Part shown: positions 1 to 36,038 of the stretch, one piece after another
How positions within the stretch are numbered: position 1 is the first letter of the stretch
Layout of the letters: every line of letters starts with the position of its first letter
From: a virus
Virus genome (UHGV): UHGV-0132372
Length of the DNA: 36,038 bases
Reading direction: 5' to 3' (one strand)
The notes under the pieces: generated by a model
Seen by the model: only the letters and a program-made list of their open reading frames with translations
Told to the model about the DNA's origin: nothing
Databases searched by the model: none
Position numbers and translations under genes: made by a program

Positions 1-49
1 TCGCCGTAGCGAGTTCAGATAAAAGAAATCCCCGCGAGTGCGAGGATTG

Positions 50-334
50 TTATTCATTGCCGATATTCACCTTTATCGCGAACACCTTTACCGGTTTATC
101 GCCGAAGTGCGGATGTGTGATTGTCTTGATTTCATATCCGTCATACGGAACATCAATTCTACGGCTGGAGTCGTCGCGCTTCGGATATCCCTTTGTGATA
201 ATCAGGCGGTCATACTCGCGTAACATAATTCGCTTATTCCAGTAGTCATTACACAGGCGATACTCTTCCGTTTTCTCTCCGCGAATCATGGCATCGAAGT
301 ATTCACCTTTGACGGCAAGTTGCAGGTTAGCCAC
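50..334 (-). CDS. hypothetical protein (start uncertain: GTG at 334 or ATG at 289)
   Basis: ORF track 50..406 minus; the first ~24 codons overlap the upstream gene, so the start is trimmed to the GTG adjacent to the upstream stop. No recognisable motif. Confidence 0.3.
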   Translation of the reverse strand: MANLQLAVKGEYFDAMIRGEKTEEYRLCNDYWNKRIMLREYDRLIITKGYPKRDDSSRRIDVPYDGYEIKTITHPHFGDKPVKVFAIKVNIGNE

Positions 335-1157
335 GGTTAACCTCCAGTTGTGGTGCTGCCTCAAGAGCAGCCCTGTAACCAGCAGCATGACCGCGAAAGT
401 TAGCAATCTCTGATAGCCACGCTTTAATCATGGCCTGAGTTGGCTCCTTCGGCACCATAACCCAACCATCCGGAGTTACCGGAGAGTTGCCAGCCTGAAC
501 AGTAGGCATATCCGGACCTTTGCGAATCGCCCTGGCAAGATCGATTGGGTCGTCGTATAACCAGTCACCTGTTTGCGGATGATTGGCCTCTGCCAGTTGC
601 GCCGCCCATTCAAGGCCGTCTTTGTGACCTTGCAGATAGTCCAACGGCAACTCATCACGATTACTTACGGGTTCGATTTGTTCGGAATTACCGGACAACT
701 GCATGGTACCTTCATTGGTGAGGGTACCATCGGACTGAAGCATGGCGGCGCGGCAGGCGTTCACATCACCGTAAATCGGACCGATTAGATTAAATCCTTT
801 CATGGGCCAGCCAGCAGGAGAATAAGCAACTGAGCCATCATCGGACACGAATAAAAAGCCAACTGGTTTCAAATCAGGCACAGATACCGGCGCTGGCGGG
901 GAGGCGTAAAGCGGCGTTACTTCTCGCAGCGGGTCGGCATAAGCATTGCCACTATCGAAGCTGACGTTGTTTTTTGCGCCGCCGCCTGACAGCAGCCACG
1001 CCACCGGCTCCTGCTCCATGCCAGCCGTCAGCGCTTCCAGTGCGATTTTGAAGATTTGCGCATCGAGTTGCGCTTCTTCAAAATCAGGGTAATGGGTTGT
1101 TACCGCAAGACGGCGCTCAAGCTTCTCAATCAACTGCTCTTTCGTAAATTCAGCCAT
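327..1157 (-). CDS. hypothetical early-left accessory protein (276 aa)
   Basis: Long ORF with a GGGGGAG Shine-Dalgarno before the ATG at 1157; sits in the co-directional pL operon. Confidence 0.6.
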   Translation of the reverse strand: MAEFTKEQLIEKLERRLAVTTHYPDFEEAQLDAQIFKIALEALTAGMEQEPVAWLLSGGGAKNNVSFDSGNAYADPLREVTPLYASPPAPVSVPDLKPVGFLFVSDDGSVAYSPAGWPMKGFNLIGPIYGDVNACRAAMLQSDGTLTNEGTMQLSGNSEQIEPVSNRDELPLDYLQGHKDGLEWAAQLAEANHPQTGDWLYDDPIDLARAIRKGPDMPTVQAGNSPVTPDGWVMVPKEPTQAMIKAWLSEIANFRGHAAGYRAALEAAPQLEVNRG

Positions 1158-1161
1158 ATCC

Positions 1162-1623
1162 CTACTCCCCCTTGATGCCAGCGGCGCTAAGCTTGGTATT
1201 CACATCACCTTCAAAAATAGGCAGTACACCAATTGCAGCGGCCCAGTTTTTAGCTAACTCAGGGTCAGATGTCTCGTCGGTGTAGTCTGATGCCCGCCAC
1301 CCAATCAGTCGTTTCTGACCAGGAATGTCAGAGTTTCGCTTCTCCGTTGCTTGCTCTAGAGCATTAAGAAGTGTACGTATTTCATGCTGCTGAGTAGAGA
1401 TGCTTGAGTCTTTGGCTTCCAGCTCATCCAGCAGCGCCAGCACGGTAGTGGGGTTTGCTGCGGAGTTCAGCGCGTTCAAGGCAGTGATATCTGCATCAAG
1501 CTGAGTTCCTTCTGCCAGTGAGATATCGAAAATGTCATCAGGCGGCATAACACTAAGGCGCTCATGTGCGCCAACTGCTGCCGCTGCGATTTCACGCAGC
1601 GCCTGTTTGTCGATGTTGCTCAT
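1162..1623 (-). CDS. Ead/Ea22-like protein (153 aa)
   Basis: N-terminus MSNIDKQALREIAAAA is shared with the paralog at 1889..2632 and recalls the Ea22-like family of lambdoid prophages. AAGGAA RBS; ATGA stop-start overlap with the upstream gene. Confidence 0.6.
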   Translation of the reverse strand: MSNIDKQALREIAAAAVGAHERLSVMPPDDIFDISLAEGTQLDADITALNALNSAANPTTVLALLDELEAKDSSISTQQHEIRTLLNALEQATEKRNSDIPGQKRLIGWRASDYTDETSDPELAKNWAAAIGVLPIFEGDVNTKLSAAGIKGE

Positions 1624-1892
1624 TGGGCGGTTCCTTCGTAACCGATGGCTTCTGCAATTTCAGCAAGTGTCTCTGCACTTTCACCCACTGGCTCATTCAT
1701 CCAGTCGAAGGAAACAAGCTTACCGCCTTCGATAACGCCGATGTTGAAATCATCACTACCTTGTGTTTTCAGACCATGCTTGATTGCCTTATCGCGCTTA
1801 TCGAAGTCAACGCCGTCTGTCGTGTATTCAACTCCATGGCCTTTCTCGTTGCACCACCAGTACTGCTGAATAACGATGTATGATTTTCTCAT
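1620..1892 (-). CDS. hypothetical protein (90 aa)
   Basis: ORF with ATGA overlaps to both neighbours, suggesting translational coupling. Confidence 0.5.
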   Translation of the reverse strand: MRKSYIVIQQYWWCNEKGHGVEYTTDGVDFDKRDKAIKHGLKTQGSDDFNIGVIEGGKLVSFDWMNEPVGESAETLAEIAEAIGYEGTAQ

Positions 1893-2632
1893 GACTGCAC
1901 TCCTTTGCGAATTTGGTAGGCATGGACGCGCATTATGTCGATTGCCTTCGATGTGACAGGATGCTGATGGTTCATCATCGCAATGACTGTGTTAATCGCT
2001 GAATCCACACCCTGCGCCCGCACTTCAGCCAGAAAAGCATCGGTGGCTGGGGTTTTGTTATCTGACTCCAGCCACTGGTTGTAGTAATAATCGAACATGC
2101 CAGTAGGATAACCACATCCGCTGTGCACGTGGTCTTTCATAGCAGAACCACACATGCAGTAGTCATTGTCAGTATTACTAATGATGTCGATAAGTTGCTG
2201 TGTCCGTTGCTTCAACATCGCATTCTCCGCCGCCAGCGCCGAAAACTTCTCGTGTGCCAACTTAACAGCTGCATCAGCCTGCTTAATTGACTCAGTCGCT
2301 TTCTGGTGGTCTTCGGCCAGCCCTGCTAAATCAGCCTCCAGTTCGGCTAGGCGTTCATTTAATGCATCTCGTTCATCCAGTAGTGCCAGCGCAACATTTG
2401 GATTAAAAGCAGCAATAAATTCAGCGTTTGCATAAGCCTGAACATCTGTTTCAACCAGGCAGTTAACATGACATTCCGCAATCACACCACCGGGTTCTCC
2501 TTTCCATTTTTGACAAACAAAAACTCCTGTTATATTCCCATGCTGATTGCCCGATGTATGCCCTACGATGTAGCTCCCTTTCGTTGCCTGCTCTGCCGCC
2601 TCACGCAGTGCCTGATAGTCAATCTTGCTCAC
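1889..2632 (-). CDS. Ead/Ea22-like coiled-coil protein with Cys/His-rich C-terminus (GTG start)
   Basis: AGGAGG RBS 6 nt before the GTG at 2632; N-terminus [14 protein letters not shown]; central coiled-coil; C-terminal CMCGS...HVHSGCG. Confidence 0.6.
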
Positions 2633-2796
2633 TGGTTGCCTCCTTTGCGCCACATCGCATTCAGATATTTGTTGTCATTAACAGAACCGAAACTCTTTCT
2701 CTTAAGCAATTCCTCTCTCGATGGCATTGGCTTTACGCGTTGGCGAATAATCATTTCTGCCGGAAGAATGCCGGGATTGTATGCAAGTCCTCTCAT
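2629..2796 (-). CDS. small hypothetical protein (55 aa)
   Basis: GAGGAA RBS before the ATG at 2796; stop overlaps the GTG start of the downstream gene (GTGA). Confidence 0.35.
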
Positions 2797-2806
2797 GGTA
2801 AATTCC

Positions 2807-3103
2807 TCAGTCATTACTGATAGCGCCATAGCGTGAGCGGTAATTACGCAGGCGCGGGTCGATATATTCAGGGAAGTGGGTATATGTGGCTTTGCGGAAT
2901 GGTCGGATTGATGTCTGGTAAATTCGCTCGCGTTCTTCTTTCTCTGCAAGCCATATACAATGGCGAAATTCCTTTTCCTCTTTCGTTTCCTGCGGTAGCG
3001 ACATTATCAGGTCGTAGTTTTTTCTGAATTTATCCAGCACCTCCGATACGGAATTGCCGGAACAGCGGCGCGGGTCATCCGCACCATACAGAGGCGCTGG
3101 CAT
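2807..3103 (-). CDS. hypothetical protein (98 aa)
   Basis: ORF track entry in the co-directional operon. Confidence 0.45.
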
Positions 3104-3126
3104 AATGGGAGCCTTATTTTCAGTAA

Positions 3127-3714
3127 TCAGAAAGGAGGGTAATCGTTCTGGCTGTAACCATAATCATCTGCATGATTCTGGCTTACGTTTTTAGAGCGAT
3201 TGTCTTTATCTTTGAGATTGGCAACCATGTTGGCGATAGTTTCTGGTTGCTTGCCTTCTGCCTTTTCTTTAAGGGTTTGACCTGTTTGTGCAATAAACGG
3301 GATGCGTATTTCCATCTGGTAGCTGTCTGCGCCAGTCTTTTTGTTTGTGGTTAATACTTTCTGAAGCACTAACCCGATTTTCTTTCCATGAAATTCAGGT
3401 GCAACAAATTTACTGGCGGAAACCATATGCTGCGTTAATTGTCCAATCCCGGCACACCCCATCATGGCGTGAACGACATTTGCGCCAAATTTGTTTTCCG
3501 TTCCGTCATTTTTCTGAACACAGACGCTAAGATATTGGATTTTACGTCCGTCGTCGGATTCGCCAGAAAACTCAATAAATTTGGCTCCTTTTTCTGATTG
3601 CTTTAGTTCTGCTTCAGTAATGGTAATGATATGAGCGCCAGTTTCGTTAATAAAACCACCTTGCCCTGCGGTCAGTGCTGCTTCTTCGTTATAAGTAAAA
3701 ATCACGTTGCTCAT
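3127..3714 (-). CDS. SSB-like single-strand binding protein (DUF669-like), partner of the Sak4-type ATPase
   Basis: ATGA overlap with the upstream ATPase gene; acidic C-terminal tail ...DDYGYSQNDYPPF resembles the SSB C-terminal tip; location is where the Red/Erf module sits in lambdoid phages. Confidence 0.55.
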   Translation of the reverse strand: MSNVIFTYNEEAALTAGQGGFINETGAHIITITEAELKQSEKGAKFIEFSGESDDGRKIQYLSVCVQKNDGTENKFGANVVHAMMGCAGIGQLTQHMVSASKFVAPEFHGKKIGLVLQKVLTTNKKTGADSYQMEIRIPFIAQTGQTLKEKAEGKQPETIANMVANLKDKDNRSKNVSQNHADDYGYSQNDYPPF

Positions 3715-4391
3715 GCGGCGTTTTCCTTAATTTGATGAACATTATTGATGCCGTAGTAATCACAAACAGTGGCATCGACGAAAGAGAGATCGTTATCAAT
3801 CTCATTGGAATCAAACATTCCCATTGGGGATTTAACAGTGTCTGCACCGTTGTTTTTCGTGGTGAAAAAGAACTGGTCATCGCGGGTAAGAGTGCGAAGA
3901 ACTATAGTAAACATGCCTTCGACAGTGATTTTCTCGTCCAGCATTTTGCCGATAGTTTTCATTTTCACGCGCCCCATAGGGGTTTCTTCGGTGTGCGCAA
4001 GAAAATAGACTCTCAGGTCATCAGGTGCATCCTGTGCAGCCTTAATCACCTCCCATGCGTGGCGGCCTATCTCAGTAAATTTATCAAACGATTTTTCTTC
4101 TGAGCGGCGCATAAACTCATTGCTCATCACATACTGGAAGTCATCAACAATAACGATTCTTTTCCCGTATTCGTGAGCACGCTTAATTACGGCAACTATT
4201 ACGTCCCATTTGTCAGTGGTAACTACGGTTCCTTTTTTTGCTCTGGCATCCCATGCCAGCCATTCTTTTGATTTAAATGGTAGCGGCTTGCCTATTGGTT
4301 TTATAAGTATTGCTTCCTCTGGATTGATATTTCTCATGCTGGTTGATTTTCCGGTGCCAGACTCACCGAGTATTAATGTCGCAGTTCCCAT
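3711..4391 (-). CDS. Sak4-like RecA-family recombination ATPase (AAA_24-like)
   Basis: Walker A GESGTGKST near the N-terminus; ~226 aa; GAGGTGA RBS; sits in the recombination slot of the pL operon. Confidence 0.7.
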   Translation of the reverse strand: MGTATLILGESGTGKSTSMRNINPEEAILIKPIGKPLPFKSKEWLAWDARAKKGTVVTTDKWDVIVAVIKRAHEYGKRIVIVDDFQYVMSNEFMRRSEEKSFDKFTEIGRHAWEVIKAAQDAPDDLRVYFLAHTEETPMGRVKMKTIGKMLDEKITVEGMFTIVLRTLTRDDQFFFTTKNNGADTVKSPMGMFDSNEIDNDLSFVDATVCDYYGINNVHQIKENAA

Positions 4392-4399
4392 AATTCACC

Positions 4400-4588
4400 T
4401 CAGAATGGTAATTCGGATGGGGAGGAAAGAAATTCGCGCTCATTCATGCGCTCTCTTTGTGCTTGCCATAAACAAAGTTGTTTCTTTGATTTATCTCCCG
4501 CTTTACGCCAGTAACGAGCCTCAGCAATGTGATATTCTCTTTTTAATCGACTTAACTCTGGAGTTTTCGCCAGCTCTACCGGAATCAT
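4400..4588 (-). CDS. hypothetical protein (62 aa)
   Basis: ATGA overlap with the upstream small gene. Confidence 0.4.
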   Translation of the reverse strand: MIPVELAKTPELSRLKREYHIAEARYWRKAGDKSKKQLCLWQAQRERMNEREFLSSPSELPF

Positions 4589-4698
4589 TTAGACCTCCAT
4601 TTTCTGTAGGCTTCGACGGCCTCACCAAACATCTTTTCATCGCCAATAAAAGTGGCGATAGTGAATTTAGTCTGAATAGCCATAAGTGTTTTATCCAT
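4585..4698 (-). CDS. small protein, possibly Kil-like (by synteny after cIII)
   Basis: ATG overlaps the cIII stop (AATGGATAA); 37 aa, MDKTLMAIQTKFTIATFIGDEKMF...; the longer ORF-track version (4585..4788) would overlap cIII in another frame. Confidence 0.4.
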   Translation of the reverse strand: MDKTLMAIQTKFTIATFIGDEKMFGEAVEAYRKWRSK

Positions 4699-4837
4699 TT
4701 TTTGGAACTCCTGGCTGATTAAGTACGTCGATGAGTCGTTTCCATCCGTCACGTAATTTACGGGTGATTCGTTCAAGTAAAGATTCATTTAATTGGAAGG
4801 CACCCATGCGAGCGCCTCCCGCGATTGCGTAAATCAT
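4691..4837 (-). CDS. cIII: CIII-like regulator (FtsH inhibitor)
   Basis: Not in the ORF track (48 aa). AAGGAA RBS; translation MIYAIAGGARMGAFQLNESLLERITRKLRDGWKRLIDVLNQPGVPKNG matches the lambda CIII core ESLLERITRKLRDGWKRLID.LNQPGVPKNG. Confidence 0.8.
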   Translation of the reverse strand: MIYAIAGGARMGAFQLNESLLERITRKLRDGWKRLIDVLNQPGVPKNG

Positions 4838-4861
4838 GGGTGGTTCCTTATGTTGGTTTTA

Positions 4862-5830
4862 TTAGTAGGTTATTTTTGTTGCGAATACTTCGCCTTTTAC
4901 GATGGCTGTTATGATATTTTTAGCAACATCTTCTGATGCGCCAACCTTGATAAGGTCAGCAAGTATTTTGTTATTTACTTCTTTCCGGTGAGCTTTATCC
5001 TTTGCTCTACACTCTTCTTCTTCCTTGATTCTTTTTTCTTCTGCTATTCTGGCTTGCTCTTTTGCTTCAGCCTCGCGCCGGATTCGTTCAGCCTCCTCCT
5101 GTGCTTTTCGGCGTTCTGCTTCAATTGCCGCCTGCTTTTCTCTTTCAGCTCGTTCTGCTGCCTCTTTTGCTTCGCGCTGTGCTCGTTGCTCGGCTTCAAT
5201 GCGTTCACGCTCTGCACGTTCCGCTGCGGCCTTAGCTTCTGCTTCTCGCCTTGCTGCTGCTTCAATTTCGGCTTTTGCCTTTGCTTCGGCTTCTGCTCTG
5301 GCTTTCTCTTCAGCTTCTCTTTTTAAGCGTTCTTCATGCTCTCGCTTTTCCTGCTCCGCTTTGAGTCTTGCCTCTTCTCTTTGGCGGTCAAATTCGCGAT
5401 CCATCAAAATAGCTATTTCATGGTCAGACTCAATTTGCTTTGCGAGAGCTTCAGCTGCTGCCTTAGCTTCTTCTTCGGCTTTAATCCGTGCCTGTTCCTC
5501 CTCATAATCAGTAAGAGGCTGGCGTGCCTTGGATTTCAGCTCATCAAGGCGATCACGCACTGTCTTGCGGTTGGCATCAATTAGCTTTGGAATTTCCTTC
5601 AGTTCAGCAACAAGGTCTTTTCCAAGACCATCGAGATATGTTTTCGTCTGCGCAACTTTATACGCCAGAGAAGCGATCTCCTTTCTGCCCTTTGCCGTTG
5701 TGATATCAGGCACAAAGGACATAACTTCACGTTCAACCTTTTGAAGGATTTCTTCAATCTGGTCGGCAGACTGAAATACAGTCATTGCATTTGCTTTTTC
5801 AATAACAACTAAATCTGTTACTTCACTCAT
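4862..5830 (-). CDS. coiled-coil protein with a long Glu/Ala/Arg/Lys-rich low-complexity core (322 aa)
   Basis: GGAGGA RBS before the ATG at 5830 (the ORF-track start at 5884 is probably an upstream extension); ~180 aa of EAKAKAEAE/RREAE repeats between a globular N-terminal domain and a short C-terminal domain. Confidence 0.6.
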   Translation of the reverse strand: MSEVTDLVVIEKANAMTVFQSADQIEEILQKVEREVMSFVPDITTAKGRKEIASLAYKVAQTKTYLDGLGKDLVAELKEIPKLIDANRKTVRDRLDELKSKARQPLTDYEEEQARIKAEEEAKAAAEALAKQIESDHEIAILMDREFDRQREEARLKAEQEKREHEERLKREAEEKARAEAEAKAKAEIEAAARREAEAKAAAERAERERIEAEQRAQREAKEAAERAEREKQAAIEAERRKAQEEAERIRREAEAKEQARIAEEKRIKEEEECRAKDKAHRKEVNNKILADLIKVGASEDVAKNIITAIVKGEVFATKITY

Positions 5831-5964
5831 ATATCCTCCATCAAAAAAATCGCCCTCACATCGGAGGGCAAAGAAGATTTCCAATAATCAGAACAAGTCG
5901 GCTCCTGTTTAGTTACGAGCGACATTGCTCCGTGTATTCACTCGTTGGAATGAATACACAGTGC

Positions 5965-6153
5965 TTATTCGTCATGCATTTCAGGTAATTCTTCGTATTC
6001 GACTCCCCATACGAGTTTACACCAAGTGACTCGCTCATATCTTTTACAAAAATCAGACCACATAACTTGTGTTCCATCATGGTTTGTTATTACTTCTGTA
6101 ATATCACCAACACTAACAAAACTGGTATTAGAAGCAGTTATTTTTACTTTCAT
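5965..6153 (-). CDS. hypothetical protein (62 aa)
   Basis: ORF track entry; adjacent to the stop of the upstream gene. Confidence 0.4.
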   Translation of the reverse strand: MKVKITASNTSFVSVGDITEVITNHDGTQVMWSDFCKRYERVTWCKLVWGVEYEELPEMHDE

Positions 6154-6446
6154 TACTTATCCCCAAGAGCTTTTCTGATTGCTGCAAGACCTTTATTAAC
6201 AGCTTCATACCATTCTGGATATGTTGTCGTTGTTCTATTTTTGGATTGCTTAAGTAATAACTGAAGTGCTTCGAGAAGGTCAGGTGCTGCCGCTATCAGT
6301 AGCGCATCCTCCCTTTCATTTCTTGTTGCTGCTTCAATGTATGTGTCACCAATCGTCACACCATGGAACGTAGTCATCATCTCGTTGACGTTTCTAACCG
6401 TGTACTTCCATTTACCAGGCGTACCCTTAAACTCTTTCATATTCAC
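6153..6446 (-). CDS. hypothetical protein (97 aa)
   Basis: AGAGGTGA RBS before the ATG at 6446. Confidence 0.5.
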   Translation of the reverse strand: MNMKEFKGTPGKWKYTVRNVNEMMTTFHGVTIGDTYIEAATRNEREDALLIAAAPDLLEALQLLLKQSKNRTTTTYPEWYEAVNKGLAAIRKALGDK

Positions 6447-6460
6447 CTCTGTTGTTTATG

Positions 6461-6488
6461 CCCAAAATAAAGGCCGACTATGCGGCCT
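6461..6488 (-). terminator. intrinsic terminator-like hairpin (AGGCCGCATAGTCGGCCT followed by TTATTTT on the minus strand)
   Basis: 6-bp GC-rich stem at 6471..6488 followed by a U-run; part of a ~38-bp element repeated at 6976..7012. Confidence 0.45.
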
Positions 6489-6492
6489 GAAA

Positions 6493-6942
6493 TTACTTAA
6501 CCAATGATGCTGCATATTCGATAAGGTAAAGCTTTGGGGCCAGCCAAATTTTTAACCAAGTCATATTGGTTACTACACCAATAATAAAAATCCCCCACAG
6601 AGTCAAAACTACAACCAATGGCATGATAAGAAGATTAATATCACCTTTGCTATCCCAAACCATTGTCGGCCTGTATTTGGGATTTCCTTTCTCCCATGAA
6701 TATCCTTCATCACCGATTTTACCTGTCTCAACTCTTTGGCACTGCTTCTTCATAAACCAGAAAACCAGTGGGATTGTTAGAATGGCCATTAATGTTTTAA
6801 TCAGACTGTCAACCATATTCCATAGCAGCAACTGATGAACAACATCAGGAATCTGTGCCTGGCTAAATGAAACAGCCGCGTCTATTCCATTACTGGCTTT
6901 TTGCAGTAGTTCTACGAGAATCTTGTTTGCTTGTTCTTCCAT
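6493..6942 (-). CDS. membrane protein with two predicted TM helices (possible superinfection-exclusion type, by position)
   Basis: Hydrophobic segments LIKTLMAILTIPLVFWFM and LLIMPLVVVLTLWGIFIIGVV; GAGGTGA RBS; AT-rich; lies in the N-to-cIII accessory slot. Confidence 0.55.
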   Translation of the reverse strand: MEEQANKILVELLQKASNGIDAAVSFSQAQIPDVVHQLLLWNMVDSLIKTLMAILTIPLVFWFMKKQCQRVETGKIGDEGYSWEKGNPKYRPTMVWDSKGDINLLIMPLVVVLTLWGIFIIGVVTNMTWLKIWLAPKLYLIEYAASLVK

Positions 6943-6990
6943 ATCTCACCTCAAATAATTCAGTGCAGTGTTTATTCTGTTGTTTATGCC

Positions 6991-7012
6991 AAAAGAAGGC
7001 CGACTATGCGGC
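6991..7012 (-). terminator. second copy of the terminator-like element (weaker stem)
   Basis: GCCGCATAGTCGGC hairpin followed by CTTCTTTT on the minus strand; copy of the 6448..6486 element. Confidence 0.3.
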
Positions 7013-7022
7013 ATAATTATTT

Positions 7023-7211
7023 TTAACTATCATCAATACATGGCACTTTATTCCAGTCGATATCGTTTTTATTGTCGTCCCACATGTCTTTGTTTTTGTA
7101 TTTCTCGCTACATCCTAGGCAAATGTTGTATGGCCTACCGATAAGGTTTAACGAAATACGTTGCATTTCATTTGATTCAAACATGTATCCACAGAACTGA
7201 CATTTATGCAT
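7023..7211 (-). CDS. small zinc-ribbon-like protein (62 aa, CxxC...CxxC)
   Basis: MHKCQFCGYMFES...NICLGCSEKY; AT-rich; flanked by the repeat elements. Confidence 0.45.
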   Translation of the reverse strand: MHKCQFCGYMFESNEMQRISLNLIGRPYNICLGCSEKYKNKDMWDDNKNDIDWNKVPCIDDS

Positions 7212-7293
7212 ATCTCACCCCTCATACAGTAGCTTACTGCCTAATTTCATTTTCTGGCGACCAACACAAGTCACACCCATTTCACTGCGTGGC

Positions 7294-7351
7294 TTGCGGT
7301 AGCTCTACGAGAATCTTGTTTGCTTGTTCTTCCATATATCACCTCAAATAA
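7294..7351 (-). pseudogene. duplicated RBS plus first 12 codons of the 6493..6942 membrane-protein gene (truncated remnant, MEEQANKILVEL then out of frame)
   Basis: 58 bp matches 6901..6958 with 3 mismatches and is fused by a TTGC microhomology to a 28-bp copy (7270..7297) of N-gene sequence 7591..7618. Confidence 0.6.
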
Positions 7352-7535
7352 GTGGTTTGCTGCGAAAGTAAATACGCTTAAGTTACCTGTTATTTATCCC
7401 ACCAAGTTCCGTATCTATCTATCCAGTTACACCAATCATCGACACTCCATTTTGTTGTGTCGCATTTTGGCAACTGGCATGAATATCTACCTTCTTTGTA
7501 AAGTCGGCGTTTGACTTTCTTGAGCATGGCTCACC

Positions 7536-7868
7536 TCAATCGTAATAAGCTGGAATTGATTTTCCGCGTTGCTTCTGGCGGCCTGAGCATGTCACACCCA
7601 TTTCACTGCGTGGCTTGCTGTACCATGTGCGATGATTCTTGCGCTCAACAGCTTCAGCGCGTTTTTCCATCTCTTCCCGATACTCAGCCAGCACCGTTAA
7701 ATCAATCGGGTTCAGAGCGCTTTCTACGCGTGATTTAGGCTTTCGAGTCAGCGAGAGAATTTTGCGGGTGTCTGGCTTGGCGCTTACCCCAACTAACAGG
7801 GGGTTTGCTGCTTTCCATTGAGCCTGTTTCTCTGCGCGACGTTCGCGGCGGCGTGTTTGTGCATCCAT
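7536..7868 (-). CDS. N: antitermination protein N
   Basis: Translation MDAQTRRRERRAEKQAQWKAANPLLVGVSAKP...RVESALNPIDLTVLAEY matches lambda N (Arg-rich boxB-binding N-terminus); AGGAGA RBS; nutL lies upstream. Confidence 0.9.
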   Translation of the reverse strand: MDAQTRRRERRAEKQAQWKAANPLLVGVSAKPDTRKILSLTRKPKSRVESALNPIDLTVLAEYREEMEKRAEAVERKNHRTWYSKPRSEMGVTCSGRQKQRGKSIPAYYD

Positions 7869-8136
7869 CTGGATTCTCCTGTCAGTTAGCTTTGGTGGTG
7901 TGGTGGCTGGTAGTCTAGCTCCAGCTTGTTGAGTCTCATTCGGAGGGGTATAACCGGCACCCCAGTGATTTTTCCATGCGACAACGTGCGCGTTATGGCG
8001 GCCTTATCGCCCGCGGCTCCCCATCTCGTCCACGCTATTGCTAGCGTTGGGAGCGCTTCACCGCTCAACAGTAGGTAAGCACTTGCCAGTGACTAGCTGG
8101 CTTCACCACACCCCAAAGCCTTCTGCTTTGAATGCT

Positions 8137-8166
8137 GCCCTTCTTCAGGGCTTAATTTTTAAGAGC
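8137..8166 (-). promoter_or_regulatory. nutL (boxB GCCCTGAAGAAGGGC, boxA GCTCTTAAA on the minus strand)
   Basis: Plus strand reads GCCCTTCTTCAGGGCTTAATTTTTAAGAGC, the reverse complement of lambda nutL; lies between pL and N. Confidence 0.8.
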
Positions 8167-8206
8167 ATCACCTTCATGGTGGTCAGTGCGTCCTGCTGAT
8201 GGCTAG

Positions 8207-8268
8207 ATAATCACAAATTGTGTTCGTGCTGTCAACACGAAATGTGATTGTTTTTATCACAACACGTG
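8207..8268 (-). promoter_or_regulatory. pL promoter with three oL operator repeats
   Basis: Minus strand TTGACA (8230..8235), 17-nt spacer, GATTAT (8207..8212); operator-like repeats ATCACA-N4-GTG at 8210..8222, 8236..8248 (inverted) and 8256..8268. Confidence 0.6.
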
Positions 8269-8308
8269 TTTTCATTGATTTTTAAGGTAATTTAATTTTC
8301 TTTGGGCA

Positions 8309-8331
8309 ACAAAAAACCCGCCGAAGCGGGT
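8309..8331 (-). terminator. intrinsic terminator downstream of the repressor gene
   Basis: ACCCGCTTCGGCGGGT hairpin followed by a U-run on the minus strand, just after the cI stop and before pL. Confidence 0.5.
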
Positions 8332-8356
8332 TTGATGTTTTTAAGTGGCGGGTATA

Positions 8357-8998
8357 TCAGGAGAATTTCATCATCATCTGCACTGCTACGCCGATTATCT
8401 TGCAGTTGCCGTCGATTGGGATCAACGGATAGGCAGGGTTAAGCCCTTTCAGGTATTTGTTACCGCCATCAATGATTAGCTTCTTGAACGTGGCTTCATT
8501 AGCATCTGTCAGCTTCGCAACTACCAGGCTTCCATTAACGGCTTCCTTTCCAGTGTCGAACAGAACCAGCATACCCTCAGGAACGCTAAGGCCGGTAGGA
8601 GCTGTCATTGAGTCGCCCTGAACCCTGAGCCAGAAGGCGTCACCGACAACGTGACAATCTGATTCATACCACTCATCCACTGCCTGAGGGTTGTACGGCT
8701 CTACGGCCTCACTCCATGCACCTGCGCTAACCCAGCTAATCAACGGAAACTTTTCCCCTGGCTTGTATTGTCCCTGATAGTTGTCGCCAAAAAGCAGTTC
8801 TGCCGGAGCGACGCCCAAAGCTTTAGCTATTACCTCTGCGTCATCAACACTAACGCTTCTGGTTCCTGATTCATAGTTGCCGATCCGAGATTGTGAAGCC
8901 CAGCCGCAAAGCTCCGCCAGCGCCTTCTGTGAAAGCCCTTTATCTTCCCGTAATCGCTTGATACGCGCGGCGATAGTTTCTGTTCTGTTCATGCGCAT
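8357..8998 (-). CDS. cI: CI/C2-type prophage repressor (HTH plus LexA/S24-like autocleavage domain)
   Basis: N-terminal HTH (LSQKALAELCGW...NYESG); C-terminal domain PLISWVSAGAW...VQGDSMTAP...VVAKL...ATFKKL matches the P22 C2 / lambda CI S24 domain; divergent from cro across the operator region. Confidence 0.85.
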   Translation of the reverse strand: MRMNRTETIAARIKRLREDKGLSQKALAELCGWASQSRIGNYESGTRSVSVDDAEVIAKALGVAPAELLFGDNYQGQYKPGEKFPLISWVSAGAWSEAVEPYNPQAVDEWYESDCHVVGDAFWLRVQGDSMTAPTGLSVPEGMLVLFDTGKEAVNGSLVVAKLTDANEATFKKLIIDGGNKYLKGLNPAYPLIPIDGNCKIIGVAVQMMMKFS

Positions 8999-9003
8999 TT
9001 TAT

Positions 9004-9069
9004 ATCACATTCCGTGGTTTAAGGCTTTACACGATTTGTGTTGACTATCAATCACAATATGTGTTTAAT
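9004..9069 (+). promoter_or_regulatory. oR operator repeats and pR promoter
   Basis: Three ATCACA-N4-GTG-type repeats (9004..9016, 9030..9042 inverted, 9052..9064); TTGACT (9041..9046), 17-nt spacer, TTTAAT; AAGGAA RBS for cro follows. Confidence 0.55.
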
Positions 9070-9102
9070 AAAGACTGAGTGAACTAGCTCTTAAGGAAAC
9101 CT

Positions 9103-9318
9103 ATGAACAACATTGCCAACGAACGGAAAAAGCTTGGCATCACTCAATCTGCGTTAGCAGGCGCGTGTGGCTGGAACCAGTCCCGCTTAGCTAACTACGA
9201 GTCAGGTATCCGGACTCCAGATTTAGAGTCGTGCCGTCGCCTGGTAAAGGCGCTGAATAAATTGGGGAGCAAGACAACGCTAGATGGCTTGTTCCCGCCG
9301 GAACACAAAGCCGCTTAA
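9103..9318 (+). CDS. cro: Cro-like HTH repressor
   Basis: 71 aa; HTH LGITQSALAGACGWNQSRLANYESG resembles the repressor HTH; divergent from cI. Confidence 0.7.
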   Translation: MNNIANERKKLGITQSALAGACGWNQSRLANYESGIRTPDLESCRRLVKALNKLGSKTTLDGLFPPEHKAA

Positions 9319-9326
9319 GACATTCC

Positions 9327-9358
9327 CGCTCTTACACATCCCCGCCCTGAAAAAGGGC
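9327..9358 (+). promoter_or_regulatory. nutR (boxA CGCTCTTAC, boxB GCCCTGAAAAAGGGC)
   Basis: Direct match to the lambda nutR boxA and boxB sequences between cro and cII. Confidence 0.85.
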
Positions 9359-9437
9359 ATCAAATTAAACCACACCTATGGTGTATGCATTTATTTGCAT
9401 ACATTCAATCAATTGTTATCTAAGGAAATACTTACAT

Positions 9438-9731
9438 ATGGTTCGTGCAAACAAACGCAACGAGGCTCTACGAATCGAGAGTGCGTTGCTTAACAAAATC
9501 GCAATGCTTGGAACTGAGAAGACAGCGGAAGCTGTGGGCGTTGATAAGTCGCAGATCAGCAGGTGGAAGAGGGATTGGATTCCAAAGTTCTCAATGCTGC
9601 TTGCTGTTCTTGAATGGGGCGTCGTCGACGACGATATGGCTCGATTGGCACGACAAGTTGCTTCGATTCTCACCAATAAAAAACGCCCGGCGGCAACCGA
9701 GCGTTCTGAACAAATCCAGATGGAATTTTAA
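9438..9731 (+). CDS. cII: transcriptional activator CII
   Basis: Translation MVRANKRNEALRIESALLNKIAMLGTEKTAEAVGVDKSQISRWKRDWIPKFSMLLAVLEWGV... matches lambda CII essentially end to end; ATG at 9438 (the ORF-track start at 9378 is an upstream extension). Confidence 0.9.
   Translation: MVRANKRNEALRIESALLNKIAMLGTEKTAEAVGVDKSQISRWKRDWIPKFSMLLAVLEWGVVDDDMARLARQVASILTNKKRPAATERSEQIQMEF
9675..9703 (-). terminator. oop-type antisense terminator (to) inside the cII 3' end
   Basis: Plus strand AATAAAAAACGCCCGGCGGCAACCGAGCG is the reverse complement of the lambda oop RNA 3' hairpin and U-tract. Confidence 0.55.
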
Positions 9732-9752
9732 CTGCTTTCTATGGAGTTAATT

Positions 9753-10553
9753 ATGGCAAAAAAACCTACACCAGACCAGGTAAAAAAGATTCGTTCCGGC
9801 ATTACCAAGAAAATACGGTTTGAGGTTTTCAAGCGCGATGGCTTCAAATGCCAGTACTGTGGGAGTTCTGCGCCAGACGTCATCCTTCATGTCGACCATA
9901 TCAACCCAGTTAGCAAGGGTGGCGATAACGACATGATGAACCTTATTACTTCTTGCGATAGTTGTAATGGCGGGAAAAGCGACAAACTGCTCAGCGATAA
10001 CTCAATAATGGAAAAGCAAAGGCAGCAACTCCAGGAACTTAATACCAAGCGAGAGCAACTGGAGATGATGATCAAGTGGCGAGATGGTCTTAAGAGCCTG
10101 AAAGACGATGTTGTTGATATTGTCGCTACCAAAATTGACGACTGCATTGCGCCATTTACTGTTAATGACAATGGGCGAAAATCTATCAAGAGATGGCTTC
10201 GAATATATAAGCTTGAAGAAATCCTCGATGCGATTGAGATTGCTGCAGACAAAAAACTCACCCAAGAAATAACCCATGAGCTTACTGGTGAATTCTTTGA
10301 GTACATCCCTCGCATAGCAGCGACAAAAAGAAAACCGCCAAAAGAACAAAGGATTCTATACATCAGAGGAATCCTTAAAAACCGCATATATATCAATCAA
10401 AACCATGTAATGAGTTATCTCAAGGCATGGCTTTCATACGACTTAGATCTCGATGAACTTACTGAGTTTGCGAAAACAGTACCTAACTGGACAACGTTCA
10501 AGGAGTGGGTATCTGAACGCATTCGTGAAGCTCAGGAAGAACTCCCGTACTAA
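9753..10553 (+). CDS. HNH endonuclease-domain protein (N-terminal HNH, unknown C-terminal domain)
   Basis: Motif FKCQYCGSSAPDVILHVDHINPVSKGGDNDMMNLITSCDSCN; GGAG RBS before the ATG at 9753 (alternative ATG at 9741); sits where lambda has the start of O. Confidence 0.65.
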   Translation: MAKKPTPDQVKKIRSGITKKIRFEVFKRDGFKCQYCGSSAPDVILHVDHINPVSKGGDNDMMNLITSCDSCNGGKSDKLLSDNSIMEKQRQQLQELNTKREQLEMMIKWRDGLKSLKDDVVDIVATKIDDCIAPFTVNDNGRKSIKRWLRIYKLEEILDAIEIAADKKLTQEITHELTGEFFEYIPRIAATKRKPPKEQRILYIRGILKNRIYINQNHVMSYLKAWLSYDLDLDELTEFAKTVPNWTTFKEWVSERIREAQEELPY

Positions 10554-10564
10554 AGGTGGACAAA

Positions 10565-11452
10565 ATGGCACGTTCAAGAAATATCAAACCAGGCTTTTTC
10601 ACCAATGATGAATTAGCTGAGTGTTCTCCATATGCCCGTCTCCTTTTTGCCGGGTTATGGACTATTGCTGACAAAGAAGGGCGGTTGGATGATCGCCCAA
10701 AGAAAATTAAAGCAATGGTACTGCCTTTCGATGATGTGGACTGCAATGATCTGCTTCAGCAACTTCACAGTCACAAATTCATCAATCGATATCAGGTAAA
10801 TGGCGGCTCATATATCCAAATCAATAACTGGAAAAAGCACCAGAACCCTCACTGCAAAGAAGCGGCCAGTGAGATACCAGAACCAGTAGAGAATAATAAC
10901 AGCATCCTGCAAGTACAGTGCAAGGACGATAAAGAGGAAGAGAAGGAGGATACAGAATCACTTCAAGTCATTGAAAACAATGAAGCACCAGAAAAGCACC
11001 ATGCAAGTACAGTGCAAGAACAAGTTGAGAACAGTTTAAATCCTGCTGATTCCCTTAACCTGATTCCTGATTCCCTTAACCTGATTCCTGATTCCCTTTC
11101 TAACACCCAAGCCGCTGACGCGACTTGTGAAGGGGGTGGGGCTGATGTCCATAAAATTTCAAGTCGCTATGCATTCGAAGGAAATATCGTTCGGTTAAAC
11201 CACAAGGATTACGAAGCATGGAAGCGCCTGTATCCGAACATTGACCTGAATTACGAGCTGGAAAGGCTGGATATCGAATTTAGCCATGAGAAGCCAAAGA
11301 ACTGGTTTATCACTGCCAGCCAGAAACTCAGCTACCAGAACAAGCAGGCGTTATCCAGACCGGTACGCAAGGTTGCTAATGGACTTAAGGCTGAAAACTT
11401 TGCCACCAAGGATTACGGACAAACTGAAATGCCTTCATGGGCGCAGGAGTGA
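10565..11452 (+). CDS. putative replication initiator / replisome organiser
   Basis: Position between cII and the DnaC-like loader; AAAGGTGGA RBS; internal iteron-like DNA repeats encode a DSLNLIPDSLNLIPDSL linker. Confidence 0.55.
   Translation: MARSRNIKPGFFTNDELAECSPYARLLFAGLWTIADKEGRLDDRPKKIKAMVLPFDDVDCNDLLQQLHSHKFINRYQVNGGSYIQINNWKKHQNPHCKEAASEIPEPVENNNSILQVQCKDDKEEEKEDTESLQVIENNEAPEKHHASTVQEQVENSLNPADSLNLIPDSLNLIPDSLSNTQAADATCEGGGADVHKISSRYAFEGNIVRLNHKDYEAWKRLYPNIDLNYELERLDIEFSHEKPKNWFITASQKLSYQNKQALSRPVRKVANGLKAENFATKDYGQTEMPSWAQE
11047..11095 (+). repeat. iteron-like direct repeats (TGATTCC x5; 21-bp unit TGATTCCCTTAACCTGATTCC x2) - candidate ori
   Basis: Direct repeats visible in the sequence, inside the initiator gene as in lambda ori within O. 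Confidence 0.5.
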
Positions 11453-11454
11453 AC

Positions 11455-12300
11455 ATGACGCTGGATGAAAAGATCTCCCAACTGGAGAAAAAACTTGCAG
11501 AATTGAGTTCTCCGCCAATTGCTATCGAGCATACAGCTGTAGAAATTGGCACTGGCATCTGTGAAAAACACGGTGAGTTTGAGCAGCGTAACCGTTACTC
11601 GACTGGGCCAATTAAGTTTGCCTCAAGACCTAGCGAATGCCCGGAATGCATGAGAGATGAGCTTATTCGGCTACAGGCAGAGAAGATTAAAATCGACGAA
11701 GAATCACGTAAGCGCAATGTCGAATTTCTGTTGAATAATCTTGATATTCCTGAACGATTCAAGGGTTGCACACTACAGAACTACGAGCCAGTCAACGACG
11801 ATGCAAAGAGAGTGCTCAGGGTGTGTCAGGCATACGCCAGCAAATGGCCTGAGAGGTTACAGAAAGGCGGTGGGCTGGTTATGTGTGGAAAGCCTGGTAC
11901 TGGAAAGAATCATCTTGCACTGGCTATCGCCCGGCACGCAATTACGGAACATCAAAGCTCAGCTATTTTCACAACGGCGCTGAAAATTGCCAGAGAATAT
12001 AAATCAACATGGTCGAAAAACTCCACCCGCACTGAGGATGAAGTGATCCGACAGTTCACTAAACCTGACCTGCTAATTATCGATGAGGTTGGTGTGCAGT
12101 TTGGAAGCGAGGCGGAAAAGATGATCATGTTCGAAATCATCAACACCCGCTACGAGCGCATGAAGCCAACAATCCTGATTAGTAATCAGAGCAAAGATGA
12201 ACTTTCGGCATTCATTGGTGAGCGTGTTATTGACAGGATGAATGATGGCGGAGGGTGCACTCTTGCGTTTACATGGGATAGTTACAGGAGCAGATCGTGA
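11455..12300 (+). CDS. DnaC-like helicase loader (IstB-like AAA+ ATPase)
   Basis: Walker A GKPGTGKNHLALAIA and Walker B LLIIDEVG; GGAGTGA RBS before the ATG at 11455 (the ORF track starts at 11437). Confidence 0.8.
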   Translation: MTLDEKISQLEKKLAELSSPPIAIEHTAVEIGTGICEKHGEFEQRNRYSTGPIKFASRPSECPECMRDELIRLQAEKIKIDEESRKRNVEFLLNNLDIPERFKGCTLQNYEPVNDDAKRVLRVCQAYASKWPERLQKGGGLVMCGKPGTGKNHLALAIARHAITEHQSSAIFTTALKIAREYKSTWSKNSTRTEDEVIRQFTKPDLLIIDEVGVQFGSEAEKMIMFEIINTRYERMKPTILISNQSKDELSAFIGERVIDRMNDGGGCTLAFTWDSYRSRS

Positions 12301-12587
12301 CTGGAAAAGAAATCATCCTGGAATATCTGAAAACTCATGAACAATTCTCCCCACATGAATTAGCACTGATCACCGGAATACCAAATAACAGAATCGCTCA
12401 AGCAGCAAGGCATATGGTGAAACAAGGACATTTGAGTGTTGTTGAGCGTAAGTGGAAGACGGTTATTTATGCAAAACGCAAAGTGAAGAAGGAGCCAATT
12501 AAAAGAAATCCAGATGGTACGGGGTGGGGATGTGCAAATCCAATGACGGCGTTTATTAATAGGGCGCTTATGGAGGTAAGGCAATGA
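12297..12587 (+). CDS. hypothetical protein (96 aa, GTG start coupled to the upstream stop)
   Basis: GTGA overlap; AGGAG RBS. Confidence 0.45.
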   Translation: MTGKEIILEYLKTHEQFSPHELALITGIPNNRIAQAARHMVKQGHLSVVERKWKTVIYAKRKVKKEPIKRNPDGTGWGCANPMTAFINRALMEVRQ

Positions 12588-12611
12588 CCATCTACATCAC
12601 TGAGCTAATAA

Positions 12612-12641
12612 CAGGCCTGCTGGTAATCGCAGGCCTTTTTA
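12612..12641 (+). terminator. intrinsic terminator (tR2-like position)
   Basis: AGGCCTGC-loop-GCAGGCCT hairpin followed by TTTTTATTT. Confidence 0.65.
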
Positions 12642-12673
12642 TTTGGGGGAGAGGGAATTGGAGGCTTTAAGAA

Positions 12674-12889
12674 ATGAGTACGATAGCTGAGCTTGTCAGG
12701 GCTAATTTTCGTGAAGAGTTGGTGCGTTGGTATCGGTATCGTTCATCGTCCAGTTTGCCGATTGATGAGTTGTATGAGCATTCACCTGCTGCACGACGCT
12801 ATCCGCGTGACCGTGTTCTTCGACGGTTGTCCAAACTCAACAATGAGTTTCAGCGCAACAGAATTATTCGGAGTCTGGATTTAAAGTAA
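12674..12889 (+). CDS. hypothetical protein (71 aa)
   Basis: ORF track entry in the nin region. Confidence 0.4.
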   Translation: MSTIAELVRANFREELVRWYRYRSSSSLPIDELYEHSPAARRYPRDRVLRRLSKLNNEFQRNRIIRSLDLK

Positions 12890-12899
12890 ATGAGTGAGC

Positions 12900-13106
12900 A
12901 TGACAAATCAGCAGCAAATAGAGTTCATCCTTGAGCAGATTCGAAAAATGCGAGAAAAGAACCAGCCAGACATGATGGAAATATGGAGACGCCAGCAGGA
13001 AGAATACCGCAAGCATATTTTTGGTGAGAGAAAACAGGATGACTGGAGCCTATATGGCTATGGCACCAGGACAAATAAAAACGGATATAGCCTTTACACA
13101 TATTGA
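12900..13106 (+). CDS. hypothetical protein (68 aa)
   Basis: ATG at 12900 within ORF-track entry 12894..13106. Confidence 0.4.
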   Translation: MTNQQQIEFILEQIRKMREKNQPDMMEIWRRQQEEYRKHIFGERKQDDWSLYGYGTRTNKNGYSLYTY

Positions 13107-13114
13107 GGAATTCC

Positions 13115-13468
13115 ATGAAACAGACAATTTTCCTCAGGAGTAAGCAACAACAGCAAGCCGCAATCACCGCCATCCTCGCAACACCACTCGATAAAGACAA
13201 GCCAGTTACCATCCGCATTACTGACTACAAGCGCAACCTTGACCAGAACGCAAAATTTCACGCGATGCTGGCGGATATCGCAAGTCAGGTTCAATGGTGC
13301 GGCAAATGGTTAAAACCAGAACAATGGAAGGTTTTGTTGATAAGCGGTCATGCAGTGGCAACAAAGCAGGAAGCTGATGTTTTGCCCGGGCTTGAAGGCG
13401 AATACGTCAACATTCGCGAAAGTAGCGCGCAGATGAGCGTGAAGCGCATGGCAAGCCTGATTGAGTAA
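13115..13468 (+). CDS. ninB: NinB recombination protein
   Basis: Similarity to lambda NinB (…RSLDQN.K..A.L.D...QV.W.G.WL....WK…); GAGG RBS before the ATG at 13115. Confidence 0.8.
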
Positions 13469-13521
13469 ACGACAGCATGGGCTATTGGTCAGGGTGTCAG
13501 ATTTACCGACAGGAGGTACGA

Positions 13522-13704
13522 ATGAGACGACAGCGACGAAGCATCACCGACATCATCTGCGAAAACTGCAAATACCTTCCAACGAAACGCTCCAGAAATA
13601 AACGCAAGCCAATCCCAAAAGAATCTGACGTAAAAACCTTCAACTACACGGCTCACCTGTGGGATATCCGGTGGCTTAGAGAACGTGCGAGGAAAACAAG
13701 GTGA
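13522..13704 (+). CDS. ninE: NinE
   Basis: [23 protein letters not shown]...[13 protein letters not shown] matches lambda NinE; AGGAGGT RBS. Confidence 0.8.
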
Positions 13705-13871
13705 TTGACCAAAATCGAAGTTACGAACAAGAAAGCGTCGAGCGAGCTTTAACGTGCGCTAACTGCGGTCAGAAGCTGCATGTGCTGGAAGTTCACGTGT
13801 GTGAGCACTGCTGCGCAGAACTGATGAGCGATCCGAATAGCTCAATGTACGAGGAAGAAGACGATGAGTGA
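13701..13871 (+). CDS. ninF: NinF (GTG start)
   Basis: Not in the ORF track (56 aa); [49 protein letters not shown] matches lambda NinF; GTGA overlap with the ninE stop. Confidence 0.7.
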
Positions 13872-14373
13872 TGTTAAAGAAAAAGATATCCCCGGCTTTG
13901 AGGGTATATATAAAGTAACTGAAAATGGAGACATCATTTCATGCCGTAAATCAAAAAAATTATCTCATGGCATTAAACCAGGAGGATATGCATTTGTCGG
14001 TCTGTATCCAGGTGGCGGGAAAAGACCATCATATAAAATGGTTCACAGAATTGTTGCAGAAGTATTTATTGATAACCCAGATGGCAAACCGGAAGTTAAT
14101 CACAAGGATGGAAATAAACTTAATAATAAAGTTGAAAATCTTGAGTGGGTAACGCGAACAGAAAATGCGAAACATGGATTTGATTCCGGATTGCTTGTTC
14201 ATGGGTTTAATCATCACTTCTGCAAACTAACGCCAGAACAAGTGAAATCAATATATAAATCAAAAGGCAAATACAGAGATATAGCCAAAGAATTTGGTGT
14301 TTGTGCGCAGACAGTGTGCAACATAAAAAACAAATCAGCGTACCGACGTTTTTTGGAGGGGATTGATGTTTAG
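13864..14373 (+). CDS. HNH homing endonuclease (NUMOD4/HNH_3-type) inserted in the nin region
   Basis: IPGFEGIYKVTENG...VHRIVAEVF...NHKDGNKLNNKVENLEWVTRTEN; AT-rich compared with its flanks; paralogous to 26602..27186. Confidence 0.8.
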   Translation: MSDVKEKDIPGFEGIYKVTENGDIISCRKSKKLSHGIKPGGYAFVGLYPGGGKRPSYKMVHRIVAEVFIDNPDGKPEVNHKDGNKLNNKVENLEWVTRTENAKHGFDSGLLVHGFNHHFCKLTPEQVKSIYKSKGKYRDIAKEFGVCAQTVCNIKNKSAYRRFLEGIDV

Positions 14374-14641
14374 AAGCAAAAAATGGCTTCAGGCAGTCAG
14401 GGATATTGAATTTTGCGTTCTTTGCGGAAGATACGGAGTTCAGGCCGCTCATAGAAATGAAGGGAAGGGGGTTGGGATTAAAGTAGATGATTGCCTTACT
14501 GCTGCGCTATGTGTTGATTGTCATTCAAGAATTGATAATGGGAGAGATATGAGCAGGGAAGAGCGAAGGGCTGAAATGGATCGGGCCATTGTGCTTACCC
14601 TTAAAAAATTGGTTAACAATGGGAGGGTGTTTGTCCAATGA
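14366..14641 (+). CDS. YbcO-like (DUF1364) Cys/His-rich putative nuclease
   Basis: CVLCG...AHRNEG...CLTAALCVDCH motif; position immediately upstream of rusA, as in DLP12-type prophages. Confidence 0.55.
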   Translation: MFRSKKWLQAVRDIEFCVLCGRYGVQAAHRNEGKGVGIKVDDCLTAALCVDCHSRIDNGRDMSREERRAEMDRAIVLTLKKLVNNGRVFVQ

Positions 14642-15000
14642 ACGAATATCAGTTTGTGCTTCCATACCCGCCGTCGGTGAACACCTACTGGCGAAGACGG
14701 GGAAGCCAATACTACATCAGCGATAAAGGCCAGAAATACCGAAAAGATGTACAGCAAATAATCCGCCAACTCAAGTTAGACATTTTCACCAAATCACGAC
14801 TCCGCATCAAAGTCATCGCAGACGTTCCAGACTCCCGCCGCCGCGACCTCGACAACATCCTGAAGGGTTTACTCGACTCCCTTATCCACGCCGGATTTGC
14901 GGAAGACGACGAGCAATTCGATGAAATTCGCGTAATTCGTGGTGTGAAAGTACCAGGCGGACGGCTTGGAATAAAAATCACTGAACTGGAGAACGTATGA
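14638..15000 (+). CDS. rusA: RusA Holliday-junction resolvase
   Basis: LPYPPSVNTYWRRRG...VPDSRRRDLDNILKGLLDSL...GGRL matches RusA family motifs including the catalytic Asp cluster. Confidence 0.9.
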   Translation: MNEYQFVLPYPPSVNTYWRRRGSQYYISDKGQKYRKDVQQIIRQLKLDIFTKSRLRIKVIADVPDSRRRDLDNILKGLLDSLIHAGFAEDDEQFDEIRVIRGVKVPGGRLGIKITELENV

Positions 15001-15185
15001 ACGCCACAATTCAAACGATACCAGAGCTTCTTATCCAGACACGAGGCAATCAGACCGAAGTGGCGAGGATGCTTTCCTGCGCAAGAGGAACAGTGCTCAA
15101 GTACAACCGAGACAGCAAAGGCGAGCGTCACGTAATAGTTAACGGCGTCCTGATGGTCAAACAGGGCAAGAGGGGAAGACGATGA
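14997..15185 (+). CDS. ninH: NinH
   Basis: TIPELLIQTRGNQTEVARMLSCARGTVLKYNRD...HVIVNGVLMV matches lambda NinH; ATGA overlap with rusA. Confidence 0.8.
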   Translation: MNATIQTIPELLIQTRGNQTEVARMLSCARGTVLKYNRDSKGERHVIVNGVLMVKQGKRGRR

Positions 15186-15670
15186 GCATAAGAGAAATAA
15201 ACCTCACCAAAGAACAGCACGATTGGCTGAATGGCTGGCTTGAACTGTGGGGCGCATGGGTTTATTCAGGTCGTCTGGAAAAGCGCATGAGCAGCGTAAT
15301 AGCGAAGTTCATGGAGAGCGTAGAGCCGGGAAGAGTTATGACAAGGCCAATGTGTAATGATGATGATGGAATGTTGATTTCTCAGGTCGTCGATTCCGTC
15401 ATGTGCATTGACAAGAAAGCCTTTGGAATCCTCCTCAGCTACTACGCTCATGGCTCTTCCAAGCACGCCATTGCATCTTACTATCATCGCGTCGCAAGAC
15501 CTCGCAAGATGTTATGCCGGGGCGGCGGGCGCATTCAAAAACCATCGCTCGCAACCTGTCGCCGGGAAGTTGACGAAATCCTCAATGCCTCGTTGTTTAT
15601 GATTTATCCGGTTCTGGATAGTGCGTTTAAAAACCGGAAACGTGTAGAGAAAATTAAACATGTAGCATAG
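15182..15670 (+). CDS. late-gene antiterminator Q (non-lambda Q family)
   Basis: Position between ninH and the lysis cassette; Cys-containing ~160-aa protein that I recall as resembling the Phage_antitermQ type; followed by a tR'-like terminator. Confidence 0.7.
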   Translation: MSIREINLTKEQHDWLNGWLELWGAWVYSGRLEKRMSSVIAKFMESVEPGRVMTRPMCNDDDGMLISQVVDSVMCIDKKAFGILLSYYAHGSSKHAIASYYHRVARPRKMLCRGGGRIQKPSLATCRREVDEILNASLFMIYPVLDSAFKNRKRVEKIKHVA

Positions 15671-15715
15671 AACGTGTTGATATCATTGAGCAAATGAGCA
15701 ACACTATTCGCATAA

Positions 15716-15758
15716 GCTGCCGTTAGTGACTCTTAAGTTGCAACGGTGGCTTTTTTTT
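15716..15758 (+). terminator. tR'-like terminator of the short late leader transcript
   Basis: Hairpin followed by T8; downstream context CTTGCACAACAGGTAAGAGCATTGA resembles the lambda sequence just after tR' as I recall it. Confidence 0.5.
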
Positions 15759-16009
15759 GCTTGCACAACAGGTAAGAGCATTGAACCCGCAGACCTCGCG
15801 GAATTGGTGAAAGGTGCCGCGCAGTGCAATTATCGTTGTGGTGAATGCGCAGGCTGATGCGCTAACTTATCAGCTAGATGGTGAGGTAAAGGCTCACCAT
15901 GGCGACGACGGGTAGTTCATTTACATGCCGGAAAACACAGCACCGGTCACCACACACCAAATACATACCAGGACCATAAGAGCAAAAGCTCAACGCACTA
16001 CCCTCTATT

Positions 16010-16035
16010 GCCCACCGCGCCGTGGGCTTTTTTAT
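16010..16035 (+). terminator. stem-loop with U-tract upstream of the holin gene
   Basis: GCCCAC-CGCGCC-GTGGGC hairpin followed by TTTTTTATT. Confidence 0.45.
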
Positions 16036-16141
16036 TGCAGGCCGCAGATATCATTTTCAGATGCCATGTAGCAATCAGAGTCTGACGGCCTTTCCCCTAC
16101 AAACACACACAGCACCATCCGGAAAATCGGAGGTGAGGCCT

Positions 16142-16465
16142 ATGAAAATGCCATACAAACAAGATTTCATCGCTGCGCTACTTGCCGCCAAGGAGCAGGG
16201 TATTGGTGCAATGCTGGCTTTTATCATGGCGTATCTGCGTGGTCGCTATAACGGCGGCGCGGTAACAAAAACGCTAATTGATGCGCTGATGTGCGCGATG
16301 ATTGCCTGGTTCGTTCGTGACCTTCTGGACTTTATCGGCCTGAGCAGCAACCTCGCCTACATAGCCAGCGTCTTTATTGGATACATCGGCACCGATTCGA
16401 TCGGCAATCTTATTAAAAAACTTGCAGCAAAAAAGGCGGGAGTTGACGATGCAAACCAGTCCTGA
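16142..16465 (+). CDS. S: holin S (class I, lambda-type, dual-start Met1-Lys2-Met3)
   Basis: [39 protein letters not shown]...WFVRDLLDF matches lambda S; GGAGGTGA RBS; the ORF-track start at 16022 is an upstream extension. Confidence 0.9.
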
Positions 16466-16898
16466 CGGAATTGCTCTGATAAAAAAATTTGAAGGTTGTC
16501 GGCTGACTGCTTACCCCGACCCCGGAACGGGAGATGCGCCGTGGACCATCGGCTATGGCTGGACCCATCCGGTTGACGGAAAGCCAGTAAAGCGCGGTAT
16601 GACTATCGACCAGCAAACCGCTGACAGGCTTCTGAAAACAGGGCTTGTTGGTTATGAGAATGACGTGCTGAAAGTTGTCAGGGTGAAGCTGACACAAGGC
16701 CAGTTCGACGCACTGGTGTCGTTCGCTTACAACGTTGGGTCGCGTGCTCTTTCCACATCTACACTGCTGAAAAAGCTGAATGCTGGCGATATAAAAGGCG
16801 CGGCAGATGAATTTCTGCGCTGGAATAAATCAGGCGGAAAGGTGATGCCGGGGCTCACGAATCGCCGCAAGGCAGAGCGAGCTCTGTTCCTGTCATGA
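16449..16898 (+). CDS. endolysin, T4/P22-type lysozyme (GH24)
   Basis: [15 protein letters not shown]...WTIGYG...[13 protein letters not shown] motif set; start overlaps the holin 3' end. Confidence 0.85.
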
Positions 16899-17362
16899 TT
16901 AGCGCACTGGTTAAGCGTTACTGGCTGCAGTTGCTGGTGCTGGCGTTAATCGGCGCACTGGCTTTCTTCGTGAACCACTACCGCGACAACGCCATCACTT
17001 ACAGAGACCAGCGCGATAAGGCCACTGAGAAACTCCTCCTGGCGACCGCCACCATTAAAGACATGCAGACCCGCCAGCGTGATGTCGCTGCACTGGATGC
17101 CAAATACACCGGAGAACTGGCTGATGCGAAAGAAACCATTGAGCGTCTGCATAGCGATGTCATTGCTGGCCGTAAGCGGCTGCAAGTCGCCGCCACCTGT
17201 GCAAAGTCAACGACCGGAGCCAGCAGCATGGGCGATGGAGAAAGCCCAAGACTTACAGCAGATGCTGAACTCAATTATTACCGTCTACGAAGTGGAATCG
17301 ACAGGATAACCGCGCAGGTTAACTACCTGCAGGAGTACATCAGGACGCAATGCCTGAAATAA
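16895..17362 (+). CDS. Rz: Rz i-spanin
   Basis: N-terminal TM segment then coiled-coil; follows the endolysin with an ATGA overlap; contains the embedded Rz1 frame. Confidence 0.8.
17124..17309 (+). CDS. Rz1: Rz1 o-spanin lipoprotein (embedded in Rz, +1 frame)
   Basis: [20 protein letters not shown] lipobox followed by a Pro-rich segment; GGAG RBS. Confidence 0.7.
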
Positions 17363-17394
17363 TTTTTTTGCAAATCACAAAGTCCATTTAATGA

Positions 17395-17417
17395 GCCTCG
17401 CGATGCGGGGCTTTTTG
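17395..17417 (+). terminator. intrinsic terminator after the lysis cassette
   Basis: GCCTCGC-GAT-GCGGGGC hairpin followed by TTTTT. Confidence 0.5.
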
Positions 17418-17563
17418 CAATAAATGCGTACCGCAACGCATGTTTTTTACACCGAACCTGCCCCTTTGGAATGGGCCTTTGAGGATACCAGTTAGTGCTG
17501 GCGAGCCTCGGTGGGCTGGTTTCCTGTGCGGCAAAGGTTCATTTCAAAGAGTAGGTACACGCT

Positions 17564-18061
17564 ATGAAATCATTAACCCTCTTCAATCAACCAATTCGTA
17601 TCGGTGAAGATGGCATGATCTGCCTCACTGATATGTGGAAAGCCAGTGGTAAAAGTGAATCTGAATCGCCTTACCACTACCTGCGAAACAAGCAGACCAA
17701 AGAGTTCTTAGCCGAGTTGGAGAAAAACCACGAATCTGTGGTTTTTACTGAGCGCGGTGTACACGGTGGAACATATGGCGGGAAGTTTGTTGCTTACGAT
17801 TATGCGGCTTGGTTAAACCCCGGGTTCAAGTACGCGGCCTATAAAGTCCTCGATGACTACTTCACCGGAGAACTTCAGCATCGCAACAGCTTAAGTGCGC
17901 AGCTCAACATGAAATGTCATGAGTTTGACCAGAAGAAAGACATGGCGAGCTTCTGCGGACAAGGGCTGGCAGCATGGCGCTATACGAAGCCAGTGTTGGT
18001 CGCTGAGATTAACTCCCTGGCTAACCAGCTGCAGATTACGATCCCCGGGCTTCCGGGATGA
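17564..18061 (+). CDS. KilA-N domain protein
   Basis: N-terminus ...IRIGEDGMICLTDMWKASGK...PYHYLRNKQTKEFLAELEK...GGTYGGKFVAYDYAAWLNPGFK fits the KilA-N/APSES-like pattern. Confidence 0.65.
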   Translation: MKSLTLFNQPIRIGEDGMICLTDMWKASGKSESESPYHYLRNKQTKEFLAELEKNHESVVFTERGVHGGTYGGKFVAYDYAAWLNPGFKYAAYKVLDDYFTGELQHRNSLSAQLNMKCHEFDQKKDMASFCGQGLAAWRYTKPVLVAEINSLANQLQITIPGLPG

Positions 18062-18327
18062 GTGATCGTGTCATTGAATGCGCCTCCAGAGCGGGGCGCG
18101 ACTTCTCAGAGTTCATGAAAGGCGAGAAGGGCATGATGGAAGCATTGGCCTCGGTGGATGAGTTTGGCGAGCAGCTGCGCCTCAACGGCTGTGTCAATCA
18201 TCACTTTGTTAGCTACATGATGCGGAACTCGATCATGCAGGCATTCATGGACATGGCAAAAGCCGAGAGGAAAGAAGAGCGCCGGCGTAAGCGAGCGGAA
18301 GCAAAAGCAAAAGCAAAAGTGAAGTAG
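18058..18327 (+). CDS. hypothetical protein with basic coiled C-terminus (89 aa)
   Basis: ATGA coupling to the KilA-N gene. Confidence 0.45.
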   Translation: MSDRVIECASRAGRDFSEFMKGEKGMMEALASVDEFGEQLRLNGCVNHHFVSYMMRNSIMQAFMDMAKAERKEERRRKRAEAKAKAKVK

Positions 18328-18621
18328 CCATTACAAAGCCTATCTACGGATGGGCTTGATAATGAAACCAAAATTTATTCTTGGCAACCAGTTACGGCAG
18401 TACCACGAAGCAACCCAAGCCAGTAAGTGGGGAAATAACACTGGCAGCCACTGAAAGATGAACCTCCTGCCTTATGGCAAAAAAGATTATTTGTGGTGGC
18501 GGACTGATGGAAAGACATCGGTTATTGCAGAGACCATTCAATGAGTGGTCTCGACAATGGCTTATACCCTACACGGGATAACTTAACTGATATCCCTTTT
18601 AACGGATAAACGGAGCCAACA

Positions 18622-18864
18622 ATGGCAGAGATTATTCCCATGACTGAAGAACAGAAATTCCAGTTAGAGATTTACAAGCTGGTCATGAACCAGAACGCAG
18701 CCGCAGAAGAAGCATTTCAATTCATTGGCACTGACGAACTGAAGCTTGAGCTATTTAAAATTCACTTCCAGTCAGGTGGCGCTAATTCAGATATCACGAC
18801 CCGAACTATCGAAGCGGTGCGTAAATCGAGGGAAGCGTTAGACCTGTTCACCACCGGAGCATGA
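18622..18864 (+). CDS. hypothetical protein (80 aa), first gene of the HslV-like cassette
   Basis: GGAG RBS; stop overlaps the downstream start region (ATGATATG). Confidence 0.5.
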   Translation: MAEIIPMTEEQKFQLEIYKLVMNQNAAAEEAFQFIGTDELKLELFKIHFQSGGANSDITTRTIEAVRKSREALDLFTTGA

Positions 18865-18865
18865 T

Positions 18866-19354
18866 ATGACCACTATTGCATGGGATGGAAAGACCCTGGC
18901 ATCTGACACCCAGGCATCATCTGGTGATGTTGTGTGTTCGTATACAGAACAAAAGATTTACACACCGCCAGAATCTGGGTGGGAGGTTTGCGGCAGTAAA
19001 GTGGTTGCATTAGGTTGTTCTGGTGATTGCGGCGCGGAGATGGAATTGCAGGAACTGCTTAAGAACAACCTGACGTATGCATCAGAATTTCTCCCGACAT
19101 TCTCTTTCACCGCGCTTGCTATCATCGGTGCTGGTCGTGCTTACATCATCTCAAAAGAGAAAGGCGAAACGCGGGCGAGTATTTCGCGACAGGTTGAACC
19201 GTATGCCATTGGTAGTGGTTGGCTGATTGCTCGCACAGCCATGCACTGCGGCAAAAATGCGAGAGAAGCGGTACAAGTCGCAATTGATATTGACTGCTAT
19301 TCCGGCGGCAGCGTTGATTCGTTCCCCGCTGGGAAGCAAACAGAAGGGAAATAA
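18866..19354 (+). CDS. HslV/proteasome-beta-like Ntn-hydrolase (peptidase T1-like)
   Basis: N-terminal [18 protein letters not shown] with Thr directly after Met, as in HslV [22 protein letters not shown]; GxSGDxxAExxL and AIGSG blocks align with HslV GFAGGTADAFTL and AIGSGG; 162 aa. Confidence 0.65.
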
Positions 19355-19359
19355 TCAAT

Positions 19360-19848
19360 ATGGCAGCACCAAAGGGCAACCGATTTTGGGAGGCCCGCAG
19401 TAGTCATGGGCGAAATCCTAAATTCGAATCGCCTGAGGCGCTGTGGGCTGCTTGTTGTGAATACTTCGAGTGGGCTGATGATAACCCACTATGGGAGGGT
19501 AAGGTATTTTCATATCAGGGAGAAATAATTAAGGCTAATGTCCCTAAGATGCGAGCCATGACTATTTCAGGATTGTGTACCTTCCTTGATATCACCAGGC
19601 AAACGTGGGGAACCTTCCGGTCAATGGAAGGTTTTTCTGACGTCACATCACGAGCGGAAGACATCATCTACGACCAGAAATTCTCTGGCGCAGCCGCTGA
19701 CCTTCTCAACGCTAACATCATCGCCCGTGATTTGGGCCTCAAAGAGCAGTCGCAAGTTGAAGACGTGACACCTGATAAGGGAGATCGCGATAAGCGGCGC
19801 TCTCGTATCAAGGAGCTATTCAACCGTGGAACTGGACGCGATTCTTGA
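19360..19848 (+). CDS. terminase small subunit (P22 gp3-like)
   Basis: [38 protein letters not shown]... matches the P22 gp3 N-terminus as recalled; immediately upstream of the large terminase. Confidence 0.85.
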
Positions 19849-21322
19849 TAACCTGAGCGACGAAGAGCAAATCGAGTTGCTCGAGCTACTCGAAGAAGAA
19901 GAGAACTACCGGAACACACACCTGCTATATGAATTTACGCCATACAGCAAACAGCGTGAGTTCATCGACGCCGGACATGACTATCCAGAGCGCTGTTTTA
20001 TGGCTGGTAACCAGCTTGGTAAGTCATTTACTGGTGCTGCTGAAGTCGCGTTTCACCTTACCGGGCGTTATCCGGGCACAAAAGGCTATCCTGCTGATGG
20101 TAAATATGGCGGTGAGTGGAAAGGTAAGCGTTTCTATGAGCCTGTTGTCTTCTGGATTGGCGGCGAGACAAACGAGACGGTAACCAAAACGACTCAACGC
20201 ATCCTGTGCGGTCGTATTGAAGAGAATGATGAGCCGGGCTACGGTTCAATACCGAAAGAGGACATCATTAGCTGGAAGAAGTCTCCTTTCTTTCCGAACC
20301 TTGTTGATCATCTTCTGGTTAAGCATCACACGACTGATGGCGTTGAAGATGGCATTTCAATCTGCTACTTCAAACCATACTCGCAAGGCCGCGCTCGCTG
20401 GCAGGGTGACACAATCCACGGCGTGTGGTTTGACGAAGAGCCACCATACAGCATTTATGGCGAAGGTCTTACCCGTACCAACAAATACGGGCAATTCTCA
20501 ATTCTGACGTTTTCCCCGCTGATGGGGATGTCTGACGTTGTTACCAAGTTCCTGAAGAATCCCAGCAAGTCGCAGAAAGTGGTCAACATGACCATCTATG
20601 ACGCTGAGCACTATACCGACGAGCAGAAAGAGCAAATCATCGCATCCTATCCTGAGCATGAGAGAGAGGCGCGTGCTCGCGGTATTCCTACGATGGGTAG
20701 TGGTCGAATCTTCCAGATACCGGAAGAGACTATTAAGTGTCAGCCGTTCGAGTGTCCTGATCACTTCTACGTCATCAATGCAATGGACTTCGGATGGGAT
20801 CACCCACAGGCACACATCCAGCTTTGGTGGGATAAAGACGAGGACGTGATTTATCTTTCTCGCGTCTGGAAGGCCAAACAGAAGAAGGCGACAGAGGCAT
20901 GGAGTGCTGTTAAAGCATGGAGCAAAAACACCCCTACGGCTTGGCCTCATGACGGGCATCAGCACGAAAAGGGAGGCGGCGCTCAGCTCAAGGAACAATA
21001 CGCCGACGCTGGGTTCGATATGTTGCCAGATCATGCAACATGGCCTGATGGAGGTAATGCGGTCGAACCCGGGATAGCAGAGATACGCGACATGATGCTC
21101 GACGGTCGTTTCAAGGTATTTAACACCTGCGAGCCATTCTTTGAAGAGTTTCGCCTGTATCACCGCGATGAGAACGGGAAGATCGTCAAGCTAAATGACG
21201 ACATCCTTTCTGCTGTTCGCTATGGCTACATGATGAGGCGTTTTGCAATACAGATGCGAGACATCAAAGATCCTAAAGAGATTGATTACTCAAGCTACAA
21301 CATACCTTGCGGAGTTGGATGA
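19826..21322 (+). CDS. terminase large subunit
   Basis: Walker [10 protein letters not shown]; ~498 aa; between the small terminase and the portal. Confidence 0.85.
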
Positions 21323-23523
21323 TGGCTGATGATAGAAAGATGACTGACTGGCATCGCAAGGTGCTGTGCAACTTTGATAATGCCTGGTCAGCAACGCAGG
21401 ATATGCGTGAGCAGATTATTGAGGCTCAACGTTTCGTCCGGGTGTCCGGCGCACAGTGGGAAGGCAGCACAAACGCTGGTTACTCATTTGATGAAGGCAG
21501 GTTCGAGCATTATCCGCGTTTTGAATTGAATAAGATTGCCCGTGAATGTGATCGCATCATTGGCGAGTATCGACAGAATCGCATCAGCGTTAAATTCAGG
21601 CCGAAGGACGATAAGGCATCGGAAGCGTTAGCCGAAAAGATGAACGGCAAATTCCGCGCTGACTATCAGGAAACATCCGGTGGCGAAGCGTGTGATAACG
21701 CATTTGATGATGCTGTAACGGGCGGATTCGGTTGTTTCCGCATGTGTGCCGATTACGAAGATGAAATGGACCCAAGTAACGAGCAGCGACGCATCAGCCT
21801 TCTTCCTGTTTACGACCCAGCGACATGCGTCTTCTTCGATCAGGACAGCAAGCAATATGACCGCTCTGATGCTATGTGGGCTATGGAAATGTTCTCCATG
21901 ACGCCTAAAGCGTTCGAAGCTGAATACCCTGATTCCATCGCTGCAAGTCTTTCTCGTGATGACACTGGCACTCAATATGACTGGTCAACTCCTGATGCTA
22001 TCTATGTTGGTCGCTACTATGAAGTCCGCATAGAGAAGGTGAAGCTCACGGCGTGGCGCAACCCTGTTAGCGGAGAAACGGCAATCTATGATGAAGAGCA
22101 AATCAAAGATATTGTCGACGAGCTAACCGATGGCGCATTCGAACTGATTGGTGAGCGAACTGTGAAGAAACGCCGCGTTTATTGCGGCCTTCTGTCTGGC
22201 GCTGAATGGCTGGAAGAACCGAAGCGTATTCCGGGCGAACATATTCCACTCATCCCGGTATATGGGCGTCGCTCATTTGTTGATAATCAGGAGCGAATCG
22301 AAGGCCACGCAGCAAAAGCGATGGATGCACAGCGTCTTGAGAACCTGATGGTTTCCATGATTGCAGATAACGCTACTCAGGCTGGCGGTGATGGCATTCC
22401 TGTAGTTGATGTTGACATGATTCCTGGTCCTCTCGCCAATCATTGGGCGGAGCGCAACAAAAAGCGCCCGGCGTTCCTGCCGATGGTCAGTCTGAAAAAC
22501 AAAAACGGAGATATTACTGCGCAGGCTCAGGTCAGCAGTTATACGCCTCCGACACAAATGCCGCCAGCTCTTGCCGGGCTATTGCAGTACACCGGAACGG
22601 CTATTCAGCAAATTACAGGTGCGTCGCAGCTTGAGAACATGCCGAGCAACGTCGCCACCGATACCGTTGATAGCATCTTTAACCGGATGGACACGCAGTC
22701 CTATATCTACATGGACAACATGGCTAAATCCATGCGCCGCGCTGGCGTTGTGTGGCTTTCTATGGCGCGTGAGGTCTATGGCAGCGATACGCCAATGCGC
22801 ATCGTTAATGAGGACGGCAGCGATGACGTGGCGCTGATGACTGGTGAAGTGATTGACCGTCAGACAGGGCAGGTTATCGCGCTTAACGACCTTTCGCAGG
22901 GTAACTATGAAGTGACTGTCGATGTTGGTCAGTCGTTCGCTACTCGCCGTGATGCAACGGTTAAGTCGTTACTTTCCATGCTGGCACTTATCCCACCAGG
23001 AACGCCGAAGCACGACCTTGTATCGTCGATGATTCTCGACAATATGGACGGCGAAGGGATGGACGACCTGAAAGAATACAACCGCAATCAGTTGCTTCTG
23101 TCTGGCGTTATCAAGCCGAGAACGCCAGAAGAACAGCAAATGGTTGAGCAGGCGAAACAACAACAGGCCAGTCAGCCAGATCCGGCTATGGTTGCAGCGC
23201 AAGGTCAGCTTCTTGCTGGTCAGGCTGAATTGCAGAAAGCGCAGAACGAACAGGCAGCCATTCAGGTTAAAGCATTCCAGGCACAGACTGATGCTCAGGT
23301 TGCAGCGGCAAATGTTGTGAAAATCCTCGCATCTGCCGATAGCCAGCAGAAATCTGATATCCGCGAGGCTCTGAAACTGCTCGGACAGTTCCAGCAACAG
23401 CAAGGAGACAATGCCCGTGCTGATGCAGAGCTTGTCCTGAAAAGTCAGGCACAGGGCCATGCGCAGCGCATGGACATCAGCAGCATCCTGCAAAAATCAA
23501 CTCAGCAACAACCACAGCAGTAA
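21322..23523 (+). CDS. portal protein (P22 gp1-like)
   Basis: Blocks match P22 portal: VKKRRVY...GEHIPLIPVYG, C-terminal QDPAMVAAQGQLLAGQAELQKAQNEQ...ARADAELVLK...HAQRMDI; start ATG at 21319 or 21322, overlapping the terminase stop. Confidence 0.9.
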   Translation: MADDRKMTDWHRKVLCNFDNAWSATQDMREQIIEAQRFVRVSGAQWEGSTNAGYSFDEGRFEHYPRFELNKIARECDRIIGEYRQNRISVKFRPKDDKASEALAEKMNGKFRADYQETSGGEACDNAFDDAVTGGFGCFRMCADYEDEMDPSNEQRRISLLPVYDPATCVFFDQDSKQYDRSDAMWAMEMFSMTPKAFEAEYPDSIAASLSRDDTGTQYDWSTPDAIYVGRYYEVRIEKVKLTAWRNPVSGETAIYDEEQIKDIVDELTDGAFELIGERTVKKRRVYCGLLSGAEWLEEPKRIPGEHIPLIPVYGRRSFVDNQERIEGHAAKAMDAQRLENLMVSMIADNATQAGGDGIPVVDVDMIPGPLANHWAERNKKRPAFLPMVSLKNKNGDITAQAQVSSYTPPTQMPPALAGLLQYTGTAIQQITGASQLENMPSNVATDTVDSIFNRMDTQSYIYMDNMAKSMRRAGVVWLSMAREVYGSDTPMRIVNEDGSDDVALMTGEVIDRQTGQVIALNDLSQGNYEVTVDVGQSFATRRDATVKSLLSMLALIPPGTPKHDLVSSMILDNMDGEGMDDLKEYNRNQLLLSGVIKPRTPEEQQMVEQAKQQQASQPDPAMVAAQGQLLAGQAELQKAQNEQAAIQVKAFQAQTDAQVAAANVVKILASADSQQKSDIREALKLLGQFQQQQGDNARADAELVLKSQAQGHAQRMDISSILQKSTQQQPQQ

Positions 23524-23613
23524 TTAACCCATAACGTGCAATGGCTGTCTTTATGAGGCCTGGCACCCTATTGCCTTCCGATGGGCTGAACATCGAGTAA
23601 ACAGGGGTAACAA

Positions 23614-24507
23614 ATGGACCAGATGGCAGAAAACACACCAGAAGTTGAAATCGAACCCGACGCGTCAGAGCAGATTCCTGATGATGTCGAACTGGCTGAA
23701 GAAGTCGAAAAAGCAGATGGCAGTGAGTCCTCAGGAAATGATGCAGAGGAAGCTACTGACACTGATGACGACGAATCAGAACAGGAATTCTACTTTGGTG
23801 ACGAAAAGCTGGATTCGCCAACCAGCGAAGATGGCGCAGAGCATGGACTGGTAAAACACCTGCGCAAGACGATTAAAGAGAAAGACCGCGAGCTGAAAGA
23901 GCTGATGCGTCAGTCTCAGAAACCCGTCGAGCAGCAGCCGGTAATCACTCAACCACCGCGAATGCCAAAACTGGATGATGAGGACATCGGTTTCGATGAA
24001 GAAATCTACCAGCAACGCATGGCTAAGTGGGCAGAGGATAACGGCAAGTACCAGCAACAGGAGATGGCTCGCAAGCAGAAGGAGCAGGAGCTTCAGGCTG
24101 CCTATCAAGAGCGATTATCCAAATATCAGCAACGTGTTAAGGCTCTCAAAGTTCCTGGCTATCAGGAAGCTGAGCAGGCCGTACTCGAGGAAATCCCCAT
24201 CGAGACACAAAACGCGATCCTGTTTGAGTCAGAGAAGCCGGAAATCGTTGTTCTGGCACTCGGTCGCAACGCTGAACTGCGCAAGCAACTGGCAGAAGCT
24301 ACCAACCCCGTAGCAATTGGTCGTCTGCTGGAACGTATCGAATCGAAGGCCAGAATCATGCCAAAAGCAAAAACCACGGCAGCCACAACCCCGACAGTTA
24401 AGGGGAGCAACGGCGCAGTAATCAACAACCTCGACAAATTGAAAGCCAAGGCGCTGGAAACTGGTGACTGGACGCCGTATTTCGCCGCTAAAAAGGCAAA
24501 AAAATAA
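23614..24507 (+). CDS. scaffolding protein (gp8-like)
   Basis: Acidic N-terminus, coiled-coil, basic helix-turn-helix-like C-terminus; position between portal and coat. Confidence 0.7.
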   Translation: MDQMAENTPEVEIEPDASEQIPDDVELAEEVEKADGSESSGNDAEEATDTDDDESEQEFYFGDEKLDSPTSEDGAEHGLVKHLRKTIKEKDRELKELMRQSQKPVEQQPVITQPPRMPKLDDEDIGFDEEIYQQRMAKWAEDNGKYQQQEMARKQKEQELQAAYQERLSKYQQRVKALKVPGYQEAEQAVLEEIPIETQNAILFESEKPEIVVLALGRNAELRKQLAEATNPVAIGRLLERIESKARIMPKAKTTAATTPTVKGSNGAVINNLDKLKAKALETGDWTPYFAAKKAKK

Positions 24508-24525
24508 CCTATCGGAGCATTAAGC

Positions 24526-25779
24526 ATGGCTAACCAATTAGCAAAAGACCTTGAAATCATGTTCGAAAACTACGTTGAAGGCTTTGAGGCCGCCTGCGTA
24601 GTTTCCCGTAACGCTAAAAAATTCCGTCCCGGTGATACAGCAATGCAGCGAGCAGGTGATGTTCTGTATCGTCCGCAGCATTACCACATGAACATTGAAG
24701 AAGGCCTCGATCTCAGCAGCAAAACGCCAACAGCACTGGTTCAGCGCCTTGTTCCTTCTGTGTTCAAGGAGCCGAAAAACATTCTGTACACTCTGGATGC
24801 GCGTGAAATGCGTGACCCGGAACATAAAACTGAAGCTGGTCGAGCCGCAGGTATGCGCCTTGCTGCACAGATTGACTCTGACCTGATTTCCATGGTCACG
24901 CAGCGTGCTACTAACGTGGTCGCAATTCCTGCCTCAGAAAATGGCTCACGGGGCCTTGCCTTGTGGAATGGTGCGGCAGATATTGATGCCACCATGACGG
25001 CGATTGGTGTACCTCAGGGTATCAACCGTCGCTCTTTCTGGAACCCCTTCAACTACAAAGACCTTGCTGGCGAGCTTGGTCACCGTGCCTACGCTCAGGG
25101 CGCAACCCTGACAGCATACGAAAAAGCGCAGATCCCTCCGGTTGCTTCCTTTGATAGCTACAAGACCGATATTTCTGGTCGATTACCGAAAGGAAGCGCT
25201 GAATCCTTGACAGTATCAGGCCAACCTGAACACAAGGTTGAAGCGAAAGATTCAAATGGTATGCCAGTTGATAACCGACAGGGGACTATTACGGTATCTG
25301 CATCTGGCTTGCAGGTTGGTGATGCGTTCACCATTGCCGGTGTGAATTCCGTACACCAGATCACAAAAGATACCACCGGGCAACCGCAGGTATTCCGTGT
25401 TCTGGCTGTTAGCGGAACTACCGTAACAATCTCTCCAAAGATTCTCCCTGTTGAAAATACCGATGTTGCGAGTCGTCCATATGCAAACGTCGATGCCAAA
25501 CCGGCAGAATCAGCAGCAATCACCATTCTCAACAAGAACGCAGCACCTGCTAACCTGTTCTGGGCTGATGGTTCTGTTGAGCTGATGTACGGCAAACTGG
25601 CGTTCCCGACTGGTCAGGGTCCACAGGTAATGACGGCAACCACCGAGCAGGGCGCTACGCTGATCATGTCTTACGCCTTCGACCACATCAAAGGCGTAAC
25701 CACTGCGCGTTTCACCACTCTGTACGGTTGCTCTGTACTGGTTCCTGAATATACGGGCATCGTTATTGCCTGGCAGTAA
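24526..25779 (+). CDS. major coat protein (P22 gp5-like)
   Basis: Blocks such as MQRAGDVLYRP and RPYANVDAKPAESAAITILNKNAAPANLFWADGSVEL parallel P22 coat; 417 aa. Confidence 0.85.
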   Translation: MANQLAKDLEIMFENYVEGFEAACVVSRNAKKFRPGDTAMQRAGDVLYRPQHYHMNIEEGLDLSSKTPTALVQRLVPSVFKEPKNILYTLDAREMRDPEHKTEAGRAAGMRLAAQIDSDLISMVTQRATNVVAIPASENGSRGLALWNGAADIDATMTAIGVPQGINRRSFWNPFNYKDLAGELGHRAYAQGATLTAYEKAQIPPVASFDSYKTDISGRLPKGSAESLTVSGQPEHKVEAKDSNGMPVDNRQGTITVSASGLQVGDAFTIAGVNSVHQITKDTTGQPQVFRVLAVSGTTVTISPKILPVENTDVASRPYANVDAKPAESAAITILNKNAAPANLFWADGSVELMYGKLAFPTGQGPQVMTATTEQGATLIMSYAFDHIKGVTTARFTTLYGCSVLVPEYTGIVIAWQ

Positions 25780-25786
25780 TTTAGGT

Positions 25787-25808
25787 GGGGCTTCGGCCCC
25801 ATTTTTAT
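25787..25808 (+). terminator. intrinsic terminator after the coat gene
   Basis: GGGGC-TTCG-GCCCC hairpin followed by ATTTTTATT. Confidence 0.65.
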
Positions 25809-25820
25809 TGGGAGAAGACA

Positions 25821-26009
25821 ATGGCACGAACAATGCTCTATAAGCCGGGCAACATGATCACCTGTGGTCAGTTTGCTGTCGATTACATCATTGTTGATGA
25901 CGAAGAAGTTAAATCTCACCTGAAAAAAGGCTGGGTAAAAACTCCTGAAGAAACCGCAACGAAGCAAAAAGTGGCTAAGGCGGAAGAAGATGGCGAAAAC
26001 GAAGGGTGA
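25821..26009 (+). CDS. small hypothetical protein (62 aa)
   Basis: GGAGA RBS before the ATG at 25821; overlaps the gp4 start region. Confidence 0.35.
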   Translation: MARTMLYKPGNMITCGQFAVDYIIVDDEEVKSHLKKGWVKTPEETATKQKVAKAEEDGENEG

Positions 26010-26451
26010 TCTCGTTCTTAAGGCTTTACGAAAAGCCGGGCTGTATTCCAATGCCACGTTGACAGATGCTGACCCTCAGGCAATTGAAGATGCCATTAAT
26101 GACCTCGAAGACATGATGGCAGCATGGCAGGCAAAAGGTATCGAGCTTGGGTATCAGTTTGCTGATACAGAAAACGGCATCATGCCGTTACCTGACGATG
26201 ATTCAGGTATCCCTGCATGGGCAAATGATGGCGTCGCTTTGAAACTCGCTGTGCAAGTGTGCATGGATAACGTCATTCAGCCGTCAGACGCTCTCCTTAC
26301 CGCTGCTGACAGTGCATATCAGACAATCTGTATCGCTTTAACCAAAATACCACCACTTGAGCGGCGAAATGACATGCCTCGCGGTAGTGGTAACAAAAGC
26401 GCGTTTACGTGGAATCGGTTTTACATCGAGAAAGATGATCCGAGTACGTGA
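25990..26451 (+). CDS. portal-closure / tail-accessory factor (P22 gp4-like)
   Basis: KTKGDLVLKALRKAGLYSNATLTDADPQAIEDAINDLEDMMAAW resembles the P22 gp4 N-terminus; gene order. Confidence 0.8.
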   Translation: MAKTKGDLVLKALRKAGLYSNATLTDADPQAIEDAINDLEDMMAAWQAKGIELGYQFADTENGIMPLPDDDSGIPAWANDGVALKLAVQVCMDNVIQPSDALLTAADSAYQTICIALTKIPPLERRNDMPRGSGNKSAFTWNRFYIEKDDPST

Positions 26452-26460
26452 GGTGAATAA

Positions 26461-26565
26461 ATGCCGATTCAGCAACTTCCGCTTATGAAAGGTGTCGGCA
26501 AAGACTTTCGAAACGCCGACTATATCGACTATCTGCCAGTGAATATGTTGGCAATTTTGATATAA
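26461..26565 (+). pseudogene. truncated 5' remnant of gene 10 (34 codons) upstream of the HNH insertion
   Basis: AGGTGA RBS; [31 protein letters not shown] then stop; same peptide as the start of the intact gene 10 at 27134 but with diverged codons. Confidence 0.6.
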
Positions 26566-26601
26566 TAAGTACATGAAAAATCGAAACTTTAAGGAGTAGA
26601 T

Positions 26602-27186
26602 ATGCTTTCTGAGAATGCTAAAGATATACCTGGATTTGAAGGTGTTTATGCCGTAACAGAAGATGGCAGGGTGCATTCTCACTCACGTGTTGTTAAGGCT
26701 GCGCATGGCAGCACGCAACTCAGAAAGGGGCGCTGGTTAAAGCCTAAAATAAATCAGGGAAGGGTGCTTTATAATATCGGAGCAAAATGGACTTTTGCCC
26801 ATCGAATCGTTGCAATGACATTCCTGCCAAATCCTGAAAACAAGCCTCAGGTAAATCATATTGATGGCAATCCACTCAATAATAACGTCAATAATCTTGA
26901 GTGGTGCACTCAAAGCGAAAACATCAAACATGCATACGCCACAGGATTAAAGAAACCAATCAAGTTTTTCGGAACCAAGCACCCAAAACACAAGTTGAGT
27001 GATGACGATGTTCTTGCAATCAAGTCATCAAAAGAAAGCTTGTCAGTAATTGCGGCTAAGTACGGGATATCTAAGACCTGGGCAAGTAGGCTAAAGCGTG
27101 ATGCTAACTGGGTTCATATAAAGGTTGATTCCAATGGCAATACAACAACTACCACTAATGAAGGGATTAGGGAAAAGTGCGGTTAA
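26602..27186 (+). CDS. HNH homing endonuclease (NUMOD4/HNH_3 with C-terminal HTH-like region)
   Basis: IPGFEGVYAVTEDG...AHRIVAMTF...NHIDGNPLNNNVNNLEWCTQSEN; AT-rich; 3' end overlaps the gene 10 start. Confidence 0.8.
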   Translation: MLSENAKDIPGFEGVYAVTEDGRVHSHSRVVKAAHGSTQLRKGRWLKPKINQGRVLYNIGAKWTFAHRIVAMTFLPNPENKPQVNHIDGNPLNNNVNNLEWCTQSENIKHAYATGLKKPIKFFGTKHPKHKLSDDDVLAIKSSKESLSVIAAKYGISKTWASRLKRDANWVHIKVDSNGNTTTTTNEGIREKCG

Positions 27187-28552
27187 TGCTGATTATATAG
27201 ACCAACTTCCAGTCAATCTTTTAGCTACGCCCAAGGAGGTGTTGAATTCATCGGGATATCTTCGCTCATTTCCGGGCATTGCCAAACGCTCTGATGTGAA
27301 CGGCGTATCTCGCGGAGTCGAGTACAACATGGCGCAGAATGCTGTTTATCGCGTGTGTGGTGGCAAACTGTACAAAGGAGAAAGTGAAGTCGGTGACGTC
27401 GCCGGAAGTGGTCGCGTATCAATGGCGCATGGTCGGACATCTCAGGCTGTAGGCGTTAATGGTCAACTGGTCGAGTATCGCTATGATGGCACGGTTAAAA
27501 CCGTCTCAAACTGGCCTACAGACAGCGGATTCACGCAGTATGAGTTAGGTTCGGTTCGTGACATTACTCGCTTACGTGGGCGTTATGCGTGGTCAAAAGA
27601 CGGTACTGATTCATGGTTCATCACTGACCCTGAAGACGAATCGCATCCTGACCGCTACAGTGCACAATATCGTGCAGAATCGCAGCCGGACGGCATCATC
27701 GGCATCGGAACATGGCGAGACTTCATCGTCTGCTTTGGTTCATCGACGATTGAATATTTCTCCCTGACTGGTGCAACCACCGTTGGTGCTGCTTTGTATG
27801 TCGCACAGCCATCGTTGATGGTGCAGAAAGGCATTGCAGGAACCTACTGCAAAACGCAGTTTTCTGATTCGTATGCGTTCATCAGCAATCCGGCAACAGG
27901 TGCGCCGTCTGTTTACATCATCGGATCCGGTCAGGTGTCACCAATCGCCAGCGCGAGCATTGAGAAAATCCTCCGCTCCTACACCGCGGATGAACTGGCT
28001 GATGGCGTGATGGAGTCTCTGCGATTTGATGCGCATGAACTGCTGATTATCCATCTTCCGCGCCATGTCCTCGTGTACGACGCATCTTCAAGCGCCAATG
28101 GTCCGCAATGGTGCGTACTGAAAACAGGACTGTATGACGATGTGTACCGCGCTATCGACTTCATTTACGAAGGCAATCAGATAACGTGCGGCGATAAGCT
28201 GGAATCCGTGACCGGGAAATTGCAGTTCGATATCAGCAGCCAGTACGACAAGCAGCAGGAACACCTGCTGTTTACTCCGTTGTTCAAAGCGGATAACGCC
28301 AGAGTGTTCGACCTTGAGGTTGAGTCGTCAACTGGCGTTGCGCAGTATGCTGACCGCCTGTTCCTCTCTGCAACCACTGACGGCATCAATTACGGACGTG
28401 AGCAGATGATTGAGCAGAATGAACCGTTCGTTTACGACAAACGCGTTTTGTGGAAGCGAGTCGGGCGCATCAGGAAAAATGTCGGCTTCAAATTGCGCGT
28501 TATCACGAAGTCACCTGTCACTCTTTCTGGCTGCCAGATAAGGATTGAGTAA
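27134..28552 (+). CDS. tail hub / head-completion protein (P22 gp10-like)
   Basis: Long collinear similarity to P22 gp10 as recalled (…[27 protein letters not shown]…SGCQIR.E); ATG at 27134 (the ORF track starts at TTG 27125). Confidence 0.85.
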
Positions 28553-29253
28553 TGGCGGATTCATCACTGAATAATCCTGTCGCGGTTCAGGCTACGCGCC
28601 TTGATGCTTCAATTTTGCCACGCAATATCTTCTCGCAGTCGTATCTGCTGTACGTTCTCGCGCAAGGTACTGATGTTGGTAACGTGGCGAACAAGGCCAA
28701 TGAAGCAGGGCAGGGCGCTTATGATGCACAGGTCAGGAACGATGAGCAGGATGTGATTCTGGTCGATCACGAAGAAAGAATTCGTCAGCTCCGCATTGAA
28801 GTAGATGACCATGAAATCCGTATTGCTGCGAATACTGCGGCAATTGCAGCGCTGGATGTCAGACTAACCACGGCTGAAGGAGAAATAGTCACTTTACAGG
28901 CTGACGTCAGCGCTCTTGATGGCCGGGTTACGACTGCTGAGAGCAACATTTCTGCATTACAGGACGACTATGTATCGAAAACAGCCACTGCAACACAATC
29001 GCTGGCATCTCCCCTCAATGTAACAACATCCTATTCGGTCGGCGGCACCAAGGTTATTGGTGCTCGTCAGACAGGGTGGACAGCGGCTACAGGTACGGCT
29101 CTTCGCGGCTCATTCAACGCTAACCAGACATACACGGTAAGTGCCACATACACACGGTCTGAGGTGTCGGCTATGGCTACAGGATTGCAGCAGGCGCGGC
29201 AGCGTATCAAAGCTCTGGAAGATGCATTACGGACTCATGGGTTGATTGACTGA
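28552..29253 (+). CDS. tail needle (P22 gp26-like)
   Basis: [35 protein letters not shown]...coiled-coil...ALRTHGLID matches P22 gp26. Confidence 0.9.
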
Positions 29254-29708
29254 TGATTACATTCAAACCAACGCGAAACATCGACCTGATAGAAGCAGTA
29301 GGAAATCACCCTGACATTATCGCCGGGAGCAACAACGGTGATGGATACGACTACAAACCTGATTGCCGTTACTTTGAGGTGAACGTGCACGGGCAGTTCG
29401 GCGGCATTGTTTACTATCAGGAGATTCAGCCGCTGACATTCGATTGCCACGCCATGTACCTGCCAGAGGTTCGTGGCTTCAGCAAGGAAATCGGGCTGGC
29501 GTTCTGGCGATACATTCTGACTAACACCACCGTTCAGTGCGTCACATCGTTCGCCGCACGCAAATTCCGCCACGGGCAGATTTACTGCGCAATGATTGGC
29601 CTTAAGCGTGTCGGAACCATCAAGAAATACTTTAAAGGCGTGGATGACGTGACTTTTTACAGCGCCACACGCGAAGAACTAATCGACTTCCTGAATCACG
29701 GGAGATAG
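29253..29708 (+). CDS. head assembly / ejection-associated protein (gp14 position)
   Basis: Assigned by gene order after gp26. Confidence 0.55.
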   Translation: MITFKPTRNIDLIEAVGNHPDIIAGSNNGDGYDYKPDCRYFEVNVHGQFGGIVYYQEIQPLTFDCHAMYLPEVRGFSKEIGLAFWRYILTNTTVQCVTSFAARKFRHGQIYCAMIGLKRVGTIKKYFKGVDDVTFYSATREELIDFLNHGR

Positions 29709-29710
29709 CC

Positions 29711-30403
29711 ATGTTATATGCATTTAAGCTGGGCAGAAAACTGCGCGGCGAGGAACCTTATTGCCCTGAAAAAGGCGGGAAAGGTGGCAGTTCTGATAAA
29801 AGCGCAAAGTATGCAGCAGAAGCCCAGAAGTATGCCGCAGACCTGCAAAATCAGCAGTGGCAGACGATCATGAAAAACCTTGCTCCGTTCACGCCGCTTG
29901 CGGAGCAGTATGTTAACCAGCTTCAGAATCTTTCCAGTTTAGAAGGTCAGGGGCAGGCACTTAATCAGTATTACAATTCTCAGCAGTATAAAGACCTTGC
30001 AGGTCAGGCTCGTTACCAGAGTCTTGCTGCTGCGGAGGCGACTGGCGGACTTGGTTCGACAGCTACAAGCAATCAACTGGCTACGATCGCGCCGACTCTC
30101 GGTCAGTCGTGGTTATCAAACCAGATGAGCAATTACAACAATCTGGCAAACGTTGGGCTTGGTGCGCTGCAAGGTCAGGCAAACGCTGGGCAGACATACG
30201 CCAACAACATGAGCAGCATTGCACAGCAAAGTGCAGCACTTGCCGCTGCTAATGCCAATAAACCATCAAGTCTTCAGACTGCAATTAGCGGTGGCACGTC
30301 TGGTGCGATTGCCGGTGCAGGTCTTGCCAGTCTTTTGGGAACATCAACGCCTTGGGGCGCTGGCATTGGTGCTGGTATCGGATTGCTTGGCTCGTTGTTT
30401 TAA
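29711..30403 (+). CDS. ejection protein (gp7-like)
   Basis: Gln/Ala/Gly-rich 230-aa protein with a Gly-rich hydrophobic C-terminus; gene order. Confidence 0.65.
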   Translation: MLYAFKLGRKLRGEEPYCPEKGGKGGSSDKSAKYAAEAQKYAADLQNQQWQTIMKNLAPFTPLAEQYVNQLQNLSSLEGQGQALNQYYNSQQYKDLAGQARYQSLAAAEATGGLGSTATSNQLATIAPTLGQSWLSNQMSNYNNLANVGLGALQGQANAGQTYANNMSSIAQQSAALAAANANKPSSLQTAISGGTSGAIAGAGLASLLGTSTPWGAGIGAGIGLLGSLF

Positions 30404-30412
30404 GGGGTAATC

Positions 30413-31801
30413 ATGGCTACTTGGCAAGGAACAAACGGCGGATTGTTGGCTGGTATCGGCGGCGTCAACTCAAACGCTCCGAGCGTAAATGACATCGGCA
30501 ATACGCTTCAGCTTATCAGGCAGAACAATGATATTGAGCGTTCAGGCGCTAACAATGTTGGGCTGACTGCTTTGCAAGGCCTTTCAGGTATTGCAGGGGT
30601 GTTTCAGCAGGAAAAGCAGGCTCAGCGGCAGAAAGAATTTCAGCAGGCGTACGCTAATGCTTATGCGTCTGGTGATCGCGGCGCTTTGCGTCAGTTGGCT
30701 ACTCAATATCCAGACCAGATTGAATCCGTTCGTAAAGGCATGGGATTCATTGATGAAGACCAGCGTAATTCTATCGGCACCTTAGCGGCTGGCGCACGCC
30801 TTGCGTCATCGTCTCCAGAAGCAATGCAATCATGGCTGCAAAACAACACCAAGGAACTGACTCGCGTCGGTGTTGACCCTAACAGCGTTGCTCAGATGTA
30901 TCAGCAGAACCCTTCAGGATTTGGTGAGTTTGTTGATCACCTTGGAATGGCTGCTCTTGGTCCGATTGATTACTTCAATGTTCAGGACAAGATGGCTGGT
31001 CGTGAAATTGACCGAGGCAGGCTGGCAGAGACAATCCGCAGCAATCAGGCTGGCGAGGCGCTAACAGCACGAGGTCAGAACATCACGATGCGCGGTCAGG
31101 ATTTATCTGCTTCTACTGCGCGACGCGGGCAGGATTTGGCAATGCAGCGAGCGTCAACAAGAGGAACCGCTGGGAATGATGAGCGTACAGTTCAGTTATC
31201 AGATGGCAGAACTGTAACGGTAGGCGGGAAACTTCACGGCGCTGGGGCTAATGCGTTCTACGAAGGTATCGACAACGAGGGGAATATGGTTCGCGTCCCT
31301 GCTGGCTCTATTGCCGCTCCGGCTACATCGGCAGCAAGCGCGCAGAATTACGCAATGAAGAAAGATCTTGATGCAATTTCTGGTGCATCAATTGACGATC
31401 TTGGCTTCATGACTGGCATTACAGGCTCTTCAGGTTCTCCTGCTCTTGGTGCAGATATTCGTAGCCGTGCATCTGGTGGTGATCAGAGGAAACTATACAA
31501 CGCTGCACAGCGAATCCAAGGAAAGATGCAGAATCAGGGCATTGCAGCAGCCAGAGACATGGGGGCATCCGGTATCAACACCGTTGCAGAAGCAAAGCTG
31601 TATTTTCAAGGTATGCCACAGGTTGATTTCTCAAGCCCTGAAGCACTGCAACAATCAATGCGCGACATTCAGCAATATACCGACAATTACAACCAGCAAT
31701 ATAACGTTAATGTTGGTAAATCTCAGCGGCAGCAATCTCAACCTACACAGGTATCACAGCCAGCAGCCAGCAGTAATTTTTCTTCACTATGGGGTGATTA
31801 A
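30413..31801 (+). CDS. ejection protein (gp20-like)
   Basis: Gene order and size (462 aa). Confidence 0.65.
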
Positions 31802-33798
31802 TGGCTAAAGCATGGAAAGATGTTATCGCCTCTCCACAGTATCAGGCGTTAGCACCAGAACAAAAAGCGCAGGCTCAGGAGCAATACTTCAATGAAGTCG
31901 TGGCCCCGCAAGCCGGAGAAAATGCAGAGCAGGCTAAGCAAGCTTTCTATGCTGCCTATCCATTGCCATCTGCGCAGCCAGTTGATACACAGCAACCAGT
32001 AGCACAGCAACAACCACAGCAAAGTGGATTTATGTCTGATCTTGGCGAAGCAGTAAAAGAGACTGGTCGCGGACTGGTACAGGCTGGCGTGAACGTGGCA
32101 AACATACCTGCATCAGTTGCCGATGCTGTAACAAGCGCGGCGGCATGGGCTGGCGGTAAACTCGGTATTGGTGATGGTACATATCAACCAGCGCCACGAG
32201 TAACAACGCAGGGATTAGAGCAGGACTTTGGCCTTCAGCAAGGCGCGCTGACTCCACAAACTACAGAGGGAAGGGTATTTGCTGAGGCATTGCCTTACCT
32301 CACTCCTGCTGGCATTGAGAGAGCGGCAACACAGGCACCAACACTCGCTGGTAGAATTGCTCAGGGTGCAACTCGCCTTCTCGCTGAAAACGCAGTCGGG
32401 TCACTTGCTGCAAATAGTGCGAAAGATGATGCGGAAGCCCTCGCCACCGATTTAGGCGTTGGTGTGCTGGCTGGCGGTGCTATTAACGCTGCCGGACGTG
32501 GATTAGGTGCTGCTTATCGTGGCGTTCGTGGTGCTATTGCGCCAGAAGCGCAGCAGGCTATCAGATTTGCAGAGCGTGAAGGAGTTCCTCTGCACACCAC
32601 AGACCTGTTACAGCCTACTTCCCGCGTCGGAAAAATGGCGCAGACGACAGCGGAAAATATCCCCCTGGCTGGCACAAGCGGAATGAGAGCAACGCAACAG
32701 GAAGCGAGAAGCCAGTTGGTGCAGAGATTTGCTGATAAATTCGGTGAGTATGATCCAGCAGTTGTTATTGACAGCCTTAAAGCGAAAACATCAGGAATTC
32801 GTCGTGCCGCCGGGAACCGTCTTGAGCAGGTTCAGAATGCAATGGCGGGAGTCAATATCCAGCCTGCGCGAGCAATTCAGCAGATTGATACAGAAATATC
32901 TAACCTGCAGAAGCTTGGTAAGGTCGCCGATAACGAGACTATTTCAAAACTTCAGTCCTATCGTGATGAGCTTGTTCGCAATGCTGGCCCTGATGGTCCG
33001 GTAAATCTGGACTTGAAGCAATTAAGCGATCTGCGCAGCCAGTTCAGAATGGACGTGAAGGGTGAGCGACCAGTGTTACCAAACCGTTCCGATGCCGCCA
33101 TTCAGCGCGTTTACAAGGCGATGACCGACGATATCAATGGTGCCATTGGTCAGAATCTTGGCAACGATACTCTCCGTAAATATCAGCAGGCCAATGCCGT
33201 CTACGCTGACGAAGCGGCGAAACTCAAGAATACCAGGCTGAAGAATGTTCTCATGAAAGGCGATCTGACGCCGGAAGTTGTCAATAACATGCTATTCAGC
33301 AAGAACAAATCTGAAATTAAGACACTGTATAACTCAGTTGGTCGTGTTGGCAGGGCGCAAATGCGCAATGGCATCATTGGAAAGGCGATGGAGAAATCAG
33401 GTGGATCCCCTGACCAGTTTCTGAGGCAGGTTAATTTGATGTCTAACCAGACGGGAATTGCGTTCAAAGGGCGTGATGCTGCGTATCTGAAAGGGATGAA
33501 GAACTACCTAGAGTCGACCAAGAGAGCAGGGCAGGCCAGAGTCACAACGCCAACTGGTCAGCAGGCTATACCGTTCATTATGGGTATAGGCTCTGTAGTA
33601 AATCCTAAAGTAGCTGCAATTGGTGGTGGCTACGGACTTCTTGCAAGAATGTATGAAAGCGAACCTGCACGCAATGCAATGCTTCGCCTGGCTAATACAC
33701 CGAGAGGCTCAACCGCATTTGAGAAAGCGTTATCTGATGTCGAACGTGTTGTTAACTCATTCGCTCAGGGTGCTAAATCAGAAGCTTTAAGCGAATAA
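31801..33798 (+). CDS. ejection protein (gp16-like)
   Basis: Gene order and size (665 aa). Confidence 0.65.
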   Translation: MAKAWKDVIASPQYQALAPEQKAQAQEQYFNEVVAPQAGENAEQAKQAFYAAYPLPSAQPVDTQQPVAQQQPQQSGFMSDLGEAVKETGRGLVQAGVNVANIPASVADAVTSAAAWAGGKLGIGDGTYQPAPRVTTQGLEQDFGLQQGALTPQTTEGRVFAEALPYLTPAGIERAATQAPTLAGRIAQGATRLLAENAVGSLAANSAKDDAEALATDLGVGVLAGGAINAAGRGLGAAYRGVRGAIAPEAQQAIRFAEREGVPLHTTDLLQPTSRVGKMAQTTAENIPLAGTSGMRATQQEARSQLVQRFADKFGEYDPAVVIDSLKAKTSGIRRAAGNRLEQVQNAMAGVNIQPARAIQQIDTEISNLQKLGKVADNETISKLQSYRDELVRNAGPDGPVNLDLKQLSDLRSQFRMDVKGERPVLPNRSDAAIQRVYKAMTDDINGAIGQNLGNDTLRKYQQANAVYADEAAKLKNTRLKNVLMKGDLTPEVVNNMLFSKNKSEIKTLYNSVGRVGRAQMRNGIIGKAMEKSGGSPDQFLRQVNLMSNQTGIAFKGRDAAYLKGMKNYLESTKRAGQARVTTPTGQQAIPFIMGIGSVVNPKVAAIGGGYGLLARMYESEPARNAMLRLANTPRGSTAFEKALSDVERVVNSFAQGAKSEALSE

Positions 33799-34083
33799 AA
33801 GCTTTCCTACAACAAGTCCGAACATTAAGAACGCAAAGTTCAATAAATCTCTGTCCATAAATCCTCCTGTTTACCAAAACTATATCAAACTTTAACGCAA
33901 TGCTGCGCAACTTAAGTGACTTTCAGGTTGATAACAGACACTCTTTTTTGCATGATTCCTTTAGACCATCACAATTGATGAAGAATCATGAAAAGAAGAA
34001 CTCTTCTAAAGTCTTTGCTCGGCCTGACGTCACTCTTACCAGTTAAGTTTGCAGCATCTCAAAACCTGCAAGGTAAAAGTATA

Positions 34084-35988
34084 ATGTCAGACATTACACC
34101 CAATGTTGTAGTGAGTATGCCTTCGCAACTCTTCACTATGGCTCGTTCTTTTAAAGCCGTAGCTAATGGTAAAATTTATATCGGTAAAATTGACACTGAC
34201 CCGGTAAATCCTGAAAACCAGATTCAGGTTTATGTGGAAAATGAAGACGGTTCTCACGTTCCTGTTTCGCAACCAATCATCATTAACGCTGCTGGATATC
34301 CGGTATATAACGGACAGATTGCCAAGTTCGTTACTGTGCAAGGCCATTCCATGGCTGTTTATGATGCGTATGGGGCGCAACAATTCTATTTTCCAAACGT
34401 ATTGAAGTATGATCCAGATCAATTAGAAAGCAGGTTGTCGGAAACTAATAGTACAGTAATGATATCTGGAGTAACCGCATCAAAAATAGCAAGTAATGTT
34501 ATTGCAACAGAATATCTTGAGTCGCCAAATGTATATGATGTGTTTGTTACGTATGGGCAGTCAAATAGCGCAGGTGAGGCTATTTTATCTGGCGATACGT
34601 CAGGCTTTCCTGCCGCTCTGCCGAAATCACTAATGTATGATTTTAGTGATGGAGCAATAAAGCCAATTATACAGAATGTGGTTAGTTCTTCTGGCGTTGC
34701 ATCATCTGGACATGCATGGGGGGAATTCGAGAATGAATGGTATCGCCTTAGCGGGCGCGGTTCAGTGGAGGTACACTGCGGCCGTGGCGCAACTACCATT
34801 GCACAGCTATCAAAAGGGACCACATACTACACGCTGTTGGTAAATGCCGTGGCGTCAGCTAAACAGGCAATGATTGCCGCTGGTTTGCCTGTCGGTAAAA
34901 CGTACGTGATGTACCACCAGGGTGAGTCGGATATGACGGCAGGGACAACATACAATGCTTATAGAGACAGCTTTATAGCCTTGATAGATGATCTGAAAAC
35001 CGATATTAATTTTGATTTATTTTGTAATTTTACCGTTGGTTGCCCGGGGAACCGAACGGAAGAATCATGGGCTGCTATTCAAAATGCGCAAAGGTGGGTT
35101 TGTAATAGCAAGACTAACGCTGTGACAGTATTTGACGGTTGCCCTTCATTTTTAAAAGGCGATGGCAATATTGGCACTACTGATGGAGGCGTTCACTATA
35201 CGCAACGCGGTTACAATACAATGGGGCGAGAAGGTGCCAGAGGATTATGGTCATTAGTTAAAGGTGGGGCAAGCAATAAAACCTCAACCGATTTAGCACA
35301 ATATTCAAATTTTGCCCCACCGTGGACAAGGGCGAAATTAGTCGCCGGTACTATTAAATACAGCAATGATAACGCTAAATGGGTTCTTTTATCTAAAGAA
35401 GTAAACAGTGAATGGAAAGTTTCCAATGCCCATAAATTAGTTGTTTCTGCTGATGGGGAATATTTTTCTGTAGAAATTGCAGACAATGCCGAAAACTGGT
35501 TTTATGCCGCCGCGGGCGTCGACCGCGCTACAGCTATAACAGGTGTCAGGTCCTACGCAGAACCTCTTCGTGTGGGAAATGCATTCACATTAAAAATTAC
35601 TATGCATGCCGACGTTTCTTTCCTTGTTAATACAAAAACAGGAGTCATTCGTTATGGAAGACCGCCTTCAGGCTCTGGTGTCCCAGAGTGGATTAGAAAT
35701 AATATCTCTGTTTCTGTGGTGAGTGCTGGCATCGTGGAAATAACGCATGGCCGCACTGCAACAATGCCATCAGCAACATATTACGCCACTAGTGACGGAA
35801 CATTATCTGCGGCAAATGTATCTGTATATGCCGGGTCAACCACAACGACAAGAGTTTATTGTGATAAAGCAAACACTGATAATCCCTGGGTGGTTGTTAC
35901 ACTTAGAGATTTACTAATTACTCCTGCCAACATGCAACATTACGATATTTCAATTAACTTTAACGGAATTTATGCGCCATCCGCATGA
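34084..35988 (+). CDS. tailspike: P22-type head-binding domain fused to an SGNH/SASA-like esterase receptor domain
   Basis: N-terminus [12 protein letters not shown]...[23 protein letters not shown]...[13 protein letters not shown]...NVLKYDPDQ matches the P22 gp9 head-binding domain; downstream GQSNSAG and HQGESDM motifs; start placed at ATG 34084 (the ORF track extends to 33988). Confidence 0.8.
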
Positions 35989-36038
35989 TATTTCGATGGT
36001 TATGTAATTAATATATTCTGTAGAATAACCCCACATTA

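Follow-up and report, generated by a model that had tools for sequence, protein, structure and literature searches.

Known SSB-coupled annealases

The closest described system to the locus considered here is that of phage HK620, in which the Sak4 annealase HkaL is paired with HkaK, a single-strand DNA-binding protein also called SSB-HK620 or SSB-2. HK620 Sak4 needs ATP both for ssDNA binding and for oligonucleotide annealing and is a poor annealase alone (Hutinet et al., 2018, Front Microbiol 9:743; PMC5928155). HkaK, a tetramer by its elution, gives a two-step shift of ssDNA like E. coli SSB, with an affinity about 4-fold lower, and blocks annealing, both spontaneous and RecA-mediated; it also strongly stimulates Sak4, in annealing in vitro as well as in recombineering in vivo (PMC5928155). 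The likeness of its C-terminal tip, NDYPPF, to the DDDIPF of E. coli SSB has already been pointed out in the same study, where loss of these six residues lowered recombineering about 10-fold, turned the stimulation of annealing into inhibition and abolished the binding of Sak4 to SSB-coated ssDNA (PMC5928155). An interaction between the two proteins was observed on DNA and with ATP only (PMC5928155).

In several respects this pair recalls other systems. Like E. coli SSB, SSB-HK620 is a tetrameric ssDNA-binding protein that blocks RecA-mediated annealing and supports RecA strand exchange, and its disordered, Pro-Phe-ending tail likewise serves as a protein-recruitment handle. As with RecO and SSB, T4 UvsY and gp32, and Rad52 and RPA, the annealase acts on ssDNA coated by its cognate SSB, to which it is recruited via the SSB C-terminus; unlike RecO, UvsY and Rad52, however, Sak4 is a RecA-fold ATPase that requires ATP and loads no separate strand-exchange protein (PMC5928155). 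That annealases read the C-terminus of an SSB is an established principle, which has already been put to use. Sak4 also stands apart from the Rad52-like annealases Beta and Erf in having a RecA/Rad51-like fold and in depending on ATP and its SSB.

A Sak4-type ATPase

The window, by which we mean the whole 36,038-nucleotide stretch of DNA that was analysed, carries two ORFs on its minus strand, present exactly where an earlier note on this DNA had placed them; both are real genes and not chance ORFs. The first of these, sak4 (the hkaL homologue; 3711..4391, minus strand), has a GAGGTG Shine-Dalgarno sequence 5' of it and encodes a 226-aa RecA-core-only ATPase, a predicted ATP-dependent ssDNA annealase. 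Its product begins with MGTATLILGESGTGKST in the ORF translation, from which we read a Walker A motif, GESGTGKS (residues 9-16, G9-S16; 4344..4367, minus strand), and a Walker B-like motif, IVIVDD (residues 79-84, I79-D84; 4140..4157, minus strand), both lying within a short protein of the length seen in the Sak4 family (about 200-250 aa). In profile searches it matches PHROG 2872 ('Sak4-like ssDNA annealing protein') over its full length with E=3e-108 and marginally passes Pfam AAA_24, with 30.0 bits against a gathering score of 27, and it is identical to HK620 HkaL at 226 of 226 residues; a sequence search against the PDB found no relative. The earlier note had described this protein as a Walker-A ATPase of the Sak4/RecA-like type and had proposed AAA_24 and Sak4 profiles as a check; with both profiles matching, and with no assignment to an unrelated family, its description is borne out, and the ATPase can be placed in the Sak4/AAA_24 family.

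The presence of a RecA-like core with Walker motifs also brings up the reading that Sak4 is a true RecA-like strand-exchange recombinase, which would carry out strand invasion with its SSB. An increase of crossover recombination by 20-fold in a recA host when Sak4 and SSB are supplied (PMC5928155) is in line with such an activity. However, neither joint molecules nor exchange products were obtained in vitro with either SSB, RecA was unaffected by Sak4, and the in vivo level was 500-fold under that of RecA (PMC5928155); moreover, at 226 aa the protein is without the C-terminal secondary DNA-binding domain of RecA. The in vitro results largely refute strand exchange, and we regard it as very improbable that Sak4 is anything of this kind, as opposed to an SSB-assisted annealase.

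The SSB and its predicted OB-type core

The second gene, ssb (the hkaK homologue; 3127..3714, minus strand), encodes a 195-aa phage single-strand DNA-binding protein whose C-terminus reads ...NHADDYGYSQNDYPPF in the ORF translation. It matches PHROG 743 ('single strand DNA binding protein') with E=6e-67 and agrees with HkaK at 193 of 195 residues, the last 30 being unchanged. The two substitutions relative to HkaK, E153 for V and N165 for S, both fall in the helical region that follows the core (helices 148-153 and 159-166 of the AlphaFold2 model). The module DNA as a whole (2 kb) is 98.2% identical to that of HK620, in which the RefSeq labels are 'Sak4-like ssDNA annealing protein' and 'single strand DNA binding protein', and the two share the NDYPPF tip, an ATGA-type gene overlap, the order of the genes and the flanking hkaM, kil and abc2. 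The window pair is essentially the same as the HK620 Sak4/SSB pair, and its identification in the earlier note is correct but ordinary.

Searches with the SSB protein against other collections returned little. Pfam gave no family at E<=0.1 and, for the protein alone, nothing at E<=10, DUF669 included; the Pfam SSB and NCBIfam SSB models did not match it, placing it outside the bacterial SSB family by sequence; a PDB sequence search with the protein alone or with a profile of 51 SSB sequences found no relative; and NCBIfam was uninformative for all four proteins of the module. The DUF669 profile (PF05037), which the earlier note had put forward alongside SSB profiles as a check, is among those that gave no match. 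Close relatives are called 'DUF669 domain-containing protein' by NCBI, and when 51 SSB relatives were compared with the Pfam model one by one, 12 matched weakly, the best having an E of 0.0052, below any curated threshold. As Pfam DUF669 misses the protein, what supports its assignment as an SSB is PHROG 743, together with the predicted fold and the published biochemistry.

To obtain that fold we used AlphaFold2 with a 51-sequence alignment of Enterobacterales relatives, which yielded a model with a mean pLDDT of 79.6 and a pTM of 0.75. It predicts an OB-type core at about residues 24-140 (3295..3645, minus strand; pLDDT 80-94) of three strands, a helix and further strands (E26-39, E45-53, E58-67, H75-88, E92-99, E112-123 and E130-140), followed by two short helices and, from residue 177, a tail. 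Structurally, the model has its neighbours among ssDNA binders with an OB fold, DUF669 proteins and N4-like SSBs: Foldseek matched it to PrgE with an E of 1e-3 and, among viral models, best to DUF669 proteins and N4-like phage SSBs (E 6.5e-13 to about 1e-7). The core is therewith predicted to be of the OB type; it lies near PrgE and the DUF669 and N4 proteins and bears just a remote likeness to canonical SSB, and the OB fold on which the earlier note had made its proposal depend is recovered in the model. A link to DUF669 is likewise indicated by fold and by the remote-homology analyses in PMC5928155 and PMC4889955. On the OB-fold status of HkaK the literature is divided; Hutinet et al. (PMC5928155) and Kazlauskas et al. 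(2016; PMC4889955), for their part, see strongly diverged versions of the OB fold in HkaK and the DUF669/N4 SSBs.

Within this group the protein resembles the DUF669 (PF05037)/N4-type SSBs (PMC4889955) in that an acidic C-terminal tail comes after a divergent OB-type core. It differs from N4 SSB, which has roles in replication and transcription, in being coupled to Sak4, and from PrgE of the Enterococcus plasmid pCF10 (PDB 8S4S/8S4T; PMC11137577) in sequence, the identity being 13-14%. PrgE also binds both ssDNA and dsDNA and builds a filament monomer by monomer via its N-terminal tail, as opposed to the tetramer and two sequential ssDNA complexes of SSB-HK620. The 195-aa protein is SSB-like in function with a sequence outside the bacterial SSB family.

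Module layout and a proposed mechanism

The two genes meet in an ATGA overlap of the sak4 stop and the ssb start (3711..3714, minus strand; ...GCCGCATGAGCAAC...), which suggests that their translation is coupled. Of the 73 IMG/VR loci with both genes, 70 show this zero-gap junction. In that scan sak4 lies upstream of an HkaK-type ssb in 73 of 80 loci; these are mostly near-identical copies, and diversity was judged instead from a scan of GTDB genomes, where the same order is found in most of 30 diverse loci from Enterobacterales and Pasteurellaceae. The module opens with hkaM (4400..4588, minus strand), which lies 8 nt upstream of sak4 and encodes a 62-aa orphan, the status also given to its product by Hutinet et al. 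(PMC5928155). It accompanies sak4 in all 73 close loci and matches PHROG 1723 with E=2e-33, the 'recombinase' label of which looks like an annotation by position. The last gene, abc2 (HK620 hkaJ; 2807..3103, minus strand), codes for a P22-type anti-RecBCD protein (Pfam Anti-RecBCD_p2, E=4e-63; PHROG 656, E=1e-56). In leftward order the genes run from an N-like antiterminator (7536..7868) through cIII (4691..4837), kil (4585..4788), hkaM, sak4, ssb and abc2 to ead/Ea22-like genes.

In the pL operon, the module thus follows kil/cIII at the position taken by gam-bet-exo in lambda Red and by arf-erf-abc1-abc2 in P22. Unlike these two, it has no homologue of Exo, Beta, Gam or Erf; in particular, ORFs in 2807..4788 gave no match to the Exo (YqaJ/lambda exonuclease), Beta (RecT/Red-beta) or Gam families. 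With P22 it has Abc2 in common. The description of the locus in the earlier note as a recombination module in place of Red consequently holds for the slot, which is indeed filled, but not as a pure replacement, for there is no exonuclease and the P22-type Abc2 is kept.

We consider it highly probable, and none of our results speaks against it, that the window locus is an HK620-type homologous-recombination module, hkaM-sak4-ssb-abc2, which works in the following way. Transcription would proceed leftward from pL under N antitermination. Sak4 would bind ssDNA and anneal complementary strands only with ATP, and the co-translated SSB would coat ssDNA as an atypical OB-fold tetramer, which, once bound to DNA, would expose its disordered NDYPPF tip. 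This tip would then recruit Sak4 to the SSB-ssDNA complex, so that what had hindered annealing would now serve as a loading platform. Abc2, for its part, would bind RecC and re-tool the host RecBCD, which would thereby provide resection, the job of Exo in lambda. Our own contribution to this picture comprises sequence identity, gene order, gene overlap, the predicted OB-type fold and the predicted disordered tail; we infer translational coupling, a division of labour between Sak4-SSB and Abc2/RecBCD, and that the infecting phage uses the pair for recombination or recombination-dependent replication.

A different emphasis would make the 195-aa protein primarily a replicative SSB of the phage, with its link to Sak4 being secondary. 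DUF669 proteins have been proposed as the replication SSBs of viruses that have no other SSB (PMC4889955), and SSBs of N4-like phages rank high among the viral structures that match our model. Yet the gene overlaps sak4 in the pL recombination module and does not lie in the replication module of the window, which consists of a replication initiator and a DnaC-like loader (10556..12300) and, by lambdoid analogy, uses host replisome proteins. The ssDNA affinity, about 4-fold below that of host SSB, is a further point against it, as is the reassortment of HkaK-type SSBs with other annealases (RecT), always within Rec modules. A primarily replicative protein is thus improbable, and we retain a recombination SSB as the partner of Sak4.

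The C-terminal tail: a handle for Sak4 or a mimic of host SSB

The predicted disordered tail of the SSB (AlphaFold2 pLDDT <50) comprises residues 177-195, VSQNHADDYGYSQNDYPPF (3130..3186, minus strand), and contains three acidic and no basic residues. Its last six codons (3130..3147, minus strand) read NDYPPF, identical to the HK620 tip and, going by the HK620 data, a Sak4-recruiting motif. In comparison with the DDDIPF of E. coli SSB this tip has the Pro-Phe end and one Asp in common and is less acidic. The earlier note had pointed to a resemblance between the end of the 195-aa protein and the acidic tail of bacterial SSB, and our data agree: the tail is acidic and aromatic, is predicted to be disordered and closes with Pro-Phe.

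The variation of the tail was surveyed in 116 full-length cluster representatives of SSB relatives. Of these, 106 end in Phe, preceded in 65 cases by Pro, and within the final 12 positions the median counts are 3 for acidic, 3 for aromatic and 0 for basic residues. Certain relatives from Xenorhabdus and Pasteurellaceae end exactly in DFDDDIPF, as does E. coli SSB. Near-identical alleles that are all paired with Sak4 end in PPF, in PAF (8 loci) or in PSF (2 loci), from which it follows that the penultimate Pro is not strictly required for pairing with Sak4. As a separate observation, a metagenome-assembled genome of Candidatus Phlomobacter fragariae, an insect/plant-associated symbiont, has at least 8 ssb copies (L097-L103 and L109), each with a YqaJ-like neighbour, whose products end in ...EFNPFP or ...EFNPFS, that is, one residue past the Phe; these are possibly multiplied or decaying prophages.

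The resemblance to bacterial SSB leads to the question of whether the tail mainly mimics the host SSB C-terminus so as to capture, or compete for, RecO, ExoI, PriA, the chi subunit, RecQ and others. Like E. coli SSB, the tip does have a Pro-Phe-COOH end with acidic residues upstream of it, and the relatives with an exact DFDDDIPF fit this idea. So do two published results: SSB-HK620 partly substitutes for host SSB in stimulating RecA strand exchange in vitro, and the related PA73 ssb gene is toxic in E. coli (PMC5928155). On the other hand, the sole partner for which a tail-dependent interaction has been demonstrated is Sak4, most of whose stimulation is lost with the six-residue deletion, and one of the last six residues is acidic, where E. 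coli SSB has three. The looseness of the penultimate Pro, in Sak4-paired alleles as in the 106 Phe-ending relatives, bears on the same issue. In E. coli SSB the equivalent Pro is critical for partner binding, as seen in ssb-113 (P176S). Taken together, the loose Pro here and the critical one there make the conservation of the tip look unlike what selection for the pocket of the host interactome would give. Accordingly, we think it unlikely that the tail is chiefly a host mimic, and the outcome that such mimicry would have, namely host DNA metabolism that is hijacked or inhibited, is to be judged unlikely with it; mimicry as a significant function in addition to Sak4 recruitment is about equally doubtful. 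Recruitment of Sak4 remains our preferred account of the tail.

RecT-linked alleles and the tip as a possible specificity code

Reassortment with RecT is seen in seven IMG/VR loci (L075-L081), in which an SSB that is 87-88% identical over residues 1-189 is encoded downstream of genes for a RecT annealase (Pfam RecT, E=2e-24) and a YqaJ-type exonuclease (E=3e-28), with a DUF2303 gene then following (L075:1294-3588). These loci contain neither Sak4 nor abc2. The tips of the two kinds of SSB differ: DDYGYSQNDYPPF is found with Sak4 and DDPGYWQYGG(D/S)(N/S)F with RecT and YqaJ, DDPGYWQYGGDNF being the tip of the RecT-linked (L075-type) SSB in contrast to that of the Sak4-linked SSB. At the DNA level the RecT-linked and Sak4-linked ssb genes are about 88% identical from the start to about codon 182 and about 60%, as estimated by eye, in the last 13 or so codons. 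A simple mosaic junction was considered for the RecT-linked tail and rejected, as the tails are of equal length and still partly alignable, which points to local divergence and not to a clean swap.

The flanks of the two sets of loci are unrelated on both sides. With the downstream flank unrelated as well, co-adaptation of the tail with the upstream annealase is plausible but unproven. A survey from 2025 had found SSB-2 with another type of annealase and had guessed at a 'shuffling of partner interaction domains', without analysis. One might go further and regard the tip of the SSB tail as a swappable specificity code that is matched to the partner annealase, a proposal that we offer very tentatively and deem doubtful. 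Were it true, the tip would be a device for partner selection and a potential competitor of host SSB, and tip variants might retarget the SSB to other annealases and possibly to proteins of the host SSB interactome. Whether the tail meets host SSB clients, and whether the tip tracks the annealase, are matters of modest interest for recombineering design and for the interplay between phage and host.

Prevalence and annotation

The 1,265-bp sak4-ssb pair occurs in 187 of 5,426 complete E. coli genomes, with 95-99% identity in 185 of them and a chromosomal location in all, and in 379 phage records, which include many Stx-converting phages. Among the E. coli matches listed (e.g. H38-H42), the RefSeq labels are 'ATP-binding protein' and 'hypothetical protein' only. 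This, along with the failure of Pfam DUF669 to detect the SSB, means that automated pipelines under-describe a recombination system that has been characterised. An SSB-like tip on a Sak4-coupled SSB has been in the literature since 2018 (PMC5928155), and these very proteins served to define Sak4 as an ATP-dependent, SSB-stimulated annealase; the discovery value of the locus is small for this reason, and the practical point lies in the annotation of the sak4-ssb pair.

The mosaic genome around the module

Beyond the module, the window has a cI-like repressor and replication genes and extends through DNA-transfer (ejection) genes to tailspike genes; the whole is an E. coli phage or prophage of the P22-like (Lederbergvirus-type) lambdoid kind with a mosaic genome, and the best single phage record covers at most 39% of its first 25 kb. 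Unlike the recombination module, its N, immunity and replication genes and the interval between cIII and N differ from those of HK620, the two being different mosaics. Between cIII/kil and the N region there is an ORF for a 340-aa protein (4862-5884, minus strand) with a long central segment that is rich in E, A, K and R and coiled-coil-like; its sole matches are to PHROGs without an assigned function (phrog_1376, 21365 and 17211), with none in Pfam, and it is absent from the HK620 annotation table. A further ORF of 270 aa (9741-10553, plus strand), placed between the cro/cII region and the genes for the replication initiator and DnaC-like loader, has an HNH-endonuclease-like N-terminal region (phrog_16986 and several HNH PHROGs). 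Finally, the 666-aa tailspike (33988-35988, plus strand) is matched strongly by the top tailspike PHROGs in its N-terminal head-binding domain only (residues 33-165); for the remainder there is just a tail-fibre match of far lower strength (residues 254-419; phrog_4201, E=5e-16), and the receptor-binding part of the protein may represent an uncommon type of specificity.

Follow-up and report, generated by a model that had tools for sequence, protein, structure and literature searches.

A gene for a protein dominated by Glu, Ala, Arg and Lys lies in the early-left (pL) operon of the window, i.e. the whole stretch of 36,038 nucleotides of virus genome UHGV-0132372 that was analysed. The questions raised by this locus are what such a protein does in an early operon and whether its low-complexity core is a tract of variable length or a spacer of fixed length.

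A conserved gene between N/tL2 and cIII

The CDS is read from the minus strand, with its ATG at 5830 and its stop at 4862-4864, and is located in the early-left operon between N/tL2 and cIII. A preliminary description had placed it directly upstream of cIII, which is right, as the Pfam matches for cIII and Kil given below indicate. The gene, its expression signals and the genes downstream of it are the following:

4862..5830, minus strand: CDS, 322 aa plus stop; family of Sf6 gene 33, D3 Orf53 and Ab31 ORF39 (PHROG 1376)
5834..5839, minus strand: Shine-Dalgarno GGAGGA, 3 nt before the ATG at 5830, read from the sequence
5840..5871, minus strand: intrinsic terminator (8-bp GC-rich stem followed by T7) directly upstream of the RBS, from a terminator scan
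4691..4837, minus strand: cIII, the next gene downstream (PF02061, 1.9e-24)
4585..4788, minus strand: kil, ORF as mechanically called (PF06301, 1.3e-19)
2807..4588, minus strand: HK620-type recombination module, downstream in the same operon as the Glu/Ala/Arg/Lys-rich gene
4400-4588, minus strand: 62-aa ORF in the hkaM/arf position, assigned by position
3711-4391, minus strand: Sak4 (phrog_2872, 3e-108)
3127-3714, minus strand: Sak4-associated SSB (phrog_743)
2807-3103, minus strand: Abc2, 97% identical to Sf6 Abc2

The terminator is of the tL2 type, and tL2A is annotated at the equivalent place in Sf6; expression of the CDS should therefore need N antitermination. The Pfam match of the kil ORF spans only its residues 32-62, so that the true kil start is probably internal. 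The recombination module is of the type described for HK620 (PMC5928155), and its PHROG matches also include phrog_1723.

The CDS is a genuine, conserved phage gene. It is 98.3% identical at the nucleotide level to Sf6 gene 33 (NP_958209), was found in 35 phage records at 97-99.9% nucleotide identity, and is present in 530 of 5426 complete E. coli genomes (about 10%). The family comprises 5066 cluster representatives (50% identity) at E <= 1e-3 with the same three-part layout, and the D3, JBD44 and Ab31 proteins share the N-module, spacer and C-module of the window protein and belong to it. The gene is absent from lambda, P22 and many other phages, and it is decayed by frameshift in the resident prophages of the UTI89/CUS-3 and UPEC129 lineages. 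Over 71 distinct alleles pN/pS is 0.19, with values of 0.11 for the N-module (here aa 1-150), 0.28 for the spacer and 0.14 for the C-module; all three parts are therefore under purifying selection. This selection, together with the size of the family, rules out a non-coding artefact.

The family carries database names such as 'TolA', 'cell envelope biogenesis', 'colicin import', 'fibrinogen binding', 'tail-fiber' and 'antitoxin', which judging from the sequences are composition artefacts. The TolA model TIGR02794 scored 9.3 bits against a cutoff of 59.45 (E = 0.58), the protein has no hydrophobic N-terminal anchor, and no Pfam TolA or Tol-Pal domain was matched by the protein or by 41 family members. 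The TolA label is a mislabel, since an Ala/Glu/Lys-rich helical composition, that of TolA domain II, is the only feature in common. Searches of Pfam, NCBIfam and PADLOC with these proteins gave no family match, the only hit in PADLOC being a coiled-coil-type one to LmuB at E = 0.023, and a profile search against PDB sequences turned up nothing but the ATP synthase b stalk, at non-significant E values of 0.17-0.29. No informative domain fusion was found among long or odd-ended family members; one SusD fusion, and likewise three other members with odd C-termini, appear to be chimeras or truncations. A homolog search with the 117-aa N-terminus alone recovered mostly fragments of under 200 aa.

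A three-part, predicted helical protein of conserved length

The division into an N-terminal part, an E/A/R/K core and a short C-terminal part, proposed in the preliminary description, is kept across distant homologs, in which the N and C parts are conserved. The parts of the protein are the following:

5486..5830, minus strand: N-module, aa 1-115, conserved across distant homologs
5384..5428, minus strand: motif DHEIAILMDREFDRQ, aa 135-149, conserved in the family
4997..5380, minus strand: E/A/R/K spacer, aa 151-278, from composition and helix prediction; purine-rich DNA
4865..4996, minus strand: C-module, aa 279-322 (44 aa), consensus D..HR..iN....L...G..e..AK..v.AIa.G.I....I.Y-COOH

Four elements make up the N-module: a disordered tip, a helical hairpin at aa 15-38, the conserved loop PD.sT.kGRk and, from aa 46, an amphipathic helix. 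The invariant residues of the module are R49, K63, G70, R88, L98, P105 and E110. The motif DHEIAILMDREFDRQ looks like a single copy of a R-D-W-Q-E-F-type module that is duplicated or multiplied in longer family members. In the C-module, H281 and the terminal Y322 are nearly invariant.

E, A, R and K make up 78% of residues 111-290 and 84% of residues 151-290 (E 29%, A 25%, R 17%, K 12%), the latter having 58% E+R+K and only 11 ILVMFYW residues among 140. In the spacer, opposite-charge pairs at i/i+3 and i/i+4 exceed composition-preserving shuffles, with z = 5-6. The whole protein contains 69 K+R and 78 D+E, i.e. a net charge of about −9 over 322 aa, and this near-neutral charge rules out a DNA-mimic reading.

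In the AlphaFold2 model, which is all-helical (pLDDT 79), a short hairpin precedes a single long helix spanning residues 46-190; the model also has a break of low confidence (residues 191-201), and its C-module is built of small helices (pLDDT 83-86). No conserved Gly or Pro occurs anywhere in the spacer, the break included. The N-terminal part is conserved but is predicted to be a hairpin and long helix rather than the globular domain that had been proposed. Its helix 46-104 shows a hydrophobic periodicity of 3.5-3.6 residues (best period 3.55-3.60), a score reached by 0 of 2000 shuffles, which would fit an amphipathic helix or a coiled coil alike. In the spacer no hydrophobic seam was detected: the period-3.5 power of the family profile was reached by 717 of 2000 shuffles, and a heptad test on the single spacer sequence was likewise not significant. 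The spacer is predicted to be fully helical and rich in i/i+4 salt bridges, and carries a weak 11/3-residue Ala stripe. The same kind of 11/3-residue Ala pattern is present in hendecad stalks. The composition, the charge pairing and the missing hydrophobic seam point to a predicted spacer of the ER/K single-alpha-helix (SAH) type. The spacer may be one single helix or an antiparallel hairpin about half as long, and the protein a monomer or a dimeric rod. No transmembrane or signal segment was found, the maximum Kyte-Doolittle value of a 19-aa window being 1.03, at residue 293; this rules out a membrane or envelope protein. Foldseek gave no match for the full model against the PDB at E <= 0.001 and only uncharacterised family members against the viral library, and neither fold nor profile searches linked the protein to any DNA-transaction protein.

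The preliminary description had read the core as about 180 residues of repeats encoded by a tract that could be slippage-prone; on this reading its alleles would give rulers or scaffolds of differing length. The extreme composition holds, and so does the purine skew of 5040..5400, where the coding strand is 73% purine compared with 48% for the whole window. The repeats, however, are compositional. Tandem Repeats Finder detected no true tandem DNA repeats, only weak 6-, 15- and 18-nt periodicities (scores 43-48, 63-87% matches), and the direct repeats in the tract are short 15-37-mers that are 67-89% identical. Of 55 full-length copies from an evenly spaced sampling of the 530 gene-carrying E. 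coli genomes, 49 were exactly 969 bp and the remaining six were out-of-frame pseudogenes, carrying either an additional T at nt 336 (four copies) or a 14-nt deletion (two copies). The 73 complete viral-contig copies of the E. coli type all had the same length, and a range of ±2 aa took in 73/73 of the E. coli type and 76/76 from Pseudomonas, down to 77% identity.

Besides the low complexity of its purine-rich DNA, the tract has a few properties that slippage would explain. HK633, the sole in-frame variant among annotated phages, lacks 66 bp (22 aa) between two AERAERE repeats, and the E. coli protein clusters include variants of 296, 300, 309, 321 and 333 aa; each of these has one member, against 471 for the 322-aa cluster. 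The Acinetobacter relatives fall into a few length classes from 335 to 355 aa, and over 118 distant members the spacer has a median length of 169 aa, with 136 and 216 aa at the 5th and 95th percentiles. Considering the missing tandem repeats, the constant length and the purifying selection on the spacer, a slippage-prone, length-variable tract is not supported; this reading is already largely refuted and we regard it as highly improbable. Of the two observations named beforehand as refuting the preliminary description, one holds, the tract being essentially constant in length, and the other does not, as the protein fits no known structural family. As for the suggested roles of molecular ruler or host-interaction scaffold, a ruler in the sense of a fixed-length spacer is possible, but one of the tail type is excluded because the gene belongs to an early operon and is tied to recombination genes.

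Linkage to SSAP genes independent of SSAP family

The surroundings of the gene were then compared between host clades, in per-clade samples of 80 loci ranked by similarity to the query, a ranking that favours relatives of the same length and context. In these samples a gene for a single-strand annealing protein (SSAP) and/or an exonuclease was present on the same strand within 4 kb downstream in 76/76 E. coli-type, 75/75 Pseudomonas, 43/43 Acinetobacter and 12/12 rhizobial loci. The same search upstream gave 0/68, 0/67, 0/59 and 0/9, respectively. Linkage to an SSAP gene was observed in five host clades, the two genes being co-oriented every time, and three family members picked without regard to context each had an SSAP gene next door. 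Annotated examples are D3, JBD44, phiLM21, Acinetobacter phi5013-M1, Mulock, Eta, GF-2, Seahorse and Ab31.

Outside the enteric clade a median of 8-12 bp separates the gene from the recombination gene, and this adjacency is seen again and again in phages without cIII and kil, namely those of Pseudomonas, rhizobia, Acinetobacter and, in part, Vibrio; in some Vibrio phages the order of the gene and the SSAP gene is inverted, and they are still adjacent. In E. coli-clade loci, where cIII and kil are linked to the gene, 456-1071 bp separate it from the first recombination gene. Contiguity with the Rec module is thus found outside the enterics and is interrupted by cIII and kil within them.

The neighbouring SSAPs belong to at least five families, being by PHROG Erf-like (155, 1097), Bet-like (252), RecT-like (561), Sak4-like (2872) or other SSAPs (2449, 3290); the split between Erf and Bet in Acinetobacter is unreliable, which leaves the counts of downstream recombination genes unaffected, and a PHROG check assigned the protein of the Acinetobacter phage phi5013-M1 as Bet-like. 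Alleles that are 99-100% identical adjoin unrelated SSAPs. The linkage to SSAP genes is therefore independent of the SSAP family. In the literature searched, this link between the gene and recombination is not described and no functional study of the gene was found; a 2025 catalogue of 246 lambdoid Rec modules does not count the family as a module member.

Taken together, the data are best explained, with moderate confidence, by a cytoplasmic, nearly all-helical, rod-like accessory protein of phage Rec modules that acts as a non-catalytic adaptor or spacer. The amphipathic helices of the N-module would pack on each other, on a second copy or on a partner. They would be followed by a charged E/A/R/K helix of about 130-170 residues, some 19-25 nm if fully extended, conserved in length and only loosely in sequence, and the small C-terminal module with its near-invariant terminal Tyr would form the other conserved end. 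The gene would be co-transcribed with the SSAP gene of whatever family, usually directly abutting it, and as part of the same explanation cIII and kil would have been inserted between the two genes in enteric lambdoids. Both conserved ends may contact something that all these systems share (DNA ends, for example, ssDNA intermediates or a host factor that is conserved) and not the annealing protein itself, and the rigid helix would set the spacing between the two ends. We infer this adaptor mechanism and the identity of the partner. Gene order is correlative, and module boundaries of mosaic phages also gather unrelated early genes. A more specific version, which we put forward only tentatively, is that the family forms a fifth class of the Rec module, a fixed-length rigid rod adaptor for any annealing protein, which might tether recombination intermediates to a conserved machine of the host (replisome, SSB) or hold or shield DNA ends.

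The position of the gene could also be that of a protector. In Ab31, D3, JBD44, phiLM21 and the Acinetobacter phages it stands where lambda has gam, before the SSAP and exonuclease genes, and an end-protection, anti-nuclease or anti-defence protein in this slot would shield DNA ends or intermediates with no part in recombination itself. The Ab31 operon is described without a RecBCD inhibitor and is improved by exogenous Gam (PMC6438905), Mu-Gam-like genes sometimes fill the same slot in Firmicutes phages (PMC8093625), and the pL region of the window holds other counter-defence genes, e.g. Abc2. However, the gene co-occurs with GamL in Mulock, with Abc2 at 73 of 76 E. coli-type loci and with a Mu-Gam-like gene at the other three, and is therefore no substitute for the known anti-RecBCD functions. 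The near-neutral charge (69 K+R vs 78 D+E) is unlike that of DNA-mimic inhibitors, Pfam gave no Gam or Ku match, and the coil-type LmuB hit (E = 0.023) was the only one in PADLOC. A protective role of this kind appears unlikely to us.

A hitch-hiking early gene, encoding a host-takeover, cell-division or envelope factor whose position only reflects the conserved order of the early-left operon, is somewhat less probable again. In the enteric lambdoids the gene, cIII and kil are indeed inherited together as one block, and Sak4, Erf and RecT recombinase modules replace one another downstream, the gene comes after a cell-division inhibitor gene in Mulock, and recombineering modules function without it. 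Yet the 8-12 bp adjacency to the SSAP gene recurs in the Pseudomonas, Acinetobacter, rhizobial and some Vibrio phages devoid of cIII and kil, and an envelope factor is at odds with the missing transmembrane and signal sequences (maximum 19-aa hydropathy 1.03), the 9.3 bits against 59.45 of the TolA model and the lack of a Pfam TolA or Tol-Pal domain.

The family, of more than 5,000 clusters, has no Pfam model and is widely mislabelled 'TolA'; the annotation 'TolA / cell envelope biogenesis' should be corrected. The gene heads Rec modules, among them operons already used for recombineering (Ab31 BAS). Should it modulate recombination, the gene would matter for the way in which the mosaic genomes of temperate phages arise, and recombineering could become more portable to non-model bacteria. 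If the family is a fifth class of the Rec module, adding ORF39 back to the Ab31 'BAS' operon would change recombination or recombineering efficiency. If it has no role in recombination, the protein still offers a clean natural spacer of the ER/K type, of conserved length, between two conserved end-modules.

Comparison with known systems

DUF1351, DUF2483, Gp157 or Mu-Gam-like genes occupy the corresponding slot of Firmicutes phages, upstream of erf, sak4 or recT (PMC8093625). DUF1351 (PF07083) is largely helical by its sequence pattern and adjoins erf, sak4, recT or DUF669-type ssb genes (PMC8093625); its presence in this slot was checked in one example, Enterococcus phage LG62. PF07083 matched 0 of 41 family members at E <= 10, while a genuine DUF1351 protein scores 2.2e-18. 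Alignment of the two families with hhalign gave a probability of 1.2% (P = 0.044) over 24 columns, with a DUF1351 profile that is shallow (Neff 1.6), and the local motif aligned is GK.L.AE.K...K.ID..R; these comparisons do not demonstrate homology. The DUF1351 protein of LG62, unlike the window protein, lacks both a C-module of this kind and anything comparable to the E/A/R/K spacer.

The ER/K SAH spacers, domain II of TolA and subunit b of ATP synthase resemble the spacer in composition, i/i+4 salt bridges and a seamless helix. This likeness is one of physical type only. The window protein has no membrane anchor, TolA C-domain or ATPase context, and none of these proteins has a counterpart of the conserved N- and C-modules.

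The classes of the Rec module are the annealing protein, the nuclease, the SSB and the anti-RecBCD protein (PMC12315714), and no homology of the window protein to any of them was found in Pfam, NCBIfam, PHROG function or the PDB. The Bet-Exo-SSB operon of Ab31 functions in recombineering without ORF39 (PMC6438905), and the hkaM-sak4-ssb-abc2 module of HK620, as defined without this gene, functions as well (PMC5928155). Rec modules thus work without the gene, so that any role it has would be auxiliary or infection-specific and the core annealing reaction does not depend on it.

The P22 proteins Arf and Abc1 and the HK620 protein HkaM are much smaller than the window protein and unrelated to it in sequence, and the window contains, besides the Glu/Ala/Arg/Lys-rich gene, a separate 62-aa ORF (4400-4588) at the HkaM/Arf position. 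Like the window gene, they are encoded with recombination genes. They aid recombination, or are presumed to do so, without being essential (PMC12315714; PMC5928155).

Reading frame, neighbours and length of the E/A/R/K-rich gene

A preliminary description had placed a large protein with a Glu/Ala/Arg/Lys core at 4862-5830, upstream of cIII. These coordinates delimit a real open reading frame on the minus strand, and the downstream neighbours cIII and kil were confirmed by Pfam (1.9e-24 and 1.3e-19, respectively).

4862..5830, minus: the gene under study, 322 aa, ATG at 5830, stop codon 4862-4864, GGAGGA preceding the ATG
about 5840..5871, minus: strong intrinsic terminator, 8-bp GC-rich stem and T7 run
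4585..4837, minus: kil/cIII region
4400..4588, minus: 62-aa ORF between kil and sak4, phrog_1723, labelled 'recombinase'
6493..6942 and 7023..7211, minus: two unannotated ORFs between N and the gene, one of 149 aa with several hydrophobic segments, the other of 62 aa and Cys-rich (CxxC...CxxC)

A mechanical ORF list extended the start to a TTG at 5884. This start was rejected because the extension runs through the intrinsic terminator, which ends about 4 nt before the Shine-Dalgarno sequence of the gene; in Sf6, tL2A is annotated at the equivalent position. After cIII and kil come the 62-aa ORF, Sak4 (phrog_2872, 3e-108), a Sak4-associated SSB and Abc2 (97% identical to Sf6 Abc2), i.e. an HK620-type recombination module, defined as hkaM-sak4-ssb-abc2 (PMC5928155). 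The 62-aa ORF stands in the position of HK620 hkaM and P22 arf, accessory recombination genes of unknown function. For kil, the 67-aa frame of the mechanical ORF list shares about 100 nt with cIII and, as its Pfam Kil match is limited to aa 32-62, the true start is probably internal (Sf6 kil is 153 bp). Of the two ORFs following N, the 149-aa one could, from its sequence, encode a membrane or exclusion protein and the Cys-rich one a Ral/Lar-type zinc finger.

The extreme composition described for the core was confirmed: E/A/R/K make up 78% of residues 111-290 and 84% of residues 151-290 (E 29%, A 25%, R 17%, K 12%), and the coding strand of 5040-5400 is 73% purine, compared to 48% for the whole window. 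The core had also been described as repeats, but Tandem Repeats Finder and a direct-repeat comparison revealed no true tandem repeats, only weak periodicities of 6, 15 and 18 nt (scores 43-48) and direct repeats of 15-37 nt with 67-89% identity.

We then compared the length of the tract among related prophages and phages, and found it essentially constant. In an evenly spread sample of E. coli matches, 49 of the 55 full-length copies have a length of exactly 969 bp; of the remaining six, four measure 970 bp and two 955 bp. The 970-bp form (CUS-3, locus L003 2501-3470; UTI89) carries an additional T at nt 336, and the 955-bp form (UPEC129, locus L317 301-1255), flagged 'frameshifted; internal stop', a 14-nt deletion of nt 469-482; both are pseudogenes and not repeat-number alleles. 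The sole in-frame variant among annotated phages is that of HK633 (locus L002 2501-3403), 66 bp (22 aa) shorter by loss of window CDS nt 604-669. The deletion ends in two AERAERE copies and looks like a repeat-mediated event. The same 300-aa form is met again in several protein clusters from E. coli. Rare E. coli clusters of 296, 300, 309, 321 and 333 aa exist, with one member sequence in each variant cluster listed, compared to 471 in the 322-aa cluster. In viral loci, counting from the homologous N-terminus through to the stop codon in the best 80 matches per scan, a choice that favours equal length, the length is the same in 73/73 E. coli-type loci, spans 351-355 aa in 76 Pseudomonas loci down to 77% identity, and falls into a few classes of 335-355 aa in 74 Acinetobacter loci. 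Over 71 distinct alleles, pN/pS is 0.11 for the N-module (taken as aa 1-150), 0.14 for the C-module (aa 279-322) and 0.28 in the spacer between them. The length counts together with the pN/pS values therefore show that the tract is coding, constrained and stable in length, and the gene is real and under purifying selection. The proposal of a slippage-prone, length-variable tract is not supported, given the near-constant length, the odd-length E. coli forms being pseudogenes and the spacer pN/pS.

Family identity and predicted architecture

The gene is 97-99.9% identical at the nucleotide level to genes in 35 phage records, including Sf6 gene 33, mEp213, mEp043, mEp234, HK544, HK633, CUS-3, IME10, several BASEL temperate phages and Stx1a phages, and is found in 530/5426 complete E. 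coli genomes. HMMER, run exhaustively with the first 150 aa as query, retrieved 5066 cluster representatives with a threshold of E <= 1e-3 and 3662 with E <= 1e-10, the full-length members being mostly of 290-380 aa. In PHROGs it belongs to family 1376, of unknown function; families 17211 and 21365 match the two halves of frameshifted copies and appear to have been built from split genes. The gene falls squarely within a family that is catalogued but uncharacterised.

Annotators have named it hypothetical, 'TolA', 'cell envelope biogenesis protein' or 'coiled-coil domain-containing protein', and distant relatives 'fibrinogen binding', 'tail-fiber', 'antitoxin' and others. Colicin import membrane protein, ribosome recycling factor and major outer membrane lipoprotein also occur in the family. 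These incompatible names, all apparently driven by low-complexity similarity, are unsupported. With the NCBIfam TolA model the protein reaches 9.3 bits, the cutoff being 59.45; it has no hydrophobic segment, and neither it nor any of 41 family members matches Pfam, even at E <= 10.

All full-length members share a three-part layout. The N-module carries the motifs fvPD.sT.kGRk.iaS.A.kVa.sKtyLD..GK.Lva..K..pK.iDa.RK..Rd.LD.L...vRkPLt.WE.eQ, followed later by DHE.aLL.n.FDR. The E/A/R/K-rich spacer is poorly conserved in sequence and conserved in length (median 169 aa, equal to the query; interquartile range 158-187 aa; 5th and 95th percentiles 136 and 216 aa). The 44-aa C-module has the consensus D..HR..iN....L...G..e..AK..v.AIa.G.I....I.Y, with a nearly invariant C-terminal Tyr.

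The AlphaFold2 model, built with a 51-sequence alignment, is an all-helical chain (mean pLDDT 79) with helices 15-20 and 22-37, a conserved loop, a continuous helix 46-190, a low-confidence break at 191-201, helix 202-295 and a small C-terminal helix. Residues 1-150 modelled alone gave the same picture. As both models are helical, with one long helix from residue 46, the N-terminal domain, previously described as globular, is not predicted to be so as a monomer. Family-wide, helix 46-104 exhibits a hydrophobic periodicity of 3.5-3.6 residues, reached by 0/2000 shuffles, and should therefore pack against something. In the spacer this periodicity is absent (value reached by 717/2000 shuffles); pairs of opposite charge spaced i/i+3 and i/i+4 are strongly over-represented there (z = 5-6), with a weak Ala stripe at about 11/3 residues (p about 0.04). 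The protein is thus composed of an amphipathic N-module and a length-conserved spacer devoid of a hydrophobic seam, followed by the C-module. The spacer may be one extended helix or a hairpin; as it lacks any conserved Gly or Pro, the mid-spacer turn of the model has no basis in sequence.

In two long relatives the plain charged helix of the E. coli protein is replaced by four modules of about 70 aa with an R-D-W-Q-E-F motif (P0212, 519 aa) or two related W..F modules (P0193, 429 aa); the DHE..LM..EFDR motif of the window protein (aa 135-149, nt 5384..5428) looks like one such copy. In Providencia and Enterobacter members this motif is duplicated. Foldseek searches with the model returned nothing from the PDB and only family members from a viral library.

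Linkage to annealing-protein genes

In the E. coli clade the gene always lies ahead of cIII (and kil), and the recombinase module farther downstream varies: Sak4, SSB and Abc2 in this window, Erf (with or without SSB) and Abc2 in Sf6, HK633 and CUS-3, RecT and a Mu-Gam-like gene in Louie. In distant phages without cIII and kil, the homolog (H) directly abuts recombination genes.

D3: H, Erf, exonuclease
JBD44: gp65 (H), Erf-like gp64, gp63
Sinorhizobium phiLM21: H, Erf, YqaJ exonuclease, NinB
Acinetobacter phi5013-M1: H, Bet-like, exo
Klebsiella Mulock: H, GamL, Bet, Exo
Serratia Eta: H, hypothetical gene, exoVIII, hypothetical gene, Bet
Vibrio Seahorse: Sak4-like ATPase, SSB-like, H
Ab31: ORF39 (H), Bet, Exo, SSB

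We surveyed 273 loci from five clades, classing the neighbours by seed proteins and iterated HMM searches.

Table. Loci with a single-strand annealing protein (SSAP) or exonuclease gene within 4 kb on the same strand, downstream or upstream of the gene, and median gap from its stop to the next recombination gene.
E. coli type: downstream 76/76; upstream 0/68; 520 bp
Pseudomonas: downstream 75/75; upstream 0/67; 8 bp
Acinetobacter: downstream 43/43 (two loci assigned by PHROG annotation); upstream 0/59; 11 bp
Rhizobial: downstream 12/12; upstream 0/9; 12 bp

In Vibrio-type loci the order is sometimes inverted, the genes still being adjacent, and a few distant loci have a helicase or unknown gene instead. 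An SSAP gene (phrog_3290, RecT-like, Sak4-like) adjoins each of three more family members picked regardless of context. PHROG-verified SSAP neighbours are Erf-like (155, 1097), Bet-like (252), RecT-like (561), phrog_2449, phrog_3290 and Sak4-like (2872); the 'Erf' seed class contained a Bet-like protein, which makes the Acinetobacter Erf/Bet split unreliable. Alleles are 100% identical beside Erf and RecT and 99.7% identical beside Erf and Sak4 in the E. coli clade, and 99.2% identical beside Bet and Erf in Pseudomonas. Near-identical alleles thus stand beside unrelated SSAPs, and there is therefore no co-evolution with a particular annealing protein. The linkage of the gene to SSAP genes is tight and directional, irrespective of SSAP family.

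Proposed role and comparison with known systems

The reading with the best support is that of an accessory protein of phage recombination modules, rod-like and non-catalytic. Its two conserved ends would bind something common to all these systems, possibly the ends of DNA, ssDNA intermediates or some conserved factor of the host, and the spacer would set the distance between them. The spacer or scaffold idea of the preliminary description survives only in modified form, as a spacer of fixed length and without slippage or length variation. Three points speak against a core role: recombineering proceeds in the absence of the gene (PMC5928155, PMC6438905), lambda and P22 have no such gene, and it decays in some resident prophages.

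The main alternative places the protein in the 'gam slot', where it would protect DNA ends or counter nucleases; this is weakened by the co-occurrence of the gene with GamL, Abc2 and Mu-Gam-like genes, by the near-neutral charge of the protein and by the lack of any Gam family match. It may also be a hitch-hiking host-takeover gene, which is hard to square with an adjacency seen repeatedly across five host clades with no cIII or kil in common.

We found no functional study of this gene in the searchable literature. What is added here is its consistent tie to recombination modules, together with a corrected 'TolA' label. This gives work on phage recombination and recombineering a concrete lead that can be tested cheaply, with a mechanism that is as yet putative. 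A catalogue of 246 lambdoid Rec modules comprises annealing protein, nuclease, SSB and anti-RecBCD genes, and the gene is absent from the retrieved passages of that work (PMC12315714). In Firmicutes phages the same position ahead of erf, sak4 and recT is occupied by Mu-Gam-like, DUF2483, DUF1351 or Sipho_Gp157 genes, for which the authors infer an analogous function (PMC8093625). Using the verified DUF1351 gene of Enterococcus phage vB_Efm_LG62 (PF07083, 2.2e-18) and its relatives, homology with our family was not demonstrable by hhalign (probability 1.2%, P = 0.04 over a 24-column motif). In LG62 (locus L275 7058-8839, minus) the DUF1351 gene precedes a gene of 230 aa which is, by synteny, the counterpart of the XWef1 phage DUF669 SSB; for this 230-aa gene there was no Pfam match at E <= 0.01. 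In Pseudomonas, the 'BAS' recombineering system was made from Ab31 orf38-36 and described as without a RecBCD inhibitor, orf39 having never been considered or tested (PMC6438905); ORF39 (locus L309 3501-4565) stops 7 bp ahead of this ORF38-37-36 operon.

What the first reader, a model, noticed from the sequence alone, without database searches (positions are those of the whole stretch)
5965..7351. Uncharacterised accessory cassette with recombination scars between N and cIII
Four small genes lie between N and cIII: a 62-aa zinc-ribbon protein, a 149-aa two-TM membrane protein, and 97-aa and 62-aa proteins. They are AT-rich and are separated by two copies of a ~38-bp terminator-like element (6448..6486 and 6976..7012). 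A 58-bp copy of the membrane-gene start (7294..7351 versus 6901..6958) is fused through a TTGC microhomology to a 28-bp copy of N coding sequence (7270..7297 versus 7591..7618). In lambda this interval carries sieB, ral and ea10, so this is a likely slot for exclusion, anti-restriction or defence genes, and the scars indicate recent cassette exchange.
Basis: partly seen in the sequence, partly recalled or inferred. Interest (0 to 1): 0.55.

Follow-up and report, generated by a model that had tools for sequence, protein, structure and literature searches.

The report
Mosaic accessory genes downstream of phage N
Just downstream of the antiterminator gene N, this P22/lambda-like prophage carries five small, common but uncharacterised phage genes joined at conserved linker sequences, plus one rare illegitimate recombination joint; this is a well-resolved but ordinary case of lambdoid mosaicism, not a new system.

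Summary
The repeats are real and far beyond chance.

The "N copy" is the last 28 codons of a different N allele, 99.7% identical to mEp213. It is joined at an imperfect TTGCnGTA microhomology to the first 12 codons of TM149. That joint occurs in only 2 of 5426 complete E. coli genomes and 3 IMG/VR contigs.

The "terminator-like" repeat is the conserved 3' linker and terminator that follows TM149, ral and Zn62 in many lambdoid phages, and runs into the region Sf6 annotates as a boundary sequence.

All five proteins fall in widespread PHROG families of unknown function. None matched defence models, PDB sequences or known folds. Relatives of two were included in a published accessory-gene screen and are not among the genes reported with a phenotype. 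The accessory-slot and recombination reading is supported. A defence or anti-restriction function is not shown.

The parts
7536..7868 (-). Antiterminator N, lambda type, 110 aa; upstream anchor of the accessory slot
   Evidence: Pfam N36 E=9e-23. The putative nutL boxB complement lies at 8137-8151 and the pL-like promoter at 8235..8207.
7390..7527 (-). 45-aa DUF5484 gene, identical to Sf6 gene 36 protein. Its start sits 8 nt after the N stop, which overlaps the SD sequence.
   Evidence: Pfam DUF5484 E=2.6e-12 and phrog_1871. Its cluster is seen on about 1000 contigs.
7344..7363 (-). Small remnant of the last codons (..SKPLI*) of an N allele, followed by the SD of the TM149 module
   Evidence: Matches the N end plus SD of E. 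coli 09A19CPO009 (L002), where N abuts TM149 directly. It also aligns 89% with lambda 34346-34381 upstream of orf28.
7294..7351 (-). Duplicate of the SD and first 12 codons of TM149. Together with the N' fragment it forms a 17-codon pseudo-ORF, MEEQANKILVELPQATQ* (7335..7282).
   Evidence: 55/58 identical to 6901-6958. It is contiguous with N-DUF5484 in BEN2908, whose match starts exactly at 7294. Translation.
7215..7301 (-). 3' end (28 codons plus stop) of a second N allele (mEp213/Louie type), joined to the TM149 start at the imperfect microhomology TTGCnGTA (7294-7301)
   Evidence: Window 6976-7301 is 99.7% identical to mEp213 N plus mEp213_050, and the match ends exactly at 7301. Translation is identical to the mEp213 N C-terminus. 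A probe across the junction is found in 2 of 5426 E. coli genomes and 3 IMG/VR contigs.
7023..7211 (-). Zn62: 62-aa CxxC...CxxC zinc-ribbon protein with an acidic tail. It occupies the position that ral holds in many relatives.
   Evidence: phrog_19863 E=6e-47, unknown function. Identical to mEp213_050. The family is small: 9 representatives among 1.84 billion proteins. Resemblance to Lar is weak, hhalign probability 11%.
6976..7027 (-). Linker copy 2: truncated hairpin plus TTTTGGCATAAACAACAGAATAAACACTGCACTG. This is the 3' linker that came in with Zn62.
   Evidence: Repeat families D5/D6. It is homologous to lambda 34040-34093, just 3' of ral. In Louie this linker runs straight into the bsq4 region.
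6493..6942 (-). TM149: 149-aa membrane protein with two predicted TM helices. It has conserved N-terminal (1-44) and C-terminal (127-149) segments and a fast-evolving core.
   Evidence: phrog_3054 E=1e-64. 516 homologous clusters across Enterobacteriaceae, all named hypothetical. Alignments A1 and A2. Codon analysis. AF2 pLDDT 64.5, helices 33-68 and 106-125.
6448..6501 (-). Linker copy 1: intrinsic-terminator-like hairpin AGGCCG-CATAGT-CGGCCT plus TTATTTT directly after the TM149 stop, then GGGCATAAACAACAGA and the SD of p95
   Evidence: Terminator scan hit at 6488..6471. It is conserved after TM149 in about 75 IMG/VR loci. Divergent alleles carry different hairpins, one (L080) followed by a clear T-tract.
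6153..6446 (-). p95: 95-aa protein (probable ATG at 6440; 97 aa from the GTG) with the motif EDAxLIAAAPDLLEALQ
   Evidence: phrog_1273 E=4e-27. Homologues are 95 aa and carry PF27050. PGAP names a relative 'XkdD/Y8K6 family'. AF2 pLDDT 67 and no fold match.
5965..6153 (-). p62: 62-aa protein whose ATG overlaps the p95 stop (TAATG), so it is probably translationally coupled
   Evidence: phrog_10407 E=1.5e-45. Its cluster is on more than 1000 contigs. The partners of p95 homologues in mEp213 and Sf101 are not homologous to it.
5831..5964 (-). Conserved downstream anchor: the Sf6 'bsq4' boundary sequence, which includes the tL2a-like terminator (5871..5850)
   Evidence: 95.6% identical to lambda 33911-34045. 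The Sf6 record annotates bsq4 and tL2A here. The RNA fold shows three hairpins, z=-5.2.

Best explanation
This is the variable accessory segment of the early-left (pL) operon of a P22-like (Louie/Sf6-like) lambdoid prophage. It lies between the fixed anchors N and the tL2/bsq4 terminator cluster. It is a chain of independently exchangeable small-gene modules, each of the form [stop-overlapping SD GAGGTGA..ATG - ORF - short conserved 3' linker].

Shown: the present array is a patchwork of four known arrangements.
1. N-DUF5484-TM149 start, as in E. coli BEN2908.
2. N' 3' end-Zn62-linker, as in mEp213 and Louie.
3. TM149-linker-p95-p62, as in E. coli 09A19CPO009.
4. bsq4-coiled-coil gene-cIII, as in Louie and Sf6.

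Pieces 2/3 and 3/4 meet inside the conserved linkers. That is what homologous exchange at boundary sequences predicts, and it explains the two copies of the 'terminator-like' element.

Pieces 1 and 2 are joined by one illegitimate, unequal exchange at the imperfect microhomology TTGCnGTA, between codon 12 of TM149 and codon 83 of N'. It left a 17-codon pseudo-ORF and a dead N' tail.

Inferred: all modules are transcribed only from pL. DUF5484 and Zn62 would be made with N. Genes beyond the TM149 terminator would depend on N antitermination. They would therefore act early in lytic growth, as ral and kil do, not in the lysogen.

My committed but weakly supported guesses for function are as follows. 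TM149 is an inner-membrane protein whose conserved termini do the work and whose TM/loop core tracks a variable partner, giving an exclusion or envelope-directed function. Zn62 is a positional substitute for ral. p95 with its variable partner is a two-protein unit.
For: Parental matches break exactly at the joint:
- mEp213 matches 6976-7301 at 99.7%.
- BEN2908 matches 7294-7910 in one piece, and 98.1% over 7294-7560.
- The N' tail is identical in protein to the mEp213 N C-terminus.

The joint is real and rare:
- It occurs in 2 of 5426 complete E. coli genomes and 3 IMG/VR contigs. One of those contigs is 100% identical to window 4601-7709.
- All copies matched the same 29-nt probe containing TTGCGGTAGC and sit in at least four architectures, including the reverse gene order N-Zn62-joint-DUF5484.

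The linkers are shared across phages:
- They are homologous to lambda 34040-34093 (3' of ral) and contiguous with bsq4/tL2a in lambda, Louie, Sf6 and BEN2908.
- The boundary-sequence model is summarised in PMC3233612.

Modules assort freely. Among 80 IMG/VR loci, TM149 is preceded by N, ral, DUF5484 or Zn62, and followed by ea10, the coiled-coil gene, p95-p62 or cIII.

Expression: only pL was found as a minus-strand promoter-like site. The terminator after TM149 is conserved, and divergent alleles carry alternative hairpins.

Selection on TM149: per codon, the core shows 0.25 nonsynonymous vs 0.12 synonymous changes, and the C-terminal 23 aa show 0.035 vs 0.17.

This interval is a recognised accessory region. 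Silas et al. (bioRxiv 10.1101/2023.04.06.535777) drew ral, orf184 (mEp213_045), orf47 (a TM149 relative) and orf123 (a p95 relative) from this part of lambdoid genomes, placing orf184 in the same accessory region as ral.
Against: - No function is demonstrated for any protein. The AF2 models are weak (pLDDT 64-67) and the fold searches found nothing.
- orf47 and orf123 are not among the genes Silas et al. list with phenotypes. This gives no support to a counter-defence or PCD-trigger role, although they are only relatives and the screen was not designed for exclusion.
- The promoter scan is a crude consensus match and could miss a weak internal promoter.
- The order and number of recombination events cannot be reconstructed uniquely. 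The joint carries two bases (G at 7298, C at 7303) that match none of the sampled parents.
- Terminator activity of the hairpins is untested.
Confidence: 0.8

Rival explanations
1. The cassette is a prophage-expressed defence or superinfection-exclusion unit (moron-like), with TM149 acting like SieB, Imm or Sp to block incoming phages from the lysogen.
For: - The slot holds sieB in lambda and SieB-family or P22 gene-17-like exclusion genes in relatives.
- TM149 is a membrane protein with its own downstream terminator, low GC and a fast-evolving core.
Against: - No promoter-like site upstream of TM149 on the coding strand.
- No PADLOC hit.
- No similarity to SieB by hhalign, probability 0.1%.
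- The relative orf47 has no reported phenotype in the Silas screen.
Confidence: 0.2
2. Zn62 is a restriction-alleviation protein, a functional analogue or distant relative of Lar or Ral, filling the ral position.
For: - It sits exactly where ral sits relative to the shared 3' linker and TM149: 'ral TM149' in at least 13 loci and 'Zn62 TM149' in 2.
- It has the same size and CxxC...CxxC layout as Lar, and aligns collinearly with a Lar-family protein over 50 columns at 28% identity, sharing CxFCG, RPY and DWN.
- A distant family member touches Pfam Lar_restr_allev at E=0.04.
Against: - Every similarity score is below significance: hhalign probability 11%, and Pfam Lar 14.6 bits against a cutoff of 28.6.
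- No similarity to Ral.
- Zinc ribbons converge easily.
Confidence: 0.15
3. The repeats are copies of a small mobile or REP-like element, or an assembly chimera, rather than recombination footprints.
For: The hairpin-containing repeat occurs twice within 530 bp.
Against: - The core occurs only twice in 36 kb, always directly after a gene stop, and at the same position in dozens of other phages.
- The joint is present in independent complete genomes and metagenome contigs.
Confidence: 0.03
4. The scar is functional: the 17-codon ORF with its strong SD acts as a leader peptide or translational coupler controlling Zn62.
For: - Intact SD and ATG, an in-frame stop, and preservation at 96-100% identity in several contexts.
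Against: - Zn62 has its own SD and is expressed without the scar in mEp213 and Louie.
- The preservation is explained by recency.
- In other contexts the same scar precedes different genes.
Confidence: 0.05

Closest known systems
Lambda pL-operon interval N - sieB - orf28 - ral - ea10 - cIII
   Same: - Same anchors: N, the tL2a/bsq4 region (95.6% identical) and cIII.
- Same 3' linker after the last accessory gene.
- Same SD-and-start design as orf28.
- Same position in the operon.
   Different: None of lambda's four genes is present. They are replaced by DUF5484, Zn62, TM149, p95 and p62, and a 322-aa coiled-coil gene takes the place of ea10.
Boundary sequences of lambdoid phages (bsq1-5 annotated in Shigella phage Sf6, AF547987), i.e. 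the homologous-recombination-at-linkers model of mosaicism
   Same: Window 5850-5964 corresponds to Sf6 bsq4. Short conserved sequences flank different genes in different phages, and module borders fall inside them. The model is summarised in PMC3233612.
   Different: One of the joins here (7294-7301) is not at a boundary sequence. It lies inside two coding regions at an 8-nt imperfect microhomology, so it is an illegitimate event of the kind the alternative model invokes.
Accessory regions and accessory genes screened by Silas et al. (bioRxiv 10.1101/2023.04.06.535777; Nat Commun 2025, PMC12373910)
   Same: - The same N-proximal part of lambdoid genomes supplied ral (orf87) and orf184 (mEp213_045); the paper places orf184 in the same accessory region as ral.
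- It also supplied orf47 (AEW47744.1, 2 TM), which shares the N- and C-termini of TM149.
- It also supplied orf123 (Sf101 AII27858.1), which shares the p95 motif and ends.
   Different: - The tested proteins are relatives, not these alleles: orf47 is 60% identical with a different core, and orf123 is 46% identical.
- Neither is listed among the genes with a phenotype.
- Exact N-terminal strings of Zn62, p62 and DUF5484 were absent from the text-held supplements.
Morons of lambdoid phages (promoter-gene-terminator insertions)
   Same: Low GC relative to neighbours, and a gene followed by an intrinsic terminator (TM149).
   Different: No promoter of its own was detected. The genes are co-oriented within the pL operon and appear to rely on it.
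Lar (Rac prophage) and Ral restriction-alleviation proteins
   Same: Zn62 is a small zinc-ribbon protein in the ral position, with weak collinear similarity to Lar.
   Different: It falls below every significance threshold and has no similarity to Ral.

Membership tests
Lambdoid boundary-sequence-delimited mosaic module | Short conserved non-coding sequence flanking non-homologous genes in different phages | tested here: met
   The 3' linker follows ral (lambda), gene 34 (Sf6), Zn62 (mEp213, Louie) and TM149 (about 75 IMG/VR loci). The bsq4 region is shared by all relatives examined.
Lambdoid boundary-sequence-delimited mosaic module | Breakpoints of similarity to relatives fall within those sequences | tested here: met
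   The mEp213 match starts at 6976, inside the linker. The Louie matches to 6961-7301 and to ..5964 abut each other in Louie. The p95 module begins right after ..CAACAGA. The exception is the 7294-7301 joint, which lies inside coding sequence.
Intrinsic (Rho-independent) terminator | GC-rich hairpin followed by a U-tract on the transcribed strand | tested here: met
   Copy 1 (6488..6471) has a 6-bp stem with 5 GC pairs, a 6-nt loop, then TTATTTT. Copy 2 has only a 4-bp stem.
Intrinsic (Rho-independent) terminator | Structure conserved through sequence change in relatives; termination activity | tested here: inconclusive
   Divergent TM149 alleles carry different hairpins at the same place: L080 has a related stem with a T-tract, and L077, L078 and L092 share another hairpin whose tail is not a clean T-tract.
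Moron | Own promoter upstream of the inserted gene | tested here: not met
   The consensus scan of 4500-9200 finds only pL on the coding strand. The scan is crude.
SieB superinfection exclusion family | Sequence or profile similarity to SieB | tested here: not met
   No Pfam hit. hhalign of the TM149 alignment against lambda SieB gives probability 0.1%.
Ral antirestriction family (PF11058) | Sequence similarity to Ral | tested here: not met
   No Pfam hit for any of the proteins. BLASTP of Zn62 against lambda Ral finds no alignment.
Lar restriction alleviation family (PF14354) | Match to the family profile above its threshold | tested here: inconclusive
   Zn62 has no Pfam Lar hit. A distant relative, P0313, scores 14.6 bits against a cutoff of 28.6. 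hhalign against a Lar-family protein gives 50 collinear columns at probability 11%.
Known anti-phage defence systems (PADLOC-DB v2) | Match to any defence protein model | tested here: not met
   Zero families for the five small proteins at E<=0.1.
DUF5484 (PF17583) | Match above the Pfam gathering score | tested here: met
   46.7 bits against a cutoff of 27 for the 45-aa protein. The family has no known function.

The most novel reading that the evidence does not exclude
TM149 (phrog_3054) could define an unrecognised class of early phage inner-membrane effectors. The family has more than 500 clusters across Enterobacteriaceae. It has near-invariant termini under strong purifying selection, a swappable and fast-evolving TM/loop core, and a dedicated terminator. 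Its variable core would track a diversifying target, such as incoming-phage ejection proteins or host envelope components. That would give exclusion or envelope remodelling during the lytic cycle. In addition, p95 plus its always-overlapping but non-homologous partner could be a two-component specificity system.
Probability: 0.2. Interest if true: 0.45.

Novelty: new member of a known kind. Interest (0 to 1): 0.25.

Why it matters
The locus has modest value in three ways.

1. It shows both proposed mechanisms of phage mosaicism side by side within 1.4 kb, with the parental arrangements identified. These are exchange at conserved linkers and illegitimate microhomology joining.
2. It flags four or five very common enterobacterial prophage gene families that sit in the slot that yielded ral, sieB and a trigger of gop-beta-cII, and that still have no function.
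3. The TM149 family's conserved-ends, variable-core pattern makes it a reasonable candidate for experimental follow-up.

It does not reveal a new kind of system.

Tried and rejected
- **Family libraries.** Pfam, NCBIfam and PADLOC scans of all proteins gave only DUF5484, N36 and cIII. PHROGs gave families of unknown function.
- **Names in public databases.** All are 'hypothetical protein'.
- **PDB sequence search.** Four proteins searched, with only chance-level hits.
- **Structure prediction.** AF2 models of TM149 and p95 had pLDDT 64.5 and 67.1. Foldseek against BFVD and PDB gave nothing at E<=0.001, only generic helical hairpins.
- **Profile search of Zn62.** The search against 1.84 billion representatives found 9 hits, three of which look like spurious zinc-finger repeat proteins (confirmed by Pfam for one, P0309), and no link to an annotated family.
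- **Profile comparisons.** hhalign of TM149 against SieB was negative. Zn62 against Ral was negative and against Lar sub-threshold.
- **Rfam.** Scan of 4500-9200 at E<=1 found no RNA family.
- **Literature.** Searches for DUF5484 and XkdD found nothing relevant. The supplements of PMC12373910 hold no data on orf47 or orf123.
- **Rejected ideas.** I considered that the hairpin repeat was a mobile element and that the joint was an assembly artefact. Both were rejected.
Full report
**What is there**

The interval lies in the early-left operon of a lambdoid prophage, and every gene is on the minus strand. The window as a whole is closest to P22-like podophages Louie, Dewey, CurroJimenez and CUS-3.

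Reading in the direction of transcription:

| Feature | Coordinates | Note |
|---|---|---|
| pL-like promoter | 8235..8207 | |
| nutL boxB | complement of 8137-8151 | |
| N | 7868..7536 | Pfam N36 |
| Scar | 7351..7215 | |
| Zn62 | 7211..7023 | 62-aa zinc ribbon |
| Linker copy 2 | 7027..6976 | |
| TM149 | 6942..6493 | 149 aa, two TM helices |
| Linker copy 1 | 6501..6448 | |
| p95 | 6440/6446..6153 | |
| p62 | 6153..5965 | ATG overlaps the p95 stop |
| Hairpin/terminator cluster | 5964..5831 | conserved |
| Coiled-coil gene | 5830..4862 | 322 aa |
| cIII | 4837..4691 | |

So six genes, not four, lie between N and cIII.

**Are the repeats real?**

Yes.
- The 58-nt repeat is 55/58 identical with a 34-nt exact run.
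- The N-derived repeat is 43/50 identical, with a 28-nt exact run.
- The longest exact repeat in 200 dinucleotide shuffles averages 10.6 nt, with a maximum of 13.
- The hairpin core GGCCGACTATGCGGC occurs exactly twice in the 36-kb window.
- GC is 36-44% across the cassette, against 50-56% in N and the repressor gene.

**The scar**

The segment 7301..7215 is not a copy of the resident N. It encodes ...KPRSEMGVTCVGRQKMKLGSKLLYEG*, the exact C-terminus of the N protein of phage mEp213.

Window 6976-7301 is 99.7% identical to mEp213 (N 3' end, mEp213_050, linker), and the match stops at 7301. In the other direction, E. coli BEN2908 carries N-DUF5484-TM149 contiguously. Its match to the window (7294-7910) begins at 7294.

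The two parental arrangements therefore overlap by 8 nt. This is an imperfect microhomology: TTGCTGTA in N', TTGCAGTA in TM149 and TTGCGGTA in the window.

The product is SD plus 12 TM149 codons, running out of frame into N' for 5 codons: MEEQANKILVELPQATQ*. The order 'downstream gene start followed by upstream gene end' is what an unequal exchange (or tandem duplication) between two N-...-TM149 arrays produces.

A 56-nt probe centred on the joint matches in full in only 2 of 5426 complete E. coli genomes, ABWA45 and L4_E1441. A 29-nt exact pattern finds 3 IMG/VR contigs. One of these, IMGVR_UViG_3300045988_016961, is 100% identical to window 4601-7709.

The joint is therefore real and not an assembly artefact. 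All copies matched the same exact 29-nt probe containing TTGCGGTAGC. The joint sits in at least four architectures, including the reverse order N-Zn62-linker-joint-DUF5484. That pattern points to a single origin followed by homologous exchange in its flanks.

A further small vestige lies at 7363..7344, between DUF5484 and the duplicated TM149 start. It is the last codons of an N allele (..SKPLI*) plus the SD.

**The 'terminator-like' repeat**

The hairpin AGGCCG-CATAGT-CGGCCT plus TTATTTT follows the TM149 stop codon directly. The same arrangement is present after TM149 in about 75 of 80 IMG/VR loci. Divergent alleles carry a different hairpin at the same place, one of them (L080) followed by a clear T-tract. 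A terminator function is therefore plausible but untested.

The T-rich part plus GGCATAAACAACAGAATAAACACTGCAC is homologous to lambda 34040-34093, immediately 3' of ral. In lambda, Louie, Sf6 and BEN2908 it runs straight into the segment corresponding to window 5831-5964 (lambda 33911-34045, 95.6%). The Sf6 GenBank record annotates that segment as 'bsq4; boundary sequence' together with terminator tL2A. It folds into three hairpins with z=-5.2.

Louie has N'-Zn62-linker-bsq4 with nothing in between. The window equals that arrangement with TM149-linker-p95-p62 inserted at the linker, which is why the linker is present twice. Copy 2 has lost part of its 5' stem arm.

This is the boundary-sequence mode of lambdoid mosaicism, summarised with its illegitimate-recombination alternative in PMC3233612. 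The locus shows both modes.

**How variable is the slot?**

No phage record and no complete E. coli genome contains 80% or more of 5800-7900 in one place. Even so, 2302 of 5426 genomes match parts of it.

In 80 IMG/VR loci that carry TM149, the gene is preceded by N, ral, DUF5484 or Zn62. It is followed by ea10, the coiled-coil gene, p95-p62 or cIII, in more than 35 combinations.

Other occupants seen in relatives include SieB-family proteins, a P22 gene-17-like 'superinfection exclusion protein', Nmad5, DUF7446, DUF7167 and a Ser/Thr phosphatase. Lambda itself has sieB, orf28, ral and ea10.

**The proteins**

All five small proteins match PHROG families of unknown function with E-values from 1e-22 to 1e-64. 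None matches NCBIfam or PADLOC. Only the 45-aa protein matches Pfam, as DUF5484. Their 90% clusters are seen on tens to more than 1000 contigs, and the full-length members are all called hypothetical. No PDB sequence relative exists.

*TM149.* It has 516 homologous clusters across Escherichia, Salmonella, Citrobacter, Cronobacter, Kluyvera and Pantoea. Residues 1-44 and 127-149 are nearly invariant, while the TM1-loop-TM2 core varies.

Sf6 gp34 (140 aa) and the 121-aa AEW47744.1 share the same ends around unalignable cores.

In ten divergent alleles the core has 0.25 nonsynonymous and 0.12 synonymous codon changes per codon. The C-terminal 23 residues have 0.035 and 0.17. The ends are therefore constrained as protein, not only as recombination handles, and the core evolves fast.

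The AF2 model is weak (pLDDT 64.5; helices 33-68 and 106-125) and has no fold match. There is no similarity to SieB.

*p95.* Its homologues are 95 aa and carry PF27050, which is absent from the local Pfam copy. They share the motif EDAxLIAAAPDLLEALQ. The AF2 model has pLDDT 67, with a confident C-terminal helical hairpin only and no fold match.

Its homologues in mEp213 and Sf101 are also followed by a stop/start-overlapping small gene. Those partners are not homologous to p62.

*Zn62.* It has CxxC...CxxC and an acidic tail. Its family is tiny, with 9 representatives among 1.84 billion proteins, some of them spurious.

It occupies ral's position relative to the linker and TM149. It aligns collinearly with a Lar-family protein over 50 columns at 28% identity, but at hhalign probability 11% and below Pfam thresholds. 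This is a lead, not a finding. There is no similarity to Ral.

**Published context**

Silas et al. (bioRxiv 10.1101/2023.04.06.535777; PMC12373910) treat such hotspots as 'accessory regions' and screened about 200 accessory genes in wild E. coli. Their list includes:
- ral (orf87);
- P22 gene 17 (orf144);
- mEp213_045 (orf184), which is in the same accessory region as ral and triggers the gop-beta-cII abortive system;
- a TM149 relative (orf47, 2 TM);
- a p95 relative (orf123) and its Sf101 partner (orf57).

Only orf184 and ral of these are reported with phenotypes. The slot is therefore known to hold counter-defence and defence-triggering genes. The families present here remain without a phenotype.

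**Mechanism**

Shown:
- the modular architecture;
- the parental sources;
- the positions and nature of the joins;
- the conservation of the linkers and of the terminator hairpin after TM149;
- the free assortment of modules.

Inferred:
- Transcription is from pL only, because only pL scores as a promoter on the coding strand.
- DUF5484 and Zn62 would be co-expressed with N. Expression beyond the TM149 terminator and the tL2 cluster would depend on N.
- The genes would therefore act early in lytic growth.

My functional commitments are low-confidence. TM149 would be an envelope or exclusion effector whose variable core tracks a diversifying partner (about 0.2-0.3). Zn62 would be a ral-slot substitute, possibly restriction alleviation (about 0.15). 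p95 and its partner would work as a pair.

**Verdict**

The locus is a new combination of catalogued modules in a known accessory region, built by known processes. Interest is low to moderate.

Noticed in passing
window 5831-5964 (minus strand): The conserved segment between the accessory genes and the coiled-coil gene folds into three hairpins, including a strong tL2a-like terminator (5871..5850). The fold has z=-5.2 against shuffles. The segment is 95.6% identical to lambda 33911-34045 and equals Sf6 'bsq4'.
   Followed up: partly
window 7324-7360 vs lambda 34346-34381 (L011): The region upstream of and including the start of lambda orf28 aligns 89% with the 'N-end remnant + SD + MEE..' start of the TM149 module. 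Lambda orf28 may therefore be a vestige of a TM149-family gene start left behind by insertion of sieB and ral.
   Followed up: no
L003 (mEp213) 815-1087 and 2240-2572: Phage mEp213 carries two different N genes (HK620 type and lambda type), each followed by its own accessory genes. This is a larger-scale product of the same kind of unequal exchange inferred for the window's scar.
   Followed up: no
L006 (E. coli ABWA45) 2743-2858; L010 (E. coli L4_E1441) about 2959-3098; L007: In these prophages the TM149-start::N-tail joint is present without an intact lambda-type N upstream. PGAP annotates only a partial 'regulator' pseudogene nearby, and the joint precedes different genes (DUF5484-DUF7446, Nmad5, a p95 relative).
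   Followed up: partly
window 4862-5830 (minus strand): The 322-aa gene is highly charged, with an A/E/K/R-rich coiled-coil centre. Relatives annotate it variously as TolA, 'coiled-coil domain protein' or 'phi80 Agt-like / Gam antitoxin'. It has no Pfam hit, and it sits where lambda has ea10. The ORF finder's TTG start at 5884 overlaps the tL2a hairpin; the ATG at 5830 with GGAGGA is the likely start.
   Followed up: partly
window 6153; Sf101 KJ832078.1 25536-25539; L003 1715-1718: p95-family genes are consistently followed by a small gene that overlaps their stop codon, but the partner differs completely between phages (62, 53 and 67 aa with no detectable similarity). This suggests a conserved-plus-variable two-gene unit.
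   Followed up: partly
window 6940-6954, 7209-7223, 7333-7347, 7525-7539: Four gene starts share the motif TTGAGGTGAnnTATG, in which the upstream gene's TGA stop overlaps a strong SD. This is a recurrent 5' module border that may serve both translational coupling and recombination.
   Followed up: no

Follow-up and report, generated by a model that had tools for sequence, protein, structure and literature searches.

An early control region of a mosaic lambdoid phage whose immunity module matches that of mEp213

Classical lambda imm434 and imm21 hybrids carry a substituted block that begins at pL and stops where cro ends. Lambda itself arranges its control region in the order N, nutL, pL/OL1-3, cI, OR3-2-1, cro, nutR, cII, and oop terminator. 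Among the other lambdoid phages, mEp213 has been reported as an immunity group of its own, separate from that of lambda, and lambda/mEp213 double lysogens have been constructed (PMC3442831). Here, we describe the control region at positions 7536–9731 of a viral genome of 36,038 nucleotides (UHGV-0132372; the window), which has the order and geometry of lambda and a substituted block with the same limits as in the classical hybrids. Judged by its sequence, this region is an ordinary, intact lysis-lysogeny switch of a lambdoid phage and a textbook module swap of an already known type. We consider it very probable that the window belongs to a P22-like, mosaic lambdoid coliphage (or a prophage of that kind) and contains its complete early control region, with an mEp213 immunity module set between lambda-type segments and a mosaic structure generated via short conserved boundaries. 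The module and its boundaries comprise the following features.

8188..8201, no strand: left module boundary, conserved block GCGTCCTGCTGATG at the pL transcript start; junction 8201/8202
8207..8235, minus strand: predicted pL; -35 TTGACA (8235-8230), 17-nt spacer, -10 GATTAT (8212-8207)
8209-8225, no strand: predicted operator OL1, AATCACAAATTGTGTTC
8233-8249, no strand: predicted operator OL2, CAACACGAAATGTGATT
8255-8271, no strand: predicted operator OL3, TATCACAACACGTGTTT
8314..8333, no strand: bidirectional intrinsic terminator downstream of cI; 8-bp stem, 5 GC pairs, a T run on each side
8357..8998, minus strand: cI, with an N-terminal HTH_3 domain and a LexA-like S24 self-cleaving domain
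8999..9027, minus strand: candidate pRM; -35 AAGCCT, 17-nt spacer, -10 TATAAA
9003-9019, no strand: predicted operator OR3, TATCACATTCCGTGGTT
9027-9043, no strand: predicted operator OR2, TTACACGATTTGTGTTG
9041..9069, plus strand: predicted pR; -35 TTGACT (as in lambda), 17-nt spacer, -10 TTTAAT
9050-9066, no strand: predicted operator OR1, AATCACAATATGTGTTT
9103..9318, plus strand: cro, encoding an all-helical HTH_3 protein of 71 aa; stop at 9316-9318
9319..9324, no strand: right module boundary; similarity to ECP1 and WEM25 stops at 9319, similarity to lambda starts at 9325

The immunity module (8202–9324) thus consists of OL1-3 with pL, the terminator, cI, OR1-3 with pRM and pR, and cro. 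A lambda-type N/nutL segment lies to its left and a lambda-type nutR/cII/oop-terminator segment to its right, and the head, tail, and lysis genes in the remaining window are P22-like. Alignment to known immunity types, the check named beforehand, returned a single mismatch in 1,123 bases (1,122 of 1,123 match) to both mEp213 (JQ182733 / NC_019720) and CurroJimenez_Bas106 (PQ850599), whose immunity region is the same as that of mEp213; the six operator 17-mers, cI (213 aa), and Cro (71 aa) match both phages exactly, with 0 differences, which makes the region ordinary but mosaic. Because of this match, the cI/cro/operator set is not a new type, and the sequence assigns the immunity type to one already known, imm-mEp213. 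The lambda-type cI, Cro, and TATCACCGC-type operators that characterize imm-lambda are absent.

The original prediction had instead presented the region as a previously undescribed hybrid with unusual, asymmetric operators and with one junction at the cI stop and the other at that of cro. The lack of nucleotide similarity between the module and lambda would fit that account, as would the pairing of one ATCAC with one AACAC half-site in most of the operators and the absence of operator annotation from the mEp213, Bas106, and ECP1 records, but the match of the module and its six operators to mEp213 and Bas106 makes it extremely improbable. Furthermore, four to six of the eight symmetric positions are matched in each operator, exactly as in lambda's own operators, so asymmetry does not set these sites apart. 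The left junction lies not at the cI stop but at 8201/8202 (pL +1), 155 bp to its left, with OL1-3 and the terminator in between; the right junction was correctly placed at the cro stop, with lambda similarity returning from 9325.

Both ends of the module are abrupt. To the left, 8107–8201, including nutL boxB, boxA, and the pL transcript start, is 98.9% identical to lambda 35489–35583, and to the right, 9325–9727 matches lambda 38247–38649 at 97.8% identity and includes nutR, cII with its leader, and the oop terminator, whereas blastn found no match to lambda in 8202–9324; at either end, an identity to lambda of 99% gives way within a few bases to none that can be detected. Such borders could also be those of an old, vertically diverged lambda immunity region in which no swap took place and rates of change were unequal. 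In line with that explanation, the scaffold resembles that of lambda (17-bp operators, their spacing, and positions A2/C4/A5/C6), the -35 elements are shared with lambda, as is the Shine-Dalgarno sequence, and cI aligns with lambda cI over its full length, with the equivalents of Gln33, Gln44, and Ser45 retained. Vertical divergence is nonetheless hard to reconcile with the drop in identity at both ends or with the recurrence of the same block elsewhere: 8188–9319 is 98.4–99.1% identical in phage ECP1 and in an E. coli WEM25 prophage, where similarity begins exactly at 8188 and ends at 9319 and both flanks are unrelated. HK544, a lambda-immunity phage, has the same flanks around a different block. 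We therefore regard divergence without exchange as improbable. Incongruence between flank and module phylogenies across phages is suggested by a small sample. A deep common ancestry does not conflict with a recent exchange; what is excluded is "no exchange" alone.

The modular immunity swapping that had been proposed is upheld by the finding of one block in ECP1 and in an E. coli prophage amid flanks that are unrelated. The mosaic would have arisen by recombination within short conserved boundary sequences, one at the pL transcript start and one just after cro, and the boundaries used are those that bound the module in other phages too. In an alignment of the window, lambda, mEp213, ECP1, and HK544, the GCGTCCTGCTGATG block is common to phages whose sequences to its left and right differ, and it is also present in mEpX1. 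The full-length module was found in 14 of 5,426 E. coli genomes.

The six operator repeats are real, forming two clusters of three far above chance. Their core is CAC-N5-GTG, and the pattern AWCACNNNNNGTGWT has four exact matches, all within the two clusters, where shuffled sequences lead one to expect 0.20. Centers are spaced 24 and 22 bp apart in OL and 24 and 23 bp in OR, compared with 24/20 and 24/23 in lambda. OR3-OR2-OR1 lie in the interval from the start of cI (8992/8998) to that of cro (9103), collinear with the OR of lambda and mEpX1, and the predicted OL1-3 overlap pL, with nutL and N downstream. Lambda operators have in common with those of the window a 17-bp frame, near-equal spacing, and half-site positions A2/C4/A5/C6; the main difference is the center, CGC in lambda versus A/G-A-N-T-T/C in the window. 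On a matrix of the window's operators, lambda operators score 0.1–4.7 bits (OR2, 10.1) versus 12.7–20.5 for the window's own sites. In the literature searched, we found no published operator map of mEp213, and the papers on H-19B and Stx phages gave operators of other types only.

Predicted pL and pR each have 10 of 12 hexamer matches. The former, from a promoter scan, overlaps OL1 and OL2 and is collinear with lambda pL; the -35 of the latter is invariant in an alignment of the window, lambda, and mEpX1. The candidate pRM hexamers are weak (7 of 12 in a relaxed hexamer scan). A pRM start site near 8992 would yield a leaderless cI mRNA and would place the center of OR2 at about -42, as in lambda. 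The terminator at 8314–8333, found on both strands in a terminator scan, is the counterpart of lambda Timm, and HK544 carries an annotated Timm at the equivalent place. The rex genes are absent between cI and OL.

The cI protein has Pfam matches to Peptidase_S24 (3e-25) and HTH_3 (3e-14), and aligned with the lambda repressor (3bdn) it shows VSAG/VQAG, GDSMT/GNSMT, and FKKLI, with the Ala-Gly site, Ser, and Lys in register. Identity to lambda cI is 33.6% at the protein level. Translation likely starts at the second ATG (8992), giving 211 aa, and the Bas106 record annotates a 636-nt version of cI. The next-best full-length cI matches, Serratia phage OS31 and phage HF4s (51–55%), were considered as guides to DNA-binding specificity and were rejected, as the likeness is confined to the C-terminal domain and their N-terminal domains are lambda-like with different operators. 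Cro matches HTH_3 (1.3e-12), and its helix-turn-helix resembles that of cI in a local alignment with the cI N-terminal domain (CGW-NQSRLANYESG versus CGWASQSRIGNYESG). A tblastn search of the window with lambda Cro gave no match, and the window's Cro is outside the lambda Cro fold family. The original prediction was accordingly right that cro and the operators are not lambda's; it also described the repressor DNA-binding domain as non-lambda, which holds, but the entire cI gene, not that domain alone, is without nucleotide similarity to lambda. The locus has the hallmarks of a lambdoid switch, namely divergent cI and cro with three operators and overlapping divergent promoters between them, a second tripartite operator at pL, and a helix-turn-helix plus S24 repressor that carries both an Ala-Gly site and the Ser/Lys dyad.

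Outside the module, the features are as follows.

4691..4837, minus strand: cIII homologue, 48 aa; core ESLLERITRKLRDGWKRLID retained; stops 6 codons before lambda cIII
7536..7868, minus strand: N antiterminator, 110 aa; Pfam N36, E = 9e-23
7916..8106, minus strand: N-leader middle allele, 191 nt, 57% GC; replaces lambda 35409-35488
8137-8151, minus strand: nutL boxB, GCCCTGAAGAAGGGC, identical to lambda
8160-8167, minus strand: nutL boxA, UGCUCUUA; lambda has CGCUCUUA, and one base differs (U for C)
9327-9334, plus strand: nutR boxA, CGCTCTTA, identical to lambda
9344-9358, plus strand: nutR boxB, GCCCTGAAAAAGGGC, identical to lambda
9438..9731, plus strand: cII, 97 aa; 96 of 97 residues identical to lambda cII
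9447-9460, minus strand: predicted cII binding site of pRE, TTGC-N6-TTGC
9680..9707, minus strand: oop-type terminator within the cII 3' end; 12 pairs then a T run; identical to lambda

The nut sites, cII leader, cII, and oop terminator had been called lambda-like, and flanks 98–99% identical to lambda bear this out. For N, the description is accurate for residues 1–32, the arginine-rich boxB-binding motif, which are identical to those of lambda N, but the C-terminal third has diverged and overall identity is only 82% (81.8% for DNA 7552–7915). The components of lambda-type N/nut antitermination are present, with the arginine-rich motif and with boxA and boxB at both nutL and nutR. Likewise, cIII is lambda-like in identity (76.8% by tblastn with lambda cIII; DNA 4596–4786 is 93% identical to lambda 33228–33418) but ends 6 codons early. 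Lambda similarity ends at 9727, and beyond it lies a weak pO candidate (TGGTCT-17-CATAAT, 8 of 12, with CATAAT at 9750–9755); the lambda pO -35 is lost. Since the pO promoter falls in non-lambda sequence here, production of oop RNA is uncertain.

Within the N leader, 7916–8106 has no similarity to lambda. The arms flanking it still form the long basal stem of the lambda leader fold (window z-score, -4.0). The allele is 99.6% identical in HK544, HK633, HK446, mEp213, mEp043, Sf6, Sf101, and Bas106 and is present in 58 of 5,426 E. coli genomes; no second copy was found within the window. An Rfam scan of 6500–10500 at E ≤ 1 returned nothing, and the allele and oop are outside described RNA families. 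An open reading frame at 7886–8068 (60 aa, TTG start; hypothetical in Bas106) was rejected as a gene, having no Pfam match and lying inside the structured leader. A possible second home of the allele in E. coli P276M was also dismissed, as the partial match marks the junction of a deletion in a prophage that has decayed; it falls under a "packaged DNA stabilization protein" pseudogene.

Directly left of N, the window shows recombination scars and partial gene duplications. These, together with the shortened cIII and the missing lambda pO -35, could be taken as signs of a prophage in decay, with this region reduced to an inactive remnant that no longer works as a switch. However, the N, cI, cro, and cII reading frames are all intact, the window's genes for replication, lysis, and the virion are apparently complete as a set, and the plaque-forming phages mEp213 and Bas106 carry identical cI, Cro, and operators. 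An inactive remnant is therefore most unlikely.

For an intact switch, a working model can be proposed by analogy with lambda. Dimers of cI on the six 17-bp operators would shut off pL and pR, and cI at OR2 would probably activate the weak pRM. Upon SOS induction, the LexA-like domain of cI would cleave itself, and Cro may then occupy the same sites and turn pRM off. N loaded at the lambda-type boxB hairpins would allow transcription to pass terminators, and cII would activate pRE.

The significance of these findings lies mostly in annotation. The immunity type can be named (imm-mEp213), the six operators, pL, pR, and the candidate pRM receive coordinates that public records of mEp213, Bas106, and ECP1 are without, and the exchange boundaries of the module are now placed, one where the pL transcript starts and one at the cro stop.

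Of the phages compared, mEp213 is 97% identical over 7573–9640, having in common with the window N, the N-leader allele, nutL, nutR, and most of cII. It differs at the end of N (the final 12 codons) and in the genes to the left of N, where the window follows Bas106 instead. The match to mEp213 ends at 9640 and that to Bas106 at 9440; beyond these points, the window departs from them in the 3' end of cII, which is lambda-like in the window, and in the genes that follow. The window's virion genes are P22-like rather than mEp213-like. Lambda has near-identical nut sites and cII and is distinguished from the window by the latter's lack of rexA/rexB, HTH_3 Cro, and replaced N-leader middle.

The mEpX1/VT1-Sakai-type phages and Citrobacter phage Chris1 have a Cro of the same type, a repressor N-terminal domain 64–67% identical to the window's, and operators of the CAC-N5-GTG kind that score within the range of the window's sites on its matrix. 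The repressors differ in the recognition helix (ASQSRIGNYES in the window versus AAPSRLGNYEL in mEpX1), and mEpX1 carries two additional genes in the interval from cI to OL. We think it possible but rather doubtful that the operators of the mEp213, mEpX1/VT1-Sakai, and Chris1 immunity types are nearly interchangeable by sequence, with a half-site aA(T/A)CAC(A/G) and lambda's 17-bp frame and A2/C4/A5/C6 positions. If such a likeness holds, partial cross-repression between co-resident prophages may occur. Of wider interest is how such close operator sets (mEp213, mEpX1, and partly lambda) sustain separate immunity specificities. The published list gives mEp213 and mEpX1 an immunity group each (PMC3442831), and if their heteroimmunity is real, discrimination must lie in subtle features, for which the central bases, DNA shape, cooperativity, and the Gln-to-Pro change that starts the recognition helix are candidates.

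The early control region at 7536-9731 is a hybrid immunity region whose described anatomy is real and mostly rightly labelled, and it is an ordinary one: its immunity type is known, the same combination has been sequenced before, and the module boundaries are standard. The original prediction had allowed that an exact operator match to a known type would make the region ordinary, if still mosaic. Such a match was found, since cI, Cro, and all six operator 17-mers are identical in mEp213 and Escherichia phage CurroJimenez_Bas106 (Bas106). Over 8202-9324, the window shows 1 mismatch in 1123 bases against mEp213 and likewise against Bas106, within an N-to-cII stretch common to both phages (7573-9640, 97% to mEp213; 7333-9440, 96.5% to Bas106). 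Among 5426 complete E. coli genomes, 14 carry the module at full length. The Mexican coliphage collection from which mEp213 comes has 46 lambdoid members in 19 immunity groups (PMC11893012); the mEp213 group is stated to be separate from that of lambda, and lambda/mEp213 double lysogens have been made (PMC3442831).

Comparison with the whole lambda genome by blastn gave three matches within the region. The first, 7552-7915 (lambda 35047-35408, 81.8%), covers N and its ribosome-binding region; the second, 8107-8201 (lambda 35489-35583, 98.9%), covers nutL and the pL transcript start; and the third, 9325-9727 (lambda 38247-38649, 97.8%), covers nutR, the cII leader, and cII.

Lambda-like features of the flanks
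4691-4837, minus strand, cIII homologue, 77% identical to lambda cIII
8201 to 7869, minus strand, N leader RNA, non-lambda at 7916-8106
8137-8151, nutL boxB, lambda sequence
8160-8167, nutL boxA, UGCUCUUA, one base off lambda's CGCUCUUA
nutR boxA, CGCTCTTA
9344-9358, nutR boxB, lambda sequence
9447-9460, pRE site TTGC-N6-TTGC
9680-9707, minus strand, oop terminator

The nut sites, cII (96/97 identical to lambda cII), and the oop terminator are thus as lambda-like as proposed, the nutL boxA mismatch being the sole difference in the 95-bp lambda-identical nutL segment. For N and cIII the likeness is partial. N (110 aa; Pfam N36, E=9e-23) equals lambda N over residues 1-32, including the arginine-rich boxB-binding motif, and diverges in its C-terminal third, with DNA identity of only 81.8%; the cIII homologue stops six codons before the end of lambda cIII (48 versus 54 aa), with the central conserved helix region intact.

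A second non-lambda stretch, missed by the original prediction, lies within the N leader at 7916-8106 (blastn). The lambda transcript forms a long stem between nutL and the start of N, and the base of this stem is also predicted to form in the window by pairing of GGCUUUGGGGUGUGGUG with CCACCACACCACCAAAGCU. This stem would enclose a 191-nt, 57% GC multi-hairpin insert versus 80 nt in lambda, and the predicted fold energy of the window leader is -127 kcal/mol (z = -4.0). The stretch is 99.6-100% identical across ~11 phages and recurs in 58 of 5426 E. coli genomes, unannotated in every one, and it has no Rfam match; despite this near-identity, the N coding sequence beside it differs by up to ~15%. 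It is an alternative allele of the mid N leader that public sequences already contain.

Left of N are three direct-repeat pairs, at 6901-6958/7294-7351 (95% identity), 7252-7301/7573-7622 (86%), and 6465-6501/6991-7027 (76%). One repeat is a stray copy of the N 3' end, and another is a copied start of a 149-aa open reading frame (6493-6942, minus strand) that has hydrophobic stretches and no Pfam match and lies in roughly the same place as lambda sieB. The repeats resemble scars left by recombination at the join between an mEp213-like left arm, which reaches 7301, and a Bas106-like segment that runs from 7333 and brings in a DUF5484 gene (7390-7527).

Over 8202-9324, blastn against the whole lambda genome detected no nucleotide similarity. 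This block contains, from left to right, three operators over pL, a terminator, cI, three operators, and cro, without rex genes.

Features of the non-lambda module
8217, 8241, 8263, OL operator centres, CAC-N5-GTG core
pL, predicted, TTGACA-17-GATTAT, overlapped by the three OL operators
8314-8333, predicted bidirectional intrinsic terminator
8357-8998, minus strand, cI, HTH_3 and Peptidase_S24 domains
pRM, weak candidate, AAGCCT-17-TATAAA, 7/12 matches
9011, 9035, 9058, OR operator centres, CAC-N5-GTG core
9103-9318, cro, 71-aa HTH_3 protein, stop at 9316-9318

The cI protein aligns over its full length with lambda repressor at 33.6% identity and retains both the Ala-Gly site of cleavage and the catalytic Ser/Lys pair. 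At the DNA level, the non-lambda character assigned to its DNA-binding domain extends to the whole gene. Cro is non-lambda, as proposed: lambda Cro as query had no match in the window, and the helix-turn-helix of the module's Cro (CGW-NQSRLANYESG) is close to that of cI (CGWASQSRIGNYESG).

On the left, the window equals lambda through GCGTCCTGCTGATG (8188-8201, the pL transcript start) and diverges from 8202. This 14-bp block is common to phage ECP1, a prophage of E. coli WEM25, and mEpX1, all of which are unlike the window further left. ECP1 and the WEM25 prophage resemble the window from 8188 to 9319, one base past the cro stop, and similarity to lambda begins at 9325. The right junction therefore falls at the cro stop, as predicted; the left junction, previously set at the cI stop, lies instead at 8201/8202, 155 bp away. 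With junctions at the pL transcript start and after cro, the exchangeable unit is pL/OL through cro, the same unit as in the classical imm hybrids. HK544, a phage of lambda immunity, has the same flanks as the window with the lambda block between them, so that exchange is seen both ways.

The six operator repeats are well supported: of 13 CAC-N5-GTG cores in the 36-kb window, 6 lie in two 63-bp clusters and 7 are scattered (about the number expected by chance), and the stricter pattern AWCACNNNNNGTGWT is matched exactly 4 times, each time inside a cluster, versus 0.20 expected from shuffles. Taken as 17-mers, the operators give 12 half-sites with the consensus a-A-(T/A)-C-A-C-(A/g)-(A/t), in which CAC occurs in 12/12 and A2 in 11/12. 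The asymmetry attributed to them is normal for lambdoid operators, since 4-6 of 8 positions per operator are symmetric, the exact range of lambda's six. The frame is also that of lambda, with centre spacings of 24/22 and 24/23 (versus 24/20 and 24/23 in lambda), the same -35 hexamers (TTGACA at pL, TTGACT at pR), and the same half-site positions 2, 4, 5, and 6; differences are concentrated in the central five base pairs. In the lambda repressor-operator complex, Gln33, Gln44, and Ser45 contact A2 and the C4:G pair. Equivalents of these residues are kept in the window's cI (HMMER alignment), from which it is reasonable to infer that it reads the outer half-site as lambda repressor does.

The switch most likely works as follows. 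Dimers of cI on OL1/OL2 and OR1/OR2 would block pL and pR. Measured from the predicted pR start, the centre of OR2 lies 41 bp upstream; measured from 8992, the start of the candidate pRM, it lies ~42 bp upstream, and this arrangement reproduces lambda's activation geometry. The cI mRNA is predicted to be leaderless and to start at the second ATG, in agreement with the 636-nt cI annotated in Bas106. On SOS induction, cI would cut itself at the Ala-Gly site and so release the promoters from repression, and Cro would then bind the same sites as cI. Antitermination would come from N on the lambda-type boxB hairpins, and pRE would be driven by cII. The lambda-like cII contains the oop terminator, which is therefore kept; the lambda pO -35 is lost because lambda similarity stops at 9727.

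Features downstream of cII
pO, weak and the only candidate left, TGGTCT-17-CATAAT, -10 overlapping the start codon of the HNH endonuclease gene
9753-10553, plus strand, HNH endonuclease gene (Pfam HNH, 1e-13), directly 3' of cII
10556-11452 and 11437-12300 (287-aa open reading frame), replication genes

The HNH gene occupies the position where O starts in lambda, and phages Louie and Dewey have one in the same place after cII. The window as a whole is a coliphage or prophage of mosaic, P22-like (Lederbergvirus-type) make-up: over its right two thirds it matches, at ~94-95%, the terminase, portal, coat, ejection, and tailspike genes of E212, CUS-3, Sf101, and other such phages, and no end-to-end match was found among E. 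coli genomes or phages of the collections searched.

The literature lists mEp213 and mEpX1 in different immunity groups (PMC3442831); their sequences do not show how the two discriminate, the only aspect of some remaining interest. Among distinct repressors, the N-terminal domains nearest to the window's belong to mEpX1/VT1-Sakai-type phages (64%) and to Citrobacter phage Chris1 (67%), and the operators of mEpX1 and Chris1 are of the same CAC-N5-GTG type as the window's.

CAC-N5-GTG operators elsewhere (coordinates within each sequence)
2162-2230 and 4688-4752, mEpX1 (sequence L013)
1704-1793, Chris1 (sequence L011)

A matrix derived from the six operators of the window scores the mEpX1 sites (10.7-18.4 bits) and the Chris1 sites (10.8-20.7 bits) as high as the window's own (12.7-20.5 bits, leave-one-out), even though mEp213 and mEpX1 count as separate groups; the lambda operators score 0.1-4.7 bits, OR2 apart (10.1), with a background maximum of 11.6.

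What the first reader, a model, noticed from the sequence alone, without database searches (positions are those of the whole stretch)
9753..10553. HNH-domain protein occupying the slot between cII and the replication initiator
Lambda homology ends abruptly after the cII stop and oop terminator. The region where lambda O would start instead encodes a 266-270-aa protein with an N-terminal HNH nuclease motif (C-x2-C...HVDHINP...N...C-x2-C) and an unrelated ~190-aa C-terminal domain, translationally linked to the initiator gene. It could be a replication-associated nuclease or nickase, or a selfish insertion that replaced the oop promoter region.
Basis: partly seen in the sequence, partly recalled or inferred. 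Interest (0 to 1): 0.45.

Follow-up and report, generated by a model that had tools for sequence, protein, structure and literature searches.

The report
Swappable HNH nuclease gene before initiator
Between cII and the replication initiator this lambda-like phage carries an intact HNH nuclease gene that is one of several interchangeable nuclease cassettes found in that exact position, so it is most likely a selfish or competitive nuclease, not a required replication protein.

Summary
A 266-aa ORF (9753-10553, +) has an N-terminal HNH domain (Pfam E=1e-13). All four Cys and D48, H49, N63 and N72 are invariant in 47 homologues. A ~180-aa all-helical C-terminal domain (CTD) matches no Pfam, NCBIfam or PADLOC model and no solved structure.

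The whole protein is PHROG 16986 (function unknown). It is 100% identical to the 'HNH endonuclease' of Escherichia phage Louie.

The association is one-sided. In 78 of 79 assessable loci the gene abuts a replication initiator or replisome organizer, of at least four unrelated types, in Gram-negative and Gram-positive phages. Yet only 5 of the 80 viral contigs with the closest initiators carry it. There the same precisely bounded slot holds a T5orf172 (GIY-YIG clan) gene (49), other HNH genes, unrelated genes or nothing.

Both domains are under strong purifying selection (dN/dS about 0.05). The CTD resembles the DnaD C-terminal domain weakly but above controls.

Best reading (0.55): a free-standing, homing-endonuclease-like or origin-directed nuclease cassette. 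A non-essential replication nickase is not excluded (0.2). Novelty is modest: an uncharacterised family of a known kind with a new architecture.

The parts
9753..10553 (+). HNH-CTD gene (266 aa; an alternative upstream ATG lies at 9741). It is a member of phrog_16986.
   Evidence: ORF. phrog_16986 E=1e-151 over the full length. 100% identical to Louie XPK42202.1 'HNH endonuclease'. dN/dS 0.04-0.07 against relatives.
9849..9983 (+). HNH (His-Me finger) nuclease core, aa 33-77: C33xxC36, D48-H49, N63, C68xxC71-N72.
   Evidence: Pfam PF01844 E=1e-13 and HNH_5 E=3.5e-12. These residues are invariant in 47 homologues. The closest solved chain is 4h9d, with Cas9/IscB-type HNH domains next.
9999..10145 (+). 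One long alpha-helix (aa 83-131) linking the HNH domain to the helical bundle. It carries the conserved motif ERREQLEMMxxWRD.
   Evidence: AlphaFold2 models. R100, Q102 and W109 are invariant.
10146..10550 (+). Seven-helix C-terminal bundle (aa 132-266) carrying Y203-I-R-G-I207-L-K-N-R211. It is a possible divergent DnaD-like domain with a ~30-aa insertion.
9744..9747 (+). GGAG ribosome-binding site of the slot gene. The stretch 9732-9755 is shared with phages that carry a T5orf172 gene in the slot.
   Evidence: Sequence. L091 homology runs to 9755.
9438..9731 (+). cII gene (lambda-type). It forms the left boundary of the slot.
   Evidence: PF05269 E=1.7e-48. Alignment with lambda.
9680..9707 (-). 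Retained oop-type terminator hairpin followed by a T run.
   Evidence: Terminator scan. The sequence is identical to lambda here.
10565..11452 (+). Replication initiator (295 aa). It forms the right boundary of the slot. Homology with relatives that lack the HNH gene resumes exactly at 10564/10565.
   Evidence: phrog_17247 E=7e-190 and phrog_16167/12556/1408 'replication initiation protein'. blastn boundaries.
11046..11098 (.). 2.5 perfect 21-bp repeats (CTGATTC x5) inside the initiator gene. These are presumed origin iterons.
   Evidence: The placement mirrors ori-lambda inside gene O (established knowledge).
11437..12300 (+). DnaC-like helicase loader.
   Evidence: PF01695 E=1.8e-18 and phrog_50 E=3e-86. 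NCBIfam DnaC E=2.8e-45, below the curated cut-off.

Best explanation
The gene encodes an active HNH (His-Me finger) endonuclease joined by a long helix to a helical C-terminal targeting domain. It is a mobile, non-essential cassette sitting in a hot spot for nuclease genes directly in front of phage replication-initiator genes.

The most likely mode of action is that of a free-standing homing endonuclease or an origin-directed nuclease. When this phage meets a related phage, prophage or satellite in one cell, the enzyme nicks or cuts the rival's replication region. The rival is either inactivated or repaired from the HNH-carrying genome. Repair copies the nuclease gene and the linked replication module across.

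Shown here:
- the catalytic residues are intact and selectively maintained;
- the gene is always adjacent to an initiator;
- it is sporadically present among near-identical initiators;
- it alternates, within exact boundaries, with T5orf172 and other HNH genes.

Inferred, not shown:
- nuclease activity itself;
- the target site;
- DNA binding or replisome binding by the C-terminal domain;
- homing or exclusion.
For: (1) Nuclease competence. Pfam HNH scores E=1e-13. C33, C36, D48, H49, N63, C68, C71 and N72 are invariant in 47 homologues. dN/dS is 0.04-0.07 in both domains.

(2) Sporadic distribution.
- Of the 80 viral contigs with the most similar initiator N-domains (61-100% identity), only 5 carry the gene.
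- After collapsing to 45 initiator clusters, 5 fall in the HNH-CTD group (one of them, L166, is a different 153-aa HNH), 18-20 have T5orf172, 2 have another HNH, 3-5 have phrog_30464, and 15 have other genes or nothing.

(3) Exact cassette boundaries. In relatives without the HNH gene, DNA homology ends at 9727-9755 and resumes at 10564/10565.

(4) The slot is rich in nuclease genes:
- T5orf172/MUG113, in 49 of 80 contigs;
- a 179-aa HNH and a 153-aa HNH;
- a DUF968/HNH-like protein;
- an initiator-N-domain plus nuclease chimera (L161);
- HNH domains of the same subfamily inserted in frame into initiators next to the iterons (L149, L150, L077).

(5) Published precedent. T5orf172 and HNH homing endonuclease genes cluster next to essential phage genes, including replisome genes. 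Different classes share loci. ICP1 Odn joins a T5orf172 nuclease to an initiator-derived DNA-binding domain and cleaves a rival origin (PMC10448857; PMC8263062).

(6) Two frameshifted copies sit in otherwise intact modules (L172, L171).

(7) In E. coli the gene is rare: 18 of 5426 complete genomes.
Against: - The family is tied to a functional class, not to one sequence. It abuts initiators with at least four unrelated N-terminal domains in proteobacterial, Oenococcus, Vibrio and Komagataeibacter phages. A site-specific homing enzyme would not obviously behave this way.
- No empty-site allele with a recognisable target was identified. The other alleles mostly carry other cassettes.
- Purifying selection as strong as for essential genes, single copy per phage, and overlap with the initiator start codon fit a beneficial operon member equally well.
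- In E. coli complete genomes the gene and this particular initiator co-occur perfectly: the same 18 genomes and 22 records.
- The two frameshifts could be sequencing errors.
- Cleavage specificity was not and could not be tested here.
Confidence: 0.55

Rival explanations
1. It is a replication accessory nickase. The HNH domain nicks the phage's own DNA at or near the origin inside the initiator gene, recruited through its DnaD-like C-terminal domain. The nick helps initiation or the change from theta to rolling-circle replication. T5orf172 proteins and initiators with a built-in HNH would do the same job in other phages.
For: - It is invariably adjacent to, and co-oriented with, initiators of several unrelated families, usually with overlapping stop and start codons.
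- The C-terminal domain resembles the DnaD C-terminal domain above shuffled controls. Replisome-organizer proteins recur among the weak BFVD fold hits.
- HNH domains of the same subfamily are fused inside initiators beside the iterons, a Rosetta-stone type link.
- About three quarters of the close initiators have some nuclease-family gene in or next to them.
- dN/dS is about 0.05.
Against: - Initiators 96-97% identical in the N-domain work with an unrelated 134-aa protein (phrog_30464) or with nothing upstream. The function therefore cannot be required.
- Frameshifted copies exist in otherwise intact modules.
- No precedent was found in the searched literature.
Confidence: 0.2
2. It is an origin-directed or replisome-directed weapon in the strict Odn sense. 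The C-terminal domain, derived from a replisome organizer, brings the HNH domain to the replication complexes or origins of rival phages or satellites. The aim is to destroy them, without any homing of the gene itself.
For: - Odn is a direct precedent: a nuclease plus an initiator-derived domain that cleaves a rival origin (PMC8263062; PMC10448857).
- An unmistakable Odn-like chimera occupies the same slot in L161. Its initiator N-domain is only 49% identical to the resident initiator and is fused to a nuclease domain.
- The C-terminal domain is DnaD-like.
- The gene is maintained under strong purifying selection.
Against: - The C-terminal domain of the window protein shows no similarity to any initiator DNA-binding N-domain. 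It has no PHROG initiator hits, and only the HNH part matches phrog_5718.
- No candidate target element was identified.
- This reading overlaps heavily with the best explanation and cannot be separated from it by sequence alone.
Confidence: 0.15
3. It is a passenger nuclease with an unrelated role, such as host DNA degradation, anti-defence or recombination, that merely hitch-hikes in the early right operon.
For: Lambdoid phages carry sporadic HNH genes of uncertain role, and caution about inferring role from position is advised (PMC12315714). The HNH part gives weak PADLOC hits to PtuB- and ZorE-type HNH domains.
Against: A passenger would not keep the same neighbour and orientation across phages of Proteobacteria and Firmicutes at 36-52% identity. 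The PADLOC hits cover only the generic HNH core.
Confidence: 0.1

Closest known systems
Free-standing phage homing endonuclease genes next to essential genes (T4 seg/mob genes; ICP1 T5orf172 and IPA-HNH genes; Barth, Dunham & Seed 2023, PMC10448857)
   Same: - The nuclease belongs to a family typical of homing endonucleases.
- It sits as a precisely bounded cassette beside an essential gene.
- It is sporadically present among close relatives.
- Different nuclease classes alternate at the same locus.
- The architecture is modular: nuclease plus a separate domain.
   Different: - It is tied to a functional class, namely initiators of several unrelated families, not to one homologous target gene.
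- It is single-copy per phage.
- Its C-terminal domain is none of the known homing-endonuclease DNA-binding modules (NUMOD, AP2, CapR, DUF723).
- No target site or homing has been shown.
Odn (origin-directed nuclease, ICP1 gp88; Barth et al. 2021, PMC8263062)
   Same: A phage nuclease built from a homing-endonuclease-type catalytic domain plus a domain related to replication-initiation proteins. It is non-essential, variably present, and linked to conflicts over replication origins.
   Different: - Odn uses a T5orf172 nuclease and a RepA_N origin-binding domain, and it sits at the CRISPR locus of ICP1.
- Here the nuclease is HNH, and the extra domain is at best DnaD-like, not an iteron-binding domain.
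- Here the gene sits in the phage's own replication operon.
HK97 gp74-type terminase-associated HNH proteins (Kala et al. 2014, cited in PMC12315714)
   Same: A small HNH protein whose conserved position next to a machine (there the terminase and portal) reflects a working partnership.
   Different: gp74-type HNH genes co-occur with a specific terminase and portal class and are required. Here the initiators mostly lack the HNH gene, so no requirement can exist. The module is also different: replication, not packaging.
DnaD / DnaB_2 (PF07261) C-terminal domain of Firmicute initiation proteins and phage replisome organizers (PDB 2i5u, 2zc2, 8ojj)
   Same: A helical domain with the signature Y-x3-I-x3-[W/R] (YIRGILKNR here; YINAILKDW in 2i5u). 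An AIEIAxD helix precedes it. hhalign scores well above shuffled controls.
   Different: - A ~30-aa helix is inserted.
- The Trp of the motif is Arg.
- There is no Pfam-level match.
- Extra helices flank the region on both sides.
Gmet_0936 (PDB 4h9d) and Cas9/IscB/group II intron HNH domains
   Same: These are the closest solved relatives of the catalytic core (E=2e-5 to 2e-4), with the same CxxC...DH...N...CxxC-N layout.
   Different: Only the ~45-60-aa core is shared. None has the long helix or the C-terminal bundle.

Membership tests
HNH / His-Me finger endonuclease (Pfam PF01844) | Profile match above the curated threshold | tested here: met
   51.6 bits against a cut-off of 21.4, E=1e-13, aa 33-77.
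HNH / His-Me finger endonuclease (Pfam PF01844) | Catalytic His (in DH), structural Asn, metal-ligand Asn/His and two CxxC zinc pairs | tested here: met
   D48, H49, N63, N72, C33, C36, C68 and C71 are invariant in 47 sequences. The last position is Asn (an H-N-N variant), as in 4h9d.
HNH / His-Me finger endonuclease (Pfam PF01844) | Metal-dependent DNA cleavage | not testable with these tools
   Needs biochemistry.
PHROG 16986 (function unknown) | Full-length profile match | tested here: met
   E=1.1e-151, aa 11-259 on profile positions 1-248 of 248.
Free-standing homing endonuclease gene | Sporadic presence at a fixed locus among closely related genomes | tested here: met
   Present in 5 of 80 contigs with the closest initiators. 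The boundaries are identical at 9727-9755 and 10564/5.
Free-standing homing endonuclease gene | Location next to or within a conserved essential gene | tested here: met
   It abuts the replication initiator in 78 of 79 assessable loci.
Free-standing homing endonuclease gene | Site-specific cleavage of the endonuclease-lacking allele, followed by gene conversion | not testable with these tools
   No target site could be inferred. Most alternative alleles carry other cassettes, not an empty site.
Free-standing homing endonuclease gene | Degenerate copies, as expected from the gain-decay-loss cycle | tested here: inconclusive
   Two frameshifted copies were found (L172, L171), but they could be sequencing errors. 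One apparent truncation (P0008) was a contig end.
Origin-directed nuclease (Odn-like) | Nuclease domain fused to a DNA-binding domain homologous to a replication initiator's origin-binding domain | tested here: not met
   The C-terminal domain has no hit to initiator families, and only the HNH part matches phrog_5718. A neighbour in the same slot (L161) does meet this feature.
DnaD-like domain (Pfam DnaB_2, PF07261) | Pfam profile match | tested here: not met
   Only 2 of 47 family members give a DnaB_2 hit, best E=0.1.
DnaD-like domain (Pfam DnaB_2, PF07261) | Profile-profile similarity and the YxxxIxxxW motif | tested here: inconclusive
   hhalign score 29.2, P about 1e-4, probability 40-64%. 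Shuffled controls: 11.1 +/- 2.4, maximum 18.5, 0 of 150 reach the observed score. The motif is Y203xxxI207xxxR211, with Arg in place of Trp.
DnaD-like domain (Pfam DnaB_2, PF07261) | Fold match to solved DnaD C-terminal domains | tested here: not met
Terminase-associated HNH (HK97 gp74 type) | Gene adjacent to the terminase and portal genes | tested here: not met
   The gene lies between cII and the replication genes.
Essential partner of this initiator family | Co-occurrence in both directions | tested here: not met
   HNH to initiator is about 100%. Initiator to HNH is 5 of 80.

The most novel reading that the evidence does not exclude
The slot in front of phage replication initiators holds functionally equivalent nickases: this HNH-CTD family, the T5orf172 proteins, and the HNH domains built into some initiators. 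A DnaD-like domain or direct fusion would recruit them to the origin, where they nick it and launch rolling-circle (sigma) replication. That would give a concrete, testable mechanism for the long-unexplained theta-to-sigma switch of lambdoid phages.
Probability: 0.1. Interest if true: 0.85.

Novelty: new variant of a known kind. Interest (0 to 1): 0.4.

Why it matters
If the best reading is right, the 5' boundary of phage replication-initiator genes is a general landing pad for competing nuclease cassettes (HNH-CTD, T5orf172, other HNH genes, Odn-like chimeras).

- This would help explain why lambdoid replication modules are so mosaic and why their exchange boundaries fall exactly at gene starts.
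- It extends the 'nucleases at boundaries of genetic exchange' picture, and the origin-directed nuclease picture, from ICP1 and T4 to temperate lambdoid phages, including Stx-converting phages.
- It also defines an uncharacterised, widespread protein family: about 300 clusters at 50% identity, in phages of Proteobacteria and Firmicutes. The architecture is new, an HNH domain plus a possibly DnaD-derived domain.
- If the minority reading is right instead, it would bear on how these phages start rolling-circle replication.

Tried and rejected
- Pfam at E<=10 on all 47 family members: no consistent C-terminal domain family. NCBIfam and PADLOC gave nothing for the C-terminal domain.
- I tested whether the other slot occupants share the C-terminal domain: HK639_53, yong1 gp27 and the T5orf172 protein. 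hhalign probability was below 1% for all three, so this was rejected.
- I suspected N-terminal fusions in 330-395-aa ORFs of high-GC contigs. They are artefactual upstream ORF extensions.
- I suspected that longer family members (415-570 aa) were fusions to initiators. Their extra C-terminal parts have no PHROG hit, so this was rejected.
- I took P0008 (206 aa, lacking the catalytic DH) for a decayed copy. It is cut by a contig end.
- Many ~160-180-aa 'CTD-only' representatives start at the conserved MM motif. The one examined is a frameshifted full-length gene, so a stand-alone CTD architecture is not established.
- Literature searches for a described function of this family (HNH plus replication module, replisome organizer, DnaD or JBD44) found only annotations.
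- The first attempt to scan for initiator relatives failed because the alignment was too diverse. It worked with 11 sequences.

Full report
**1. The observation**

The window encodes a 266-aa protein at 9753-10553 on the + strand. An in-frame ATG at 9741 would give 270 aa. The ATG at 9753 is the likely start for three reasons: a GGAG lies 5-6 nt upstream, homologues start MAKK..., and the identical gene of Escherichia phage Louie is annotated that way.

- Residues 33-77 match Pfam HNH (PF01844, 51.6 bits, E=1e-13) and HNH_5.
- Upstream is a lambda-type cII (PF05269, E=1.7e-48).
- Downstream, 11 nt after the stop and behind an AGGTGG, is a 295-aa replication initiator (phrog_17247/16167/1408).
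- After that come a DnaC-like loader and a MarR/Ren-like gene.

Alignment with lambda shows near-identity through cII that ends at the stop codon, with no homology afterwards. The oop terminator hairpin is retained on the minus strand at 9707-9680.

The description is therefore correct. The only adjustment is that the link to the initiator is tight spacing, not overlap. In most relatives the two genes do overlap.

**2. The protein**

A search of the 5.8-billion-protein collection found 1586 proteins with E<=1e-5. The best 120 are almost all ~250-aa proteins covering 89-100% of the query at 45-98% identity. All are named 'HNH endonuclease' or left unnamed, and none has a Pfam domain beyond HNH.

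In an alignment of 47 full-length members, the invariant residues are:
- the four Cys (C33, C36, C68, C71);
- D48-H49, N63 and N72;
- in the C-terminal part, R100, Q102, W109, Y203, I207, R211 and W246.

So the catalytic and zinc-binding residues of an H-N-N type His-Me finger are intact throughout the family. The closest solved chains share only this core: 4h9d and the Cas9/IscB/group II intron HNH domains (NCBIfam).

AlphaFold2 with this alignment gives:
- a modest model for the HNH part (pLDDT mostly 50-77);
- a very confident model for residues 85-266 (mean pLDDT 94.6), consisting of one 46-residue helix followed by a seven-helix bundle.

The bundle has no convincing relative among solved structures:
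- Foldseek against the PDB: nothing below E=1.
- BFVD: one significant hit, an unnamed 405-aa viral protein.

Among the non-significant BFVD hits, 'replisome organizer', 'replication initiation and membrane attachment' and G39P-N proteins recur.

The conserved motif Y203-IRGILKN-R211 resembles the Y-x3-I-x3-W signature of DnaD/DnaB C-terminal domains. That signature I recalled from memory. It is visible in the PDB sequences 2i5u, 8ojj and 2zc2 retrieved.

I tested the resemblance with hhalign, comparing the C-terminal domain (CTD) profile with an alignment of DnaD C-terminal domains:
- observed score 29.2, P about 1e-4, probability 40-64%;
- the alignment pairs W145...AIEIAAD and YIRGIL with the DnaD helices, around a ~30-aa insertion;
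- 150 column-shuffled controls gave 11.1 +/- 2.4, maximum 18.5;
- the reversed alignment gave 12.1.

Pfam DnaB_2 appears in only 2 of 47 members, at E>=0.1. I therefore treat a DnaD-derived origin of the CTD as plausible but not established.

Both domains are under strong purifying selection. dN/dS is 0.04-0.07 against relatives with dS of 0.18-0.47.

**3. Genomic context: a one-sided association**

*From the nuclease to its neighbour.* I examined 80 IMG/VR loci and four sequenced phages (Louie, Pseudomonas JBD94b, Oenococcus Krappator27, Vibrio 219E41.1). JBD44 and Komagataeibacter phiKX1 show the same gene order.
- In 78 of 79 assessable loci an ORF of 180-385 aa starts between -41 and +24 nt from the HNH stop. 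L063 is the exception; five further loci are cut by contig ends.
- 52 of the 78 neighbours share the ~100-aa N-terminal domain of the window's initiator.
- Of 20 of the remaining 26 that I scanned, 18 match other replication-initiation PHROGs: O-like, DnaD-like, DnaT/primosomal and replisome organizer. Two match nothing.
- JBD44 has gp1 HNH, gp2 initiator, gp3 DnaB helicase.
- Krappator X27 has ORF35 HNH and ORF36 replisome organizer. The authors annotate these without comment on function (PMC12403621).

*From the initiator to its neighbour.* Among the 80 IMG/VR contigs whose initiator N-domain is most similar to the window's (61-100% identity), only 5 carry the HNH-CTD gene. The gene directly upstream is instead:
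- a 245-aa T5orf172/MUG113 protein (GIY-YIG clan; phrog_16524) in 49 contigs;
- a 134-aa protein of unknown function (phrog_30464, as in HK639) in 7;
- a different 179-aa HNH in 2;
- a 153-aa HNH in 1;
- a DUF968/HNH-like protein in 1;
- an initiator-N-domain plus nuclease chimera in 1 (L161);
- assorted or very small ORFs in the rest.

Two further contigs (L149, L150), and L077 from the first set, have a ~60-aa HNH domain of the same subfamily inserted in frame inside the initiator. It lies between the N-domain and the repeat-encoded 'DSLNLIP' segment.

After collapsing to 45 initiator clusters (>=95% nt identity), the picture holds:
- 18 clusters have T5orf172 only;
- 2 are polymorphic for T5orf172 and phrog_30464;
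- 5 fall in the HNH-CTD group, one of which (L166) carries the different 153-aa HNH;
- 3 have phrog_30464;
- 2 have the 179-aa HNH;
- 15 have something else.

blastn shows that in relatives lacking the HNH gene, homology to the window stops at 9727-9755 and resumes exactly at 10564/10565. The left boundary is the end of cII, the shared ribosome-binding site and the start codon. The right boundary is the initiator start codon. The HNH-CTD gene and the T5orf172 gene are therefore alternative cassettes in one precisely delimited slot.

In complete E. coli genomes the gene is rare (18 of 5426). There it is always found with this particular initiator allele, in the same 18 genomes and 22 records.

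**4. Interpretation**

Initiators with N-domains 96-97% identical to this one operate with an unrelated upstream gene (T5orf172 or phrog_30464 in L091-L094), and more distant ones with no slot gene at all. The HNH-CTD protein therefore cannot be a required partner of the initiator.

The pattern matches what has been described for free-standing homing endonuclease genes in phages (PMC10448857):
- the nuclease is always next to an essential gene, but the essential gene usually lacks it;
- the cassette boundaries are exact;
- other nuclease families, T5orf172 above all, alternate in the same slot.

The same work and PMC8263062 describe Odn. It is a T5orf172 nuclease that acquired an initiator's origin-binding domain and cleaves a rival element's origin.

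The slot studied here contains an obvious analogue in L161. That protein has an initiator N-domain, only 49% identical to the resident initiator, fused to a nuclease domain.

Two frameshifted copies of the HNH-CTD gene lie in otherwise intact modules, which fits dispensability. I cannot exclude sequencing errors.

I therefore favour a selfish or competitive nuclease that acts on the replication region of related genomes. Its helical CTD, possibly derived from a replisome organizer, would provide targeting (confidence 0.55, plus 0.15 for the strict Odn-like variant without homing).

**5. What does not fit, and the main rival**

A classical homing enzyme is tied to one target sequence. This family keeps its position in front of initiators with unrelated N-terminal domains, across phages of distant hosts, at 36-52% protein identity. 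It also shows selection as strong as for essential genes and frequent start/stop overlap.

Together with the DnaD-like CTD and the in-frame HNH-initiator fusions, this keeps a second model alive. In it, the protein is a beneficial but non-essential replication accessory: a nickase recruited to the origin region, with T5orf172 proteins as analogues (confidence 0.2).

Presumed iterons, 2.5 x 21 bp, lie at 11046-11098 inside the initiator gene. Sequence analysis alone cannot separate the two models. The experiments that would are listed under next steps.

**6. Novelty and verdict**

The gene itself is already annotated in GenBank as an HNH endonuclease, and the family exists as PHROG 16986 with unknown function. 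I found no paper that discusses its function.

Four things appear to be new:
- the strict, one-sided association with replication initiators;
- the shared nuclease slot with T5orf172 and other HNH genes in lambdoid phages;
- the confident but unmatched helical CTD with DnaD-like features;
- the related in-frame HNH-initiator fusions and the Odn-like chimera.

This is a new variant of a known kind (phage free-standing, homing-type or origin-directed nucleases), of moderate interest (0.4). The most novel reading not excluded, an origin nickase that triggers rolling-circle replication, I put at about 0.1.

Noticed in passing
L161:1864-2508 (IMG/VR UViG_2675903026_000007), directly upstream of the initiator at 2501: A 214-aa ORF made of an initiator N-terminal domain (aa 32-131) fused to an EndoVII/HNH-like nuclease domain. 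Its N-domain is 49% identical to that of the resident initiator. This is an Odn-like 'origin-binding domain plus nuclease' chimera in the same slot.
   Followed up: partly
L149:2501-3523, L150:2501-3514, L077:4762-5853: These replication initiators carry a ~60-aa HNH domain of the same subfamily, inserted in frame between the N-domain and the repeat-encoded DSLNLIP segment. The two from L149 and L150 closely resemble the window's initiator. PHROG 5718 has the same initiator-N plus HNH layout.
   Followed up: partly
L091:1764-2501 and 48 other loci among L090-L169: A 245-aa T5orf172/MUG113 (GIY-YIG clan) protein, phrog_16524, function unknown, is the commonest occupant of the pre-initiator slot. 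It shares the same ribosome-binding site, ATG and right-hand boundary as the HNH gene.
   Followed up: partly
window 11046-11098: Two and a half perfect 21-bp direct repeats (CTGATTC five times at alternating 14- and 7-nt spacing) lie inside the initiator gene and encode LNLIPDSLNLIPDS. They are probably the origin iterons, as in lambda O.
   Followed up: partly
window 9750-9758, minus strand: TGcCATAAT overlaps the HNH start codon, and lambda has the same CATAAT over the O start. It could serve as an extended -10 for an oop-like antisense RNA ending at the retained terminator (9707-9680), even though the lambda -35 region is gone. The consensus promoter scan found nothing here.
   Followed up: no
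L172:1651-2169 (E. coli GCA_022541795.1) and L171:~250-1051 (Logan SRR8272541): These are frameshifted copies of the HNH-CTD gene. L172 has a 1-bp deletion at nt 348 of the gene, in an otherwise intact cI-cro-cII-HNH-initiator-loader module. They may be decay or sequencing error.
   Followed up: partly
P0127, P0132, P0147, P0161, P0178, P0209 and others: About 13 of the 150 best CTD representatives are 415-570 aa. They have the HNH-CTD layout plus extra C-terminal regions of 170-300 aa that match no PHROG.
   Followed up: partly
L085:2098-2502 (HK639_53) and L086:1956-2492 (Hafnia phage yong1 gp27): Other occupants of the slot include a 134-aa protein of unknown function (phrog_30464) and a 178-aa protein. 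The latter matches phrog_3007 (labelled RusA-like) and, weakly, the central domain of the DNA polymerase III beta clamp.
   Followed up: partly
window 13864-14373 (+): A second, unrelated nuclease gene (169 aa) lies in the nin region. Its counterpart in phage Louie is annotated as an HNH endonuclease, with another short HNH ORF next to it, so this phage carries several nuclease cassettes.
   Followed up: no
window 8357-8998 (-), 9103-9318 (+): The immunity region (a 213-aa LexA-like repressor and a 71-aa Cro-like protein) is not lambda's, although cII differs from lambda cII by a single residue by my recollection of the lambda sequence. This is a typical lambdoid mosaic.
   Followed up: no

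Follow-up and report, generated by a model that had tools for sequence, protein, structure and literature searches.

A 169-aa open reading frame with an HNH motif lies in the nin region of a temperate lambdoid/P22-like phage genome (UHGV-0132372), and the question raised by this locus is whether the gene is a homing element and, if so, what unit is exchanged at the site. The whole stretch of DNA analyzed, 36,038 nucleotides, is referred to as the window. The gene is designated “HNH-A”, and a second gene of the same family in the window is designated “HNH-B”. With a probability of roughly 0.7, we read HNH-A as a free-standing I-HmuI-type homing endonuclease gene that forms one cassette with a linked small gene, a reading based on sequence comparisons and a predicted fold. 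Coordinates are collected in Table 1.

Table 1. Features of the two endonuclease loci and of the third HNH gene, with positions in the window.
Feature	Coordinates	Strand	Evidence
Third HNH protein, 270 aa	9741..10553 (alternative ATG 9753)	+	PF01844 E=1e-13, phrog_16986 E=1e-151
ninF, conserved left flank of HNH-A	13701..13871	+	Pfam NinF, junction alignment
HNH-A, free-standing I-HmuI-like endonuclease gene, 169 aa	13864..14373	+	ORF, Pfam, phrog_59, fold model
Block without counterpart in HK620/HK75/mEpX1 (two-gene cassette)	13878..14637	+	blastn, left-junction alignment
Small 91/92-aa Cys/His gene, divergent YbcO/HkbD-superfamily member	14366..14641 (alternative start 14363)	+	phrog_131, hhalign
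rusA, conserved right flank	14638..15000	+	Pfam RusA
Gene 10 remnant, first 92 nt	26461..26552	+	100% identical to CUS-3 gene 10
Insert of 673 bp that HNH-free P22-like phages lack: leader, HNH-B, replacement gene-10 nt 1-92	26553..27225	+	CUS-3 comparison
HNH-B, second I-HmuI-like endonuclease gene, 194 aa	26602..27186	+	ORF, Pfam, phrog_59, PADLOC
Working gene 10 (head-completion protein)	27134..28552	+	Allele comparison

HNH-A and HNH-B both carry a NUMOD4 domain (PF07463; 29.2 and 34.1 bits, respectively, cut-off 23.4) and an HNH_3 domain (PF13392; 42.2 and 41.7 bits, cut-off 24.8). Both belong to phrog_59 (E about 1e-51; 8e-51 for HNH-A) and match the PADLOC “homing endonuclease” model (E=1e-24 for HNH-A and E=3e-16 for HNH-B). 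A role as an anti-phage defence component was rejected, as models of the “homing endonuclease” type are the only ones that PADLOC gives for these two proteins. No NCBIfam family was matched by HNH-A, HNH-B or the small protein. The closest characterized enzyme is I-HmuI of Bacillus phage SPO1 (1U3E), which is of similar size (174 versus 169 aa), has the same domain order and matches HNH-A by phmmer (E=9e-19, residues 6-121). An AF2 model of HNH-A built on 52 homologues has a mean pLDDT of 94.2, with an N-terminal NUMOD4 beta-sheet, an HNH (beta-beta-alpha-metal) core and a C-terminal helical/HTH part. When this model was compared with the PDB using Foldseek, 1u3e_M was matched at E=5.5e-10 over 164 of 169 columns, and the next match had E=0.11. 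Because the sole significant match spans nearly the entire protein, the C-terminal helices also appear to be I-HmuI-like. Note that the TM score against 1u3e is no more than 0.58, in line with an extended protein of several domains having been modelled in the absence of DNA.

The catalytic motif of HNH-A is not degenerate. Residues H80, N92 and N101 align with I-HmuI H75, N87 and N96, so that the histidine general base and both asparagines of the H-N-N motif are conserved, and the extended motif N79-H80...N92...N101...H104 (together with H61) agrees with 120-122 of the 122 homologues. HNH-B carries the same catalytic residues. Sequence identity to I-HmuI is only ~29%, and the two enzymes differ at the I-HmuI metal ligand Asp74, which is replaced by Asn in HNH-A. 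Since Asn occupies this position in 122/122 homologues, it is a family trait and not a sign of decay; the catalytic chemistry of the family may thus differ in detail from that of I-HmuI. HNH-A is, as far as sequence and model can tell, an intact gene for a single-chain enzyme of I-HmuI layout, with activity predicted.

By Pfam assignment, HNH-A is preceded by NinB, NinE and NinF and followed by the 92-aa gene, RusA, NinH and Q. It starts with ATG and shares 8 nt with the end of ninF (ATGAGTGA), a stop/start overlap that is also used by roi in the aligned HK620-type phages. At its 3′ end HNH-A overlaps the next ORF from either possible start of the latter (14363 or 14366), the start codon of the small gene lying within the end of HNH-A. 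As the original prediction noted, the gene is AT-rich, having a GC content of 0.367 compared to about 0.49 in the flanks (ninF, 0.497; rusA, 0.49) and 0.478 in the window. A promoter consensus scan gave one weak match inside HNH-A and none near HNH-B, both below shuffle expectation. Just one weak terminator hairpin was found, at the gene-10 junction, and none matched near HNH-A. Because HNH-A is co-oriented with ninF and the small gene within the early-right (nin) cluster, overlaps both reading frames and has no nearby promoter or terminator match, translational coupling to both neighbours is suggested.

The I-HmuI gene resides inside a group I intron of a DNA polymerase gene. A search for group I introns or other RNAs gave no Rfam family at the gathering score across the whole window, and no match even at E≤1 around HNH-A and HNH-B. 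We therefore regard HNH-A as free-standing. Both ORFs overlap neighbouring genes, which also counts against an intron location. Thus I-HmuI is intron-borne, whereas HNH-A and HNH-B are not, and only the intron-borne subtype of I-HmuI-like enzymes is excluded for them.

What is exchanged at this site appears to be larger than HNH-A. In blastn comparisons with HK620, HK75 and mEpX1, which have the closest nin regions free of HNH-A, ~96% identity extends through ninF to position 13877 and resumes at 98% from 14638, which sets the edges of the non-homologous block exactly at the stop codon of ninF and the ATG of rusA. The slot between these two genes holds roi and hkbD (a DUF1364/YbcO gene) in the three reference phages, and HNH-A and the 92-aa gene in the window. 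These boundaries, together with the differing contents, indicate that the exchanged unit is the two-gene block. HNH-A had been described as wedged between ninF and a YbcO-like gene and overlapping both; the overlaps are real, but the swapped unit comprises the second of these neighbours as well. The window allele of the 92-aa gene was found in 37 E. coli genomes, with HNH-A directly upstream in 34 (33 intact, 1 deleted); in the remaining three, a different ninF allele adjoins the small gene and HNH-A is absent. All 20 IMG/VR contigs with this allele have HNH-A, one of them (L086) as a deleted copy.

The 92-aa protein has a nuclease-like CxxC...AH...CxxCH pattern and belongs to phrog_131, which is annotated as HNH endonuclease (E=6e-31). 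Against PF07102 (YbcO/DUF1364) it scores 18.9 bits, below the cut-off of 29.9, and members of its family give sub-threshold matches to YbcO (20/21) and DUF968 (16/21). Alignment with HK620 HkbD by hhalign gives a probability of 95.4% (E=2e-8). Judged from these alignments, the 92-aa protein is a distant homologue of HkbD/YbcO, in the same slot upstream of rusA. A search by sequence for a solved structure of this protein gave no significant match.

Among 462 phage records with matching nin DNA, HNH-A DNA is present in two, Dewey and Louie, at 100% identity; both are Lederbergvirus isolates (PMC11990801). The 5426 complete E. coli genomes searched include 1743 in which flanking nin DNA was matched, and HNH-A is present in 34 of these (33 intact, 1 deleted copy). 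The gene is thus far from fixed at this site across the phage family. Like HNH-B, it is present or absent at one defined site among otherwise similar genomes, as homing genes are. The deleted E. coli copy and the IMG/VR contig L086 have the same 330-nt in-frame deletion (14025-14354), and decayed copies of this kind are typical of homing endonuclease genes. HNH-A alleles are 98-100% identical and lie within a larger conserved ninF′-HNH-small-rusA-ninH block. Where breakpoints among HNH-A loci are recent, they lie within ninF (13729) or at the Q boundary (15186) and do not coincide with the edges of the cassette; the recent spread of HNH-A therefore looks like inheritance of a larger module. 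No isogenic empty site for HNH-A alone (the same ninF allele directly abutting the small gene) was found among the E. coli or IMG/VR loci.

Relatives of HNH-A at 60-73% identity were found in E. coli, Salmonella, Klebsiella aerogenes, Citrobacter koseri, Superficieibacter and two further contigs. They lie in lambdoid nin regions, where the genes 5′ of the cassette vary (an 81-aa or 100-aa ORF, a 658-aa DNA methylase or DUF1367) and either RusA or Q is found on the 3′ side. Every one of these relatives is followed immediately by an overlapping 91-aa homologue of the small gene, the pair having been kept together in 8 diverged lineages. Both genes diverge roughly in parallel; non-synonymous divergence is 0.03-0.29 overall and 0.12-0.29 for HNH-A across the 8 lineages, and synonymous divergence is saturated (0.72-0.92 for HNH-A), which indicates long-term purifying selection on both. 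Relatives at 55-59% adjoin other nin nucleases, lying next to RecA_dep_nuc or between YbcO and RusA, and the HNH core shows DNA-level similarity to Lactococcus phage genes.

To survey the small gene itself, 140 loci (60 species genomes and 80 viral contigs) were collected, and an HNH gene was sought in the upstream span from −60 to +300 nt of each locus. An HNH gene is present upstream in 22 of the 140 loci, and 118 have none in the scanned span. In the HNH-free loci of enterobacteria, the small gene begins within the 3′ end of a NinF-family gene. The small gene is widespread and mostly lacks an HNH neighbour, and thus behaves as an ordinary nin gene that the HNH gene accompanies now and then, always at this site. 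This distribution is the one expected if the small gene is the home and HNH-A a homing endonuclease gene.

HNH-B provides, by comparison of alleles, the clearest insertion scar of the two elements. It is located between genes 4 and 10, 92 nt into gene 10. Across gene 4 and nt 1-92 of gene 10, the window and CUS-3 share 99.4% identity, and homology ends at 26552; the gene-10 remnant runs into stops after 34 codons. The insert that follows has a GC content of 0.403, and the last 53 nt of HNH-B overlap the start of the working gene 10. Nucleotides 1-92 of this working copy are 64-65% identical to HNH-free alleles, the first 30 codons differing by 15 synonymous and 7 non-synonymous codon changes. 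Identity to the same alleles is 78-84% over nt 93-184 and mostly 89-99% over the remainder, a gradient of 65%, 79% and about 95% along the gene; HNH-free phages are 93-99% identical among themselves over the first 92 nt. The diverged 5′ end is found only adjoining HNH-B, in 12/12 informative IMG/VR contigs with at least two gene-4 alleles, and also in Salmonella phage UPF_BP1; no diverged 5′ end without HNH-B was seen among 14 IMG/VR contigs. HNH-B itself occurs in one phage among 124 matching records and in 18/909 E. coli genomes, where one copy is disrupted. E. coli MS 115-1 and ET729 harbour both HNH-A and HNH-B.

The blocks IPGFEG, HRIVA, NH.DGN.LNN, NLEW and EN reported to be shared by the two proteins are indeed found in both (39% identity, 173 columns, E=3e-28). 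To call the genes paralogous is right as to family; they are, however, independent acquisitions and not recent duplicates. A recent intragenomic duplication was rejected, given an identity of 39% between the proteins and, for each of them, relatives elsewhere that are as close or closer: UPF_BP1 (98%) and HZ41 (54%) for HNH-B, and genes of Bacillus, Staphylococcus and T5-like phages for HNH-A (40-44%, about as close as HNH-B). On this evidence, HNH-B is another element of the HNH-A kind, acquired independently, and it brings with it a replacement gene-10 5′ end.

The third HNH gene, also part of the original prediction, is real and belongs to a different HNH family. Its product has a classical PF01844 domain at residues 37-81 and ~180 aa without assigned function, and PADLOC returns generic HNH-domain matches for it. 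The gene lies between cII and the replication genes, in a replication module that is common as a block to Louie, Dewey and one Stx1a phage. Full-length homologues are found in Pseudomonas and Vibrio phages. In HK639 an unrelated ORF precedes related replication genes; a fusion of the 270-aa protein to that ORF was considered and rejected, there being no similarity. Family, homologue and neighbourhood comparisons gave no sign of a link to homing for this gene, and tblastn with the three HNH proteins found no further copies in the window. The traffic in selfish elements that had been proposed is partly supported, HNH-A and HNH-B looking homing-type and sporadic. Three HNH genes in ~36 kb are not unusual, although they had been thought to be. 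Lactococcal Skunavirus genomes contain 1-8 HNH genes each (PMC12724721), and four mobile-element insertions are reported in the P22-like phage SEN22 (PMC5261728).

The homing reading of HNH-A can be stated as a series of steps. A phage with the cassette would meet a related lambdoid phage or prophage without it, and HNH-A would bind a long asymmetric site and nick or cut it using a divalent metal ion. I-HmuI is a nickase, and that a nick drives conversion is an assumption of the model. The break would be repaired by recombination, with NinB and RusA supplied by the phage, the cassette-bearing genome as template and ninF and rusA as homology arms. The outcome would be conversion of roi and hkbD to HNH-A and the small gene.

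Several junctions hint at the position of the target. In E. coli QML220601 and at one IMG/VR locus (L096), roi is kept; after it come nt 1-28 of hkbD, a 23-nt piece of the ninF tail and then HNH-A. In the P0003 lineage, the HNH ORF is fused in frame to nt 1-44 of hkbD, which are 91% identical to the HK620 gene at the nucleotide level, and an hkbD-like N-terminal peptide, xxLRKxARGRECxV, is present in 5/8 HNH-A lineages. If breaks were made in the first 28-44 nt of hkbD, repeated joints would be expected there. HNH-A may therefore have its target within the first 30-45 nt of a resident hkbD/YbcO-type gene, and the small gene may have taken the place of that gene as a diverged version that resists cleavage. 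There is a simpler view of the target, in which the small gene is the “home” gene and HNH-free alleles of it would be cut.

Seen beside gene 10, the hkbD joints suggest a common layout. Its unit may consist of a 5′ stub of the target gene that reaches to the cut site, then the endonuclease gene, and finally a diverged, cut-resistant replacement, the replacement being either the 5′ end of the target (HNH-B and gene 10) or the whole target (the HNH-A clade, where the small gene would replace hkbD). In further rounds of homing the stub may act as left homology arm, and the point where it ends may mark the cleavage site, at ~nt 92 of gene 10 and ~nt 28-44 of hkbD. That this layout is a general and so far undescribed way to live inside a gene with neither intron nor intein is an idea we advance tentatively, and we would sooner doubt it than rely on it.

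The conservation of both cassette genes could also mean that they have been domesticated, the pair being kept for the benefit of the phage and not for selfish spread. Such a nuclease might exclude markers of a competitor or prophage, attack satellites or make recombinogenic nicks that feed the NinB/RusA pathway. Purifying selection of long standing, with synonymous sites saturated, would be accounted for in this way, as would the stable association of the HNH clade with the small YbcO-like gene, RecA_dep_nuc, YbcO and RusA. There are precedents as well: I-HmuI-like HNH genes of Skunavirus caused marker exclusion when expressed (PMC12724721), and a T4-family homing endonuclease is reported to aid immune evasion (PMC13096335). 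A prevalence of ~2% of comparable loci and the decayed copies speak against a strongly useful function, and we consider domestication unlikely. Since marker exclusion is itself a homing phenotype, this alternative overlaps the main explanation and would not replace it.

Homing would not be needed at all if HNH-A were an inactive or no longer mobile relic, shuffled along with nin modules by ordinary recombination. In lambdoid phages, mosaic joints as a rule coincide with gene boundaries, even without nucleases, and ordinary module exchange could give both the clean boundaries and the patchy distribution. The slot after ninF does hold alternative genes (roi, with NinX and methylases nearby), and the near-identical HNH-A alleles sit within the larger conserved ninF′-to-ninH block. 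However, a relic would hardly keep an intact motif, a confidently modelled fold and a full-length ORF in 33/34 E. coli genomes, nor show purifying selection over deep divergence. The recurrence of junctions in the first 28-44 nt of hkbD and the parallel, much clearer insertion scar of HNH-B also argue against passive carriage, which we rate as quite improbable. It is conceivable, finally, that HNH-A and the small Cys/His protein make up a joint nuclease, by cutting one strand each, say, or with either protein as a specificity or immunity factor for the other. The overlapping frames (which suggest translational coupling), the fact that the genes are always adjacent in 8 lineages and diverge roughly in parallel, and the CxxC...H...CxxCH pattern are in keeping with such a pair. 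With 118/140 small-gene loci free of an HNH gene in the scanned upstream span, though, the small protein evidently works without one, and more distant HNH relatives adjoin other genes. I-HmuI, moreover, acts alone (1U3E). A two-protein nuclease is thus very improbable, and the preferred reading remains that of a homing endonuclease gene linked to its small neighbour.

HNH-A and HNH-B belong, by sequence, to a known class; free-standing I-HmuI-like genes are common in phages. The T4-type enzymes SegF, SegB and MobE (“intronless homing”) resemble HNH-A in that the gene lies between or beside conserved genes. For these enzymes, the target is presumed to lie in the neighbouring gene of endonuclease-free relatives, flanks are co-converted, and sequence differences beside the endonuclease gene are presumed to give self-immunity (PMC2790892, PMC2330249, PMC2988022); T4 is the experimental model of intronless homing (PMC2790892, PMC2988022). 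Unlike HNH-A, the Seg proteins are GIY-YIG enzymes, and MobE has a different HNH architecture. Note also that the T4-type cases were established by cleavage and marker-exclusion experiments, whereas the case for HNH-A, in a temperate lambdoid/P22-like phage, is made purely by comparison. The I-HmuI-like HNH genes of Skunavirus are likewise free-standing, variable in number and position, often present as truncated remnants and clustered by insertion site, but they occur in other hosts and at other sites, and the available text of PMC12724721 describes no linked replacement gene or target remnant. HNH-B resembles the split nrd gene cited in PMC10448857 in that an essential gene is interrupted without intron or intein. 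The nrd gene continues as two polypeptides, whereas at HNH-B full-length gene 10 is restored by a diverged 92-nt copy and the old 5′ end is dead. Homing endonuclease genes are concentrated next to or within essential genes (PMC10448857).

A packaging-type HNH function (HK97 gp74) was rejected for both proteins, which are not beside terminase genes and have HNH_3, not PF01844. The head genes of the window are P22-like. P22-like phages package by headful, not by cos cutting. Where the literature touches on homing endonucleases of the lambdoid nin region or of P22 gene 10, only passing mentions in genome papers were found, and no experimental case of a homing endonuclease in lambdoid/P22-like temperate phages was found there. 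What is modestly new here is the constant two-gene cassette and the layout of stub, endonuclease and diverged replacement.

In annotation, the gene-10 stub of 92 nt is not to be labelled as a gene, and the “HNH endonuclease” label of the 92-aa gene should be kept separate from homing-type enzymes. Most of what is known of homing endonucleases comes from large virulent phages (T4, SPO1, ICP1). HNH-A and HNH-B mark two sharply defined sites in E. coli phages that lend themselves to genetics. Cutting is predicted at around nt 28-44 of hkbD and around nt 92 of gene 10, and the relatives Dewey and Louie are available as isolates. The gene-10 arrangement shows how an essential gene tolerates such an insert. 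Mosaicism in lambdoid and P22-like phages is usually ascribed to undirected recombination; if active, HNH-A and HNH-B would be nuclease-driven contributors to it.

Relatives of HNH-A (the I-HmuI-like gene between ninF and the small YbcO/HkbD-like gene) have open reading frames that begin with the first 15–17 codons of the hkbD/DUF1364 gene (MANLRKEARGRECQV...), and in QML220601 28 nt of hkbD and a ninF tail lie upstream of HNH-A. Because of these hkbD-like starts and the QML220601 remnant, sequence comparison suggests that joints were formed repeatedly at the hkbD 5′ end. The ninE/ninF junction is a second variable slot among HNH-A-bearing loci, where inserts of 0.4–1 kb (NinX, a cytosine methyltransferase and others) vary by genome. 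In L014, an E. coli prophage contig, a second, different HNH_3 gene is located ∼450 bp upstream of the hkbD′-HNH-small gene cassette, with both HNH genes in the same nin region.

HNH-B, the other I-HmuI-like gene, lies within gene 10, downstream of a 92-nt gene-10 stub that is 100% identical to CUS-3. The 5′ end of the working gene 10 is a second copy of those 92 nt, only 65% identical, and this diverged start was seen only where HNH-B is present. An imperfect hairpin, TGCCAGTGAATATGTTGGCA, is found at the stub end, followed by a T-rich run that arises from the insert; this structure may act as a weak terminator or may belong to the recognition site.

Decayed copies of both genes were found. 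An identical 330-nt in-frame deletion in E. coli AH19B041 and one IMG/VR contig reduces HNH-A to a 59-aa ORF with NUMOD4 alone, and the HNH-B copy of E. coli ES5 is disrupted.

Locations of the features compared
Feature	Sequence	Position
270-aa HNH gene	window	9741-10553
ninE/ninF junction	window	13695-13729
HNH-B with both 92-nt gene-10 copies	window	26461-27225
Stub hairpin	window	26534-26553
HNH-A copy with deletion	L009	1015-1194
HNH-A copy with deletion	L086	
Equivalent absent in deletion	window	14025-14354
hkbD-like ORF start	L013/L014	3001-3045
hkbD-like ORF start	L006	1741-1790
hkbD-like ORF start	L034, L100, L161	
Second HNH_3 gene	L014	1996-2544
E. coli MS 115-1 prophage	NZ_CP146665.1	∼3.227-3.240 Mb

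The 270-aa protein, encoded by the first gene of the replication module, has an N-terminal classical HNH domain and ∼180 further residues without assigned function; its homologues are in Pseudomonas and Vibrio phages (36–52% identity).

HNH-A and HNH-B were found together in no record of the phage collection. Both are present in the E. coli MS 115-1 prophage, a close match to the window, and IMG/VR contig IMGVR_UViG_3300045988_016961 (L087/L169) is 99.9–100% identical to the window over the compared stretches.

More distant relatives of HNH-A, at 55–59% identity (L162/L163 and L164), occupy two settings: in one, the next gene downstream belongs to the RecA-dependent-nuclease family; in the other, the HNH gene is flanked by YbcO and RusA. 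Overall, the HNH-A clade keeps adjoining small nin-region nucleases.

Follow-up and report, generated by a model that had tools for sequence, protein, structure and literature searches.

The closest described relatives of the locus studied here are found in the phages HK620 and P22. In HK620, the genes hkbK and hkbL are adjacent, in this order, after the Rz spanin gene, and hkbK is annotated as 'similar to P1 KilA'. The HK620 pair was sequenced in 2001, and hundreds of E. coli prophages, Stx2 phages among them, carry annotated copies of it; in the literature on hkbK, PhiR49 and the mEp phages, no functional study of the pair was found. In P22, the related gene is rha. [quoted passage not shown] An RNA of 89 nt, P22F, which has the same strand as the leader described below, is found in P22 infection; its 3' end lies 6 nt before the rha ATG and it is listed with 'no known function', and P22G is another small RNA of this phage (PMC13397905, a report of 2026). 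Terminators inside the late operon have been noted in P22-like phages (PMC8022706). Two further systems are relevant for comparison. [quoted passage not shown]

We analyzed a stretch of 36,038 nucleotides from UHGV virus genome UHGV-0132372, referred to as the window. It is of the P22-like (Lederbergvirus) type, from a coliphage or prophage, with structural genes that resemble those of E212, CUS-3, Sf101 and Kapi1, and an IMG/VR contig (locus L019) is identical to it over the compared region. On the 5' side of the gene pair, Pfam and PHROG searches identified a lambda-type holin, a lysozyme and Rz. On the 3' side there are, in this order, a DUF2560 gene, an HslV-family-like gene, a gp3-type small terminase gene and the large terminase gene. 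An inspection of the letters alone (the sequence-only reading) had described a KilA-N gene coupled to a second, small gene, placed before the terminase and after an intrinsic terminator that follows Rz. This arrangement agrees with our results: both ORFs are present (Table 1) and overlap by 4 nt (ATGA, 18058-18061), both terminase genes lie downstream, and a terminator stem with a folding energy of -14.6 kcal/mol (z -3.2) and a U-run follows Rz. The ORF11CD3 domain, the identity with hkbK/hkbL, the structured leader and the 3' stem-loop were absent from that reading.

Table 1. Position of the features of the cassette and of its flanks in the window
Feature	Position	Strand	Evidence or remark
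Rz spanin gene, last of the lysis cassette	16895..17362	+	Pfam Phage_lysis, E 5.5e-39; PHROG Rz-like spanin
Rz1, embedded in Rz, +1 frame	17127-17309	+	ORF translation; lipobox LAVSGC
Intrinsic terminator hairpin, GAGCCUCGCG-AUG-CGGGGCUU + U5	17393..17416	+	Stem 17393-17413, U-run 17412-17416
Second, weak hairpin + U6	17424..17448 (hairpin 17424-17441)	+	-6.9 kcal/mol, z -1.5
5' leader, long imperfect hairpin; basal helix pairs the Shine-Dalgarno region of the KilA-N gene	17449..17569	+	MFE -48.7 kcal/mol, z -3.5
hkbK-like gene, ATG start, 165 aa	17564..18061	+	KilA-N, residues 9-101; ORF11CD3, residues 109-161
hkbL-like gene, ATG start, 89 aa	18058..18327	+	phrog_875, E 3.7e-54
Conserved 3' stem-loop without U-tract	18329..18364	+	-18.9 kcal/mol, z -5.3; right-hand end of the cassette
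Non-coding conserved stretch 3' of the cassette	18394..18537	+	93% identity to nt 59-204 of the P22 small RNA P22G

The first gene encodes a protein with two Pfam domains. Its assignment to KilA-N, for which the sequence-only reading had named a profile search as the check, with a missing match counting against it, is borne out: KilA-N (PF04383) was found with E 1.3e-15 and 57.6 bits, against a gathering cut-off of 23.8, over positions 8-106 of the 107 of the profile, and the domain has the APSES-like alpha/beta DNA-binding fold. ORF11CD3 (PF10549) follows with E 2.4e-13 and 50.5 bits (cut-off 25; profile positions 1-54 of 54) and forms a long helical hairpin in the predicted structure. In the Pfam search these were the only two domains of the 165-aa protein, and ANT/KilAC (PF03374), P22_AR or other known repressor-binding domains were not found. 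Its relatives in PHROG are labelled anti-repressor or transcriptional regulator. PADLOC gave a partial and weak match to the candidate PDC-S22 (E 1.2e-8) over about 30 KilA-N residues (best stretch 60-90). Membership in PDC-S22 was rejected, since the match is partial and at the level of KilA-N only, and the BstA model of PADLOC did not match the protein. Sequence searches against PDB with both proteins of the pair gave chance-level matches only, and no NCBIfam family was found for either of them, nor for the two genes downstream.

By sequence comparison, the gene pair is the already known hkbK/hkbL pair of HK620. The region is 96% identical to that phage, with 96% identity for the KilA-N protein and 100% for HkbL over the aligned part, and the two genes have the same order, are adjacent and follow Rz in both. 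The pair is also present after Rz in lambda-like phages, namely in the Stx2 phages 1717 and 2851 (the gene is named kilA in 2851), in PhiR49_1, where it is annotated 'KilA-N-ORF11CD3', and in ECP1, Dewey and several Salmonella phages, and its proteins are 96-100% identical across hosts. Among 5426 complete E. coli genomes, 525 gave a match to the pair, and in 389 of these the match spans at least 80% of the pair. As both ORFs are conserved as proteins, neither is a chance ORF. The ATGA overlap itself is kept in about 70 loci, and the overlap or, in the HK97-type variant, a 2-nt gap in about 80 independent loci, in a sample that was collected by sequence patterns and is not unbiased. These loci come from viral contigs, which were used instead of the genome contigs, where a scan for HkbL gave 7 loci. 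Frameshifted copies also occur among the sampled loci.

In P22, the slot taken by the pair in the window is filled by rha. The window is identical to P22 from the leader to 13 nt before the start codon, and it is 93% similar to P22 again from about 18394. The conserved stretch that begins there, related to P22G, is flanking context and lies outside the gene pair. Read from the ATG to which the leader model and the homologues point (L218:2145), P22 Rha has 178 aa and consists of Phage_pRha and ORF11CD3; the ORF11CD3 domains of the window protein and of Rha are 52% identical. Comparison of the two sequences thus shows the pair to be an allelic replacement of P22 rha, and a replaceable accessory cassette in the lambdoid hot spot that separates Rz from the packaging genes. 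Sharing the slot, the leader and the ORF11CD3 domain, the window protein is an analogue of Rha in which one domain has been swapped, with KilA-N in the place of the Rha domain and with hkbL added.

The position after Rz is constant whatever the type of Rz (47-100% identity), lysozyme or terminase, and in some 80 hkbL-containing viral contigs the distance from the end of Rz to the start of the KilA-N gene is about 204 nt. A second location is seen in Klebsiella phage RAH1, where the whole unit of terminator, leader, KilA-N+ORF11CD3 gene and hkbL lies between tail genes. The term moron, which the sequence-only reading had used, is therefore appropriate in so far as the pair is mobile and replaceable, as seen from the alternative slot genes of related phages and from its location in RAH1. 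It does not fit in other respects: no sigma-70-like promoter was found, a compositional signal of 'foreign DNA' is absent, the GC content of the pair not being deviant, and the genes are inside a Q-antiterminated late operon. The apt description of the pair is an allele of the slot that rha fills in P22, and not a classical moron in the Hendrix/Juhala sense.

The terminator after Rz is kept, with altered loop and stem, in HK620, HK97 and Klebsiella RAH1, and it travels with the cassette; the equivalent hairpin of mEp235 is annotated as a terminator. In the place of the second weak hairpin of the window, other leader types have a direct repeat, GCGCAT-N5-6-GCGCAT. A scan for the sigma-70 consensus, to which non-consensus types are invisible, detected no sigma-70-like promoter on the + strand between 16800 and 19500, and the best promoter hexamers seen by eye in 17414-17475 have 4/6 and 2/6 matches. 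A promoter that depends on an activator, for example at the GCGCAT repeats of the other leader types, is conceivable. At the right-hand end, the 3' stem-loop is kept with compensatory changes in other loci, the sequences diverge just beyond it, and the match to ECP1 ends at 18364.

The leader follows the second hairpin and reaches the start of the KilA-N gene. Alignment of the upstream DNA across phages revealed at least four very different sequence types with one architecture, in which the terminator hairpin is followed by a short second element and by a hairpin of about 100 nt that ends at the start codon. In five of seven leader types, a CCUUU pairs with the AAAGG of the Shine-Dalgarno region in unconstrained folds; in the HK97-type leader, pairing of the ribosome-binding site was not seen in the unconstrained fold, and this type is ambiguous. 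RNAalifold predicted 23 pairs from eight sequences, 10 of them compensatory. A covariance model (R1) matches the leader of the window with 81.3 bits (E 1.8e-16), which is the sole copy in the window, and there are 79 further matches in the sampled loci. Over 37 distinct leaders, 96.8% of the cells are paired and 15 of the 23 pairs are changed on both sides, compared with about 50% of the cells and 2-4 pairs in slid-partner controls, although this alignment was fitted to the model and the covariation count therefore leans towards structure. Folding energies did not distinguish the two strands of the leader. There was no Rfam match at the gathering threshold in the whole window, and below the threshold the region 17300-18700 gave chance-level matches only (E up to 10). 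A conserved upstream ORF in the leader was considered and rejected, the 55-aa ORF at 17440-17607 being restricted to leader type A.

Nucleotides 1-81 of P22F are identical to 17470-17550 of the window (81/81). As P22F is a discrete RNA in P22, the leader is transcribed, at least in P22, and it is probably processed from the late transcript. What the present analysis adds for this leader is its structure and covariation, the fact that it pairs the ribosome-binding site, and its link to interchangeable genes. Besides KilA-N+ORF11CD3 genes, the leader precedes genes for KilA-N+P63C, for another KilA-N type, for Rha with or without ORF11CD3, for ANT/KilAC, for HNH_3, for an HkbL-like domain fused to T5orf172/MUG113 and for an HkbL-like protein alone. 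Rz and a terminator are located just 5' of most copies. In Dewey and in one other locus (L014), the KilA-N gene keeps the 3' half of the leader only, since an HNH_3 gene that brings a leader 5' half of its own is inserted before it.

The small protein HkbL had been called basic from its letters. Its overall pI is indeed 9.5, but only the last 23 residues are basic (pI 11.1), while residues 1-66 are acidic (pI 5.2). The AlphaFold2 model has three helices (pLDDT 91), and in a Foldseek comparison of this model with PDB no structure reached an E below 1, the matches being designed proteins and helical bundles of a generic kind. The family is very small: in a set of 1.84 billion proteins it has only 21 representatives when clustered at 50% identity, and there are 138 clusters at 90% identity, and all named members are from Enterobacterales. 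In the family alignment, the N-terminal residues, about 66 in number, are strongly conserved. The invariant positions are G13-R14-D15-F16-S17, F19, G22-E23-K24, F36, Q39, L40, G44, C45 and N47 (motif GRDFS..F..GEK), and C8, H48 and H49 are conserved in at least 90% of the sequences. Members are 85 to 101 aa long and differ by two-residue steps of the tail, where a GCAAAA repeat encodes (AK)n. The start codon of hkbL sits in a stem-loop of -17.4 kcal/mol.

All complete hkbL genes that we examined directly follow a KilA-N gene, including that of the most divergent member (54% identity, Trabulsiella). Two types of partner were found: the 165-aa KilA-N+ORF11CD3 protein, with the ATGA overlap, and KilA-N+P63C proteins of 242-270 aa in HK97, HK022 and mEp phages, with a gap of 2 nt. 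After Rha-type slot genes, including Rha+ORF11CD3, and after a 181-aa KilA-N type, hkbL is absent. Thus HkbL does not track ORF11CD3, a possibility that was rejected because Rha+ORF11CD3 genes lack HkbL and KilA-N+P63C genes have it. It does not track one KilA-N subclade either, since the two types of partner have just 23% identity in their KilA-N domains, no closer to each other than to the KilA-N type without HkbL; at this distance, it is the co-occurrence that links HkbL to KilA-N. Its presence with both KilA-N+ORF11CD3 and KilA-N+P63C, and never with Rha+ORF11CD3, suggests that HkbL is the cognate partner of the KilA-N module. Among distant relatives, the HkbL fold is found as the N-terminal domain of T5orf172/MUG113 proteins. 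In a profile-profile alignment with hhalign, HkbL matched the N-terminal domain of T5orf172 proteins with a probability of 98% and E 1.4e-13 over 72 columns, and as judged from this alignment it is homologous to that domain of these nuclease-like proteins. One HkbL-like/T5orf172 protein occupies the slot behind a P22F-type leader.

On balance, we favor the reading in which the two proteins of the pair form a DNA-binding module that belongs to the Bro/KilA/Rha network, is non-essential and dose-limited, is made late and is limited in translation; its role is the weakest part of this reading. Transcription of the cassette would depend entirely on Q-modified RNA polymerase that passes the terminator after Rz, in late lytic growth. 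By pairing the ribosome-binding site, the leader hairpin would keep translation of the KilA-N gene low. As the start codon of hkbL lies in a stem-loop and shares nucleotides with the stop codon of the KilA-N gene, HkbL may be made by termination-reinitiation coupling, and both proteins would thus appear together. The KilA-N domain would bind DNA, the helical hairpin of ORF11CD3 may serve in oligomerization or in contact with an effector, as in Rha, and HkbL, which is homologous to the N-terminal targeting domain of T5orf172 nuclease-like proteins, would act as the partner of KilA-N. The pair would then act on DNA late in infection, and an excess of it would probably do damage, as is reported of Rha. 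What we infer for the pair is thus DNA binding, a complex of the KilA-N protein with HkbL, toxicity and expression restricted to the late phase. The 'regulatory or toxin-like module' proposed in the sequence-only reading is plausible.

Other functions can be proposed for the same genes. The slot behind the P22F-type leader is also taken by ANT/KilAC proteins, the NCBI name of P22 rha is 'anti-repressor', the PHROG labels of relatives point the same way, and KilA-N, ORF11CD3, Rha and ANT are grouped in the literature on the Bro network (PMC10111431). This would suit an antirepressor or inducer, in which the KilA-N/ORF11CD3 protein together with HkbL inactivates the repressor of the phage itself, of a heteroimmune prophage or of a satellite, and either locks in lysis or cross-induces neighbors. 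However, these annotations are by homology only, the protein has none of the known repressor-binding domains that were searched for, and a switch protein would be expected earlier than after the commitment that depends on Q, so that we regard this function as rather unlikely. We give somewhat less credit to a selfish cassette. In this view, the pair would be related to the homing-type genes (HNH_3, T5orf172) that colonize the slot but would have no nuclease; it would be maintained by recombination at the leader and at the 3' stem-loop while being of little use to the phage, and the hairpin would do no more than limit the damage of read-through. HNH_3 and T5orf172/MUG113 genes do share the slot and the leader, T5orf172 proteins have the HkbL fold as their N-terminal domain, mosaic joints are seen no more than 13 nt from the start codon and immediately past the 3' stem-loop, an HNH gene is found inside the split leader of Dewey and L014, frameshifted copies exist, and hairpins that sequester the ribosome-binding site are used by the homing endonuclease genes of T4 (PMC2988022). 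On the other hand, the pair has no nuclease domain, about 10% of the complete genomes of E. coli retain it, and its proteins are strongly conserved, the invariant motifs and the 96-100% identity across hosts arguing for selection on function.

A defense or toxin-antitoxin-like unit, in which the KilA-N protein is a toxic or abortive effector, as P1 KilA and BstA, HkbL is its neutralizer and both are made in the lysogen to exclude phages, appears quite improbable to us. The tight coupling of the two genes and a throttled translation, which would fit a harmful product, are in line with it, as are the KilA-N-like N-terminus of the prophage Abi protein BstA (PMC8585504) and the weak PDC-S22 match (E 1.2e-8). 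Being described as a prophage-encoded defense protein, BstA would be active in the lysogen. For the pair, however, no promoter for lysogenic expression was found and a terminator is directly upstream, and it belongs to the late operon whereas bstA is beside the repressor gene. Moreover, the BstA model has no match, PDC-S22 covers only about 30 KilA-N residues, the C-terminal domain differs, and the order with the large protein first, with no autoregulated promoter found, is atypical for a type II toxin-antitoxin system. A DNA-binding protein encoded beside the terminase might also be an accessory factor for packaging or late DNA, which assists or regulates genome packaging as the HNH protein gp74 of HK97 does. 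The slot is immediately 5' of the packaging module, HNH endonucleases occur in the same region of HK97-like phages, and the phenotype of Rha depends on IHF, which is also used at lambda cos. But the pair is found with four unrelated terminase systems (P22 gp3-type, lambda Nu1/A, HK97-type and DUF1441-type) and once, in RAH1, among tail genes, which makes a packaging role highly unlikely, and many close relatives carry Rha or other genes instead.

We tentatively extend the favored reading, the DNA-binding module of the Bro/KilA/Rha network, to a wider proposal that seems to us possible and less than probable. The leader may represent an unclassified family of cis-regulatory RNAs of lambdoid late operons, which gates the translation of a harmful gene in the slot after Rz (KilA-N, Rha, ANT, HNH_3 or T5orf172) and serves in addition as a recombination joint for the exchange of cassettes. 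KilA-N and HkbL would form a two-protein DNA-targeting unit, with HkbL as a free-standing T5orf172 targeting domain that is used in conflicts among phages, prophages and satellites.

The pair itself is ordinary, and the leader analysis, the allelism with rha and the domain relationship of HkbL are modest additions. As rha is the one slot gene with a described phenotype, harmful without IHF, a test of IHF dependence would be natural for the KilA-N version. The shared, covarying leader and the match to P22F offer a testable route to how lambdoid phages tolerate and exchange genes of the Bro network. Finally, the linkage to KilA-N and the T5orf172 homology are a first handle on the HkbL family, which so far is only a PHROG number.

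Compared with the described systems, the locus is closest to hkbK/hkbL of HK620 and to its equivalents in 2851 (kilA), 1717, PhiR49_1, ECP1 and Dewey, which have in common with the window the proteins, the ATGA overlap and the place after Rz. The differences are not substantial: it departs from HK620 in the (AK)n tail of HkbL, the protein having 85 aa there and being four residues longer here, and in the leader, which is of type B in HK620 and of type A in the window. P22 Rha (orf201) has the same slot, the same 81 nt of leader, the ORF11CD3 C-terminus and a similar two-domain size (178 against 165 aa). However, its N-terminal domain is Phage_pRha and not KilA-N, rha occurs without hkbL, and the IHF phenotype is known for Rha only. 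The KilA-N+P63C genes of the HK97 gp73 type (HK97p60/p61 and their equivalents in mEp235 and HK022) share the leader family, the N-terminal KilA-N domain and the adjacent HkbL homologue, but they have P63C instead of ORF11CD3, a distant KilA-N domain (23% identity) and a 2-nt gap in place of the overlap. [quoted passage not shown] The hairpins of T4 I-TevI, segB and mobE pair the ribosome-binding site as the leader is predicted to do, and the leader family likewise serves HNH and GIY-YIG-like genes, comparable to the T4 homing genes. The T4 hairpins contain a late promoter by which the ribosome-binding site is freed, whereas none was seen in the leader of the window. This leader is about 100 nt long, covaries over at least four types of sequence and is represented in P22 infection by a discrete small RNA, P22F, the 3' end of which is close to the slot gene, immediately before its start codon.

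HkbL, the 89-aa protein encoded directly after the KilA-N gene (18058-18327), varies from 85 to 101 aa among the loci compared, in steps of two residues (AK), and its basic tail is encoded by a hexamer repeat; the variation looks like slippage polymorphism. Four of its residues, C8, C45, H48 and H49, are at least 90% conserved in the family, C45 being invariant, and might form a putative metal-binding site. Between hkbL and the DUF2560 gene lies a non-coding stretch, which at 18394-18537 (+) matches nt 59-204 of P22G, a small RNA reported for P22, with 93% identity. It contains a terminator-like hairpin and a 35-aa ORF that was found again in many relatives. The only Rfam hit for this stretch was Proteo-phage-1 at 18378-18449, which is sub-threshold (17 bits vs 42). 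Further downstream lies a 162-aa gene for which Pfam, NCBIfam and PADLOC gave no match. This gene is found in phage Dewey and some relatives and is missing in HK620 and P22, and is therefore a second accessory gene of variable presence ahead of the terminase.

Features of the window and of related loci (positions are those within each record)
Feature	Record	Position	Strand	Remark
GCAAAA hexamer repeat	window	18301-18318	+	three copies; HkbL basic tail
35-aa ORF	window	18474-18581	+	starts MAKKIICGGGLMERH; in P22G-like stretch
Terminator-like hairpin	window	18484-18463	minus	in P22G-like stretch
162-aa gene	window	18866-19354	+	between DUF2560 and small terminase; PHROG 1040 'peptidase HslV family', E 3.7e-37
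KilA-N copy	L010, Actinobacillus phage vB_Apl-pPE4	1971-2566
KilA-N copy	L011, Candidatus Nanosynbacter MAG contig
HNH_3 insertion	L002, phage Dewey	2641-3324
HNH_3 insertion	L014	2571-3243
rha GTG, annotated start	L218, NC_002371	2076
rha ATG	L218, NC_002371	2145
tRNA-Asn and tRNA-Thr	L006, E. coli EH08-18-36 prophage	1184-1339		between Q and holin
GCGCAT direct repeat	L001	3370-3400		leader types B-D
GCGCAT direct repeat	L007	1125-1150		leader types B-D

The E. coli-type KilA-N gene was also present, with 96-99% identity, in two records from unrelated hosts, in one of which (Actinobacillus) hkbL is reduced to its first 22 codons. These copies look like contamination, mis-binning or very recent transfer. 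An HNH_3 endonuclease gene, accompanied by a leader of its own, interrupts the interval from Rz to the KilA-N gene in Dewey and L014. Upstream of the Dewey KilA-N gene, just the 3' half of a leader is kept. Leader copies in tandem, with different genes, were found in three other loci (L098, L116 and L145).

In P22, the annotated GTG start of rha ('orf201') falls within the leader hairpin. The leader covariance model, the 3' end of the P22F small RNA and the homologues alike point to an ATG 69 nt downstream; read from this codon, Rha has 178 aa (Phage_pRha+ORF11CD3).

A close relative, the EH08-18-36 prophage, carries two tRNA genes; ARAGORN detected none in the window, including the corresponding region at 15670-16140. 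In most leader types (B-D, for example L001 and L007), the segment that separates the terminator from the long hairpin holds a GCGCAT-N5-6-GCGCAT direct repeat followed by AT(A/T/C)AA; this repeat could be a candidate protein-binding site or weak promoter element; the leader type of the window and P22, in contrast, has an inverted repeat and U6 at this position.
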